Position numbers and translations under genes: made by a program. A stretch of DNA of 59,685 bases, filler included, from Thelocarpon superellum (taxonomy: Eukaryota): NCBI GenBank assembly GCA_026025795.1. It is 4 parts of 4 records of this genome, joined end to end, with 100 filler letters (N's around TTAATTAATTAA, not from the genome) between each part and the next. Parts side by side here need not be neighbours in the genome. Positions count along the whole stretch, not along the records: positions 1 to 14,947 come from JAPEUG010000422.1; 3 more parts are not named here. One strand, written 5' to 3'. Numbering within the stretch: the first letter of the stretch is position 1; every line of letters starts with the position of its first letter. Below, in pieces: positions 1 to 59,685 of the stretch. Below the pieces are notes generated by a model. That model had not been told where the DNA came from. It ran no database searches and was given only the letters and a program-made list of their open reading frames with translations.

Positions 1-3000
1 GTGGTGATATCAATCGCCATCGCGGACGGTCAAGCTGCTGATCGACGTATTGCGTTTTGATGGATGGGAGGTTGTATAATCTAGACTGGACATGTAAGAG
101 GGATGATCTGCCTCGCGTCAGGAGCGGAGAGGCGGTGAGCAATCGTACCACGGAAACGCCCCGACCTGTCTCTACCCGTCTCGGGTACAAATGAGACACC
201 GTTCCCTCGATTGTGAGGTCGTTCCAAGAACGGCTCGCGTGAATGTCGAAAGCCTCGATCACCGGATGAGTCTCAATTCCTGCCACAGGCCACGGTACGG
301 AGCGAGAGTCTGTCGGCTTAGGACGTCGGACTCTGGGAGTACCAATCAATCAATTGATCGTGGTTGGGTCGGGCATCCGACGGCTTTGTGGTGACCAAAG
401 TCTCTTAGCTAGCCCGGCGAGCCTCAAGATTGTAGCACAAATTTCGCTTGGCGGACATCACTCATAGCTATCCAGACCTTCCTTTGGACGGGTCGTCGGT
501 GGTTATACGATGGCATTGAGGGTGGAAAGACCCAGCCTTCCAATATCATCGCTGCTTTGCCGCGACACCGTGGCCTGCAGTCACGACGCGTTAGCCAATT
601 GTGGCCATACTCAACTGTCGCGGACGAATCACTCCACGGGCTGTGCGGACGTTGGTGCCTGTAAGCACCGCCGATGGGGAGGTTCGAGGACCGGCGGTGG
701 GGCACCGCCTAGTCGGGGCTGCTCCGCCCCAGCAACAAGGCGGGTGATGCGCGTCTGCATTAAGGGCGAGCGGCACAGCAACAGTGGAGGGGTAGCGCGG
801 GTGACAGGTGGGCGACAGGTGGGGGTTGCAGCGCACGGAAACGAAAGTAAGGGAACACCTATCGGTATCGGATGTGACATGACCCGGAGTCAGAAGCCGA
901 AGAACACCGGTTCTCCGTGAGATGGATGGCACCTACGATACGGCTTTCTCTGGCCCTGTCCGTGTCCTGTCCGTCAATAGGGTTAGAGCCATACTACGAA
1001 GGCGAGCGAACTTGGTACTAAAAGGCTTCTGCCATATGTTCTCCTCCATCTGGTCTCCTCATCGCCCATTACTGAGATAATCTCCCCCAAGCCATCTCTA
1101 CCAATCATGATGGCGGGGTAGTCGATATGCGACTGCCAGTGCGAGCGGAGCACTCGGGTAGGATGGATTTGTTGAGAAGTACCTGTATGCCTTAACTATA
1201 CACCACTAACATATTGTAGAGTAGCCATCCACAACCGCGACCGGGTCGCTCGGTTTCTCGTATCCATCCCAAGCCACTCCATCCGGTCACGGAGCTCGTA
1301 CGGGTCCGTGCAGTCAGATCGCGGCTTGCGGGCCGGTGGTGGCCGAGCCGCGGGCGAGCGATGACCACCCGTCGCTCAGTGGCCGCATCTCACAGCCAAT
1401 GACCACCCATCGCTCGGCGGTGGGGTATCACCAAGATTTCAAAATCGGCCGCATTAGCTGCGGCACTTCTGCACAATGCCAGGAAACCGCAGCAGCAGCA
1501 GGTCGATGGCGAGCAATCGAGCCACCTCGCTTATGCCTTGCTCTCGCTATAATGACGACTCGGCTGGACGACAAATCTATTGGTGTGGCCTGTGCCTATT
1601 GCTACGCGCAAATTCATGGTTGCCGTACACGATTCCTCAAGATGTCTCTGTTGGCATTGGATATGTTCGAAGCCGCTCGTCCCTGTCCATCGTGCGACCG
1701 CTCGCTGTTCTACGTGCTGTGTCAGCGTAGCATGAATAATCGTCCAAGCGACTTACCCGGCAGAGTCATCTCTCGAGATGGTTGTAGGGAGTAGTGGTCG
1801 GCGCGCTCGTGGACAAGTGGTGACTCATCAGGCAAGGGGGTCCCTTATGACCCTGAGAAACTAGCATCTGGAGTTCGAGAGAGCACAAACCTTTGGGCAC
1901 TGAATAGACAACCATGTCCGATCCCTCGAGCGAAGATACGACTTTTCTTTGTGTCGCAATATTTGGACGCATTGATGCGCCATGTGACGCTGCCCTGTGC
2001 TTAGCAAGAACAACGGCCCGGGCTCTGGTCACGCGACTTACCTGCATACGATGATGGTTGAGGGGCCTTTGGCTTTACTCTTCCAACCTCGGTGGAAATG
2101 TCGAAACGACGGGCGCGCGTCGGGGAGCATTCTCGAAGAACGATAAAAGGGCCATTTTCTCATGCGGAACATCCCCATTGGAACGGTCTTGAATACCTTG
2201 GTCAACTTTGAAGACACCGGCACTGTGAATGTGCGATTCAAACGAGAGGCGCGCAAATACCTAGCAGGGCACTGGGAATCCGTAGAAAAAGCCAAGAACT
2301 GAGGGTTTGGTAATACCAAAGACCTCGTATCGTGCTTGTAACATACTACCAGCACGAGCAAGTACTACTAGTAATTTAGTAGGCTGCCAGACGCGGCCGT
2401 AGTACGAAGTACCGAAAGAAACTGCAGCCGGGGAGCTGGACTGACAGCCTACTCCGTACGACCAATGAGTCGGTATCCACGCCTAATCTTTTCGTCACTT
2501 ACCTGCATCACTCTCACCCCACCTAACTCAGGCGATTGAATTACGCTCACCTTTCCGTACAGATGGAATATACGTATGAGGGAGGTATTTGGTTATGAAT
2601 AATAAGATCTGTATTGAGTGCCATGGTGGCTACTAGCCACCCAAGCAGAGCTAACTATTTCCCTAACGCGGCATTCGCCGGTATTATTACCTCCACGACC
2701 AGTCAATGATTATGTCATCCTCTAAGAAGATGAGCAATGACACCTGACCCGGACTCGCCGTCGTCAGCGTGGGCCTATGTCCCTCACGTTCTTCGTTATT
2801 ATCGTCATCGCTGAGCGCTTCATATAAATCGACGATATCTTGGCGGTCCAGAGTCATGTCCGGGTGTGGAGGCGTACGGCCATCGCTTTTGGTCTAGACG
2901 CGCTCGTGGCTTCGGTGATGATATGACCGCCCCGGGCTAGATCAGTAGCTCGGTCATGATGCCTTTACCATCCTGTTGGGACTTCTCTTCCATTCTTCAA

Positions 3001-3040
3001 AGTCTCTTTGAATCATTCCCGCCGCCACGGGTGATTGGCC

Positions 3041-4294
3041 ATGGCGCTTCCCGATCCCGCCTTCAGCCTCAGTATCCCTTCGCTGCACGACGACACGACC
3101 TTGACTGGCCGCGTCTACCACCCCGCGGCGTTGTATGAAAGCTATGGGCAGGACGGAGTTGAATGGGCGCCGCGAGGGGCGATCCTGGCTCATCCTTATG
3201 CTCCACTCGGCGGCAACCAGGACAATCCCGTCGTCCTCATGGCGGCCGAGGAGCTCCTTCTGCAGGGCTTCGTCGTGGGCACGTTCAATTTCCGCGGCGC
3301 AGGCACGTCTCGGGGTCACACGAGCTGGACGGCGAAGCCGGAGATCTTGGACTACATGTCCTTCGCCGGATTCTTCATGCACTACCTGCATCTGATAGGT
3401 TCGTCCAGCGCCAGCTTCCAGACCCGTCGCCATGTCTCGGACGCCACGCTCTCTCCCATTCCATCGAACACGATCTTGCCGACGGAGAAGATGGTGATAT
3501 CTAAACACACCACCGTCTTGATACTCGGTGGCTACTCCTATGGCTCGATGATCGCCACCTCTCTTCCACCCATCAAATCCATCGTGGCCCGATTTGCCGA
3601 CGGGCAGACGGGCACGACGGAGGCAGAGATCACCCTGCGAGCGGCGCGGTTGGCCCATCAATGGGGAAACGAACAGCGGCAGAAGGCGATGGCGAGCTGG
3701 GCCCGGACGCGGCGGCCGAACGGTCCCGGCTCTCATCGTAGCAGCCCACACATGTTGTTCGTCATGGGCGGCGAGGAGTCCGAGCCCGGCAGTCGGCGCA
3801 CGAGCCGTGACACGCGGCGGAGCTTGGACTCGATTCGAAAGAGCTTTGATTTCTCACGCGAGCGACGGAATTACAAACGGGGAGATAGCTCAGGTTCCGA
3901 GGGTCGCGGGTCTCAAGAGGATGAGGCTCCGCGCATGATGACTCCCTCGCCCACGACCGCCTTTCTTCTCATCAGCCCGCTGCTTCCTCCCATATCGACG
4001 CTGGCAACCTTCTTCACCGATCCGGCAAGGAGCTTCAACCAAGAGCCGGCAGCAGTCCAATCCCGATTGACGACGCACGCCACTCTAGCCCTCTACGGCA
4101 CGCGGGACACATTCACCTCGCTGAAGAAGCTCCACAAATGGTCGCTCGAGCTCTCGAATACGACCGGCTCCCGATTCTCCTCGGCCGAGGTCCCAGGGGC
4201 CGGCCACTTCTGGAGCGAGGAAGACGTCGAAGAACGATTTCGGGAGTCAGTTGGGCAATTTGCGGAACGCCTCTCGAGCCACTGCCCCAACTGA
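3041..4294 (+). CDS. Alpha/beta-fold hydrolase (single exon)
   Basis: Long ORF from ATG 3041. Motifs HPYAPLGGNQDNPVV, FNFRGAG, nucleophile elbow GYSYG, acid region YGTRDTF and C-terminal GAGHFW (catalytic His). Confidence 0.85.
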   Translation: MALPDPAFSLSIPSLHDDTTLTGRVYHPAALYESYGQDGVEWAPRGAILAHPYAPLGGNQDNPVVLMAAEELLLQGFVVGTFNFRGAGTSRGHTSWTAKPEILDYMSFAGFFMHYLHLIGSSSASFQTRRHVSDATLSPIPSNTILPTEKMVISKHTTVLILGGYSYGSMIATSLPPIKSIVARFADGQTGTTEAEITLRAARLAHQWGNEQRQKAMASWARTRRPNGPGSHRSSPHMLFVMGGEESEPGSRRTSRDTRRSLDSIRKSFDFSRERRNYKRGDSSGSEGRGSQEDEAPRMMTPSPTTAFLLISPLLPPISTLATFFTDPARSFNQEPAAVQSRLTTHATLALYGTRDTFTSLKKLHKWSLELSNTTGSRFSSAEVPGAGHFWSEEDVEERFRESVGQFAERLSSHCPN

Positions 4295-5907
4295 TGACCG
4301 TCTGCCATTCGTTTGCTGTGAAGAATTGTTGGCTCAACGGAACGATGTGGGACCGGAGAACGACACAGCCCATCATTCACCTGTCTCCTGGGGACGTTCA
4401 GGAAACGGCTGTGCACCAAGTCACTTAGGCGAATGGCGTCATGGCGGCAACACCTCACACCTCGTCCTGCCAGATCTCGACAGATCTCGACAGAGGCTAG
4501 AGACGCCGCACAGCTGCTGTGATGTTCACCTGCCCTTGAACCACTGGGAGTCACAGGTGCCATCGCGATTGTATTCTACTAGTGTAATATTGTAATCACC
4601 TACCAGGACTTTCGGACCGAGAACTGTAGCGCCAGTAGCCTTGAATGGGGTGGCCGAATTTGAAGACGTCAAATGAAGGCTTCCGTTGTATCTTCCAAGG
4701 GCATGTGGGCCGAGCACACGGGGTCGGATGGACCAGTGAATGAACAAGCACGTAGAGCTCCGGCAGGGGTGCGTGGGGTAGTGTGAGCCTATGTCAGTGG
4801 GTGGCACTGCGGCGAGGCCGTCGACACGGGCGAGAATGTGACTTGTCGGCAGTAACGCGTGACGTCGCCACTATCTGCAGTGTGTGTCAGCGGATGGGGG
4901 AGATGCTGCCGGCTTCGTACCCGAGCTCCGGGCCCCGACGCAGCCTGTCAGGCTCGCCACGGCTGGCCCTAGGGACGTCGTACGGCTCGACGCTCATACG
5001 CCGAACGGAGCTGGTCTTCCGCTAAGCACTGCGCCGACTGGCCCGTAGAGGGTCGGACGTTTCGAAGGCAGCGCGGCCGGTCACAAGGCAAACCCCTCGC
5101 CTGCCAGCGATCGGCGGTCCTGGCGCCTGTCATGTTCAGCAGCCTCCTTTCTCCCGTCAAACCACACAGTTGTACGCTCTCCGCTCTTGCGTGGGTGTTG
5201 ACCACATTACTCGGACACTTCCTTCTTGCGCAGCGACCGATCCGAGACCTAGGTCACGCTTCGCGCTGGTCGTTTGGACTACTTGATCGGAATCTCATAC
5301 GCCTCGCATGCCTCGTATGCCCCTCTTCATTCATCAGTCACATGTGTTTTGGAGGGAGATTGAGGCGGCAGCGAAGCCCACATGCTCCCGAGCAACAGAC
5401 ACGACCTGGAGCCCAACTTGCAGCTTTTGGTGCACCCTGCCCTCCGCGGACCCGTCCGCGGCATCGATGACGGATGATGCAAGGGATCATGGGTTGGAGT
5501 GTTAGATAGGATACCTAGCTTTGTCCCGGCGAAGGACAAGGAAAGAGCTGTGCGCCAGGACGTTCTTGTTCCCTGCTCCGCAACAGCCCCGATTACCTCC
5601 CTGCGCCTGCACGGCAACGTAGCGGATCGGCCGCCACCCGACCTTCCCCAGACTGGGGTAGCCAGGGTGCTCCAGCCTGAGCGCGTGCGCCATGTGCAAC
5701 ACCCTGAGCCACCGAACACACCGCCTCGTCACTGCACCGGCCGTGCTCTCCACGTTACGGCTACGTTGGTGCCAACCAAGTTCTGGCTCGTAGCACGAGC
5801 TGAGGCACTCTGGCCATATCCCCTTGGCCATATCCCCTCGCTCCATCCTGATTCACAACTCCCTCTTCCCATGCAACCCTCCCCCACTTCGAGCCCCTCG
5901 GTATCGC

Positions 5908-6006
5908 CTCGTCACCCTCGTCACCCTCGTCACCCTCGTCACCCTCGTCACCCTCGTCACCCTCGTCACCCTCGTCACCCTCGTCACCCTCGTCACCCTC
6001 GTCACC
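5908..6006. repeat. Perfect 9-bp tandem repeat (CTCGTCACC)x11
   Basis: Read directly. It produces the PRH/LVT/GDE repeat ORFs in the track and lies about 120 bp upstream of the lipase ATG. Confidence 0.95.
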
Positions 6007-6126
6007 ACCGCAAGCCATGTAAAGAGGAGTCGCGGACCACGTCGACCAACGTCATCCGAGTGCCGCCCGCAAGTCCTCCATCACTACCGGCCGGGCCGGG
6101 ACGGATGGCGTCTCGTCAGATGCACC

Positions 6127-8598
6127 ATGTCCTTCTTACAGAGTGCCCCAACGGTCCTGCATGACCTCGAGCAGCGACTGAGCCCGCGTCCCAAGCCGAA
6201 TGGACCCCCGCCCAGCACAAGCAGCGGAGGATGGCTCACGTCGCTCGTGCGCTTGGTCCGCATGCCGGGCGACTCCGTCGCTGCGGTGTGGGAGGCCTTG
6301 CGCGAGGGGCACACGGTCGAGGAGCGCGCGGCGCTCGCCGGGCGAGAGCACCGCACCCAGATCCTGTACGCGCGACAGGCCAACGCCGCCACCTTTGGTG
6401 AATGGCGAGACGCGGCGGAGGAGCTCGACCTGCTGGAGGGCAATCACGACTGGAAAGCGACGGACGAGTCGCCCGACTATAATGCCGCCCTGGTCGAGGC
6501 ACGGCTGAAGGAGCTGGACGAGGCCCGCATTAGCTGTGACGTGCGACGCATGCTGTTCCTCGTGCGCACGTCGCTGACCCGTGGCCTGGGGGACATGGGC
6601 AACATCAAGCTCTACCAGCACTCGCACATCGGCACGAAGAACCTGATCGAGCGGTATATCAACTCCACCCTCGAGACGCTGGACTCGCTCGTGGCCCTGT
6701 CAGCGCGGCATGCCCCGCCGGGCATGGACTCGAAATTCGTCCTCGAGCAGATCTTGTCGGCCCGACAGTCGTTCGGTCGGAGCGCCTTGCTGCTGTCGGG
6801 TGGCGCGACGTTTGGGATGAGCCACATTGGCGTGCTGAAGACGCTGTGGGAGGCCCGCCTCCTGCCCCGCATCATCTCCGGTGCCTCGGCCGGGAGCATT
6901 GTGTGCAGCGTCATCTGCACCCAGACCGACGAGCAGATTCCCGCCCTGCTCGAGAATTTTGCCTATGGGGATCTGTCCGTCTTCGAGCCTGAAGGCACCG
7001 AGGACGGCATCCTCAAGCGTGTGGCTCGATTCCTCAAGTTCGGAGCTTGGATTGACATTGCGCATCTGGTGCGGGTCATGAAGGAACTGTTGGGGGACAT
7101 GACCTTCCAAGAAGCTTATAACCGCACCCGACGCATTCTCAACATCTGCGTCTCGAGTGCGAGCCTATACGAACTACCTCGACTACTCAACTACGTCACT
7201 GCGCCGAATGTCTTGATCTGGTCGGCCGTGTAAGTCCTCGTCCCCTTGGACTCGCCCGCCTCCAGGCTGACTGGTCCTCTTCTCCCCAGCGCAGCCTCCT
7301 GCTCGGTCCCCTTGGTCTTCTCCGCCACCTCGCTGCTGGCCAAGGACCCGAAGACGGGCGAGGCGGTGCCGTGGAATCCATCGCCGCAGCGCTGGATCGA
7401 CGGATCCGTGGACAATGATCTCCCTATGACACGGCTGGCGGAGATGTTCAATGTCAACCACTTCATCGTCTCCCAGGTCAACCCGCACGTCGTCCCCTTT
7501 CTTGCCAAAGACGAAGATGCCGTGTCGGCTGGGCGGGACGGTGCGGCGGCCGGGCCAGGCTACGTGGACGCCTTCCTGAACCTAGCCAAGGGCGAGGCGC
7601 TGCATCGGATGCACGTCTTGACCGAGATGGGCATCTTCCCCAATACCTTGACCAAGTGTCGATCGGTGCTGAGCCAGCGATACTCGGGCGACATCACCAT
7701 CTTTCCCGAGATCTCGTACGCAAATTATCCTCGAATGCTCACCAATCCCACGACGGACTTCATGCTGCGTGCGACGGTGTGCGGGGAGCGGGCGACGTGG
7801 TCGAAGCTGAGCCGGGTGCGCAACCACTGTGCCATCGAGTTGGCCCTCGATGACGCCGTGCAGCAGCTGCGAGCGCGGGTGGTCTTCAGCCCCAGCCAGG
7901 TCAACCTACGGCTCAGCGCCTTTGAACCGCTCGCCGGCACGGCGGCGGCAACCTCGCGGCCCAGCGCGGAGCGTGGCCGGGGCCGGGGCCGGGCGGGTCG
8001 GGTGCGACGGACCGGGTCGCAGGACATTGATGGCCCTACGGGGGGCCTCTACACCACGGCCCAACCCCCGGCCGTGCCTGGCGCGGAGCGGCCGACAGGC
8101 TTCCTGGCTAGTCGGAGCACGACGGCGCTCCACCATGCGCCGACGTTCATCCCCTCGCAGCGACGAGTGGACTCCGCCTCGCGGCCCCCGCGGCTGTCCA
8201 TCCCACATCTCGGGGACGTCACGTCTTCGGGCGGCGACACGTCGCACTCTCCCCATGAGTCGTCCGATCACGCATCGGACGCTAGCTCGAGCAGCTCCCC
8301 ATCCTCCCCTTCGTACTTTCGACAGGCCTCGACCGCCGCGTCACAGACCCTGTTTCCGTTTGCCTCCCAACCGGCGACGCCGCACTGGGGCCAGAAGCGA
8401 TGGGGATTCTTCTCCATGGTGTCTCCGCCCAGCACCCGCGCGCCCTCGCCGTCGTCGACGCCGCCCATGCAATCCTCCCTGATCATGACGCCCTCGACGC
8501 AGACGAGCTCGCCTGACGCCAAGCAGCGCCGTGCGCCAAGTCATCGGGCGGGCGCTGAGGCCGGCAAGAGCGGCACCTCCGACCCCAAGGCTCGGTGA
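6127..8598 (+). CDS. TGL4: Patatin-like triacylglycerol lipase, TGL4/TGL5 type; exons 6127-7229, 7290-8598
   Basis: N-terminal region typical of Tgl lipases (EWRDAAEELDLLEGNHDWK...RTSLTRGLGDMG). Patatin motifs SGGATFG, GASAG and WIDGSV, plus LLNYVTAPNVLIWSAV|AASCSVP. The GTAAGT...GCTGAC...CAG intron 7230-7289 joins the two ORFs in frame. Low-complexity S/P-rich tail. Confidence 0.9.
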
Positions 8599-10210
8599 GA
8601 CCCGTCACTCTGGCACTTTCCTTTGATCCGCGCTTTTCTTTGCGATAGCAGGCATGACCGTCGTCCTTGTAGATGGACCCGGCGTTGGACGCATCTTGAG
8701 GCGCATTAGCCCTAGCACTATGAGCGTCGCGCAAGCGACTTGGCTGTATCACATCCTCTCGAGCTATCGCACGCATCCAGGCGTACTACTTGTGCTTCAA
8801 ACCACGTACGTACGACAGGACACGACGAGACTTGAACGCATGCATCCCACTGTTCCGCCTATAGTGACGCCACTACCAAGTCGGTAATCCTGCCGCAGCG
8901 CCTTGAGGACCTCCACGTCGTGAGGTGTCCGCCACTGTCATGACCTGTGATGTCTGGCGCCAACGGGCAGCACCAGAACGGCGCCAGACGACGTGCATGC
9001 TTCCGCCCTATCCTCGCCACCTTCTCTTGGAATTCAGGAGGGCCTTACGAAGCCATTTGCCACTCTTGCGACCGATGATCTCACGTGATTCAGGCACGCG
9101 TAGGATGATAGATCGGCGGTTAGGAAACAGCTCGACTTGTGCTCGAACAAGGAAGAATCCAGATCTTCTACAAAGTCTTTCCGTCATGTTCCGCGCCCTG
9201 ACTCGTGGCGTATCTCCGAGATTTCGTTCAGGATGTTCTCTAGCTCTCGTTCCATGCCGAAGAGCAACACCACGTCGATTCTCCTTGATCTCGATCCATA
9301 CCTCGTTTCCAGCGACCCTGTTTCGAATCAGCCCTACGCGGAATTCCAATCTCTTCCACTGTCCACAAGATGCACGTCCCGGACGACTCTTGGACGACGG
9401 TGTCACGGTCTCCGAGCACGACCTCGCCTATCCATCAATCTTTAAACCCTGCCTTGTGTGTTGACCACCAGCAGCCCGAGTGGAAGCCGTCTGTCTACTG
9501 ACAATAAGATGGTGTCCAACGGCGCCGTCTTACGCCTAAAACGTGCACGATGCAAGAGCTCGTCCGAGGGATTGTGGATGAACATGTGGGGGAGTGTGAG
9601 ACCGGTGGTACTACCTCCCTCGAAAGCCCGTTGATGCTCCCTGTCCCTAAAGGTCAGTCAGTGCTTACTGGTCCGCTTCAATGTCGTACAGACACGTCAT
9701 ACCCAGCGGCCTCATCCTGCTCCGCGAGTACGTCGCTCGGTTTCTCTTCAGCCTTCACGTCCGGTTTCGCCGAGTCGTGCGTTCTTCGGCCCACTTACCA
9801 AATGCCTAGCTTACCATGCCTGCAGATCTCAACCGCGACCTCGATGAGGTCTATTCGAAACACGCAGAGTCGAGACCGCAGAGCAGTGGCTCGACGAACA
9901 CGACTTTTCCTCGGCCGTAGCAGACGATGATGTGGCCGTGTGGAGCGCTGCTTAGTTGGCACCTGGGCATCGGTCCATCCCATACATACGCCTTTCAGAT
10001 CGGAGGTCACGTTATCCGTCCAGCCATCGCACCCCGTGATGCATATTACTACGATGCAAGTGCATGCTCGATTGGTCCGTCGGGCACTCACTGCCACGGT
10101 GGGAGGGAGTATACATCAAGGTGGCAAGAGTAAACTGTTCAAATAGATATCGTAGGTACAGTACATCACAAGTCCACCCGCGCGCCGCCACAGGAGTGAA
10201 GTGGTCCCTT

Positions 10211-11307
10211 TCAGAGGTTCAGGGCAAACATCGCCGCCGCCAGGAGGACAGCGATAGATCCGGCGCGCGTAGCGGTCCCGTCGCTTGTGGTGGCCGACGG
10301 CGCAGGCGTCAAGCTCCCCGTGGACGAGACACTTGTCGTGGCATTGGTGGTCGAGTTGGTGGTCGCATTGGCGGGTGCCACCGCCACTCCGTTGTTGGAC
10401 TCGAGACTGCACGTCGCGTTGGGGCTTAGCGGACACTGCTTGTCCGTGCAGATGCTCTGCAGTTGCGGTCCTTGCGACGGAATGACCGTCGTGGGCGGAG
10501 AGCACCGGTAGTCGAACAACTTGCCCAGAGCCTCGCCCACCGTCGTCACGTCTTCCGTCGCGACGCCGAATGAGGCGGCCGATAGACCGACTTGCGTGAT
10601 GAAGTAGCCCACTTCGAACGGGTCGAGAGCCATGAATCTGTCCGTGGCTCATTAGCCATCCCTCCCACCACCGCGCGCACTCGCTCCTGATGGGGCCTTA
10701 CTTGTGAACCTGGTACATGCTCTTGCCAGCGGCGTAGGGCGGGAAGGCGCTTCCTCCCTGCAGTGTGCAGCCAAGGAGTACACCAAAGTATTGGTACAGA
10801 TGCGTGAGCAGCTTACTGCAGGACATGGATCAGACGTGAAGACGGTCGCGGAGTGAGGTGCTTACTATTGGTTGGACGTCGTGCCATTGGCTGCCATGTT
10901 CAACTTCAGCGGCGCAGCACCGCCGTCGTCCAGAAAGTTGACCGATTGGCCCGATGACCCGCCCTCGTTGGTCGACAACAGCATGCCGTCAAAGTACTGC
11001 AACAGATTGACGGCGGTGCCATTGTACGTGCCAGGGGTCAGGATGCCAGGCACGGCGATGCCCACATTCGGCTTCGTATAGTTGCCAATGACCGCCGTGT
11101 TCTTGCCATTGTCAGCCGGGCTCCCGCTCCATCCAATCACGTTTGACGCTGGCTTACCACGACGAGGGTGAGCAACTCCAGCTGATTCTCCGCGGTGTTG
11201 TTCTTCAACAACGCCGTGGTGTAGTAGTCACACACGGAAACATTGGCCGGCCGCTGGGCGACGGCCTGGCCAATGGCCGCCAACAGAACGAAGCTCTTGA
11301 GAAGCAT
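10211..11307 (-). CDS. Secreted, probably GPI-anchored protein with a truncated (2/2) globin-like domain; exons 11307-11158, 11101-10866, 10815-10702, 10637-10211
   Basis: Three GTAAG...AG introns with branch sites give one continuous frame: signal peptide MLLKSFVLLAAIGQAVA, core ...YKLLTHLYQYFGVLLGC...PYAAGKSMYQVHKFMALDPFEVGYFITQVGLSAASFGV..., N-glycosylation sequons, S/T-rich stalk and hydrophobic C-terminus (SIAVLLAAAMFALNL). The gene model is well supported. The globin call is an inference. Confidence 0.85.
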
Positions 11308-14300
11308 AGTGATTGACGCGTGAAGAAGATCGAGAGAGATGGTCGCGAGAATATGAGCTCGACGAGACTCGAGGAGGGAGTGGAGATACAGGGAGGACTG
11401 GCAACGCGACGCAACAGGATGGAACGGGAGGTGGGTGGTGGCACCTCCCTTTATGAGAATACAAACGGCCAGAAACAAGATTGTCTGCCACTAAGCAACG
11501 GCGGGGTTGCAGCCGACATCGTGCCGATTGTGAGGCACCATGAGCGATGGGGAGGGGGCCTAGACGATGTCGCTGGATCGTCTAGGCCCGGATGCAACTG
11601 TCTCCGGGCGATGGTAGCGCTGGGTCCCAGGCCCATGCTGACCCGATCCAGGACCACCATGCTGCTGGTTCAGGAACCTAACACCGGCCGTCCAGTCGGA
11701 GGAGGAGACTCCATCGCGGCTCAGTGGGCTAGCAGCACATCCGCCGCCCATCGTGCGGAGTCGTCGTCGTCGGCCGCGGGGCAGGACCTGCTCCGATGGG
11801 CATGATGATGGAGCGTGCCGGGCGGCCCGAGTCTCCTCAAGGGGGTAACGATCGCAAGCGGCGCGGCGCGGCGCCGCCGACCTGGTTGACCCCCGACAAG
11901 TCTCTCCAATCGTCAGCGTTGCCGTCGGCGACCCTTGCGCCACGGTCCCAGTTGGGCCAGGAGACATCCTAAAGGGGTCGCAACCAGCACGCTAGATCGC
12001 TAGTGCATTTCCTCCAGCCAATTACCACCCGTTGCCTCTAGCCTCACCACCCAAAGCGGCCAGATCAACAACACGAACGGGATGAAAGACTGACGCACTC
12101 TTCACCCTACCTCCACCCTCATCTCTCCGCGATGGCGCGTCGCAAGCCCAAGGGCTGAAGCGCCACTGGGGTTGGTACACAGTGATCAGGCCGGCTCCTC
12201 TGCGCGTCAGCAATGTCCGGTGTCCGCGTTGCGAGGCGACGGTCATCGGCAATGACCGAGCCATGATTGGTAGCCCGCGCCGGCGCGTTCTCTACTAGGG
12301 AGCTCGGTCTTGCGCTGTCGCTCTTCCCCTACGTCGTTGGCCGCGGCCACGTGAGCTCAACAGACCTACTCGTATGCCGAGGATAACGATGAAAGAATCG
12401 CTCGTCCACCGGAAGTCAAGAATGGTCATGGCCGAAAGCTCTGCCGCTTCCGTTGGGGGTGGCTTGATCCGGGCTACTCTTTTTGCATCAACATGGAAAA
12501 AACCGAGGTTCTACCAGAAAGAAATGGTCCATGTTCGTTCCAGGCATCTTCAGGTCGCGCATGTGCCTCTTCCCCCGAGACATTTTCGTATGAATAAATA
12601 CAGTGGCAATTATCCATGAGGCACGTTGATTGGGAAGGACGTTGTGCAGCGGATAGGACAGAAATATAAGACTGACACATCAACGACTCAGACGCATCTC
12701 GCTCGATACAACTGATGTCGATCCACACCCCAGGCTCTGGGACGCACTCCTTGGAATCTCGGCGTACTTTCGTCTCTCGTATTTTGAGACGAGGGTTTGA
12801 CCTGAACGACGCTGAGATGCTGTTACCGCCAGTGACGACGGAGGTAGGACCTGTCCTACTGTAAAGGTCCTGCTCCGTAGCTCGAACGAGCTCGAATGAG
12901 AAGTCGTGCCATGCTATATACCATAGATGCTACGCTACAGTCACGGATCTCCATTTGTGAGTACAGCCGTGGTCGTCGTTTTCATAAGAGACCGTGCTGG
13001 TGGCAATGCGTGCGCGGTGCGAGAATTTGGTCCTCCTACTACTAGTTAGCATGGATACTTCTACGAGAGGTAGCCATGCCTACAACCAGGAAATTCTCAC
13101 ACATCATTGGTAGTCAAACTGAGGAGATTTGAGAGGATCGTGTTGGGAAGTTGTCGAGTGAGGTCATATCGTCTGATCCTGGTCGGAGCACCTGGGCCCC
13201 GTTAGCCTCGATGACTTTTCGGGGCGTCCGACATATCTCCATCGTCTGATCCTCCTGGCCTGAGTTCCTGCCCGCTCCAACTCGCCATCAGCCGCGTCGA
13301 CGGGCGCCCAGTCATCCCCGCTTTTCTCCACCCCCCCGGGCTAGCTTGTACCATGACACTGTTATTGGGTGACATGCCTTGTGACGCGGTGCCTAAGCTA
13401 AATCTCTGGGCTTACGCCAGACATCGGTGGGGGCGGGAAGAGGGGAAAATCTCACTGCGCCGCGCGAGCAGTGGCACTACTGGCGGTCGAACAAGACTGG
13501 TACCTTTGTACAGGTAGTCACCACGGATGATGGGATGGCTGCCGAGAGTGTGCGCCGTATCGGCTTCTCGTATGTCGGACTGGTGTCAGAAGTAGCCACT
13601 AGAGAGGACTTGTAGCCTAGCTAGCAATGCCGATAGATGGTACCTGAGATGGCAGGAGCCAGGTCGTGATGGCGGCCCCAAGGGTTCAGGTACCGAATTG
13701 GCCTAGGGGTCTAACGTCAGTCGGCCCCGTCGCGGCTTGCCGCAACGGCGGTATGAGAAGAGTGGCACTTGTAAAGAGCGGGCGAGACCACGTGGATTGA
13801 AACGCCAGCTGACTTTTCCTCTCGCACGGAGACGATAGGATTCCTCCGTGTTAGCTTGAACCTTCTGACCGACCAAGGTAGGCTTGTCATCAGAATGTCG
13901 TCAGTCGGGAGGTGGGCGGACCACGGGCCAAACTCAGCAAGCGCCAGGCACCGTGCCAACACGGGACTGGGGTCTTGGGCAAGGGACAGGCAAGATGGAG
14001 GGTGAGGCGGAGATCGAGCATAGAAGAGGGTGGGTAACGCGGGGCGGTGGGGTGATTGCCGGGGCTCAACTCTCCCGTTCCTTGATCAGTCGCGTCTTTT
14101 CGTCCGAGCTACACCATCATCCACCAGCCCAGATCCGGTGGAGGATCGAGTGCGTCCGACAGCGACGGCCTCCCGTCGCCCTGCCTGGCGACGAGCATGA
14201 AGTGGCTTGGGAAGGGGTAACGGTGGATACCTCGTTTCGTCCTCCGGGACCCAAAGCTAACACACGGACCAGGCGCTTGTGCTCAGTAGAAGGTGACTCG

Positions 14301-14947
14301 GCTCGTTGGATAAACCTTGCGAGCGCTGGGCCCCTTGACGGCGGAGGAACTGCACGGTGGCGGAGTGCGTCATTCCACTCGCCCTACCCTAGGTCGTCCC
14401 AGCGGATCGGCGGCGGACCATGCTGTGCGGCGCACTGGGACGGTACGGCACCGCTGGATGCGATGCACAGGTGCAGGTGCATGAGTCGGCATCGATTTGG
14501 CGTTCGCTACCGAAGGCCCAGCTTGCCTTTAGCTGCCCAGGTCCAGCGGGCCCGGATCCCCGACGCTATCGACTCGTTGGAGCGTCCGCCGTCTACTCTG
14601 GACGTACCTCCCGAGTAGTGGGTACCTACCCGTCCGAGTCCGTTCGGTGGATACCTGCTGGGTGCCGCCCAAGGCTACCATCCCCGGACGAGACTTCGCC
14701 TCTTCGGCAGACTCTGGTAGTAGCCCCTCTCACTACGAATACTAGTGGTTAGCGAGTAGCTTGAGTAAGATCGTTCGCTAGCGACTTGCTGCGAGTGCCT
14801 GCAGAGTTTGCACCATGGCCAGGTGCCTCCTGGCATGAGGCAACCGTGGTCGGAGCTGCTGCCGGCATCCGTGTCTCGGTCCTTGATGGAAAATGGAGCT
14901 GAAGGAGAATAGAGGATAGAAGTGAGATTGATTCCAGCCATGGCTGC

Positions 14948-15047
14948 NNNNNNNNNNNNNNNNNNNNNNNNNNNNNNNNNNNNNNNNNNNNTTAATTAAT
15001 TAANNNNNNNNNNNNNNNNNNNNNNNNNNNNNNNNNNNNNNNNNNNN
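14948..15047. other. Artificial contig linker N44-TTAATTAATTAA-N44
   Basis: 100-nt spacer with a palindromic all-frame stop core; identical at three places. Confidence 0.98.
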
Positions 15048-15854
15048 CTTGCTCCGGGCCCGCCAGCCCCACCTCCGTCACAGGCACCGCTCGGTGAGTC
15101 CCTCGCTGCCAGGATGTTCTGGCGCCACTGTGGCTGGAATCCTCGCATGCGGGGAGTGGTCGGTGCCAGTGTGCTGTCCACTGTCTCAGGAGTGTAACAG
15201 ACGCGACGTGACCGTCAACGGAGCCAGTATTCATCGCTCACCAGGGCACTTCGCATGCCCCTTCTACCAAACGGTACTCTTCTACTCACGAGTCATGCCA
15301 TCTGAAGGTACATGCGGTGACACGTCAAGTCGACGCACATGGACGCCCCATATTTGCTCGCGCCGACGGTTGGTGCTGAGGATCCAGAGAGGAATCGCTT
15401 CGCGCGGAGCTTAGGTTTGAGAGGGAAAGAGTTACGGCGGGACCCTCCGCCGATGATATCATAATTTCAGGTGAGACCCCCCAGCTCGCCTAGGTCCGTT
15501 CACCACTCGGCGAGATGCCCCCACAACCCACACCTCCCACCTGGGGTTCCCCCCACCTGGGAACGACGGCGGAAAAAAGAATGGAGAGATCCTTCGAATG
15601 AGGAAGGCGGTGTCACCTCGACAATGCCCTTCGATCCATCGTGACCGTGCCGACGTAGCCAGGGTGAACGAGCTCCCGTGATTCCTGGCGTGCCCATAGG
15701 CGCCAGGATTTAGAGTTTCGGGCGTGAGACACCCGTAGATTAGATCCTCCACGGCGATGTGTTGGGATGCACCGCGAGAGCTGTCCTCGCTACATTCCAC
15801 GACGAGCGCTCTCCGTGGGCCAAGTCGGGCCTTCCCTTCCCTCAGTGCCTCGTC

Positions 15855-17748
15855 ATGGAGTCTTCCTCCGCCGGTTCGGTGGACAGTAAGCCGTCCCCAG
15901 CGCCCTCCACGGCGGCGTCGACCATCTCCGCCGAGCCACCGTCTGCGGCGGCCGAGAAGACACCAGACGATTCGTCTAAGCTTCGAACGTTCTTGAGTAT
16001 CCTGCGCAAGTAAGAGACTCCTATGATCCTCGCACTCCCATGCGGTGCGCGCACCCCAGACGGTGCCGTGTCCTCTGCCGCCCGCCGCCTCTCTGGGGTG
16101 GCACCGATGATGGGCGGACGTGCGCGATGGGCATCGATGCCTCGTCCCACCATGTCGGCAGCTGCCGTGCAGGCCTGGCTAACGCGACTGGCGACGCTTC
16201 AGGTTTATTGGCGTGGCCGACATTGCGTCCGTGCGATTTTCCCTGCCTGCCCAGCTGCTCGAGCCAATCCCCAATCTCGGTATGTCCAGCACCCGCGGTG
16301 CCAGCCGAGACGCATCAGATTCGGGATGACGTCGGGGCTGACCCGGGATCAACAGAGTACTGGAACTATCTCGACCGACCCGAAACTTTTGCTGCGTACG
16401 TCCACGTCGGGCACGGAGACGTGGATCCTGGCTCACCGCCTCTCTAGCATTGGGGACCCGGACGATGCACTGGGTCGAATGCTGGCTAGCTTGCGCTTTT
16501 GGTTCACGAAAGACCTGGTATGATGCCGGCGATCACCACCACGGACCCCAACCTACCCGGAGCATCGCTGATGTGGATGTCAGAAATACGTGAAAGGCAA
16601 GCCGTGCAAACCGTACAACTCGGCGCTGGGGGAATTCTTCCGCGTGAGTAGACGTGGGCTTCATGTCGTGGATGAGCCGGGACCTGAGAGGCGTGATTAG
16701 TGCAAGTGGCAGGTCAAAGATGTGGCACCCCCCATCCTGGCCTCGACGGAGCCCGCGTCCGTCGACGGGGCCAAGCCGTCGTCGTCGGGTCCAGTGACGG
16801 TGTCGTATATCACCGAGCAAACGTCTCATCATCCGCCCGTCTCGGCCTTTTACATCACCTGCCCCGAGAAGCAGATCACGGCCTGCGGTTACGATCAGCT
16901 GAGCGCTAAATTTACGGGCACGAGCATCCGGGTCACATCCGGCCAACACAACCAGGGGATCTATGTGACGCTTCACGGTCGGGACCAAGAGCAGTACCAC
17001 TTTACGCACCCCGCGGCGTATCTGGGGGGGATTCTTCGAGGTGGGGGGTGGCCAGCCCATCGTTGTGTAGCTAGAGATCCCGCTGATCCTCGACAGGCTC
17101 ATTGCACGTCACCGTGGCCGATATCTGCTACGTCTCTTGTTCTAAGACCACGCTCCGGGTGATTCTCCAGTATCTGGAAGAGGGGTGGTTGGGAAAAGCG
17201 CAGAACCGAGTGGAAGGCGTCATCTACCGATACGATGTGGAGAACGACAGCAAGACGAAGCTCAAAGATGTCGCCGAGCAGGACGTGGTGGCGAGGATCG
17301 AGGGTTGCTGGCAGGACAAGGTGTACTTTACGATACCGGGTTCCCCTGTACGGAGTCGCCCTGTCCACCCGGATGATCTCGGCTGACCGTCGGTTAGGAG
17401 AAGCACCTGCTTGTGGATGTCAACCCTTTGTTCCCGATGGCGAAGGAGGTGCCACCGGAGGAGCAACAGTTACCCAACGAAAGCCGACGATTTTGGCACG
17501 ACGTGACGCAAGCGATCCTGCTACGAGAGTACAGCAAGGCGACGACGGTGAAGCAGCAACTGGAGGAGCGGCAACGGAACAAAGCCGCGTCGCGCAAGGA
17601 CGGCGGCGAGGAGTGGCAGCCGCGATTCTTCACGGGCGTCTTCACTCCTGTCGGCATGCCGGAGCTGACGGAAGAAGGGCAAAAAGCCATGCGTGGCCTG
17701 GAGACGGGCGATTTCATCCTCACGCCCTCGGTGGTCACGGGTGCCTGA
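15855..17748 (+). CDS. Oxysterol-binding protein (OSBP/Osh family, short ORD-only type), multi-exon
   Basis: Spliced frame gives KLRTFLSILRK|FIGVADIASVRFSLPAQLLEPIPNL|EYWNYLDRPETF, CKPYNSALGEFF, the OSBP signature EQTSHHPPVSAF, and ESRRFW...K..LEERQR. About 8 short GT-AG introns; the first is 16010-16202. Confidence 0.92.
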
Positions 17749-18137
17749 TCCAATGGCCGAGTGTTCCCGGGTCCAAGAGAAGCCATGTAGCGCTGTTGCC
17801 CGTGACATGTCTCTTGATGATTTCGTTGCCGTCGAGCTGGTCTAGTCTGCACTAATGCCTGTTCTGTTCTCTTGTCATGACCGTGATGGATGCAACCGCA
17901 CCACCGTAGACTTTCGACTTCCGGCCTGAAGGTGGCTCTTGACAAGATGATGGCAATGAGACGGCCTAGTTTTTCCCCATTCAGGATTTCCTTGCCATTG
18001 TCCTGTTCCCTTCATTCTCTCCGTCTGCCTGTTTCAGGCTCTGCTCTTTCTCTCCGTAGACGACATGAGAGCATACAAAGTTGGAAATCTACGAGACGAG
18101 GTCCACGAACCGTAGACGAGTCCCTCACGAGAGACGT

Positions 18138-19649
18138 TCATATGTCCACTACTTTCCCACCAAATTGGCGCAAGATTTCTTCAATCGCCAGCTGCTTGGA
18201 CTCCCGCACTTTACGCTTCTTCACGCGTGATCCGGCCGCCTTAGGGTCACCATTGCCATTTCCACCCTCTGTCTGACCATCATGCGGATGTTTCGAGGCC
18301 GCGTCGGGATGTGATGGGCCTGAATCTGCATGAAAAACCGGCCTCTGTACTCGTCGGAAGACCGTCAACTGCGGGACTTGCGAGCCGGGATTGAACAGCG
18401 GGCCGAGGTGGAAACTTAGCACCGGGACACTCTGGGCGTTGGTCTTCTTGGCGTCGGAGATGGATGTTGACGCTGACGTTGAGGTTGAGGTTGAGGTTGA
18501 GGTTGAGGTTGAGGTTGAGGTTGAGGTTGAGGTTGAGGTTGAGATTGAGGTTGAGGTTGATGTCGGTGCTGATGCCGGCGCTGGTGCTTCGTTCGTCTCC
18601 TTCTCCTCCATCTGCTCCTCACGCATGGCTTGCGTCCGTCGGTAGAAGCGGTAGAGAACCGAAGGCCAGTCATCGCTCGATGGCTCGGTCTGCGGACCGA
18701 TGGTGCAAGGTTCGCGGCCACTGCTGCACCTCCAGCCGTGCTGCAAGGCGAAGGACGTGTCCTGATGGCGGATGGCAGTGTCGTGGACGGCGTAAAGGAG
18801 CAAGGAGGAGAACTGGGACAGATGCTCGAGCGATTGGGCCGTCACGTCCGGCTGGCTGCGAAGGACGAGCACCTGGAGGTTGCGGAAGCCGTTCTGCTCC
18901 GCGGCGCTGTGGCTCCACGACCTGATCAGCCGGTCGTCGATGGCGGGCGCCGTCCACGGCACGGCGGCTCGTGGCCCCTGGATGTCCAAGGCGACTAGAT
19001 TGACCATGTTGCAGAGGTCGACGAGCTCGCTGCGCATGGCATTGGGCGCGGAGATGCTGAGGAGCGTGATCCACGTGAGGGAATCCGACCGCAGCGAGGT
19101 CGTGTAATTCCCCAGCGAGAGGGCGGGGTCCAGGATCATCTCGGACCGTCGCAGGAGAGTCCTCTCCCCGCTCTCATTACCGTATCTCGATGCCAGCGTT
19201 CGCCACACGTAGAAACTGTCTTGCTCGCTGTCCACCGCCCGTCGTTAGCTGTCGCTCGCACGAGGCACGCTCCTCCTCCGCCGGGGACGGTACCGAGCTC
19301 GTGCAACCTTCCAGATCTTCTTTCCTATCCGCCATGGCACGTCATGCAGGGACTCGACCGTGACGTCGGGGAGGTTCCGGACCACCGTTCGCAGAGCCAC
19401 GTCTTGCAAGGTTGGCGGTCCGTCGCCGGCCCGGTAGCCCGCCTTGGCCAGGCCCGTACATTGATACTGCCATAGCCTGTCCTCGGTCGACGGGGCCGTA
19501 TATCCAGTCTCGGTGTAGATCTGTCCCGTCTCGCGATCATAAATAGCTGAGCTGCGATGGCCAGAGGTGGCATTCGCGACGGATACGCGAGGACCATGGG
19601 GATAATGCATGCGAAGACGACGAGGCAGTCTGTCCATGATGGTCGACAT
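18138..19649 (-). CDS. Hypothetical protein (LRR/F-box-like features, ST repeat, basic C-terminal patch); exons 19649-19294, 19227-18138
   Basis: The intron 19293-19228 (GTACCG...GCTAAC...CAG) fuses two ORFs in frame. PPTLQDVALRTV helix motif, LRR-like segments (NLVALDI, NLQVLVLRSQPDVT, LEHLSQFSSL) and putative NLS RVKKRKVR. Confidence 0.7.
18481..18558. repeat. 6-bp tandem repeat (GAGGTT)n, ~13 units, encoding a Thr-Ser tract on the minus strand
   Basis: Read directly. One GAGATT variant; in frame in the 18138-19649 gene. Confidence 0.95.
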
Positions 19650-20019
19650 CAACTACGTTCACGTTCAAAGACACGATGAAAGTGCTGTCCATTACGAGAA
19701 CTGGACACGGTCCCAATGGAGAGAAGTCGCTTCATGGACAATGCAGCTAGGTTGCCCGTTGGGGTTTGTATTGTAGCAGCCTAGCTGGGCAGAAGGTGCA
19801 TGTCGGAATCCATTGATGTGGATTGCTCGGACGCGTCTGTTCCGGCGCTCCTGTAAGTGCTCAGTCTCGAGAGTTGAGTTGAGAGCTACTCGCGTATCAG
19901 ACCGAGTCCGGGATCCCCCGGGCCGATTTAGATCTCGTGCCCCACCATCGACTCTCTCTTCACGCTTCCCACATCATCGAGATGGCCATCCGAGATTTGT
20001 GATCTCGTAGGAGTCCATC

Positions 20020-20961
20020 ATGATGTTGAGGACCCCCCATGTGCTCCTCTCCTCCTACACTGGACTGAGCTCCATCAATACTGCCTCTCCCCATCTCCAT
20101 CAGATCCATACGTCATCAACCCGCTTTGACTCGTCCCGCCCACCGTCATGGCGGCATCGAAGAGGATACGCCAGAGTCTCCGATGACAGTCATGACAAGC
20201 TCACCTGGCCCGAGACCGGCCATCCCACCGTCTCTCCCACTCCATACCAGATCTTTTGCCAGAAGAAGGGTGCCCCGTACTCCAAGCGGCGTTTCTACGA
20301 GCTGGTCAAGCTATACCATCCCGACTGGCACGGGCAAGGTCGACCATCGGGCGTCGATCAACTATCGCACACCACGAAGCTCGAGCGGTACCGCCTCGTC
20401 GTAGCTGCCAACGACATTCTCTCCGATCCCGTCAAGCGCAGCGCCTACGACCGCTACGGCGCCGGGTGGAACGGCTTCCCGGAAGCGAGCGGGCGATGGA
20501 ACCAGAACACCCGCGGTTATGGCAACGGGAGCAGTGCGAATCAGGCGTGGGGTCAAGGCGATCGGTCGCCCAGTCAGAACGCCACCTGGGAGGACTGGGA
20601 GCGGTGGTACCAGCGCGACGCCAAGGGGCCTCAGCAGCCGCTGTACTTTGGTAACGGCGCCTTCTTCTCGCTCGTTGTCATGTTGGCCGCGCTGGGAGGC
20701 GTGGGGCAGGCGACCCGCGCAGGGAACTACAGCATGTCTTTCCTGGAGGAGCGCGACCGCTTGCATGACGAGACCAGCAAGGAGTTGATCCGGCGGCGGC
20801 AGGACGCCACCACGTACAGCCATCGAGACGAGCGGATCGAGAGTTTTCTGAAGACACGGGATCCGGACGGTTATGGTGTCGCCAATCCCGACGAGGACGC
20901 GTATCGGAGGCTATCGGGCGACCGGGAGATTGGCTCTAGCAGCGACTCCAAGGGTCGGTGA
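20020..20961 (+). CDS. JID1: J-domain (DnaJ/Hsp40) protein, JID1-like, probably mitochondrial
   Basis: TPYQIF...KRRFYELVKLYHPD...ERYRLVVAANDILSDPVKRSAYD J-domain with HPD. Also NATWEDWERW motif, one TM segment and a basic/Ser-rich N-terminus. Confidence 0.85.
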   Translation: MMLRTPHVLLSSYTGLSSINTASPHLHQIHTSSTRFDSSRPPSWRHRRGYARVSDDSHDKLTWPETGHPTVSPTPYQIFCQKKGAPYSKRRFYELVKLYHPDWHGQGRPSGVDQLSHTTKLERYRLVVAANDILSDPVKRSAYDRYGAGWNGFPEASGRWNQNTRGYGNGSSANQAWGQGDRSPSQNATWEDWERWYQRDAKGPQQPLYFGNGAFFSLVVMLAALGGVGQATRAGNYSMSFLEERDRLHDETSKELIRRRQDATTYSHRDERIESFLKTRDPDGYGVANPDEDAYRRLSGDREIGSSSDSKGR

Positions 20962-21079
20962 TGTCCTCGGGTTGGGTCAGGCGTTGCGGGGATGGAATCG
21001 CTACGGATGCATAGTCGGAGAACAGGACGGACTCATCATCAATGGTGCGGTGTTTGGGGAAGGACGGGCTATGAGTGTA

Positions 21080-23289
21080 TCAGAGACTACGCTGCAACCC
21101 AGTCTCTTCAGGCCGGAACCACATGGTAGTCAGATCGTGCAGAACCTCCCGGGCGCCCTTCTGTGCCTCTACCGATGTCTTGGCCTGACATTCAATATAC
21201 ACTGGGTGCAAAGTCGAGTCAGCTGAGGTCTGGTCGAGTCGTAGGCCGACCACGAAAACTCACGTTTGATCTTCGGCTCCGTGCCCGAGCCACGGATGGT
21301 AAACCGGACGGTGGGGCCGGAAGAGTTATCGGCCAAGTCTTCCGCAAGCTCGCAAGTGATCATCTGGCTGTCCCTCGAGACGGGCAGAGCCGGGACATGG
21401 TCGGGCGTGCTGGAGTCATAACCGGTGGTCAGGTCGCGCCACCGCGAGATGCGGCGTCTCGCCAGGCGTGGCGGGAATGGGTCGCCGAGCTGGCGGATAT
21501 TGTCGAAGACGTCCTTGGTGATGCTCGGGTCTGGCGCGATGAAGTACGTGTTTGCTGTCTCGAAGTAGCCGTATGTTTCGTAGAGTTGCTGCAGTTTGGT
21601 CCACGGGGTCCATCCCTGCGTCTTCCACCTCGCCATGGCGCTGAGGAAGACAGAGCCCGCGGCGATGGCGTCTTTGTCGTGCACGACCGACGAGATCATA
21701 TACCCAATGGCTTCTTCGAAGGCATAGGGTGTGTCGTAGCCCTTTGAGGCTAAATCCAACGCCTTGTTTCCGAGCCACTTGAACCCCGTCAGCGTCTCCT
21801 CGAAGTGAAATCCCTCGGCCTGGGCCATGGCTTGGAGCATCGACGTCGACACGGTGGAGCTGAGCATTGCCACTTTCGACCGGGATTTGTCAGGACGATA
21901 TGTGTCCAGCACGTGTGAGGCGAGGAGAACGCCGACTTGATTGCCGGTCAATTGATGCCATTCTGAGCTGGCGGAGAGGTCAGAGGTCAAGCTCATGGAC
22001 GGAGGAAGCTCCTTCGTCTCAAACTTACCCGACCTTCTCCGCGACCGCAAGTCGATCAGCATCTGGATCGTTGGCGATGACGGTCTTTATGCCATGCTCA
22101 TCGGCGGTCGCGAGCGCCAAGTCCAAGGCCCCCGGTTCCTCGGGATTCGGGAAGCGAACCGTGGGGAAGTCGGGGTCTGGGGAGGCCTGGAAAAGGTCAG
22201 AGTCGCCCGCGATAGGAGGGCGCTACGAACCTGCTGTTGCACGACAATCATTCCAGACAATATTCCCATTCGGCTGACTGCTTCCGTCATGTAAGGCAAG
22301 CCGACCCCGTGCATCGGCGTGTAAACAAATCGCAGCGCTGGATCATGCTTCCACGAGCTTATGGCTTTCTCGACCGCCCTAAAGTATGCCGCTTTGAGAG
22401 GTGTTAAGACGTGCTCCACCAATGAGTTCTTGGCATCGACAACGCCTTCGTCCCAAGAAAGCGGTTCCAGGTTCTCCAGGATGGACTTGGCAATCTCGCT
22501 GTCGTATGGTGAGATGATCTGACACCCATTGGAGAAGTACACTTTGTAACCTTGGCGGAGTCAGCCTTGTCGTCCTCCAGAATGGCCGTGGGACGTGCCG
22601 TTGTCCTGAGCAGAATTCTGAACCAGGCCATGAAGATCAGCCTTGATTAATCCGTATCCAGATTATGGAGAGCCTTACATGACTTGCTGTGACCATGACG
22701 CCTGCTGAAGCTCCCAGCATCCGGACGCCAAAGGGTACAAGCGGAGTATGGGCTAGATCCTCGTACCACCACACCTTGATTCCTTTGGCCACAAATGCTG
22801 CCGCAGTGAGCCTCGCAAACGAGTCGGAATGGTGTCGGGCGTCATGGCCGACGACAACTCCTTTCGATGCGGCATATGGGTCTGTCGCCAGAAGATAAGC
22901 TGCCAACCCTTGGGAGGCTTGAATGATGGTCAATGAGTTGAGTCGAGAGAATCCAGCTTCCATCTTCGCCCGAAGACCTGATCGGTGTCAGAGCGCCTCG
23001 AGCAACTCTCCTTCGGTGGGGAGGTACCGGCGGTGCCAAAGGCGATGCCTGGAACATGTCAATGACCAGTTGCGGCTTCAGGTGGTTTCCCACGAGACCG
23101 ACGCTTGCGTAAACGTTTCTCCAGTTCAACCAAGTTATTGGATGCAACGAAGCCCTCGATTTCTTCTCTGGTGTTGACATCCTAGCGTAGGCATGTATTA
23201 GAGCTCGTGGCCTGTTACCTGGGGAGTGCTTGTGGATATACCTTGTCGAGGCGGAGCCATTCATCCGCGAGCACTTGTAGTGACTCCAT
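21080..23289 (-). CDS. PGM3: Phosphoglucomutase/phosphoribomutase (PGM2/PGM3 alpha-D-phosphohexomutase), multi-exon
   Basis: Spliced frame starts [26 protein letters not shown]. Motifs [20 protein letters not shown] (phospho-Ser), [29 protein letters not shown] (metal loop), [21 protein letters not shown]. Stop at 21082-21080. Confidence 0.93.
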
Positions 23290-23615
23290 ACTATGATCAA
23301 GATTCAAGCAAAGGCTCTAAATCTAAGGCATTGTGACAGTCTGTGATGGATTGCTCCTCTCTAGATGTGTTGATGTTCATGTCGAGTGGTTCACTCGTGG
23401 CGTGTGCGGTGCGTTTCCGGTACCGTAGGAGTATGTTACGAGTACACGCCGGCGGGGCAATCTTCCGTCCGTGACTGTGGGCGTGTGCGATGTCCCGATA
23501 TCCCCCCTTCCACCTTGCCCTCGGCGTGTAAACAAAATGGCCATCACGAGGCAAGAAGATCAATGACAGGCGTCCCCATTTCCCTCCTCATCTCACGCGA
23601 TCATCTGCCTCCAAT

Positions 23616-25325
23616 ATGTCGCTCACCGATTCAGCGAGGGAGCGTAAGAACGTCATCCTGTCGCGCCGACAGATCGAGACCCTCATTGCCCAAGGACGGA
23701 AAATCATCATAGTTGAGAACAAGGTCCTCAAAGTTGACGGCTGGCTTAAGTATCATCCCGGAGGTGATAAGGCAATCATGCATATGGTCGGACGGGATGC
23801 TACTGATGAGGTCAACGCTCTGCATTCTCCCGAGGCACGCCAACGGATGAATACTTTTCAGATCGGGCGTCTAGAGGGGCGGTGGGACAATTTCGTACCT
23901 CCCATACAAGGCGGAGCATTTTACGAGGTGTCGGATGTTGATACCACGGCCGGCCGTGACGATTCTCCCTCGAGCCATGAGAGTTCCCGTTCGGCCTCGC
24001 CTTTGTTCGATGACAACGAATCCCATCTACGGTCAGCAAGACGCCGAAAAGAAGCCCCGGCGTCGGCCGACCAGCGATCCTCGTCCGTTTCATCCATTTC
24101 CTCCGTGGATGAGGGAAAAGAACACGCTTCGAAGTCGACATACCTCGACACGGAAACGCAAAAGGCCATCGATCTCGACCGCTCCAAATATCCGCCCTTG
24201 GACCCGGTGACGCAAGACGAGATTGTACGGAAATATCGCCTGCTGAACGAGAGAATCCACGCCGAGGGCCTCTACCAGTGTTCTTACCCGTCCTATCTGA
24301 TCGAGATCTGTCGGTACACCCTACTCTTCGCGCTGAGCATGGCCTTCCTCCGGGCGGGCTGGTACGGGACGAGTGGGCTGTTCATGGGCATGTTCTGGCA
24401 CCAGCTGGTCTTCACTGCCCACGATGCTGGCCACATGGGCATCACGCATAACTTCCATGTCGACACGGTCATCGGTATCATCATCGCCGATTTCTTCGGG
24501 GGGCTGAGCATCGGGTGGTGGAAGCGAAATCACAATGTCCACCACATCGTCACCAATTCCCCCGAGCACGATCCCGACATCGAGCACATGCCCTTCTTCG
24601 CCATCTCGCCGCGCTTCTTCTCCTCCCTGACCTCGACCTACTACGACCGCGTCATGGCCTACGATGTTTTCGCCAAGGTTTTGGTGCGCTACCAACAATA
24701 CTTGTATTACCCCGTCCTCACCCTGGGCCGGTTCAACCTCTATCGGCTCAGCTGGGAATACTTGCTGCTCGGGCAAGGCCCAAAGAAGGGCCCTGCATGG
24801 TGGCACCGATGGCTCGAAATCGCCGGCAACGTCTTTTTCTGGGTCTGGTTCGGATACGGACTCGTCTACCGGAGCATCCCGACAGCCTCGGGCCGCGTCG
24901 CATTCGTGCTGGTCAGCCACATGATCACGATGCCACTCCACGTCCAGATCACGCTCAGCCACTTCGCCATGAGCACCGCCGACCTGGGGGTGCAGGAGTC
25001 CTTTCCCCAGAAGATGCTCCGCACAACCATGGACGTGGACTGCCCCGCCTGGCTGGACTTCCTTCACGGCGGGCTGCAGTTCCAGGCGGTGCACCACTTG
25101 TACCCGCGGATCCCACGACACAATCTCCGCCGCACGCAAAAACTCGTGCAGGAATTCTGTGCAGACGTGGGTATCCCGTATGCGCTGTATGGCTTCGTCG
25201 ATGGCAACAAGGAGGTGCTGGGTCGGTTGGGTGAGGTGGGCCGTCAGGCCGCCATTCTCGCCAAGTGCCAGAGATCTATGGCGGAGAGGGGAGCTGTTGG
25301 CACTGCGTTGGGATTCCACCATTGA
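23616..25325 (+). CDS. SLD1: Cytochrome b5-fused sphingolipid delta-8 desaturase (single exon)
   Basis: HPGG cyt-b5 motif, His boxes HDAGH, HNVHH and QAVHH, and TM segments; 569 aa. Confidence 0.93.
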   Translation: MSLTDSARERKNVILSRRQIETLIAQGRKIIIVENKVLKVDGWLKYHPGGDKAIMHMVGRDATDEVNALHSPEARQRMNTFQIGRLEGRWDNFVPPIQGGAFYEVSDVDTTAGRDDSPSSHESSRSASPLFDDNESHLRSARRRKEAPASADQRSSSVSSISSVDEGKEHASKSTYLDTETQKAIDLDRSKYPPLDPVTQDEIVRKYRLLNERIHAEGLYQCSYPSYLIEICRYTLLFALSMAFLRAGWYGTSGLFMGMFWHQLVFTAHDAGHMGITHNFHVDTVIGIIIADFFGGLSIGWWKRNHNVHHIVTNSPEHDPDIEHMPFFAISPRFFSSLTSTYYDRVMAYDVFAKVLVRYQQYLYYPVLTLGRFNLYRLSWEYLLLGQGPKKGPAWWHRWLEIAGNVFFWVWFGYGLVYRSIPTASGRVAFVLVSHMITMPLHVQITLSHFAMSTADLGVQESFPQKMLRTTMDVDCPAWLDFLHGGLQFQAVHHLYPRIPRHNLRRTQKLVQEFCADVGIPYALYGFVDGNKEVLGRLGEVGRQAAILAKCQRSMAERGAVGTALGFHH

Positions 25326-25827
25326 ATCCCTTCCAGCGTCTCCATCGGTATTGCCGTCTCCCTTTTCATCGACCTTCATCTCGTAGAGGCTTTTCAAATG
25401 CGGAGCTAGCGCAACCATATCCACGACGACAATGAAAGTAATGATCGGACACACACCCCGCTCGCACGGTCGAGACGCAAGGATGGCCGGTTGAGGATGC
25501 AATGAAACCTAGGCGGTGGATCACGGGTATGGAGCGAATCGAGCCGCTTACACGCGTACCTACCTACCGGTGAGAGTCAGTCACCGGTCGACCACGGAAA
25601 CGCGATTCCACATCGAAAGCTCCTCGTGTTGTGAGATCCATCTGCGAATATGTCGAGCATATCAGAGCCCTTCAGCGTCCGGGCAGCCTTGCCCATGCAT
25701 ATCGTCTACCGTCGACTGCAGCGTCGGGCGGGGTACGGAGCGGACTTTGCATCTGATTGGCGGCGATCTTGCCGTCAGCTGAAAAGGATGTTCCCAAAGT
25801 AATGATGAACACTAAGTCTCGTTCTAC

Positions 25828-27181
25828 CTATGTGACCTTCTTCGAGTCTTCCTCTGCACCAGCCTGAAGCGAATGCGGCTCCGAGGGATGAGGAAAGACG
25901 TTGTGTTTGTCCAACTTGGAGAGCGGCAGCGTCAGGAACTCCGTCTTATTCTTCCACCGGACCTGACTCTCCGCGAATCCTTCGCTATAAGCTGGTGGAG
26001 GCGGGGGATCGGTGATTTTGGTGATGAGGTAGGCGGTCGAGGCCTCGGCGATACCGTAGATGAGGACGCCAAAGATGGGAATCTTGAGGAAGATGTAGAA
26101 GCCCACGCCGAAGCCAAAGAGCAGGCCCTCGCGGTCGCGAAACCAGCGGGCCTTCTGCTGCTTGGTAAAGCGGACGCGCGAGAAGTACGGCACCAGCTAG
26201 GATGACGCGTCAGTCCATCCATGGCGACATCTTGACAAGTCAAGGCCGTAGTCGCTCACCAGTTCGCGCATCAGACTCCTCGAGGAGAAATAGGCTTGAA
26301 GAAAGACGACCAGGTAACTCCTCGGCAGAAAGATACTACTGCCAAAGACGACCACGGCGGGGATGGGCCCGACGGCTTTGTTGAAGGTGTAGAAACTGGC
26401 TGCGGGGAGGACCAGGCGACCAACGACAGGGAGGTATGAGAGAGCAACGACGGCGAGCGAAAGAGCGGCACGCCGACCGAAACGGACCAGAAAGGTCCAC
26501 GCGGTATCGATGGGGCTTCGATGCCCGCTTCCCTCCCCGTGCGTCGAGTAGAGGCGGAGTTGGGGATAGTACATGGAGCGAAGATGAGCCGGATCGTCGG
26601 ACTTGTGCTTCTGGATGTATGTCTGGTCTACCCATTGCAGTGAATCCATGAACCTGGCCACCGTCAGGTATCGATGTGCGTGGCCAGGGTCACGCAATCA
26701 GGGCTTACACATGGTCCAGGGTGGGCACGAGATATCTCATCAGGCTCATCAGGAAGAGAGGTAGCTGAAGCACCGACCGCTCGGTGAACTCCAAGCTTGA
26801 AATGATCTTGTCGTCCCATGATGCTTGTTGCAGGCGGTCGTGCGAGAAGAAGGCGGCGATCCATAGTAGGATCCTCACCGCGATGACCTATTATGGGTGC
26901 GTGGTCAGCTACGATCCTGGCGATGCCGAGTAGGGAGTGGGGTCCCAGAGGTCTCCTCGTACCGGCGCTTCAATGATGATGCGGATGGCGATGCCTGCCG
27001 CTACTGCGTACGCCGCTTGGCGATACTGCTCATATTTGAACAGTCCGGGATTTTGAAGGGCTCGGTGGGCTGGAAGATACATCAGCACGCATCATGACCA
27101 TCGTTGCGTGGCGACGCGCGTACCGCCTACGACCGTCAATTGTGCCCCTCGAACGATGGCATTGGGATCGAAGTTTGACAT
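25828..27181 (-). CDS. usgS: UsgS-like (EI24-related) multi-pass membrane protein, multi-exon
   Basis: Spliced frame MSNFDPNAIVRGAQLTVVG...LQNPGLF...FMDSLQWVDQTYIQKHKSDDP...SRSLMREL|..PYFSRVRFTKQQKARWFRDREGLLFGFG...ASTAYLITKITDPPPPP matches this conserved fungal family as I recall it. Confidence 0.8.
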
Positions 27182-28167
27182 GGTTGCACTGTGCAATCAC
27201 TCTTCCTCTCCAGTGCCCATTTTACATTCCTAGATTGTCGTTGCGTGGCCCGTTTGATCTTGACTGCAAGATTGATGTCATTGCTGAGGGTACACTTCTG
27301 CGCGCGCTGACATTACACGTAGGGGCTCTCGCGTACGAAGGCTCCTCGTCCAGGTACCTCCCAGCGCCGGCAAGACATTACGTGCATTGTCTTCGTGCTT
27401 TCTACCGCGGGTTCAATGTGAGAAGTATTCGTACTTCGTGCTTGAGTTGGACATTATTCCTCCCATGGGAAATTGTACGATCCCTTCTGTTATGCTACAT
27501 ATACCCAATTTAGCAATCCTATTCGGACGAATCGTGGGCCCCTGCTACCCGAAGTGCGGTACGAGTTTGCGATATGCGTGTCTGCAGCAGATGAAGTCGC
27601 ACGTGAAAGGCCGGTCGGTTCTCCGGTGAGAGGCCCGTACTCGACAAGCGTCGTACCGAGACCCTAACCACGAGCTTATCGATCCCCAACCGACCTGCTA
27701 TCACCCAAATGGTGGGAAATTACAGAAGCCTGGTGAAAAGGGTATCGCAAGGGACGCGTTCGAAAGTAGAGAAGTGAGACGCCGAGTGCAGCTCGATGTC
27801 TATATCGACGCGGAGATCGTAGCCTGTGCAGGAGATGGAGCCTATAACTAGTAGTTAGTCAACGCGTGATCCGTCTGATCGGCCTTGACACGGCCCGGCG
27901 CGGTGGCCGGCGCAATCGCCTGGTAACTTACTGGTTGATCTCGGTCCACTCGTCCCCCGGACGCCCGCCACCACATAGCCGCGCCATCGCATCGCAACAC
28001 CACGGTCGCCATCACGCCCCTTCTCACAGCCACATATCGTCACACTCCATCACCCTCGTCGCCTGAAGCCTGTGATCCAGCCTTGCCGTGCGCTGCGCAC
28101 CTGTCGGATGGTTTGATCTTACCGCGTGGGCGGAGATGCTTCGGTCGCGCTTGGGCTGGACCACGGC

Positions 28168-29938
28168 ATGGAGTCTCCACCCACCCTGCGACCGAGCAGA
28201 AGCGCCGCGATGAGTGCCCCGGCGCCCGTGGTTCGACGCGCTCACACCCTGCCCGTGTCCTTGACGGCGCCTCTGGAACCCAGCGATAAACGCAAGCCGA
28301 AAGAGGCTGTCGAGGTCTTGTACTGGCATGATGCCGCCAGGATTGTCGCTTTCAAAACCCCGCCGGTCACGCCTCGGCCCGCCGTTGGTCGACTGGACGC
28401 AGACCAGGAGAAAGGCGCGCCGGGGACATTGCCATGGGCCTCACGATCCGAGCGAGTGCTTGCCACCGGTAAGAGCACCTGTGCGTCTGCGCCGTCCTGA
28501 CCGGGTACTGATCCGCTGGCTTCCGGTAGGCCCGCTGCAGTTGTATCGCGCGCAATCCTCTGTCGTCATTTTGAACTCCGGCGCCATCCTGCATGCCCTC
28601 TTCGCTAAGTCGCAGTGCTGGTGTGTCGATGGCGAATCCAAATTCGTCTTACGGATCCGGGATAATGACTACTACCGCATCGAGCTGCCACACCAATCTG
28701 ACGTGGAACGAAGCGCGGCCGAGCTGTTGAAGGAAAAGCTCGCGACCGTGCTACAGTTCGAGAAGACGCCATGCCCTTTCAAGAGAGGCTTCACCGTCGA
28801 GCTACCGGAGCCCCCGCACACGCCCGTCAAGAAGCGGCCGTGGAGACCACGGGTCCGCGTTGATCCCGAGGCCATCGAGGCCACCGAGGTCGAGACGGAT
28901 AGCGCGGAGGAATACGTCACCGCGTTATCGCGCAACAACAGCCTGAGCAGCTCGGAGGGCGACGACCGCGACGACGGGGAGGATGCAGACGATGCAAACC
29001 AAGCCACGCCGCGGGCACGGGCGCCCGCTACGATGCTCCCGCCCATCGACCCCCTGAAGACCCCGACCCGGCCCAAAGCTCTCGGCGCGGTCCGATCCAT
29101 GACGGCCCCTCCGCAGCTGAATCTCACCACGACCCCTCCGTCGCGCTCGACGTCGCCCGCGGATGAAGTCACCTCACTCGCCCGACTGAGCTTGACCTCG
29201 AGCACCGAGAGCTTTCATTCCGTCCAACCCATCACCTCCTCTCTACCCCCGTCTCCGCCCGACTCCAGCACGTCGTCGCCGCCACCTTCCGACAGCGTCT
29301 TCGGAGATGATCTTTTCATTCCCCGGCACCGGGCTCATGCCGACACATCCTCCAGCGTCTCGACAGCGCCGGGCTCGAGGCACGGCTCACGGTCGCCAGC
29401 ACGCAAGGCGTCGCCGCCAGAGCCCAACAGCATCACGTCGCAGCCAGCCAACATCGACCCCATGGCACAAATCGCGCAAACGGACGGCACCTCACTCCGA
29501 GCGGCCAATGCGCGCCGACGCCTCGCGGCGCGTCGGGCTGCCGTCCACTCGCGAGCTGCGTCGAGCCCGATCGCCGTGCCTTCGCCGACGTCCGATCCGC
29601 GCGGCCACCATCTCACGACGGCCCTCTTGCAGCGAACCTGTGCCCTGATGATGTGCACGCCGGCACAGCTGATGAAGCTGATGCTGGAGATTGCCCGCAA
29701 AGTGGCCAACGGGGCGCTGCAGGGCGTCGTCCTGGGCTATGGTGAAGGGGGAGAGAAGATCCCGTGCCAGTGGGTCTCGAGCGAGGACGAGCAGAGCGTG
29801 GCCGACGCACACTCCGACGCTGATGATGACGATGACGACGATGTGTGGAGCGAGGACGATTATGGCGTTCCCCTGGGTCGTGTCAATCGCAACGCGCTCC
29901 GGCGCCGGGACATCGGTAAATCATGGCATGCCCTCTGA
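28168..29938 (+). CDS. INP1: Inheritance of peroxisomes protein 1 (Inp1); exons 28168-28468, 28530-29938
   Basis: Intron 28469-28529 joins GTLPWASRSERVLATG|PLQLYRA...LNSGAILHALFAKSQCWCVDGESKFVLRIR..YYRIELP...FEKTPCPFKRGF (Inp1 domain). S/P-rich middle and acidic EDDYGVPL end. The stop is 11 nt before the contig end. Confidence 0.85.
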
Positions 29939-29949
29939 GGGATGAGGCA

Positions 29950-30049
29950 NNNNNNNNNNNNNNNNNNNNNNNNNNNNNNNNNNNNNNNNNNNNTTAATTA
30001 ATTAANNNNNNNNNNNNNNNNNNNNNNNNNNNNNNNNNNNNNNNNNNNN
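29950..30049. other. Artificial contig linker N44-TTAATTAATTAA-N44
   Basis: Same 100-nt spacer as at 14948. Confidence 0.98.
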
Positions 30050-30113
30050 TTCGCCATGGCTTGCACGCTCTGTGAACAGAGGGAGTGAGAGGGAGAGGAC
30101 TGAGTGTGTGGGA

Positions 30114-30198
30114 TGGTGGCCCGTGAGAGATGATGGCCCGTGGGAGGTGATGGCCCGTGGAAGGTGATGGCCTGTGGAAGGTGATGGTCTGTGAGAGG
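30114..30198. repeat. Degenerate 17-bp minisatellite, 5 units (consensus TGATGGCCCGTGGRAGG)
   Basis: Units start at 30114, 30131, 30148, 30165 and 30182. Confidence 0.85.
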
Positions 30199-31036
30199 TA
30201 AGTGGACACGATGTTGGACGAGTCGGTACAGGTAGTGCGACCGCCGTTGGTCAGAATGGAGAGATGGGGCCTAAATTCCACGTCATGGTGTGAGATAGCC
30301 CGAGGCCTGGACACTACTGCTCGTACCAGGACTTCGTTCATAAGTTCTCCTACTCCCTCACTCTGGGCTTAGGTGCCATTGCTCTCCCCTGCCGTCAGAA
30401 CATTAGCCACGCTGTCAGCGCTAATGCAGACCGGACATTCTCAGTGGCACAGCCAAAGGGGCGGGGTACCCAAGATGAACGAGATTGGTGGGGGATCTCT
30501 GGACGGGCTTTGCCATAATTAGGCCCTAACTAGTAATTGTCCCCAGTTAGGCCAGTTGGCAGGGATGCAGCCGACCGGAGGATGGGACGCGTGCGCCCGT
30601 TCGAGAGCTAAAAATGGATCGCCGCCCGGTTCGAAGATACTCTTGGGTCGAACTACCTAACCCTCCACGCCTCCGCTCCTCGGAATAGTCACACTTGGTA
30701 ACGGACCTTGACCAATCGTTGCATCAGACCCTCGTGCCCCTTGCAGGTCCCCAGCTTCTCATCATCGCTCACAGGAAGAAGCGGAGTTGGTTTGGTCGGG
30801 GTGCAAGATGGCACCCACAGCATCTACGTCGGCAAGCCAGCTACGGGCCTCTCGTGTGAAGCGGACGATGTGATCAATCGGAAGTTTGAACATTCAGTTA
30901 CAATCGTCAACGACCCAGGAAGCACGTTCAATCCCACGTGGTGCTCAAATTTCCACCGTTACCATCATCCGTCTCGTCCGTCTCGTCCCCCCAATTGCCC
31001 GTCTCACGCCAGAGCCGCTACCCCTCGGTGTTGACC

Positions 31037-33844
31037 TCATGCCGGAAGCTTCATCCCCACCTGCATTACCTCCGGGTTGACCTGCCCAGCTTCGGCTGGG
31101 GCTGCTGCGTCGAGATGGCGTCCTGTTGGGCCCGTGCCATCGTCCGGGGGAGCCGTAGCGACGTCGTGATTCCATGTGGAACGACCCAGCGGGCATCCCG
31201 GCTGCATCGCGCCGTCATCGAGGCCTCGTTTCGAGGGCACGGCTTGCATGCTCGACGCAGCGAAACCCCCCGCCGTGGAAGCCGGCACACCGATGTTGGG
31301 ACCGTGACTCATCGCCGGAGGGGCCGCGAGCGGGTACGCACCAAGCGATGGTGGCGCCGGCTGGGCGGACCAGCCCGGACTGCCCAGGCCAATGTCGTCC
31401 TTGGAGAGAAGCCCGCCGGCCATCTCGAAGCTCAAGGGAGCGTAGGGCTCGGGGACAAAGGCTTGAAGCCCCGGATCTTCCAAGAGGATCATGCCCGTGT
31501 TGCCCATGACCGTGTCCGCGCTCATGTCCGGACCGGGGTCTTGCGCCAGGGCCGACGCCATGATGGGCTGTTGTGTGGGTGATGGAGTGGGATAGAGCCT
31601 CATGAGCAAGGCGTAGAGCTTGTTCGATGCCACGCCTGCGAGTTTGTGGATCCCCTTTTGCTCCATCTCCCGGAAGACGACCCACGCGTTCTGCACGCGC
31701 ATGTAATCGTCCTTGGCGGCGTCGGTCCCGGCGCCCGAGGCCGGCCGCGGGTGGAGCAGCGACAGCCCAAGGAGCATGGCGGAATTGAAGGCTTGCTGAC
31801 CCATGGTCCAGCAGATCATGGCGGCGCTCACGCGGGTGTGGAAGAAGTCAAAGGCCGACAAGATGCCGCGCGCCGAGGCCAGCACCCGGTCACGCCCGCG
31901 CAAGACGCCGTTGCTACTGGTGCTAGAAGGCGATCCCAGGCTGGATGCATCCCCTCCTCCAGGAGCGTCGTCACCTTCCCGACGCTGCCGGTTGAGCAGG
32001 ATGAGGAAGTTTTGCGTTTTGCCATAGAACACTGTGGACCATCAGACCTGTCCAGCATCTTCATCCCAGCACTCACCAGCAGCTTGCGCGTCAAGTGGCC
32101 AATCCGGCACTCGCTTGTCCGGGTTATTCCACGTTTCGTCAAACTGAATGACGTCGGGGAGGGTGTCGCGGAGTGCCAAGAGCTTATCCGTGAAGTCGTC
32201 AATCTTCTGGTTCGTCAGATTGTCGCAGGAGAGGATCTGTCGAGCCAAGATCGTGAACAGGTTGATGTACTCGGACAAACGCAGGATGGTAGGATTGGTC
32301 GTCAAGGGATTCGGAGGGGGGCAATCACCGATCCCCGAGATCCCCAGCGGGCGACCCATGGTCATGGAGTATTGCTGATCCAGATGGAGCATCCACCACC
32401 TGAGCGAGGGACGGAGTTAGCCCGAGCGTACGGTCGGCTTGCGGCGCCCTTACCAGAGAGTCTGACGGATGCCAGCTTCGCGCAAGGGCGGGGCGGGGTC
32501 CAGATACTTCGGATTGCGATGCACTGATCACGTCAATGAGGAGGCGCGCCAGCGTCCGCGACACCACGGAGACTCACGACCGATGCTCTGGGCGAGGCGG
32601 ATCGTCAAACCCAGCAAGGCCCATGCATCCAGAAACTTGCCGCCGTTGGTCAAGTACGGACAGATCATGATCAAGGTCTGGATGCCGAGTAATGTGGGCC
32701 GATTCAGAAAGGACGCCATGCGCAAACATTGCATGGACGCGGCAACTACCGACGTGTAAGTGACGGTCGACGGGCGAGTAACCACGGCTACTCACTGTAC
32801 ATGTCGCCCTTCCACGCTTCGGCTTCCATGGCTCCTTCGATCCAGCGGCCACCGCAGCGGTCGTAGACGCCGAGCTGGACCCCCTGGGCCAAAGTGGCAA
32901 AGATCAAGCCGAGCATGGCCGGGTGCCGGACCGCATTCTCCTCGGGGTTGGTCAGGAAGCGTTCGACCTCCTTGGGCATCATCTCGTCCGGCACATGCGG
33001 AAAGGAGCAGGACTGGGCCCGGGCCTGGAAGGCATCGAGGAAGCTGAACAGCTCGTCCCGGGGAGGCAGACAATGAACCGGCATCGGGCCCAGGCCATCG
33101 GCGCGCCAGAAGGTTCCAAACGGATAGGACGGCGTATCTTGAAAGGCAAAGATATCCTCGCCGCGGGGCGCGGCAAACCCCACCGACGCCGGGGTCGAGG
33201 AGGTGCGCAGCATCTTGGCAAACTACTCCACCCATCAGCCAATCCGGACAGAATTAGAGCCGGACGACGGTGGGCAAGACGTGGTCCGAGTGAGGGGACT
33301 CTTACCTCGGCGATGACCGTGGCCAAGCCCGGGCTCCCAAAGTACAAGTTGTCATTGGGATCGGACGATTTGAAGCGGCGCTGCTGGAAGCGGGCAGGCT
33401 TTTGGGGGACGCGTGGAGGACTACGGCCATCCGAGGAGGAGTCAGAGGCCCCGTCCAGATTGGTGGCGGCGGTGGTGGTGGTGGTGGTGGCCCTCCGGCC
33501 CATGCGCAATCGGGTCTTGAGCCGTTCATTCTCGGCGCGGAGGTTGCGAATCTCATAAGACTGAGCGATGGGCTCATAATCCTCCTTCTCCTTGGTGAGG
33601 AAGACGCATTCCTTAGGGTGCCCACGGCCACAGCAGGCTTGACACGGGTGCACTCGATCGCACTATGTCGGTTATGGTCGGCCGATGTTGCGGACACGGA
33701 GAGGAGGGGTCGGCCGCGTACCTTGACCTTGCGCTTACGGCAGCTGGTGCATGACAGCAATTGCCGCTTCGGCTTGCTCGGGTCCTCCGTATCTACTACG
33801 GGGTCCTCGACATGCACCCCGTCGTTGTCACTCGAGGTCGCCAT
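31037..33844 (-). CDS. Zn(II)2Cys6 transcription factor with fungal-specific TF middle homology region, multi-exon
   Basis: Intron 33721-33663 yields CTSCRKRKVKCDRVHPCQACCGRGHPKEC, followed by coiled coil EIRNLRAENERLKTRL. Downstream AWALLGLTIRLAQSIG and LDQQYSMTMGRPLGI (Fungal_trans-like). The 3' end follows the ORF and is approximate. Confidence 0.9.
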
Positions 33845-35984
33845 CGCACGAATTGGACAAGTAGCAAGTCGAGGAGCTGCCTGACGATCCAGAGGTCATC
33901 TGCAATTCCGTGTTCGCGGAGAGAAAGAAACGGTGATGGTCATGGCGCAACGGTCGCGAATTGAATGGACATTTATAGGAATAGAGCAACACGCATCGCG
34001 ATGGCCTCGACACCCTCCACCACGCGGTGGGACAGGGGGAGGGGACATGATTACTATTCATCTGCCAGCCATCTGCAGGTCGGTCTGAAAGGAGTGGGCC
34101 CACGCCTCTGGATCGGGCTGGTAGGGGATGTTGAGGGACACGCTTGACGGGGGGTACGGCGCATCAGCGTGCAGAGTGCGTGGGAGAGGCAGCCGAGTGT
34201 TACCACCCACTTGGCGGCAGACGCGGCGAGAGTGAGAAGCCAGTCCAAACAATCACCCGTATCCGTTCCACTCTCGCACCAAGCGGGCCGTGGGCGGTAG
34301 CGAGGTGGCACCCGTCACCCGTCACCCGTCACGAAAGGCAATCGAGGACAAATCGGCCTCGCTGGGAAGGCCGATCGCTCGCGTCGGCCGCAGCGAGCCA
34401 ACCCAGGATATCGCGGGGCGAAGATGCAAGACGACAGGGATATCATGGCTCGCGGCACCCGGCATATCCCCGCGGTCGGTACTGAGCTAGCGAGTAGAAG
34501 CGATCCCGATCCTTTCGACCTGGTGCGCGGACCAATCGTCCAGCCGTCCGCCGCTGCGGCCAGAGGGAAGAGCGTCCTCGGAAGCAGGACAGAGCCAGAG
34601 TCCAGGCCGACGAGGAGCACCTCGCCCGGGCCTGGCGAATCACGAACGACCAGAGATGCGCATACGATGTCAGGTCACAAGCAAGGCTGGCGCTGGGCCG
34701 CAGGCTGCGATGGCTGGAACGGTGATTGAGTTGATCTAGATTGGGGCCGGTCGAACGCCTCGGAAACCCTACCCGCTAGCTTTGGCGAGAAGGCGCCTGC
34801 GCGATGACCGTGGTGCGTCAGCCCCAGTCGCAACGACAACCGCGACAGCTCGCGTCCGCGAGAAGGGCAACGGATCGTTCCCGCTCAGGTAAGACGAGGG
34901 GTCACAAGGCGCGTAGTGGGGACTGTGCGTGTGACAATTGCAAGCCGACAAAACCGATACTGTTGACTGACTGGGCACGTCCTCACCGAGGGATGATTCA
35001 CCGGTCTCATCCGACCGATCCGTCCGGGCGACGGCGGTGGTAGGGAGGGGTCCGGGAAGTAGCCGTATCGACACGGCCACCAGATTACGCGGGCGCGCTA
35101 CACCTGACGTGCTGGTACCAATGTGCGCACGGTACTTTACCTCGAGAGCTCCCATGGAGCGACTTTCGTCAGCGCCCTTGCTCCAGCATGAGGGCCTGGC
35201 CTAGGCTCTCCTCCTCATTCGACCCATGGATCGATGGCTGCCGCTACTGCAAGTGCGGAGTCGACTCGCGTGATTGCGGGCCTAGCTCAGCCGGACTGGG
35301 ATCCGGTCCCTTCCAAGGTTGTGACGAATCATCGTCCTGACACATCTCAACGCCGGCGGGAGATCTCCCTGCTTGCGGTCGATAGGCTCTGGCCACTCGC
35401 GTCGCGCCCGTTCTCGGCATCGGCTTCGCGTGCGTGTTCGGGATGCCGACGTGGATTTTCCCGCCGTCGGGATCCCGATCGGACGCAAGCCTGATGTGGG
35501 TGGCGCCGCTTCGCTGCTGCGACGCACCCGTCTCGCCCCACTACGGTTGAGACTAAATTCAAGTTGTCTTTCCCGTCGCCGAACTTGGGCCTACCAGAGG
35601 ATTCGACAAGCCGCCGTGGATGGACGCCAGCGATGCATCACACGTCTCCTCTCGCCCCATCGAACGCCGTAATCGAGGCCGTAGCGCGAGATCCCGATCT
35701 TCCGATGCACTTCACCCACTCGCTCAACCCCCGCAACATACTCGCGTCCAATGCCCCCTTCACGGGCAATGTGCCCCCTGCGACGCGGTCATCCCGTATC
35801 GACCGACGGCTTCATCGCGGTCGGTCGGCGGGCGTACCCTTGTCCCCCGTCGTGACTTTCGCGTCAGCGAGGATGGAAAAGGTGACGAGTCGGTCGAGGT
35901 GGACGAGCGCGGCGAAATGGTAAGGCGAGCAAATCGGGAAATGGTCCTCGCCTGTCCTACCGTCGATGGGGCCAAGAACTCTGA

Positions 35985-38900
35985 CTAGAGCTGGCGACGA
36001 GGAAGACCACTACCGGCAGGTCCGTCCGCGCGTCGGAGCAAACGGACTGGTTCCACGCAGATACTTCGCGTGTAGCAGTTCACTTCCACCAACGTCACTT
36101 CATGCACATCACCCAACTGCACGCCCGCTGCCATCACGTGGGGCGAACTGCGGACCTGCACCTCGAGCCCCATGGCCAGGATGATGCCATTGATTCGCTC
36201 CGACTTGCCGCCCATCTGATGAATGTAACATTCCAGCGGTGGGAGTACGGGGAGTTCATGGAACTGCCATGCCCGCATCAGTAGTTGCGTCGCCCAGAAT
36301 CGGTCAGTCGCCCGCTTAGCCCTCGCTATCAGCGCCGTCCGAGCTTCGAAACGTGGCATGAGCTTCTCCAATTGCGGCCGCGTGAGGGCCAGATGTTCCT
36401 CATCCTGTTCTCCAGACCACGGGCGACCGGTCGCTGCTTCATGACGCAACGCGGCTTCAATCTGCCAGTGGACCAGCAGATCGCCGAATCGGCGTAGAGG
36501 GCTGGTGGCCTTGGTGTAGAGGTCCAGGCCCATGGTACAATGCGGCAACGCGGTTAGACTGACGATGGATCGCCCCAGCGAACGGAGGTACTCGGTCCCT
36601 TCGATCAGCGGGCTGAAGCCGGCGTGATTGCGGGGCGGCTGAGCGGCCTCTTGTACTCGACCGCTTGGCCTCCCGAGGTCGAGGGCCGTGACCGTGCCAC
36701 GGTAAGGGATGGGGATGGCCCGCTCGTGGCACCACCGCGCCGCCACTTCACAGGCCAGCACCATGCATTCCTGCACCGTCACCTCGCTCCCCAGGGATGG
36801 CAGGACAGTCGGGTCGAATGGTGTCGCTCGCAGCTGTATGACCGGGTCACCCGAAAAGAAGTGACTGCGGCGATTGCTAGGCATCCGTGGAAATGGAAAC
36901 CGTGGTCCAAGAACTTTGATCTGCCTCTCGGGCCGCTTGATGAACACTCCACCTTTCTCGGCGCGGAGACAAAGCCGCTGCTGTGCGAGCCGGGTCAACG
37001 TCTTCAGATCCTCGATCTGGCTACGAGAAAGGTCCGCGGCGACGGCACGTGGCCTTGGCTCGGCCGACGCGTTCGTGCCCACCGTGACCACTTGCTCGCT
37101 CATGGTCGTCTCGGGCTCGAGGACACGACGAAGATCTTCCGGGGTCAGGGAGGTCACATGACGGACGATGCTCGGCGTGATTCGAGTCGCCCGTATTTCT
37201 CCCCTGTTGTCCACTCGGGCGCTGAAAGTAAGGGCCGGTCGGTCGGGCGCCAAGCTGAAGTGGCGGGCGCATTCCTTGGGGAGCATCGGATAGACTTGAT
37301 CAGGAAAGTAAACGGTTTCGGTCAAGAGCTGTGCAGTTCGGGCCAGCTCGTGATGCGGGGATAGAAAGGCGGATGGATTGGCGACGTGGACATGGATCCA
37401 GTGGCTGGACGCGTCTCCTGGCACAGGCTCGACAGAGATACCATCGTCGATTTCCTCGGCATCGGCGTTGTCGATACAGTAGACAGGCAGTGTTCCCCAG
37501 TCCTTGCGGAGATGCAGCATGGTGTCTTGCCACCGCGGATCCACTAGCTCGGGCCGGCGCAGGAGTGAAGCATTCATTTGCCGGGTCTCCTCGGAGGATT
37601 CGGACGGAGGAATATGTCCCGGCAGGGAGAGGCGTCGGTCGAGCGCCGTGCGATTCTGCCAGGGCTGGTACACGCCGAGCTCCTGGAGCAAGATGAAGCC
37701 GGTGGCATGGTCCAAGTTATGCGTGTCGTACTTGCCCACCCAGCGCAGGATCATCGGACCGATCGCATTGATGGTGGCCGCGTTCGAAAAGGCCCGGTGA
37801 CCAGCCCACGCCTCGAAGAAGCGGATGATGGTGGTCTGCGCGCCTGAGAAGAGCACGCCAGACGAGTACGACGTAATGGTGTTCCCCGCGGGCTTGACAG
37901 CGGCTGCTTCAGCGTCGGTGCCCGATTCCCACGGCCCCAGCGCGCCCAGATGTGTCACGGCGCGAGCTCGTCGGCTTTGAGCGATCAAGGCGCGTGCCTT
38001 GTCCAAAAACTGCGGCAAAGGGTTTCCTCGGGGCACTGTTACTCTAAGAGCAACCTCCTCCCCGCCCTGGGTCTGGTTACACACAATGAGGGCTTCTTGA
38101 TACTCTCGTACCCACTTCCTCACGTGGTGAACGAGATGGAGGTGGCTTTTGGGCCGGATCTCGAACAGGCTAGTCAGGCGATGGAATTGCCGGTCCATTT
38201 CGAAGCCGGAATCCTCCTGGGCCAAGGCACGGTGGATGGCGTAGAGCTCAGCATCACCACAGGGTCGATGTGTCGAGGCAGGTAAGATCTGAGTCGCAAT
38301 GTCGGTGAGGGTGGCGTATCGATACTCTGTGTCATGGGCCAACATCTGATGGGCGTTGTCGACCATGGTGGAGTGCTGCCGATAGGTATGCTCCGACGCT
38401 CGCCAGAACTCGAGCACGCGGTTGATGATCGGACCACCGAGCTCGCGGGGCACGGAAAAGTCGAACAAGGTCATGTTGTTCTCCAGATCCTTGGGGACTT
38501 CCGCGCCCGGAAGGTAGGGGAGAATGGGATCCAAGAGGCTCGGCGGGAGGAATCCTCGCACCACGAACGGGATGGACTTGTTTTGGAGATGGACCCAACG
38601 ACCGCGAGCCGTGTAGAACTGTGATTCGTTGGCAAAGTCGCGGATGAAGATGGCCAGCTCCGGCTCCCGGTCGAGTCCCATGGTCGAGAGCTCAACTAGG
38701 TCCCCACGACGAAAGTAGAGGCGCGTGGCATCAAGGTCGCAAGGCAGATCGTTATCAACATTAGGTAGCGAGGTAAGCTCCTCGTCCGGGGAGAAGCTGG
38801 CTTCATCGAGGATGGGCGGTGCCAGCTCCTGGCGTGTCAAGTGGTTGGGAACAATTCCCGGTTTGACGCGATCGAAAATTCCCGGCATCAGATCCACGCC

Positions 38901-39249
38901 GCGCACAGGATTTTCAGCCTGCCACTCTCTGAGACGGTCCCGTATTCTACCCTTGCCAGAGCGCTCGTTCTTCGTCGCAGGCGGCGCGAAAGGACTGGAA
39001 GACCGCGGTTCTCTCTCGAGCATCTGTGGCGGTGCCATCTCCGTCGATGTACGGACATCTTTGCCGGCCTGGGCGTGAGAACGCAGTGGCATGTAGAGCT
39101 TCTGCCATCCATCAGCGGGGAGAGGTGTGCGTGGATACGACTGTATTCACCGACGAGTGGCCATGGTAAGACCGTACGCTCCCATTGATACGATCGAAGA
39201 GTGATTGCGCATGCCGTGGTGGCGATGCCTTCCAGCGGCATCTCGACAT
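35985..39249 (-). CDS. cyt-4: Mitochondrial exoribonuclease II (RNB family, Cyt-4/Dss1-like); main exon 39101-35985, probable 5' exon 39249-39151
   Basis: 1035-aa ORF with RNB motifs VYCIDNADAEEIDDGISVE, VHVANP, TVYFP, VQECMVLACEVAA, IPYR and YTKATSPLRRFGDLLVHWQI. A GTGAAT...GCTGAT...CAG intron 39150-39102 would add an Arg/Ser-rich presequence (MSRCRWKASPPRH...); this 5' exon is less certain. Confidence 0.88.
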
Positions 39250-40902
39250 TGATTGCGGATGTGAGCGCTTTGGTGGCGACGGAAAAGCCCACCAATCATG
39301 TTGAGGTTCGAGCGGTCATATCTTGTTGTGGACATACAACTTGGAATTCGTTACGCTCCGAAGTGGAAAGGCAGTCATGGTTACCGCTCTCTCGACGGGC
39401 CTCTTGCATACTCGTACAGTGTGCATCTTTGGGTGTTCGCGGCTGCGTTTGGACATCTTTCAGACAGCAAGATTCAGACCTCCAGTTGAGCCTAACTCCA
39501 GCTTGGGCCACGAGAGCTTTTGCTTTGTTTAAGCTGGTTACGCTGAACTGTAGTGGTCCCGCTAGTTAGTCAACCCCTGCTTCTCTGGACCTGAACTCGC
39601 CCGTGGCCAGATGTAAGCGCGCACCGCGAGAGCAAACAAAGCGACCCTATCATCCGCTCGGCTCGCCACACGTCTGAAGGAGATCCACATATTGCCCTGG
39701 TTGCTTCTTTGGCGCAAGATTGACCTACAGTGGATATGCTCCACTCATACAGAGCAATCTGGGCGGGAGCGCTCCAGTGCTATCGCTTGGGTTGCCTGGC
39801 TTGCGCGACGGGAGATCTCGGGTGGGTGGGTGCAGGCATCTATCCAACGAGGTCTTTTGAGGTGCCATGGTGGCGAACCGACGGGAATTGCGCTCGATGT
39901 GGGAATCGAGCAAGAAGCGTCGAAAGTATCGTTCACTATGTACTTACATGGTGCAGGACAGACAGTCGTTGGGCGCGAGGGCGAGTGGGATAATTGCAGT
40001 TGGCGGGTGGTGCGATGGTCAGTCCACGAGTGGTGTGATCCATAGTCAGGACAAGGGAGTTGGACTGGAAGATGAAGGTTCACGACGTAGGCCCCTCTAC
40101 ATACTCACAAACTTGACAGATTGGTCCTCGAGCGTTGTGTGATCAACACCATTGTATGGGCCACATCTTCAACCCGCCTCGTAACAGAGTGCAGTTGCAC
40201 CTGTATGCAAGAGGACATACGCAACGCCTCTGGCGAAGGATGGGGTTGTGCCGTCGGAGCGGCTTTTGCGTCAAGAATGTCATGGACTGTTCAGCGAATT
40301 GCCATCATAATCATCATGGGTGAAGTTCTCCGTTTGAACAAGGACTAGGATTCTTTAGCACTAGGTCCAGTTGGAAATGCGACCTTGTCCTCCTCCGCGG
40401 CAGTGAGCGCCATCACCGTGTAACAGGCGATGCGTGCCACTCAGTTGTTTCTTCAATTTCAAAGATCAAGGACCCACACAGCAAGGTTTCGACTCATTCC
40501 TGTGCAGGATGTCAGCTACTCCTTGCCTGTCCTTGATATCACGACCCCATCGCGTGCAGGATGCTGTTGGCTCAGAGTGAATATCGCTCACAGATAGTCC
40601 CCAATTCTGCGCTATGAATCACTATCGATGCTCGCTGCCCCTCTCCCAGCCGTCCGCCGCGCAAGCGACTATCGTGCCAACGCCCAGCCCCAGCTCCAGC
40701 TCCACATCGCTTTCGGCGCGAGAAGACCACGCCGCAGGTAGCGCTCGGTGCTGGACCGTCCCGTCAAGCTAGACGAGATGGACAGCATCGGATCAGCTTG
40801 GCACTCTTTTCCTATAAGAGTCGGTATCCGCCATGCCCTTTCAACCCTTTCAAAGGCATCGAGGACCTCTTCAAGCCTTTGCACTCTCCGTCGACCCCAA
40901 CC

Positions 40903-41817
40903 ATGACTCAAGTCCGTATACTTACTCACCGTCTGCCATGGGCGATCTCTCTCTTCGCCATTCTCTCCCACGGCGTGGTGGGTCCGACATCGGTGGCAGC
41001 CTCCGCGCCAAGGCGGGGCCTTTACTGCCCCGGCGAAGTCCCCGAGACCTACTATGGGGACGACTCATATCCGCCCGAAAGTTTTCCTACCCTGCAGGAC
41101 CTCTGCGACGCTTCACGACAACGACAAGGTCGGCCACGAAACATTGGATGCCGATGTGATTCGCATTGGGGCAAAACATGCCGAGAACGGGACGCTAGGG
41201 TCGTGCGTCTGTGTGCGAGCTGTGCCTGCCCGCCACCTGGACAGGAGTTGGAGCTGTGGAATGAGGCGGACCTGGAGGAGGCTGGGATACTTCTGGAAGC
41301 TCATCGTGTTGCACACGGTCATCAGTACGGGGCCGGTGACAATGCTGACAATCAAGGCGAGGCCGGAGAGGCGCCTGAGATTCTTGTGGTGCCTGGCAGC
41401 TGCCCAGACACGACGGCGACCGAGAGCTCAAGTCCGGTGACAGCAAATGCATCTTCGTGTTCGCCACCAGCGAATCGAGGTCGGCCCAGCGCGCCGATTG
41501 CCTGCGGCCGAGGCTGTAGCAGCGTGAGGTCGACGTGTGCGAGCTCCTGCAAATGCTTCGCCATCGGAGTGACGTCGGTCCTTTGGCGCGGCTTCTGCGG
41601 CCGACCTCGAAAGACCAAGGGCAAGCGCCGGCTGGCTTCCCGCGGCGACGGCAACGGCGACGACACAGGGGGCGACCATCTCTCCTTCCAGCCATCTGGA
41701 CCTCTTCCCTGTCCGTGCAATGGCTCGTACGTCTCCTATGCGTGCTGCCATAGCTTGACCGGCATCGTCTGGGAGTCACAAGATCACCGACTGGGGAAGT
41801 TAATTGTCCAGCCCTAA
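40903..41817 (+). CDS. Secreted cysteine-rich protein (20 Cys), paralog A, 304 aa
   Basis: Hydrophobic N-terminus (LPWAISLFAILSHGVVG). Cys pattern and C-terminal CPCNGSYVSYACCHSLTGIVWE...LGKLI are shared with the downstream paralog. Confidence 0.8.
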   Translation: MTQVRILTHRLPWAISLFAILSHGVVGPTSVAASAPRRGLYCPGEVPETYYGDDSYPPESFPTLQDLCDASRQRQGRPRNIGCRCDSHWGKTCRERDARVVRLCASCACPPPGQELELWNEADLEEAGILLEAHRVAHGHQYGAGDNADNQGEAGEAPEILVVPGSCPDTTATESSSPVTANASSCSPPANRGRPSAPIACGRGCSSVRSTCASSCKCFAIGVTSVLWRGFCGRPRKTKGKRRLASRGDGNGDDTGGDHLSFQPSGPLPCPCNGSYVSYACCHSLTGIVWESQDHRLGKLIVQP

Positions 41818-42759
41818 GCGATGTTCATGCCCACGGAGCTCGGATGACGCCTCCATTTTGTCTTCCTTAGATATGCTCACGCACAAAGTGAAACAGTCAC
41901 ACTTTGGTAGGTAGAAGTAGCGAAGAGGGCTTAGATGGTAGTCGCGATCGAATGGGCTTACCGCCAATAATGCGGGAGGTGACGAGAGCGCAAGCATGAC
42001 GGCGAGCATAGGTGTGCTGAGCATTTTCGCCAACGCTCCTGGACGGTCACGAGCACTGTGCCAGGTGGTAACGTGCAGTGACAGCTCAACTTCTTACTGT
42101 GGCCATTGGGCACTACAGTTAGGGGCACGAGGGTTGTACTGTTGTGACAACAAGAGTCTGCGTTTCCCGGTATGGCATCCCTCGATCCGCCGACAAGGCC
42201 TTCTGTCACGACGGATTATTCTGAGGATGAACGTTCTTGGTGGGCCAGTCGACGTCTGAACGACGGCGGCTGATGCCGAATGGCGGTTTCAAACCAAAAG
42301 CACCATGCTTTCGTCAAAGTCTAAAACTTCATAAGGTAGCTCGGAGCACGTTAGGTTGAGCAACGCGGGGCCATGCTCGTGTGCGCGTGTGCGGGTGCGT
42401 GTGCGTGTACGTGGGGGTAAATCGTGCTATTTGCCAGTGAAGGTGATGTGTGACTGACTACCCGAAAGCGAAGGTGGTGGCGCTCGCATGGCCTCATCTA
42501 ATGCACGTGCAATCACATCTGCAATCATACCTGAGGCTGGCCCATGCGCCCGCCCTTTTGACAGGAGTGAAGCTCGTCGCCTTTCGCTCTTCGCTTTTCG
42601 CTCGCCGCTCCTCATTCCTTTGGAGCAGGATAGCGTGCCGTATCCTTTTACAGGGCATGATATAAGGAAAGGCGAACAGCGGGAACATGGCCGGCTTTGG
42701 GACGATGTCCTGCTCTCGTTCATCTCGCCCCGTGTGTTGCGAGCTCTGTTCGTCGCAAG

Positions 42760-43797
42760 ATGTTCGGTCCCCTCGCGCTCCTCTCCCTTCTGCTCTCTCT
42801 CGCGGACCAGCCCTCACGCGTCTCTGGCCAATCGCCCGACACCAGCGGCGCGACTGGAACCGTCGGGAACGGACTCGGCGGAGTCGTGGACGAGGCTCTG
42901 CAATTGACATGCCCACACGACCTACCGGCCAACTGGGATTTGGAAGCAACATATCCGAGGGAAGACTTCGAAACTTTCCAGCGTCTGTGTGATGATTCGC
43001 TAAACGACCCATCGAGCGGAAACAAAGCGCCAAACATGGGGTGCTATTGCTCCCCGGTGCACGGAGACGTCAACTGCGACGAAGACATTGAGACCATGCT
43101 GTATTGCGCCGCAGCATGCCGGTGTGTCGAGCGCACGAATCAAACGGGCCCGCAAGACTTGGGCGAGACGAAGGTGAAGAGTTCAGAGGCGGAGAAGCCA
43201 GCGACCTGGGAGAAGATGGACGGCCTGTACGACGCGCTCATGCGGGCGCTAGCGGAAGATAAGGCCGCCTCGAGCCAAAACAGCGATATGGATCCCAAGA
43301 ATTGTGGGAGCGGTGATCCGAATGCTCGCTCCTGCCCGGTGCAGCCTCCACCCTCTCAGCCGGCAGCGATCAACTTCACCGAACCTCAGCCTCCCGCCAG
43401 CCCGAAGAACGATGCTTCGAGCCAGGCGGAACAGCAGCCGCCTGCAGCGCCTGCCGCTAATGATACCCAGCGGTGTCTTGGAACCTGCAACAGCATCGCG
43501 ACCAAATGTTCGCACGACGCGACGTGTATGTGTGGAGCATATTCGACGAATGTGCACTTGAAGACGGCCATCCGATACCTCGGTCACTGCATCTTGCGGA
43601 GCGCCCGCGTCCGCCGACGAGACATCTTTGGCGAAGACGACGGTGACGGCGACCACCTCTACCTCGACGAGGGCGGCTTACCATTGGCCTGTCCATGCAA
43701 CGCGACCTACGTCTCTCATGCTTGCTGCAACAGCATGACGGGCATGCTCTGGGAGCCGGCCCATCGGAAACTGGGCGAGTTGATCATTCAGTCCTGA
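42760..43797 (+). CDS. Secreted cysteine-rich protein (20 Cys), paralog B, 345 aa
   Basis: Signal peptide MFGPLALLSLLLSLA. C-terminal CPCNATYVSHACCNSMTGMLWE...LGELI; Cys order collinear with paralog A. Confidence 0.82.
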   Translation: MFGPLALLSLLLSLADQPSRVSGQSPDTSGATGTVGNGLGGVVDEALQLTCPHDLPANWDLEATYPREDFETFQRLCDDSLNDPSSGNKAPNMGCYCSPVHGDVNCDEDIETMLYCAAACRCVERTNQTGPQDLGETKVKSSEAEKPATWEKMDGLYDALMRALAEDKAASSQNSDMDPKNCGSGDPNARSCPVQPPPSQPAAINFTEPQPPASPKNDASSQAEQQPPAAPAANDTQRCLGTCNSIATKCSHDATCMCGAYSTNVHLKTAIRYLGHCILRSARVRRRDIFGEDDGDGDHLYLDEGGLPLACPCNATYVSHACCNSMTGMLWEPAHRKLGELIIQS

Positions 43798-44257
43798 GTG
43801 GAGACGATTGGTTCATGTACCATATCGCATCTCTGCCCATCTCTGCCCATCTCTTCTTTCAGCTTTTCCGTGCTCTAGCTACGACGGCCTTTGGAATGGG
43901 CATCTCAAATGGTGTTTGGGAGCTGTTTTGTAGCGTTTGGTCTCATGGTGGCATGTAGGATAGGTCCAGCGGTACTGGTGGTCAACCGACCATTCAACAT
44001 TTAGCTGCAATAATATGGATCGCGCAGCGAAACGTCCACGACGTACAGCCGAAAGTTTAGCGACATTGACATCATCTGAAGCTGGGTGGGAACTTTCGCC
44101 GTCGACGCCTATTTTGAATTCTAATAAATCACGTGGTGCGTCGGCTGCACCTCGAAACCTCGTCCGTGTTGTGGAACAGGAGTGGAACAAGAACAGCCAT
44201 CCGCACCTCCGCAACGCAATCAATCCGAGGTTCAAACGCAGTGTAAGCAATTCCTGT

Positions 44258-44329
44258 CCTCCTCCTCCTCCTCCTCCTCCTCCTCCTCCTCCTCCTCCTC
44301 CTCCTCCTCCTCCTCCTCCTCCTCCTCCT
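44258..44329. repeat. (CCT)24 microsatellite
   Basis: Read directly; source of the poly-P/G/S/R ORFs in the track. Confidence 0.95.
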
Positions 44330-44891
44330 TCTTCTCTCCATTGCTCTATGTGTCTACTCCGCTCTTCTCTTCTCTTCTCTGCTCCCGTCAGTAAGACGTA
44401 ACCCACCCGTCATCGCGGCTCAACACAACCCAACGAGTGGGATTGATTGCAGAGACAATTCACGAGACCAAGGATGAGAATCTTCAACAGTAGCATGTAT
44501 TATCCTAGTCTCGCAACTTTCTGTCTCGCTCTTCAGAGCAGATAGGAAGAGGCGAGATCCTGAGGAGTACGTTCTGATTTCTGAGATCTTCGCCGCTTTC
44601 CCTGCCCTACCCTGCCCTGCCTCCTCGTCGATCAAAGCAATGCTCCGCAGTCTATATCCTTCCATCCTTCCTTTCTTCCATCTGACCCGTCCAGACTCGG
44701 CCTTTTACTCTTTCATTGATGGCGGCTCCGCGTGATTAACCACACCTCACCCTCGCTGACTTGATTCTCACGAAGACATTCACGACCGTTCAAGAGCTGG
44801 CTGGAAATGCAGTGACGTGACGCTTGATTGAGATGGATTGAAAGGGCACGAGGAAAGGCGTTGCAAAGAGACATGGCGCCATCACCCATCA

Positions 44892-44991
44892 NNNNNNNNN
44901 NNNNNNNNNNNNNNNNNNNNNNNNNNNNNNNNNNNTTAATTAATTAANNNNNNNNNNNNNNNNNNNNNNNNNNNNNNNNNNNNNNNNNNNN
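44892..44991. other. Artificial contig linker N44-TTAATTAATTAA-N44
   Basis: Same 100-nt spacer. Confidence 0.98.
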
Positions 44992-45745
44992 GGCGGGGAA
45001 AGAGAACATGGCGAAGAAGGTCGGGCAGATGCCGAAACCCACGGGTCGCAAAACCCTCGGCATTCGACGCAGCAACGTTGGCTGGTCTGCGCGTCGCGGG
45101 CAATGAGATGCGGGATGGGATCACAACACGAGTGGACAGAGGAGCGGGTCGGTGGGCGCGAGACGACGCCGCAAATCCAATCACACCCCATTCTTGCGCG
45201 GCGATCTGAGTCTTTTGCGTTGTCGTGTCGTGTCGAGGTTGATTTCGTTTTGAAACTCGCACCTGTTCGTGCATTGTTGGTGTTGGGATTGGGAGGCAAG
45301 GGGAGGGAAGGGAAGGCGGGGGTGGGAAGGGAGGAGGGGTGGAGGAGAGGAAGGGAACATGGAAAGGATGGAAAGGGAAGGGTGGAAGAAAGGGACACGA
45401 TGGTGGCACGGGGGAAGGGAAGGGAGGAGGAACAGGGATAACCCGAGGCGTGGGACGTCCCCCACGCCTCGATATGAATTCCTACACTACGACGGAACTC
45501 TAAGATCCACCTCTTGATGCTCCCTCAATGCGAGGTTTGAGATCGAGGACGAGATCGAGATTCTATAGATCGTGTGTAGAGCTCCCCCCCAATCCACCAA
45601 TTGAAGCAACTCCTCGCGTTCACTTCGCCGCTTCATCTTCTCCCTTCCCTGCACCTACCCTTCCTCAGATCCTCCAACATTGCCATAGCCCCCCATCTCT
45701 CCGTAATGCCCACCCGTCACAATCGTCGGTCATCACCTTTCAAAA

Positions 45746-47215
45746 CTAAACCTGGACATCAGCGGCCGAAGGAGAAGAGGAGGGGATAGAGAATAGAGAA
45801 TGGCGGAGAGTGGAGAGTGGAGAGTGGAGAGTGGAGAGTGGAGAGTGGAGAGTGGAGAGTGGAAAGTGGAGAGTGGAGAGTGGAGAGTGGAGAGTGGAGA
45901 GTGGAGAGTGGAGAGTGGAGAGTGGAGAGTGGAGAGTGGAGTGTAAAGAGGGAAGGAAGGGACAGTACATACCGAGACCCATTGATTGAGATTGTAATGG
46001 CCCCCAACGGAAAGTTGAGGGATCTGCGCATATTGCTGCTTGAGTAGGAGGCGAGTGTCTTGGAGGACCTAGGGCGGAGATTTCAGCTCGAGTATCTACC
46101 TGGAGCGTGAGGAGTGGGCTGAGCATCGGCTTACGTTGACGTAGCTCTGTTGTGGGTTCTCGGTCATCGTCTTGATGAAGGCGTACGACATGGCGCCTAG
46201 GCTCGTCAGTGGATAGACTCCCGGGCCCAACGGGACCTTGGGCGTACCCGTGGCCTGGCCGGCAACCGATGTGTCCGCCGAGGTCTGGTCGTCGGCACAG
46301 CCGCTAAACATCCACACGTCCTTGCCTTCGTGGCTCCAGTCCTCTACAAAATGCTCCTCGCCGAGGCCATCTTCGTCAGAGGGCTCGGGTCGGTGCTGCA
46401 GCGAATGGAAGAACGATTGAGCCCCGCCGATCAGCGCTTTGGCGTCTTGGATCTTGTCGACGGTGAAGCCGCCTTGGACCAGGTGCTTGGCGGCCATGGC
46501 AAGGTTGATGCCCTCTTTGACGTTGTCGATCATTTTGACCGACCCGTCTTCGTCCGGGCGGAAGACGTAGGGAAGTTCGACGGCGGAGCCCGAGTGACAG
46601 CAGTCGAACACGATGGTCAGCCGCACAGCCGGATGCATGGGCGAGACGATCGCTTTGTGTAGCTAGACCATCCCCATCAGCCAGAACCCCTTCGCAGGTG
46701 ACATCATCTGCACCACCCACCGTGTCACTGGTAATTTGCCCACGTCGCTCGAAGTCCACGGGGCAAATGGTGTCGTCGAATCTGAGCGAGAACCTTAGCA
46801 TCGCGGCAAGAACGGATCCGTAAGGCCGCCCTTTGCCCTACCCTGAGTCTCGGTCACCATCCGGATCCGGCACCTGCCCTGGCAGATGAGTTAGCTGGGT
46901 CGAACAGGGCGTACGAGGACTGGGCAACAGCTCACCGCCATGGCCGGAGTACGAGATGAAGACGGAGTCGCCAGGGCGGTTGCCGGTCACTAGCCATTGA
47001 AAGGCGGACATCATATTGTGGCCTGTGGGTTCATAAGGCGTGCCCCGGTTCTCTGGGGCGTCCGTCAACATAACCATATCAGCGGGATCGGAAGAATAGC
47101 CCCGGCCCCGGACGAGGTACTCGCGCATGTTGTAGGCATCGTTAATGCAACCCTTCAACTGGTGACTGGAGCCGTAGTAGTTGATGCCGATCAGCAACGC
47201 TTTTCGACGCGGCAT
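45746..47215 (-). CDS. Metacaspase (peptidase C14B) without N-terminal prodomain, multi-exon
   Basis: MPRRKALLIGINYYGSSHQLKGCINDA, catalytic His YSGHG, DDTICPVDF, catalytic Cys FDCCHSGS, FSGCADDQTSAD, GAMSYAF, and VLQDTRLLLKQQYAQIPQLSVG. The last intron is 45972-45752, followed by a 6-nt exon (GTT TAG). Confidence 0.93.
45805..45937. repeat. 7-bp tandem repeat (GGAGAGT)x19 inside the last metacaspase intron
   Basis: Read directly. One GGAAAGT variant at 45861-45867. Confidence 0.95.
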
Positions 47216-48345
47216 CGTGGTTCCAATTGGCCAATTGACGTCAGATGTGTCCAATCGTGGAGAAGAAGTTGCCGAATGACGGACGCCCAGACGATCGGAC
47301 TTCTTGCACACGCAAGCTCTGCTCTCAGGGACTCGTACAATCGCACGCTGGTGGTGGGGCAATGGACGAGTAGACTGAACCCTCGCTGCCACCATACCCT
47401 TATCGGAAAGTCGTGCCCCTGCTAAACTTGGTAACAGATGCCACCTGCACCAATCATTATCCTGGCCCTATCCCAGGTGAGTCGCAGCCTAATCCCGACG
47501 CAGCTGAGGGCCACAGGACGCGGCCCTGCAGGTACTCGCACTCGTACGCTCCACGGCGACACCGCGCGCCCTTTCCCCCACGCAATCCAGGCACCAGCCC
47601 GTCATCTGATCTCAGGAGCTGGGTGAGGAGACGAGTCATTCGTCATACTTGGATGACTCTTCCAACGAAAGTAAATTTGTTGACTCAACCTTCGTCCCTT
47701 TTGGCCCACGTTGCGAGCGCGTCCGCAATGCACGCGCGCCGATACGCGGCCCGCGAGCTGAGAAGGGATGAGTAATTCAGGCACCCAGTCCCTACCCGGC
47801 CCTACCCGGCCCGTCGAGCGATCAGGCCCGGCGTGTTAGCCGCCTCACTTCGTGAGGAGTGCCGGATTGTCTTATCAGGCACATAGTCCTCGCCGATCTG
47901 TTCGCGTCCACGAGACCGATGACGATGACTCTAGGTCGATCATCGGTGACTCCATCGCCCAATGCCGAGCCTTTCATTACCGCGTTCGCGCGATGGGTGA
48001 TATTACTGCCGAGGTTGCGACCGAGCCCCATCAGGCATCCATGTCGCATTTGTCTCGTTTTAGATAGTTCCTTAGGGCTGCCTGTTAGGCATCTCCCTCC
48101 CAGTCATCCACGCCCTTTCGTCAGGTGTTGATGCTCCACACATAAGAACATGGTCATCTTCTCCCATCTATCTCGTCTTCTTTCTTCCGTATTCTCCCCT
48201 TCCCACCAAACCATTGTGCCACTACCTTGTACCTATCGAGTGTTCATAGTACGACAGGCCAATATCATTCCTTCTCGACTGTGCCTTCCTCTATCACTCC
48301 TCCGTTTCATCCCCACGTTCCTCACATCTAGCCATCTCATCCACC

Positions 48346-48963
48346 ATGTCGTCGCGACGCCCCACCATCGTCTACGGCGATGCGCCCTCCTCCCACTCTT
48401 CGTCCTCTCATTATCGCACCTCCAGCCGTGACTCACACGACTCGGGCTACCTTTCGGGTGGGGGATACAACCAAACCAACTATCACGACGGCCAGGCCCA
48501 ATCCTACTCACAATCCTACTCAACACGAGAACCCACGACACCATATTCCTCCGAAGGTAGGATCCACAGGTTGAGAACCACTCGGTCAGACGACGTATCT
48601 AAATCCCGAGTTCGGCAAACAGGTCGCGGGGGATACAACCAATATCACTACCACACGGGCAACGATGCCGCCAACTACTCGACGCAGCTAAGCAAGACCA
48701 CGGGCACCTCATCTTCCAAACCCTCCAAATCGAAGGCCACGTACCACACCGTGGTGAAAAGCCCTTACGGCTCGTGTACGTTTTACACATCCCACTCACA
48801 TCACATCAACTCACCCAGTATCCCAGCGCGGTATCCGGATAGCACCGGACCCAGCGACGCTTCGTACGACTACAAGAAGGTCACCCGAACCAAGCCGAAT
48901 GGAAAGACCACAACGGTCATCAACTACGGCACCTCGAGCTCTGATTACTACGGCGGGCGTTAG
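48346..48963 (+). CDS. Hypothetical Ser/Tyr/Thr/Gly-rich low-complexity protein (may contain short introns)
   Basis: 205-aa ORF with a good start context (CACCATG) after a pyrimidine-rich leader. Internal repeat GGYNQxxYHxG. No recognisable domain. Confidence 0.55.
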   Translation: MSSRRPTIVYGDAPSSHSSSSHYRTSSRDSHDSGYLSGGGYNQTNYHDGQAQSYSQSYSTREPTTPYSSEGRIHRLRTTRSDDVSKSRVRQTGRGGYNQYHYHTGNDAANYSTQLSKTTGTSSSKPSKSKATYHTVVKSPYGSCTFYTSHSHHINSPSIPARYPDSTGPSDASYDYKKVTRTKPNGKTTTVINYGTSSSDYYGGR

Positions 48964-50623
48964 ACCCCATCCTCCCGAGTGACTTGGGCATTATAGCGAT
49001 CTTAGTCCGTCGGCGTTTTGGTCATACTCGCTTTCCTTGTCATTCTTTTCCCCAAGCAGGCGCAAATCTCCTCGGTGATAGGGTTGGTTTGCAATGACTG
49101 TCACAATTGGGAAGGGGACTCGGTATGGGTCTGGTTTACAATAGACAGCGATTTGATTGAGAAAGCGACGACGATTGAAGTAGAGAGCAACATTGCCAAT
49201 TCATCAACTTTACAATATGTGCCCATCTCATCCGCGTGCGCCTATTAGTTAATCGATCGTGCATCGGCCCCGTGAGATCGTGAGGGTCCTCCAGCGGGAA
49301 GAAGGACCGCCTCGGACCGGTCAATCGACATCACATCTGCGGGTCTCGGCCGTTGCCGGAGAGGCTCTACGAATGCAAAATATGTCTGCCTTCTTCGTGC
49401 AGGGCACTCCCACATCCACGTCTCGGCACGTGGGCATGTGGGGTACTTCCAATTACATCAGCAAGTGCCGGTGAGTTTTCGGTTATCCAGGAGCGCCCTA
49501 GGCGTCGTGAATTCCTGAGGTTCCGGCTTATGCCCAAGAAGAATCCACAGCAGATCCTGTGCGGCGGATCTGGTCTGGTCCTGGAAGCTTGGCGACACGG
49601 AATCTTGTGTGCGGCAGCCCGATGTCGTACAGTGATCGATCATGAAACTGGATGGGGTCGGGTTGTAAGGGGAATCTACGTATAAACTAGTGCTCAAGAC
49701 CCTGGCTTGTATAGCAGCCAGCATTGACGCAACATTATCACAACTTCGCGAACCTGAACACGCGGCAGCGCAGTCCGTTGGATGGTACATTTTTATCCTG
49801 ATGGAACGGAAATCTTCCCCCGATGCACCCATTGCCCTTCCCGACACAGCGGTTGCGCCGGGTTCGAGCGCTGCTGCCTCGCGGGATGGTTGGCAGTGGA
49901 CCCGGTCCAGTTGTTGGTGTCTTCCCCTTGTCAAGCAAATCCGACCATGCATCCTTGTGGCACTGGCTTCATTGGCAAGACCACGCCCCGCCAATGACCG
50001 CATGAGTTGGTGGACGTTGCGTGTTGGGCATGTCGAGAATGGGTGCAAAAGCACAACCGCGGTCGCTTCGCTGCGGTTGGCGGCCCCTGAACCTTTGAAC
50101 TCAAACATCATCTTAAGTAAGGGAGCCGGGGCGCCGATCGCTTCCGGCGGGCTCCCGCACCGCACAGATCGCGCTAGGTGCCGCGCGCAAGAGCGTGGAC
50201 CATGGCCCGGTGCTCGCCGTGGAGCCTACCATGGTTTCAAGTCGGACGCCTGAAACTAATCGCAGCCTGTCAGACCCTGCACAGGCTTTCATGATATAGT
50301 GTTGTTATAGTACGGTTGTTTGACCATATGGCCCGGTGCATGTTCTGTCACATCCGATGATGCAGATCATCATATCAGCGCACAACTTTGTGCCGTGGTA
50401 AAGCACATCATTCACCGCTGTACCTCAGGTCAACAGGCTTCTCAACCTTTAAAAGGACAGTCGTCGTCCGAAGAGTGATGGATAGGTTCAAGCCAGTCTT
50501 ACCTCCAAGTTCCTCTCGTCCTCCTGCTCTCGAGCCCACGAACGACTCGGACCACTCTCAGCCTCCACTGGTCCTCCCACCTTCCTCCACTGCAAATCTC
50601 TACGCAGATTCCACTCGCACAAG

Positions 50624-50866
50624 ATGTTTTCCAGCAGCGTGCGCACCATCCTCGTCGCAGCCCTCTGCCTTTTGGCCTTGCCCGCACAGATCACCGCACT
50701 GCCCGTGCCCGAGGCCGCGGCCGCAGCCGTGGCGGACGTTGAGAGCCGACAGTTCGGCGGACTCCCCAATTTCGCCGACGGCACCGAGGACTTTGGCTCC
50801 ATCACCCCCATCGACCCCGGTTCGGGCTTGTTTAACGCCGTTGAAGGCTTGGGCGGCTTCCCATAG
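50624..50866 (+). CDS. Small secreted prepro-peptide (80 aa)
   Basis: Signal peptide (ILVAALCLLALPAQITA), typical fungal pro-region LPVPEAAAAAVADVESR then Q. GC3-rich codons; ACAAGATG start after a CT-rich leader. Confidence 0.75.
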   Translation: MFSSSVRTILVAALCLLALPAQITALPVPEAAAAAVADVESRQFGGLPNFADGTEDFGSITPIDPGSGLFNAVEGLGGFP

Positions 50867-51715
50867 ACCGCTTTTGCTCGCGGACTACGTTCCTTGGGGC
50901 ATCTCGGTGGACACTCAACAAGGGGCGGCGTTTCCCTGATCACTCGAACACAGGCACACACAGCATCTCGAATGATGGATCAGGCGGATCGCCGGGTTGG
51001 AATTGCGGCGGTATGCTCTGCTGATTCCTGCGACGAGTCCAGCCAGATCAGGATAGGGCTAGGGCAGATACTGGTGGGACGGTAGCAAGCGAGGTTGGGG
51101 ACTGTTCTTGTCAGACATGTTCACAGTAGCATATAAGGAGTAGCTTCCTAGCTAAGATAATGAATCATCTTATACTCTCATCTATGTATGATGTAGACCA
51201 CTCAGTCCCTAGGCATGAGGGTCACATGGCCTGAGCCGCTTCCCGCCTCGCAACTCGCGGGCAAGCTCTTGTCGTCTGCTCGATGGGACAAGTCGATTAT
51301 CCCTAGACAGGGCCTATGCCTGACCTGGGCCTCTGTGTGCGACAAGGCTTCGCTGGATACGATGAGGTCTTCAGTCATGTACGGCGTCATACATGAAGAA
51401 TCATTCTTCCATTGCACATACACATTGCTACAGACTCTGGGAAACGGCCGTACAAGATCACCCGTGGAGCGCAGTCCATAGACAAAAGACCCAAAGGAAC
51501 GAGGCAACGACACAACAAAGCCCACCAAAAGTGGCAAGTCCACAGATCAACTGCACGGTAAAAGCATCGCAAACATGACTCAGGTCAGAGATGGCGAGCA
51601 GAAAGCCCGAACCCACGATTATTAGAGGGCATATTGGAGAGGAGGTAAAGGAGATGACCCACGCGGCGCCGTGTCCTTTTGTTCCAACGACAGATTGGCG
51701 GTGGGAATGTAGTCA

Positions 51716-53271
51716 TCAACATGGCGAGTCGATGTCCATGGGCACGGGCAGGAAAGCACTGGGTGGGACGGCCAGGTGTTGAGGACGCGCACCGGCAGTA
51801 CGACCTTGATCACGACCCTGTGCTTCAATGGGGCGCACAGGGGGAGGCAGACCGCGAGCCGGGTTTTCCATGAAGTTTCCCATGAAGCTGGCTTTGGTCT
51901 CATCGATTGCCCGGATGCATTGACTGGCTGTGCCGCGTGCGTTGGGATCGGGGTTGAGCATGAGGCGTAACAGTTTGGCCACCTTCCCGTCGCGGACTAC
52001 CTCGAGCGAACATTGCACGGCCTTCAGGTACGTCGAAAATTCTCGCTGGCTCTGGTGATTCTGGAAGGCGACGGCTTCGCGCTCAGGTAATCCCCCCAAG
52101 ATTTCCAGTAGCGTCAGACCGAGAGACCAGATGTCAACGGCCTTGGTATAGCCCCCCGGACGTGAGACGACCTCAGGTGCCATGTATATCACCGTTCCAG
52201 CCGGTGTGTCCATGCGCTGACCGATCTTCGAGACGCCAAAGTCGATCACTTTCACCGAGATGGGGATTTGAGAGTGCACGACGATGTTGTTGGGCTTGAG
52301 ATCACGGTGCACCACGTTGTTCTTGTGAAGATATTCGATGGCCGACACAGCTTGCCGAATTGCCTCGAGCATGTTGACCGTCCGCATGAGTGGCTGCTCG
52401 CCGAGATGGCCACAAGGAGCGTGCTCCATCACCATGACAACGTCTTCGCCAACCTGAACGCTCTCGACATAGCCGATGATATTTGGCTACAACACCTCAA
52501 AGTCAGCTCGGTTTCGGACATAGGCGAATTCCAGCATGCCTCAAAGGGGCGTGGCTGAAGACGTACATGGCGAAGATGCTTGAGCAGTTCCATTTCCTGT
52601 CGGATTGCATCAGGGTGCCCCCGACCGGATCGGAATCTCTTGGCCGCGAATAGCCGGCCACTTTGGAAGTGTGCCAGGAGACAGACATCACCGAAGCCCC
52701 CACTGCCAAGATGCTCGAGGTCCAGGTAGTTGCCGATGCGGCCACGGGAGATGACGGGAGTGGCATGAGTGCTCATCACCTTGGCATCGGTCTTGGTCAG
52801 GAGAGCGCCCAAGTACCGCTTCTGGAGTTCCTCGTAGGTAGCCTGATACCGGCCGCGATCTGGATAGCGGACGGAGAAAAGAGTGTTTCCGCACTTGATC
52901 CTTGCACCTTGTTGGAGAACAATGCTTGCACCACGATTCTTGAGGAAGAAGCTGCCGACCGTAGTTCCCATGTTCGAATTGTTGGAGAGTAGCAGAAGGC
53001 CTGAGTGGGGATTGAAGTTGATGTAGAAATGTCGTCGGCTGACGTCGTTGCCAGGCAGGAAGATATCACAAGCACTGTGATCGCACCCAAACATCCACCC
53101 AGTGCCACCTTCCTGCGGTGGGGTGACGAGACTAAGACGGATCACCCTCGACATTTCGCTTTGGATTAGGTCCGTGAAGCGATCGTTATCCCGAAGATGC
53201 GCTGCGGACTGGGCTGCGGGTGAGAGTGGGTACAGGAGAAGCGCCGTCGACCCTAAAACTGGGCCCGCCAT
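51716..53271 (-). CDS. FHA-domain Ser/Thr protein kinase (CAMK/Chk2-Rad53-like architecture); exons 53271-52567, 52486-51716
   Basis: FHA-like WMFG...CDIFL...VSRRHF. Kinase motifs LGSGGFGDV, FAAK, E of helix C, LRH|PNII, HRDLKPNN, DFG, GTVIYMAPE and DIWSLG. Intron 52566-52487 (GTACGT...GCTGAC...TAG). Confidence 0.88.
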
Positions 53272-54789
53272 CTTTGACCGAGGGCTTATACCGCAACTGA
53301 GGGGTGACGAGCTCTGCGGCAATATGTTTGTGAACTGATGCCTGGTGATGCGGCCGAAGACGTGAAACGCTACACCAGCACGAGGCGGGCGAGGAAAGAT
53401 GATTGCAGAAGGAAGTGAGGATGGTCCGAAGTCTCAAGCGCTACGACGATGATTTGAAGCGGCTTGAGGAAGGAAGAGATAGCAGGATAGATCGCGGTCT
53501 TTATATCATTCCTTGTTGCGAGGATGGGCTATTTGCAGCTGTGTCCGTAACACAGCACACCGAGAGACCACAGATACGAGACGAGCAAGGAGACACGACG
53601 TGCCGCTTGTCGGCATCACCCTTGGTCTGGCATTATCCAGAGGCATCCAAGGCCTCTGGTTCCTCCGCAGTCAGAACTTCCAAGGCCGCTCGCGTTTGAG
53701 CAACCGCTGAAGTATGAAGCGCCGAGTGGCGTGGCGCTGGAGTGGCGAAGCGCCGCAGCCGGTGTGATGAGCATTGGGGCGGGATTGATGGATTAGAAAG
53801 ACTGCTAAGGTCGGATGACCCGACTTGATCATCAAGATTTGGTCCATGCCAGGGGTATGCATGCGACCCCGGACGGGGGAAGATGCAGGAGGTGGCCATG
53901 TCGATCTGGTCCTTCCGGTTTCAGCGCTCACTTACGCATGTACAGCGCTTGGAGCAAGAAGCTATTCTGGGAGGACAGGATCTATAGTAGACCTTGGAAT
54001 AGAACTAGGCATCGACGAGTACGCGCTCGACATACCATGCATTAGGAAGAACCATAAACAACGTGATACTTTTAAAGTCAATCAGCCATGCTTGCTTGTT
54101 CAAATGAGCGATTACGGACATATAAGTGATCATTCAAGTGATAATTCACTTCTGTATGCCACCTCTCTTGCTAAGGGAACGAGGTGGATGATCAGAATCA
54201 TGAGAGTGAAGTCTCCAACCAATCAAAACAATTAGGAATATAACAAGCCAATGTTCTCTTTCATAAGGCTTGACAGACGATTAGAGCGATCGAAATGAGG
54301 TGTAATAAACGGAACGCGTGGCCCGCGTGCTTTCTTCGCCAACCTGAAAGATTGGATTGGCACTGAACCGGATGAATAGACACATGAGGGACATGCAAGC
54401 GCCGAAAAGGGGTACCACACCATCTCAAACCTCGTCGATTGTGTGAGTTGGTGGGAAGGGGGGAGAATAAGTGGTGTGTCTGAACATAGAAACCCTCATC
54501 AAGCGCTGGCTCCTTGCTAAACGCCGGACCCTTCGTCAAGCGCCGGACGGAGCAGTGGCATAGCATGTTGACACAGGGTCCAGTTTGGTTTCACATGACG
54601 AGCTGGAACTTATCCTGGTCAAGACGGGAGTAAATATGATCAAGCAGCGTCAGATTCTCGAGGATCAATCAGCGTGGCTGTCCACTTGTCTAACGCCGAA
54701 GAGGTGCACAGTGCACAGAGAAAGTACGAAGTACCGTAAATTAGAGGATCCGGCGGTGCGGAAATCGTCTTAGTGGGACTGCTTGGCAG

Positions 54790-54951
54790 GTCACGTGCAA
54801 GAACGATCCCAAGCCGATAGTTACCGGTAGTAACTTAGAGCGAGGAGCAAGGCGGCCAGCAAAAGTCTACACCTGTAGGAATCAGAGCTGAATTGCTAAT
54901 CTACACGTAGTCGGGATAGTGATAGGAGTGGGCACGTGACCAGATCACGTG
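54790..54951. promoter_or_regulatory. Cluster of three RTCACGTG E-boxes (Cbf1/bHLH-type)
   Basis: GTCACGTG at 54790-54797, CACGTGAC at 54933-54940 (GTCACGTG on minus) and ATCACGTG at 54944-54951, between divergent genes. Confidence 0.45.
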
Positions 54952-55408
54952 CGCGCTCCTACACACCAGAGTTTTGGTGGCGTTCGCAGCTCCCGGCTGG
55001 CACAAACTTCTGCTGCCCGCCTCGAAGGAAAACTATGACCAGCGTACTGGTATGTTAGTAGATGTGCTGACATCGAGGGGCGAGAAGGAACTCGCGTAAC
55101 GCGCCTCTAACATACTCGCGCTCGTACAAGCCACTTCCTCCTGGCGTTCGGTCGGCGCTTGTCTGGGCGGCTATGCGAAACCTGAAGGGCGCGTATCTAT
55201 CTTTAAGAAGTGGTACCAATCTTGAGTCCGAGAGAGTGTAATCAGTCTGCTGCTTTCGTGTCCGAGCCAGGCCAAGAATCCATCGGAAAGTTCAAAGGCA
55301 TCGGAAGCGCCGCTGGGTCGCAATCCACGATCCTCTGCCTACGCAAACTCGAATCCCGCAAGCAGTGCGGACTGCCATCGTTCCCAGCACCCACGCCGAG
55401 CAGCAGAA

Positions 55409-56437
55409 ATGTCATTCGCAGAAGGTGGCATCGTCTCCCTACCAGTCAACGCCGGTCGGCTGGATCGTGCTCTGAGATGTGTCACGCCTCCCCGAGATCT
55501 CCCAGATGACGGGCCCATCTGGGAGCGTGTCGGGATGACACGCGAGGCATGGGAAGCCGCCGAAGCGATGGCCGATAAAGAAGAGCAAAAGATCCCCAAA
55601 AACGATGCGGAGCTTCGTTTTATCAAAATGCCCAAGGCAGACCAGATTGCGTGGGAGGATATGCGTAAGCTTATCGCCGAGCATGGGGAAGGCCAAGAGC
55701 TTTTGGTCGCCATGGACCGCCTGAAGGCTGAGAGGAGACTGGCAATGGAGGCAGCTGGTGAAACGGAGGAAGAAGATCCGCCGGCAAACTCGACAGTGAC
55801 TGATGTCGACCCTCTTGCATGGATGCAAAACTACGAAACGCCGAGAGTTCGACCGGCATGGGAATCCGAGAGTATGTCTGATAGAGGAGCACGGTTCAAC
55901 GCACACGGGTTCAATTTGTGAGTACTCCTTCAGCGTCACTTTCATTCATCCTCCATCGTCCGCGGTCACTTTGGTTCTGACACGATCCCCAGGCAGGAAG
56001 AGCCGTACGTATCGGAGAACTGGAAACCGAGAATGACCAGCCCGACCAGCGAACCGCGGAATATCAAGACGCTCAGTCAGCCAGAGCATCTCGACGGCCT
56101 CCGACTCACAGAAGTGCAATACCCGGATACGGCGCCACAACGAAAGCACAACCCAAATCACCACGTGGTCTGCGGGGCGTGTGGGAACGAGCTGAAGCTG
56201 AATCTACATGTCACCCTCGGTCTGGACTCGGCCTCTCCAACGCACATCCGATCTGGGCCAGCAGCTTCACGTCGCGCGGGACGGGATATACCAGGCGCAG
56301 ACAACGAGCCACAGCCTTGGACGAGCCCTGCTTGGTCGGCCTTGCTGGCGCTCACCACCTTGTCGACCGCCAGTGCGCTTGTTGCGACGACTCTGGCTGT
56401 GACTCTGTACTTCCGAACTGGCGTGTCTCGACCGTGA
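55409..56437 (+). CDS. Hypothetical protein with a C-terminal transmembrane helix; exons 55409-55917, 55993-56437
   Basis: The GTGAGT...CTGAC...CAG intron 55918-55992 fuses the 170-aa and 134-aa ORFs in frame. Charged helical N-half, a CGAC motif and hydrophobic tail LLALTTLSTASALVATTLAVTLYF. The start is uncertain. Confidence 0.6.
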
Positions 56438-56690
56438 TCGGTGTCTAGGGGCAACAGCACTTCCGGATAATGCTGCGGCCCGGTCGTCCCTGGAGCTGTG
56501 GCTGGACCTGGCGCTTCTACTACATGGGCAGGCGCATCAGGCGTTGTGGGCGCAGGTGGCTCGAGCAGTCTGTGTTATGGAGGGGGGGCGAATGTATTCA
56601 ATGCTCATTAGAGCCGTTTTGACCAAGAAGTTCTCTATGCTAAGCTAAGCTGACCAAAGAGAGCCAACTTCCATCCCCACGCCGGGTGTA

Positions 56691-58820
56691 TCACATCCTA
56701 AACCGATTAGAATCGTGTCTCATCTCCAGGCGCCCCGAGAACCCGATAACTCACCGATCCACAGGCGTCAAGCCTAGCATCCGCATGCCGTTCGCAATCA
56801 CCTGGCGCGCGCACTCGTACAGTGCCGCGCGCGCCCGCGACACGGCCGGTCCTTCGGGCGCATCCACGACACGAAGCACGTCATAGCTGGACGACAGCTG
56901 GTGGGTGAGCCGGAAAAGGTACCTGCCCGGCGATCCCACGGTCAGAACGAAGGATACCTTGTTAGACGTGGGGAGAAATCCACTTACGTCAGGACCGTCG
57001 CGGGTTCGAGGGTCTTGAGCGTCTGACTGATCACATCCGGGTATCGTGCCAGTAGTCGGACCAGATCTACAGCGTGGGGTTCTTGGAGAAGCGAGAAGTC
57101 GGCATTGCTGAGCTCGGCGTCGCTGAGCTTCACCTTCCGGGCAATGGATCGGAGGCGCGCGTGTGCGTATTGCAGATACGGTCCTGTATCGCCTTCAAAT
57201 GACGTCATGCGCGTCAGGTCAAAGGGGTAGCCGTTGATCCGCTTGCCGGACATGTCCTGCACCATGCACTAGATCTTGACATTAGCTGTCGTTGCGTATC
57301 AAAGATTGGAATGAGAATCGTGCATACGGCCGAGATGCCCAGGATGTCGGCGACTTCTTCCGGCTTCTCCACCACGGCATATTTGGTCTCGTTGCGTCGC
57401 ATCACCCCATGCATGGTCACGGCACATTCTTCCAAGATGTCATCCAGAAACTTGACTGTGCCTCGTCGCGTTGACATGCCCTGCACTTTGCCAAAGTTGA
57501 CGTGCATCATCCGGCTTGCAACATCAGTATACCCGGCCAGCTCCAACGCGGCAATCAGACGCTTGACGTGGATGTCTTGTTCACTCATGACCACGTAGAT
57601 CATCGAGTCGAATCCGTATTTCTCCCAGCGCTCAAGAGCTGCCCCAATGTCCCGCAGCAGATATGTCGTCGTGCCGTTGCGGTTGACGACGATGGCCGTC
57701 TGTAGCTTTGGATGGCCATGCTTCTTGAAGTTGATGATGGTGGCGTTCTGGTCTACTTCAGTGATCGCCTTTTCTCGCAAAGCTGTCAAGGCCTTGGTCA
57801 TGGACGCCGGGGAGACCTGTGACTCGCCCGAATAGTCGTCAAAGAAGATGTTGAGTCGGGAATATGTCGACTTGTATTTCTCAATGCTGACGCTTCGAAA
57901 CCGTCGCCATAATCTCAGCGCATCTTCGTCCCCGTCCTCCATCCGCTTGAAGTACGCCTTGGCCTGGCCTAGGAGTCCGCATGTCTCCAGCTTCGTCGTG
58001 TCTTCTCCACGCTTGCTCGCGTCTTTGTACGCATCTTCCTCCGGCTTGAAGAGTGCACTGATCTTGACGTAGACGTCAAACAAGTGTCCGGTGGGGTTCT
58101 CTTGGAACAATTCCTCGGAGCCGAACATCTCCCAACCAATGGCCAAAAGCCCATACTGTCGCCCCCAGTCCCCGAGGTAATTCATTCTCGTCACATCCCA
58201 GCCTGAACCCGCGTACAGGTTGGATAGAAAGCCGCCGATGATGGTGCTTCGAAGGTGGCCGGCGTGGAACTCTTTGGCAATGTTGGGCGAGGAGAATTCA
58301 ATGACCATCTTCTTGCGTCCTTTCGACGGGTCTGTCGGGTCTTTCAAGCCCCGTGTCGGATTCAGGCCGTACTTGGACCGTAACTCGAATATGGTCGGGA
58401 GGACGACTGATGCCACCATACGATGCGAAAATCGGAATCGCGCGGCGATGTCGTCGGCCTCTGCCTTCTCGAAGAGGGGGTGGGCGGGAATCTGGAACTG
58501 TTGGTTCACCAAGACGCGGTAAACAACTGCTCGTGGCTGCAACATACCTCGCTGGCGATCTTCGAGGCCAAATCTGCCGGCTTCACTCCCTTGATCCTCA
58601 ATCGTGGACATGGCAGGACCAGATCGCCCTTCTCTAGGGTAGTTGAGAAGTCCAGGCATGAGAAGACGATTTCCTTGTCGATCCCAAGTATCTGAGCAAC
58701 GTCTCGCGAGACGTAGGAGCGGTAGAGGTCCACGGGATTGAAGGAGCGTGCTGCATTTGGGCTATCTGGCGTGGCGGCCTCGACTCCCACCGCCGAGAGG
58801 CGGGAGGCAAGATCCTCCAT
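56691..58820 (-). CDS. RARS: Arginyl-tRNA synthetase, multi-exon
   Basis: EFSSPNIAKEFHAGHLRSTIIG (HIGH motif), NYLGDWGRQYG, YLLRDIGA, GMSTRRG and FEGDTGPYLQYAHARL. Ends LGLTPVDR|M* via a 7-nt terminal exon (56697-56691). Confidence 0.95.
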
Positions 58821-59685
58821 CGAAGTATCGTTCGATTCCTCTTGGCAGCGCGAAGAGTTTCTCAATGCAATATCATCGTGCTTCGAGATCCATATCCTCG
58901 AGCTGTCACCAGCACTGGCCGTCTCCGATCGGCGTTATTGATCGGGGCGATCAGCCAATGATGCGTTCGATCAAAGTGTCGCCGATTGCGCCGACAAATG
59001 TTCTGGCGGCTACTGACGGTCAGCCGAGACGGTACGAAGTACATTCTGCTTGGCGTGGAGAGTCGGGCAGGAGCGCTTGGGACAACAGTCGGCACACAGC
59101 ATGCGGCACGAGGGTGGAGCATGCTGCTTGCATCTTGCATTTTCCTGCCGTGTTCGCTGCAGGATCATCCCTGCGAGAGGCACAGCTGCGGACAATTGCA
59201 GGCTTCTTGCTAGTAAATATGCAAGTATGAGCAAGCTGTGCCTTTTAGTTGGTTCTACCAGCGCATCAGTCTGATCCCGAATCCGACCACAGTCGCCGTG
59301 GTTGAATGGTCGAGGCCATGGCGTGTCGGCGACGCCGTCGGGCTTCTGTAGCCCATTCTCTACGACCTCAAGCGGCCAGCTGATGGCATCAGAACGGCCG
59401 GCCAGTCATACGGCATGCAGCGACCCCCAGGAACACGTCACTTCCCTCAGAAGTCCTCCGACACGCTCATTGGCGAGCGGACGAACGGAGTACTCCTCGA
59501 GAACTACTCGAGGATTGCGCATTCGGCGTGGACGGAAGGGCACTAAGTCGGGACCGAGTCACAAGTTCTGGCACTTCATTTCGACTTGCATTTAGCGAGG
59601 CGGGGAGCGAGGGCGAGCAAGCTTCACAAAGACAACTGACGAAGCACGGGAGGCCGAGCCAGGCCTGCCGAGCGTCCGTGCTAAG

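Follow-up and report, generated by a model that had tools for sequence, protein, structure and literature searches.

The gene examined here lies on a window of 59,685 nucleotides, filler included, which is the whole stretch of DNA analysed from the lichen fungus Thelocarpon superellum. It occupies positions 11307-10211 of the minus strand, on which all of its features given below are located, and consists of four exons encoding a 308-aa product. In-script splicing of these exons gave a 927-nt coding sequence whose 308-aa translation is letter-for-letter identical to P0005, the NCBI entry 'MAG: hypothetical protein M1838_003928 [Thelocarpon superellum]'. Its three introns measure 56, 50 and 64 nt, and each has a GTAAG donor, an AAG or CAG acceptor and a single CTRAY branch site. 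Exon 1 (11158..11307) encodes aa 1-50 and contains the start codon (11307-11305), a signal-peptide-like segment (aa 1-17, 11307-11257), a short A-like helix (aa 25-34, assigned by DSSP on the AF2 model), Cys26 and the onset of the B helix. Following intron 1 (11102..11157; 56 nt, GTAAGC...AAG, one CTRAY branch site), exon 2 (10866..11101; aa 51-128 plus 2 nt) completes the B helix and supplies the candidate CD1 phenylalanine, Phe87, as well as a family-specific beta-rich insertion (aa 57-126, 11083-10874) marked by near-invariant S/T-x-N and N-F-L-D-x-G-G motifs.

Intron 2 (10816..10865; 50 nt, GTAAGC...CAG) leads into exon 3 (10702..10815; aa 129-166 plus 2 nt), which comprises the E helix, a lengthened EF/pre-F loop and a one-turn F helix. 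Its key residues are His134 (codon 10802-10800), assigned to position E10, Cys145, and His166 (codon 10706-10704), assigned to F8. A sequence-only reading of this DNA had stated that exon 3 was overlooked by the ORF track, and this was borne out: the stop-to-stop frame of the exon (10698-10829) is only 43 aa long, so such a track would miss it. Every peptide string cited in that reading was found in the sequence. After intron 3 (10638..10701; 64 nt, GTAAGG...CAG), the first part of exon 4 (10508..10637; aa 167-210) encodes the G helix (173-189) and the H helix (194-208) of the 2/2 fold. The remainder of exon 4 specifies a four-cysteine C-terminal extension (10388..10507; aa 211-250; C212, C230, C235 and C243), a Ser/Thr- and sequon-rich stalk predicted to be disordered (10283..10387; aa 251-285) and a GPI-signal-like end (10211..10282; aa 286-308 and the stop codon at 10213-10211), in which small polar residues precede a 14-residue hydrophobic tail. 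When the four exon translations were searched separately, Pfam returned nothing beyond a chance match to CytochromB561_N (E=1.5). The neighbouring frames, which encode a patatin/DUF3336 lipase, a DnaJ protein, a phosphoglucomutase and a cytochrome-b5 desaturase, offer no functional link.

The combined evidence of sequence profiles and predicted models leads us to regard the core of this protein (about aa 22-210) as a group-1 truncated (2-on-2) haemoglobin (trHb) that has diverged strongly. The AF2 model has a mean pLDDT of 84.2, with 224 residues at or above 90, and its helices (39-55, 127-142, the single turn 162-166, 173-189 and 194-208) correspond to B and E packed over G and H, with a vestigial F helix; this is the 2-on-2 sandwich that the sequence-only reading had proposed looking for. 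The four-cysteine extension (aa 211-250) is packed onto this globin core in the model, with per-10-residue block means of pLDDT between 94 and 97. Foldseek searches of the model against the PDB returned 127 matches at E<=10, of which ranks 1-11 are all group-1 trHbs (probability 0.38-0.84, target-normalised TM 0.51-0.54); among the 49 matches listed, a probability of at least 0.25 was reached only by group-1 trHbs. A separate model of a distant relative, P0213, gave a clearer picture, in that all matches listed through rank 25 are group-1 trHbs (probability 0.89-1.00, target-normalised TM 0.54-0.70, E 0.02-0.55), with group 2 and 3 trHbs ranking below them. Neither model found a PDB match at E<=0.001. 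With the model of the ESM Atlas itself, 117 of 120 residues of a bacterial PF01152 cluster could be aligned, with a TM of 0.83 by target. The group-I truncated-globin fold claimed from the sequence is thus favoured by the Foldseek results of two models and by the Atlas superposition.

A comparison with PF01152 (Bac_globin) had been suggested in the sequence-only reading; the Thelocarpon protein gave no match to this family even at E<=10, as was also the case for nine close homologs. Among the 58 family proteins scanned, however, six exceed the 21-bit gathering cut-off: P0125 (35.7 bits), P0127 (33.3), P0274 (25.6), P0126 (24.4), P0275 (23.7) and P0277 (21.9). These PF01152-positive members match the family profile of the Thelocarpon protein at E-values down to 7.5e-238, and its PF01152 membership is accordingly supported, at the level of sequence, by transitive homology rather than by a direct match. 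Broader profiles were needed for a link to solved globins because the close-homolog profile A1, searched against PDB sequences, detected no globin, its sole match being a crAss-phage tail hub protein (E=0.17). Profiles A2 (38 sequences) and A3 (32 sequences) both retrieved Tetrahymena pyriformis trHb1 from the PDB sequences, at E=0.0033 and E=0.0059, respectively, and both alignments pair the invariant histidine of the family with His73 of the T. pyriformis chain; in the A2 search, the G/H region (aa 167-210, exon 4) was aligned to T. pyriformis residues 63-113. A phmmer search with the family member P0127 found six trHbN sequences (E 0.0044-0.011), in an alignment that spans the E helix to the H helix, and the same search against the PDB with P0213 alone found nothing. 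E-values between the family and solved globins are no better than 0.003-0.01. Plasmids searched by tblastn with P0005 and P0127 (E<=10) gave no match.

The Thelocarpon protein contains two histidines only, His134 and His166, and these are exactly the two residues that had been picked out from the sequence as candidate haem ligands. The same number, exactly two, is found in 23 of 51 close homologs. His166, the histidine of the MYQVH segment, whose loss among homologs would have counted against the globin reading, is kept in 255 of 259 domain instances, His134 in 234 of 244, and the two together in 231 of 241. The assignment of His166 as the proximal ligand is supported by its alignment both to T. 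pyriformis His73 and to the trHbN histidine that follows Q-V, which we take to be F8. For His134, the proposed distal position E10 also finds support: in the HMMER alignment of P0127 with trHbN, the E-helix histidine of the family immediately precedes the residue by which the GlnE11Val, GlnE11Ala and wild-type PDB entries differ. In some members, the Pfam ranges (109-158 of P0213 against positions 43-91 of the profile, for example) leave almost no net insertion. Because such ranges would fit a one-turn shift in the E-helix register, the E10 assignment rests mainly on the P0127-trHbN alignment and the helix ends. Lysine is the only common substitute at position 134; it occupies that site in each of the five P0160 repeats and, as judged by eye, in both repeats of P0332. 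In four domains of the family, Ser or Asn takes this position with His166 retained, and the sole domain that lacks both histidines is the second repeat of P0171, in which they were lost together.

Other residues are conserved as well. Phe87, which follows a short helical turn (84-86) in the model, is kept in 232 of 234 instances, and its candidacy as the CD1 phenylalanine is based on this conservation and on comparison with the known group-1 pattern rather than on a tool alignment across the region. Phe139 (E15) is kept in 240 of 249 instances, Cys26 in 202 of 203 and Cys145 in all 248. The insertion has invariant residues of its own, namely S93, N95, L107, D108 and G110. Group-1 trHbs typically have a distal hydrogen-bond network formed by Tyr B10 and Gln at E7/E11, and Gly-Gly hinges at the AB and EF corners. 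In the register of the P0127-trHbN alignment, E7 and E11 are both Leu, and no Tyr occurs anywhere in the B helix (aa 39-55) that could serve as B10. At the AB corner, Gly-Gly is absent and T-T/A-L is found instead, and the EF corner is G144-C145, whose Gly matches the first of the two trHbN glycines in the alignment. Judging from the near-invariance of the two cysteines, a Cys26-Cys145 disulfide may stand in place of the Gly-Gly hinges.

Comparison with the group-1 trHbs of Mycobacterium tuberculosis, Shewanella benthica, T. pyriformis, Paramecium and Chlamydomonas reveals a shared 2-on-2 sandwich in which a long pre-F loop with a Y-x-G leads into a one-turn F helix, together with a proximal His in a Q/E-V-H context, Leu E7, an aromatic pair at E14/E15, the EF-corner Gly and comparable G and H helices. 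These known proteins are about 120 aa long, cytosolic and free of disulfides and glycans, whereas the Thelocarpon protein is predicted to be secreted and carries about 70 additional residues between B and E, 7-8 in the EF loop, the four-Cys extension, the stalk and the putative GPI signal. It also differs from them in having no B10 Tyr, Leu rather than Gln at E11 and no AB Gly-Gly, and in falling below Pfam detection. Cyanobacterial GlbN (Synechocystis/Synechococcus) is a cytosolic, bis-histidyl group-1 trHb whose haem is cross-linked through an H-helix His. Its E10 His has a likely counterpart in the Thelocarpon protein, at the same spacing to the EF corner, and this is the candidate sixth ligand in the latter. 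Unlike GlbN, the Thelocarpon protein has no third histidine beside His134 and His166, and it lacks the H-helix His of the GlbN-type covalent haem link; GlbN structures were absent among the Foldseek matches listed for both models. In the THB1 of Chlamydomonas reinhardtii, the distal ligand is Lys at E10, and the protein is cytosolic and works with nitrate reductase. The THB1 structures (PDB 6cii and 4xdi) lie near the P0213 model (6cii, probability 0.90, TM by target 0.67), and the sub-group formed by P0160 and P0332 has Lys at the distal-ligand position of THB1. The location of the Thelocarpon protein would differ from that of THB1, and no partner is seen for it.

The features pointing to secretion and surface anchoring were assessed by hydropathy and composition heuristics only. 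By these measures, the N-terminus is hydrophobic and ends in A-V-A ahead of Q18, nine N-x-S/T sequons are present, and Ser and Thr make up 47% of aa 251-290. The C-terminal hydrophobic tail of 14 residues has a Kyte-Doolittle mean of 2.44 and is preceded by small polar residues. Alignment A1 contains 51 close homologs, of which 47 end in a similar C-terminal tail and 43 pass the N-terminal threshold of the heuristic. From its sequence, the protein is probably GPI-anchored.

Taken as a whole, we consider it reasonably probable that the product of this locus is a strongly diverged group-1 trHb that is secreted, carries N-glycans and bracing disulfides, is probably GPI-anchored and binds haem b through two histidines. 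Relative to the bacterial, ciliate and algal proteins of about 120 aa, such a protein would have gained a signal peptide, the beta-rich B-E insertion of about 70 residues and 7-8 EF/pre-F residues, and further the four-Cys C-terminal extension, the Ser/Thr stalk and the GPI signal. Each protein would bind one haem b, with His166 (F8) as the proximal ligand and His134 (E10) as a sixth, displaceable ligand. The resulting centre would be bis-histidyl and low-spin, like that of cyanobacterial GlbN, and would sit at the outer side of the plasma membrane or cell wall; the Cys26-Cys145 and C-terminal disulfides would brace the fold. With Leu at both E7 and E11, the distal side is otherwise apolar, and B10 Tyr is lacking; our best guess for the function is therefore a redox activity at the cell surface that acts on small diffusible species, for example the scavenging of NO, nitrite or peroxide, or a one-electron relay. 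Oxygen storage appears less likely.

An alternative that we regard as unlikely is that the haem is five-coordinate, or that His134 only forms a hydrogen bond to a bound ligand, so that the protein would act at the surface as a trHbN-like NO dioxygenase or an O2/NO binder. The closest solved neighbours, trHbN and the ciliate trHb1s, do bind O2, Leu E7 and the E14/E15 aromatic pair are shared with trHbN, and the four domains with Ser or Asn at position 134 keep His166. However, the usual ligand-stabilising network is missing, because there is no B10 Tyr and E11 is Leu; His134 is conserved as strongly as the proximal His, and its chief replacement, Lys, is also an N-donor. An extracellular dioxygenase would moreover be without an obvious reductase.

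A different use of the two histidines is also conceivable, by analogy with fungal haem-uptake proteins. The CFEM proteins have an eight-cysteine domain whose fold is unrelated to globins and which uses a different haem ligand. Rbt5, Pga7 and Csa2 of Candida albicans are extracellular, GPI-anchored and reported as proposed or shown to hold haem (PMC4183699). In contrast to this eight-cysteine domain, the Thelocarpon protein has six cysteines with other spacing, and a CFEM Pfam match was found in none of the 58 family proteins. It could nonetheless be a haem-capture or storage protein (a hemophore or receptor) that is secreted as an apoprotein, takes up external haem between His134 and His166 and passes it to an uptake route. 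In favour of this are the topology of signal peptide, stalk and GPI signal, which by our heuristics resembles that of CFEM hemophores, the tandem arrays of 2-5 domains in relatives, which recall multi-domain haem receptors, and the conservation of both candidate ligands. We nevertheless give it a low probability, as a globin fold buries haem deeply and would release it slowly, the named members are not blood-dwelling fungi and no uptake gene adjoins the locus. In addition, no HGATAR (iron/nitrogen GATA) site was found in 10586-13630, promoter included, and the window contains no copy of the extended SreA-type motif, which gives no regulatory hint, although this is a weak test.

It is likewise improbable that the protein is a globin-fold relic without haem, serving as a structural or adhesive wall glycoprotein or binding another hydrophobic ligand or a metal via the two histidines. 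Non-haem globin domains exist, the divergence from PF01152 is extreme, the large insertions with their own invariant motifs could make a new site, and an RsbR-type STAS protein appears in the Atlas results at TM 0.37. But the retained residues, namely the F8 His (255/259), the E10 His, Phe87 and the E15 Phe, are those that a haem globin needs, and in the one degenerate repeat both histidines disappeared together. Finally, a relative of haem-thiolate haloperoxidases or peroxygenases, as suggested by automatic names (the UniRef 'Heme haloperoxidase family profile domain-containing protein' in 9 of the 120 homologs listed, and the Atlas cluster name 'putative Cloroperoxidase') and by the invariant Cys26 at a helix start, can be given practically no weight, as no peroxidase family was matched by 26 family proteins at E<=10 or by 32 more at E<=0.001, the P-C-P motif is absent from the Thelocarpon protein, no haem-thiolate peroxidase occurs among the Foldseek matches listed for either model (the only 'chloroperoxidase' entries there being the vanadium enzyme at probability 0.01), and Cys26 co-varies with Cys145, with which it likely forms a disulfide.

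The bis-histidyl surface globin that we favour would not be confined to Thelocarpon. The family comprises 1004 clusters at 50% identity, and the named members among the matches listed, Penicillium and Podospora species included, belong to many filamentous ascomycete classes and live in lichens, as saprobes or endophytes, or as plant pathogens. A diverged truncated-haemoglobin core of this kind, with both candidate haem-binding histidines kept, suggests that cell-surface globins form a large family in these fungi that has gone undescribed. More tentatively, we propose that filamentous ascomycetes possess a large, unrecognised family of extracellular, GPI- or membrane-anchored trHbs with bis-His (or His/Lys) haem, which would serve at the cell surface as a b-type haem module for NO or peroxide detoxification or for electron relay outside the plasma membrane. 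The ascomycete globins catalogued so far are cytosolic flavohaemoglobins and sensor-type single-domain globins. The 2012 census of 165 fungal genomes by Hoogewijs et al. reports T globins from just a single chytrid and a single blastocladiomycete and none from Ascomycota or Basidiomycota, the T1 globins of Allomyces macrogynus and Batrachochytrium dendrobatidis being its only fungal truncated globins (PMC3287990). As described there, these two belong to early-diverging fungi and were found by ordinary globin searches, which sets them apart from the present family. Full-text searches of the literature outside subscription journals found no paper on an ascomycete truncated globin that is secreted or GPI-anchored. 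The Sclerotinia elicitor SsGP1, itself GPI-anchored, was weighed as a candidate member and rejected, since its conserved region (residues 28-121) is a different 'GPI-anchored superfamily' domain (PMC11950629).

If the proposal is correct, the census view of Dikarya as lacking T-family globins would be overturned, and the distribution map of T globins would change, because the 1004 clusters and their named members extend across many classes of filamentous ascomycetes. The family would include the first known globin built for the oxidising, glycosylating fungal secretory pathway, and would place a redox-active haem protein on the fungal surface beside CFEM and copper-binding GPI proteins. It has no Pfam coverage, and its existing names are the automatic 'haloperoxidase' and 'chloroperoxidase', which were unsupported by our tests. 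It would also represent a natural experiment on the capacity of the 2/2 fold to accommodate disulfides, glycans and an insertion of 70 residues by the distal pocket.

The A3 scan of bacterial and archaeal genomes yielded a sole locus, which belongs to a Pedobacter assembly and is a contig of 529 bp with a coverage of 0.96; as we judged it to be a eukaryotic contaminant, no insertion-bearing bacterial relative was found. Domain fusions in the scanned family proteins gave no functional hint; P0105 and P0113 carry But2, whereas P0052 has an O-methyltransferase and is probably a merged gene model. P0213, P0125, P0127, P0160 and P0332 form an environmental subfamily, and the relatives with tandem arrays of 2-5 domains are P0125, P0126, P0127 and P0160.

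The core of the 308-aa product of the minus-strand gene at 11307-10211 (the window protein) is, by homology and by fold, almost certainly a diverged group-1 truncated haemoglobin (trHb). The gene starts with an ATG at 11307 on the minus strand, and its spliced model consists of four exons, all on that strand (exon 1, 11307-11158; exon 2, 11101-10866; exon 3, 10815-10702; exon 4, 10637-10211). These are separated by introns of 56, 50 and 64 nt that start with GTAAG, end with AAG or CAG and carry one CTRAY branch site each. Scripted splicing yielded a CDS of 927 nt encoding 308 aa, and the product is identical to P0005, the deposited copy, which appears in NCBI as a hypothetical protein from a metagenome-assembled genome of Thelocarpon superellum (a lichen fungus). 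As the sequence-only reading had stated, exon 3 was overlooked by the ORF list, the stop-to-stop frame there being only 43 aa, and all the peptide strings that it quoted are found in the spliced protein.

A direct match of the spliced protein to PF01152 (Bac_globin) did not appear, no Pfam match being returned at E<=10; nine close homologs likewise matched nothing in Pfam at E<=10, and the profile of 51 close homologs (A1) retrieved no globin from the PDB sequences. The broader family profile A2 (38 sequences) and the separate profile A3 (32 sequences) matched the same group-1 trHb of Tetrahymena pyriformis (E=0.0033 and E=0.0059, respectively), in alignments that span the pre-F loop to the H helix and place the invariant His of the family on chain His73. 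In addition, a phmmer search with the three-domain homolog P0127 found six sequences of trHbN, the group-1 protein of M. tuberculosis, at E 0.0044-0.011. The 21-bit cut-off of PF01152 was passed by six of the 58 family proteins scanned, with sub-threshold matches in several more. Because these six proteins match the family profile of the window protein strongly (E down to 7.5e-238), the link to PF01152 is transitive but solid.

The truncated-globin fold was borne out by structure prediction and Foldseek, with group-1 trHbs leading for the models of both the window protein and P0213, a distant family member that shares 37% identity with the window protein and comes from an environmental subfamily whose insertion is shorter. 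The window-protein model, built from alignment A1 (mean pLDDT 84.2, pTM 0.78, 224 residues at >=90), contains helices at 25-34, 39-55, 127-142, 173-189 and 194-208, a single turn at 162-166 and a beta insertion of four strands within residues 74-105. A PDB search with this model gave 127 matches at E<=10, of which none reached E<=0.001. The first 11 are group-1 trHbs without exception, from Shewanella benthica and M. tuberculosis (trHbN), with E 0.21-2.0, prob 0.38-0.84 and a target-normalised TM of 0.51-0.54. Among the 49 best of the 127 rows, each one with prob >=0.25 is a group-1 trHb; the others score prob <=0.08 and are large, unrelated proteins. For the P0213 model (pLDDT 76.1), each listed row down to rank 25 is a group-1 trHb (trHbN, S. 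benthica, T. pyriformis, Paramecium, C. eugametos and Chlamydomonas THB1; prob 0.89-1.00, TM by target 0.54-0.70, E 0.02-0.55), and group 2 and 3 trHbs and leghaemoglobin rank below them at prob <=0.41. The ESM Atlas model of the window protein also aligns structurally with a wholly (100%) PF01152 bacterial cluster, 117 of 120 residues being superposed (TM 0.83 by target, 0.46 by query).

The P0127-trHbN alignment, which covers trHbN from the beginning of its E helix as far as the H helix, gives the register of the two histidines. Under the equivalent of Leu135, the trHbN residue is Gln, Val or Ala in the wild-type, 'GlnE11Val' and 'GlnE11Ala' PDB entries, respectively; as this column varies with the E11 mutant entries, it is E11, and the preceding His of the family is at E10, where the distal His had been placed. 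Leu131 aligns with the trHbN Leu three residues earlier (E7), the Y/F-F pair of the family with F-F at E14/E15, and Gly144 with the first Gly of the EF corner. After this Gly, P0127 has a four-residue insertion and the window protein 7-8 extra residues; Tyr156 then aligns with the pre-F Tyr of trHbN, and His166, the His of MYQVH, with the trHbN His after Q-V, which we take to be F8, in agreement with its proposed proximal role. The Pfam coordinate ranges of some members (for example, P0213) show almost no net insertion from the E helix to F8, so that the HMMER register against the Pfam model may be one helical turn off; in the window-protein and P0213 models, the ends of the helices fit the E10 register.

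The family profile recovered 1004 cluster representatives at E<=0.001 from a library clustered at 50% identity, and conservation was counted over 297 domain instances, taken from the best 150 of these representatives and from earlier matches. His166 is kept in 255 of 259 instances and His134 in 234 of 244, and the two occur together in 231 of 241, so the pair singled out by the sequence-only reading is indeed conserved among homologs. Phe87 (232/234), Phe139 (240/249) and the cysteines Cys26 (202/203), Cys145 (248/248), Cys212 (253/256), Cys230 (248/249), Cys235 (242/244) and Cys243 (228/237) are also retained. Position 134 is Lys in five instances, all of them repeats of the five-repeat protein P0160, and, read by eye, in both repeats of P0332; it is Ser or Asn with His166 kept in four instances, and the second repeat of P0171 is the sole domain that lost both His at once. 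A His-to-Lys exchange at E10 is as expected of an iron ligand; His (in cyanobacterial GlbN) and Lys (in THB1) are both known E10 ligands in group-1 trHbs. In the P0160/P0332 sub-group, the insertion has diverged and the proximal His is kept, and positions 74-130 of P0160 are unmatched by the family profile.

In contrast to canonical trHb1 proteins, the window protein has no Tyr in its B helix, so that B10 is not Tyr, has Leu at E11, lacks the AB Gly-Gly hinge and has Gly-Cys as its EF hinge. It also carries ~70 inserted residues between the B and E helices, with near-invariant motifs (S93, N95, N105-F-L-D108 and G110-G111), and a four-Cys extension that the model places against the core at high confidence. 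A predicted Cys26-Cys145 disulfide would tie the N-terminal helix to the EF corner, the site at which Gly-Gly hinges pack in ordinary trHbs.

The N-terminus is hydrophobic, with A-V-A directly before Q18, and the protein has nine N-glycosylation sequons, six Cys (26, 145, 212, 230, 235 and 243) and two His only (134 and 166). Ser and Thr make up 47% of residues 251-290, and the C-terminal 14 residues are strongly hydrophobic and preceded by small polar residues, a tail with similar counterparts in 47 of the 51 close homologs. From these sequence features, we infer on good grounds that the window protein is secreted and GPI-anchored. Anchoring varies among relatives: in P0210 and P0225, the domain is followed by a single-pass membrane segment (P0210 gives a TM_ErbB1-like Pfam match), and a short W/C-rich tail replaces the GPI-type tail in the Dothideomycete-type homologs P0032, P0085 and P0110.

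Sequence and models together describe the gene product as secretory in type, with a trHb1 fold in which the F8 and E10 His are retained. We propose that haem b would be loaded in the secretory pathway, as in other secreted fungal haem proteins, and that the GPI anchor on a glycosylated stalk would hold the globin at the cell surface. The resting state would be a bis-histidyl low-spin centre; with its displaceable sixth ligand, such a centre would be suited to transferring electrons or to reacting with NO, nitrite or peroxide. Haem binding is probable, and bis-His ligation stands at about even chances; a five-coordinate ligand binder is one rival. Stable O2 binding is unlikely for the window protein, as the predicted distal side is apolar and B10 Tyr is missing. 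We tentatively favour a redox or scavenging role, at somewhat under even confidence, over a haem-capture protein and over a haem-free relic. The 'haloperoxidase' of automatic names is not supported by any test (Pfam scans of 58 family proteins, Foldseek on two models and a motif check). 'Heme haloperoxidase family profile domain-containing protein' is the automatic name of nine among the 120 homologs listed, and the Atlas cluster of this family is named 'putative Cloroperoxidase'; both look like propagated mis-annotation.

A census of fungal globins describes F and S globins in Ascomycota (PMC3287990). Full-text searches, which covered few subscription journals, turned up no description of an ascomycete truncated globin that is secreted or GPI-anchored, and the other source names across the family are 'hypothetical', 'uncharacterized' or 'secreted protein'. 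Therefore, we class the fold and superfamily as known and the architecture, compartment and lineage as new.

Neighbouring frames in the window up to 25.3 kb gave no pathway hint. They encode a DUF3336 and patatin-like phospholipase (5794-8598, plus strand), a DnaJ-domain protein (20011-20961, plus), a phosphoglucomutase domain III (21169-22086, minus) and a cytochrome-b5 fatty-acid desaturase fusion (23532-25325, plus). These seem to be housekeeping genes, and nothing evident connects them with the globin gene. The promoter of the globin gene contains no GATA motifs.

The architectures of relatives include tandem arrays of 2-5 domains, single-pass membrane-anchored forms and But2 fusions. Whole-domain copies number two in P0126 (537 aa), three in P0127 (673 aa), four in P0125 (937 aa) and five in P0160 (1221 aa), all environmental proteins, and the best Pfam Bac_globin scores belong to the multi-copy proteins (35.7, 33.3 and 24.4 bits for P0125, P0127 and P0126, respectively). 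The sole 'bacterial' locus, contig JAELTX010000282.1 1-529 of the Pedobacter sp. ASV17 assembly (40% identity over query residues 72-187), was rejected as most likely a eukaryotic contaminant and not a bacterial homolog; the contig is 529 bp long at a coverage of 0.96. CrAss-like phage tail hub protein B recurred as a weak match to the family's G-H helices (aa ~152-213 of the window protein; PDB 7qoj gp39, E=0.17 and 0.3; Pfam PF25711 on P0126 418-465, 24.1 bits, cut-off 27), which may be chance or a common helical hairpin. In P0105 and P0113, the C-terminal half of the domain is joined to a But2 C-terminal domain, and P0052 (619 aa, Phaeomoniella) combines the globin domain with an O-methyltransferase, probably as a merged gene model.
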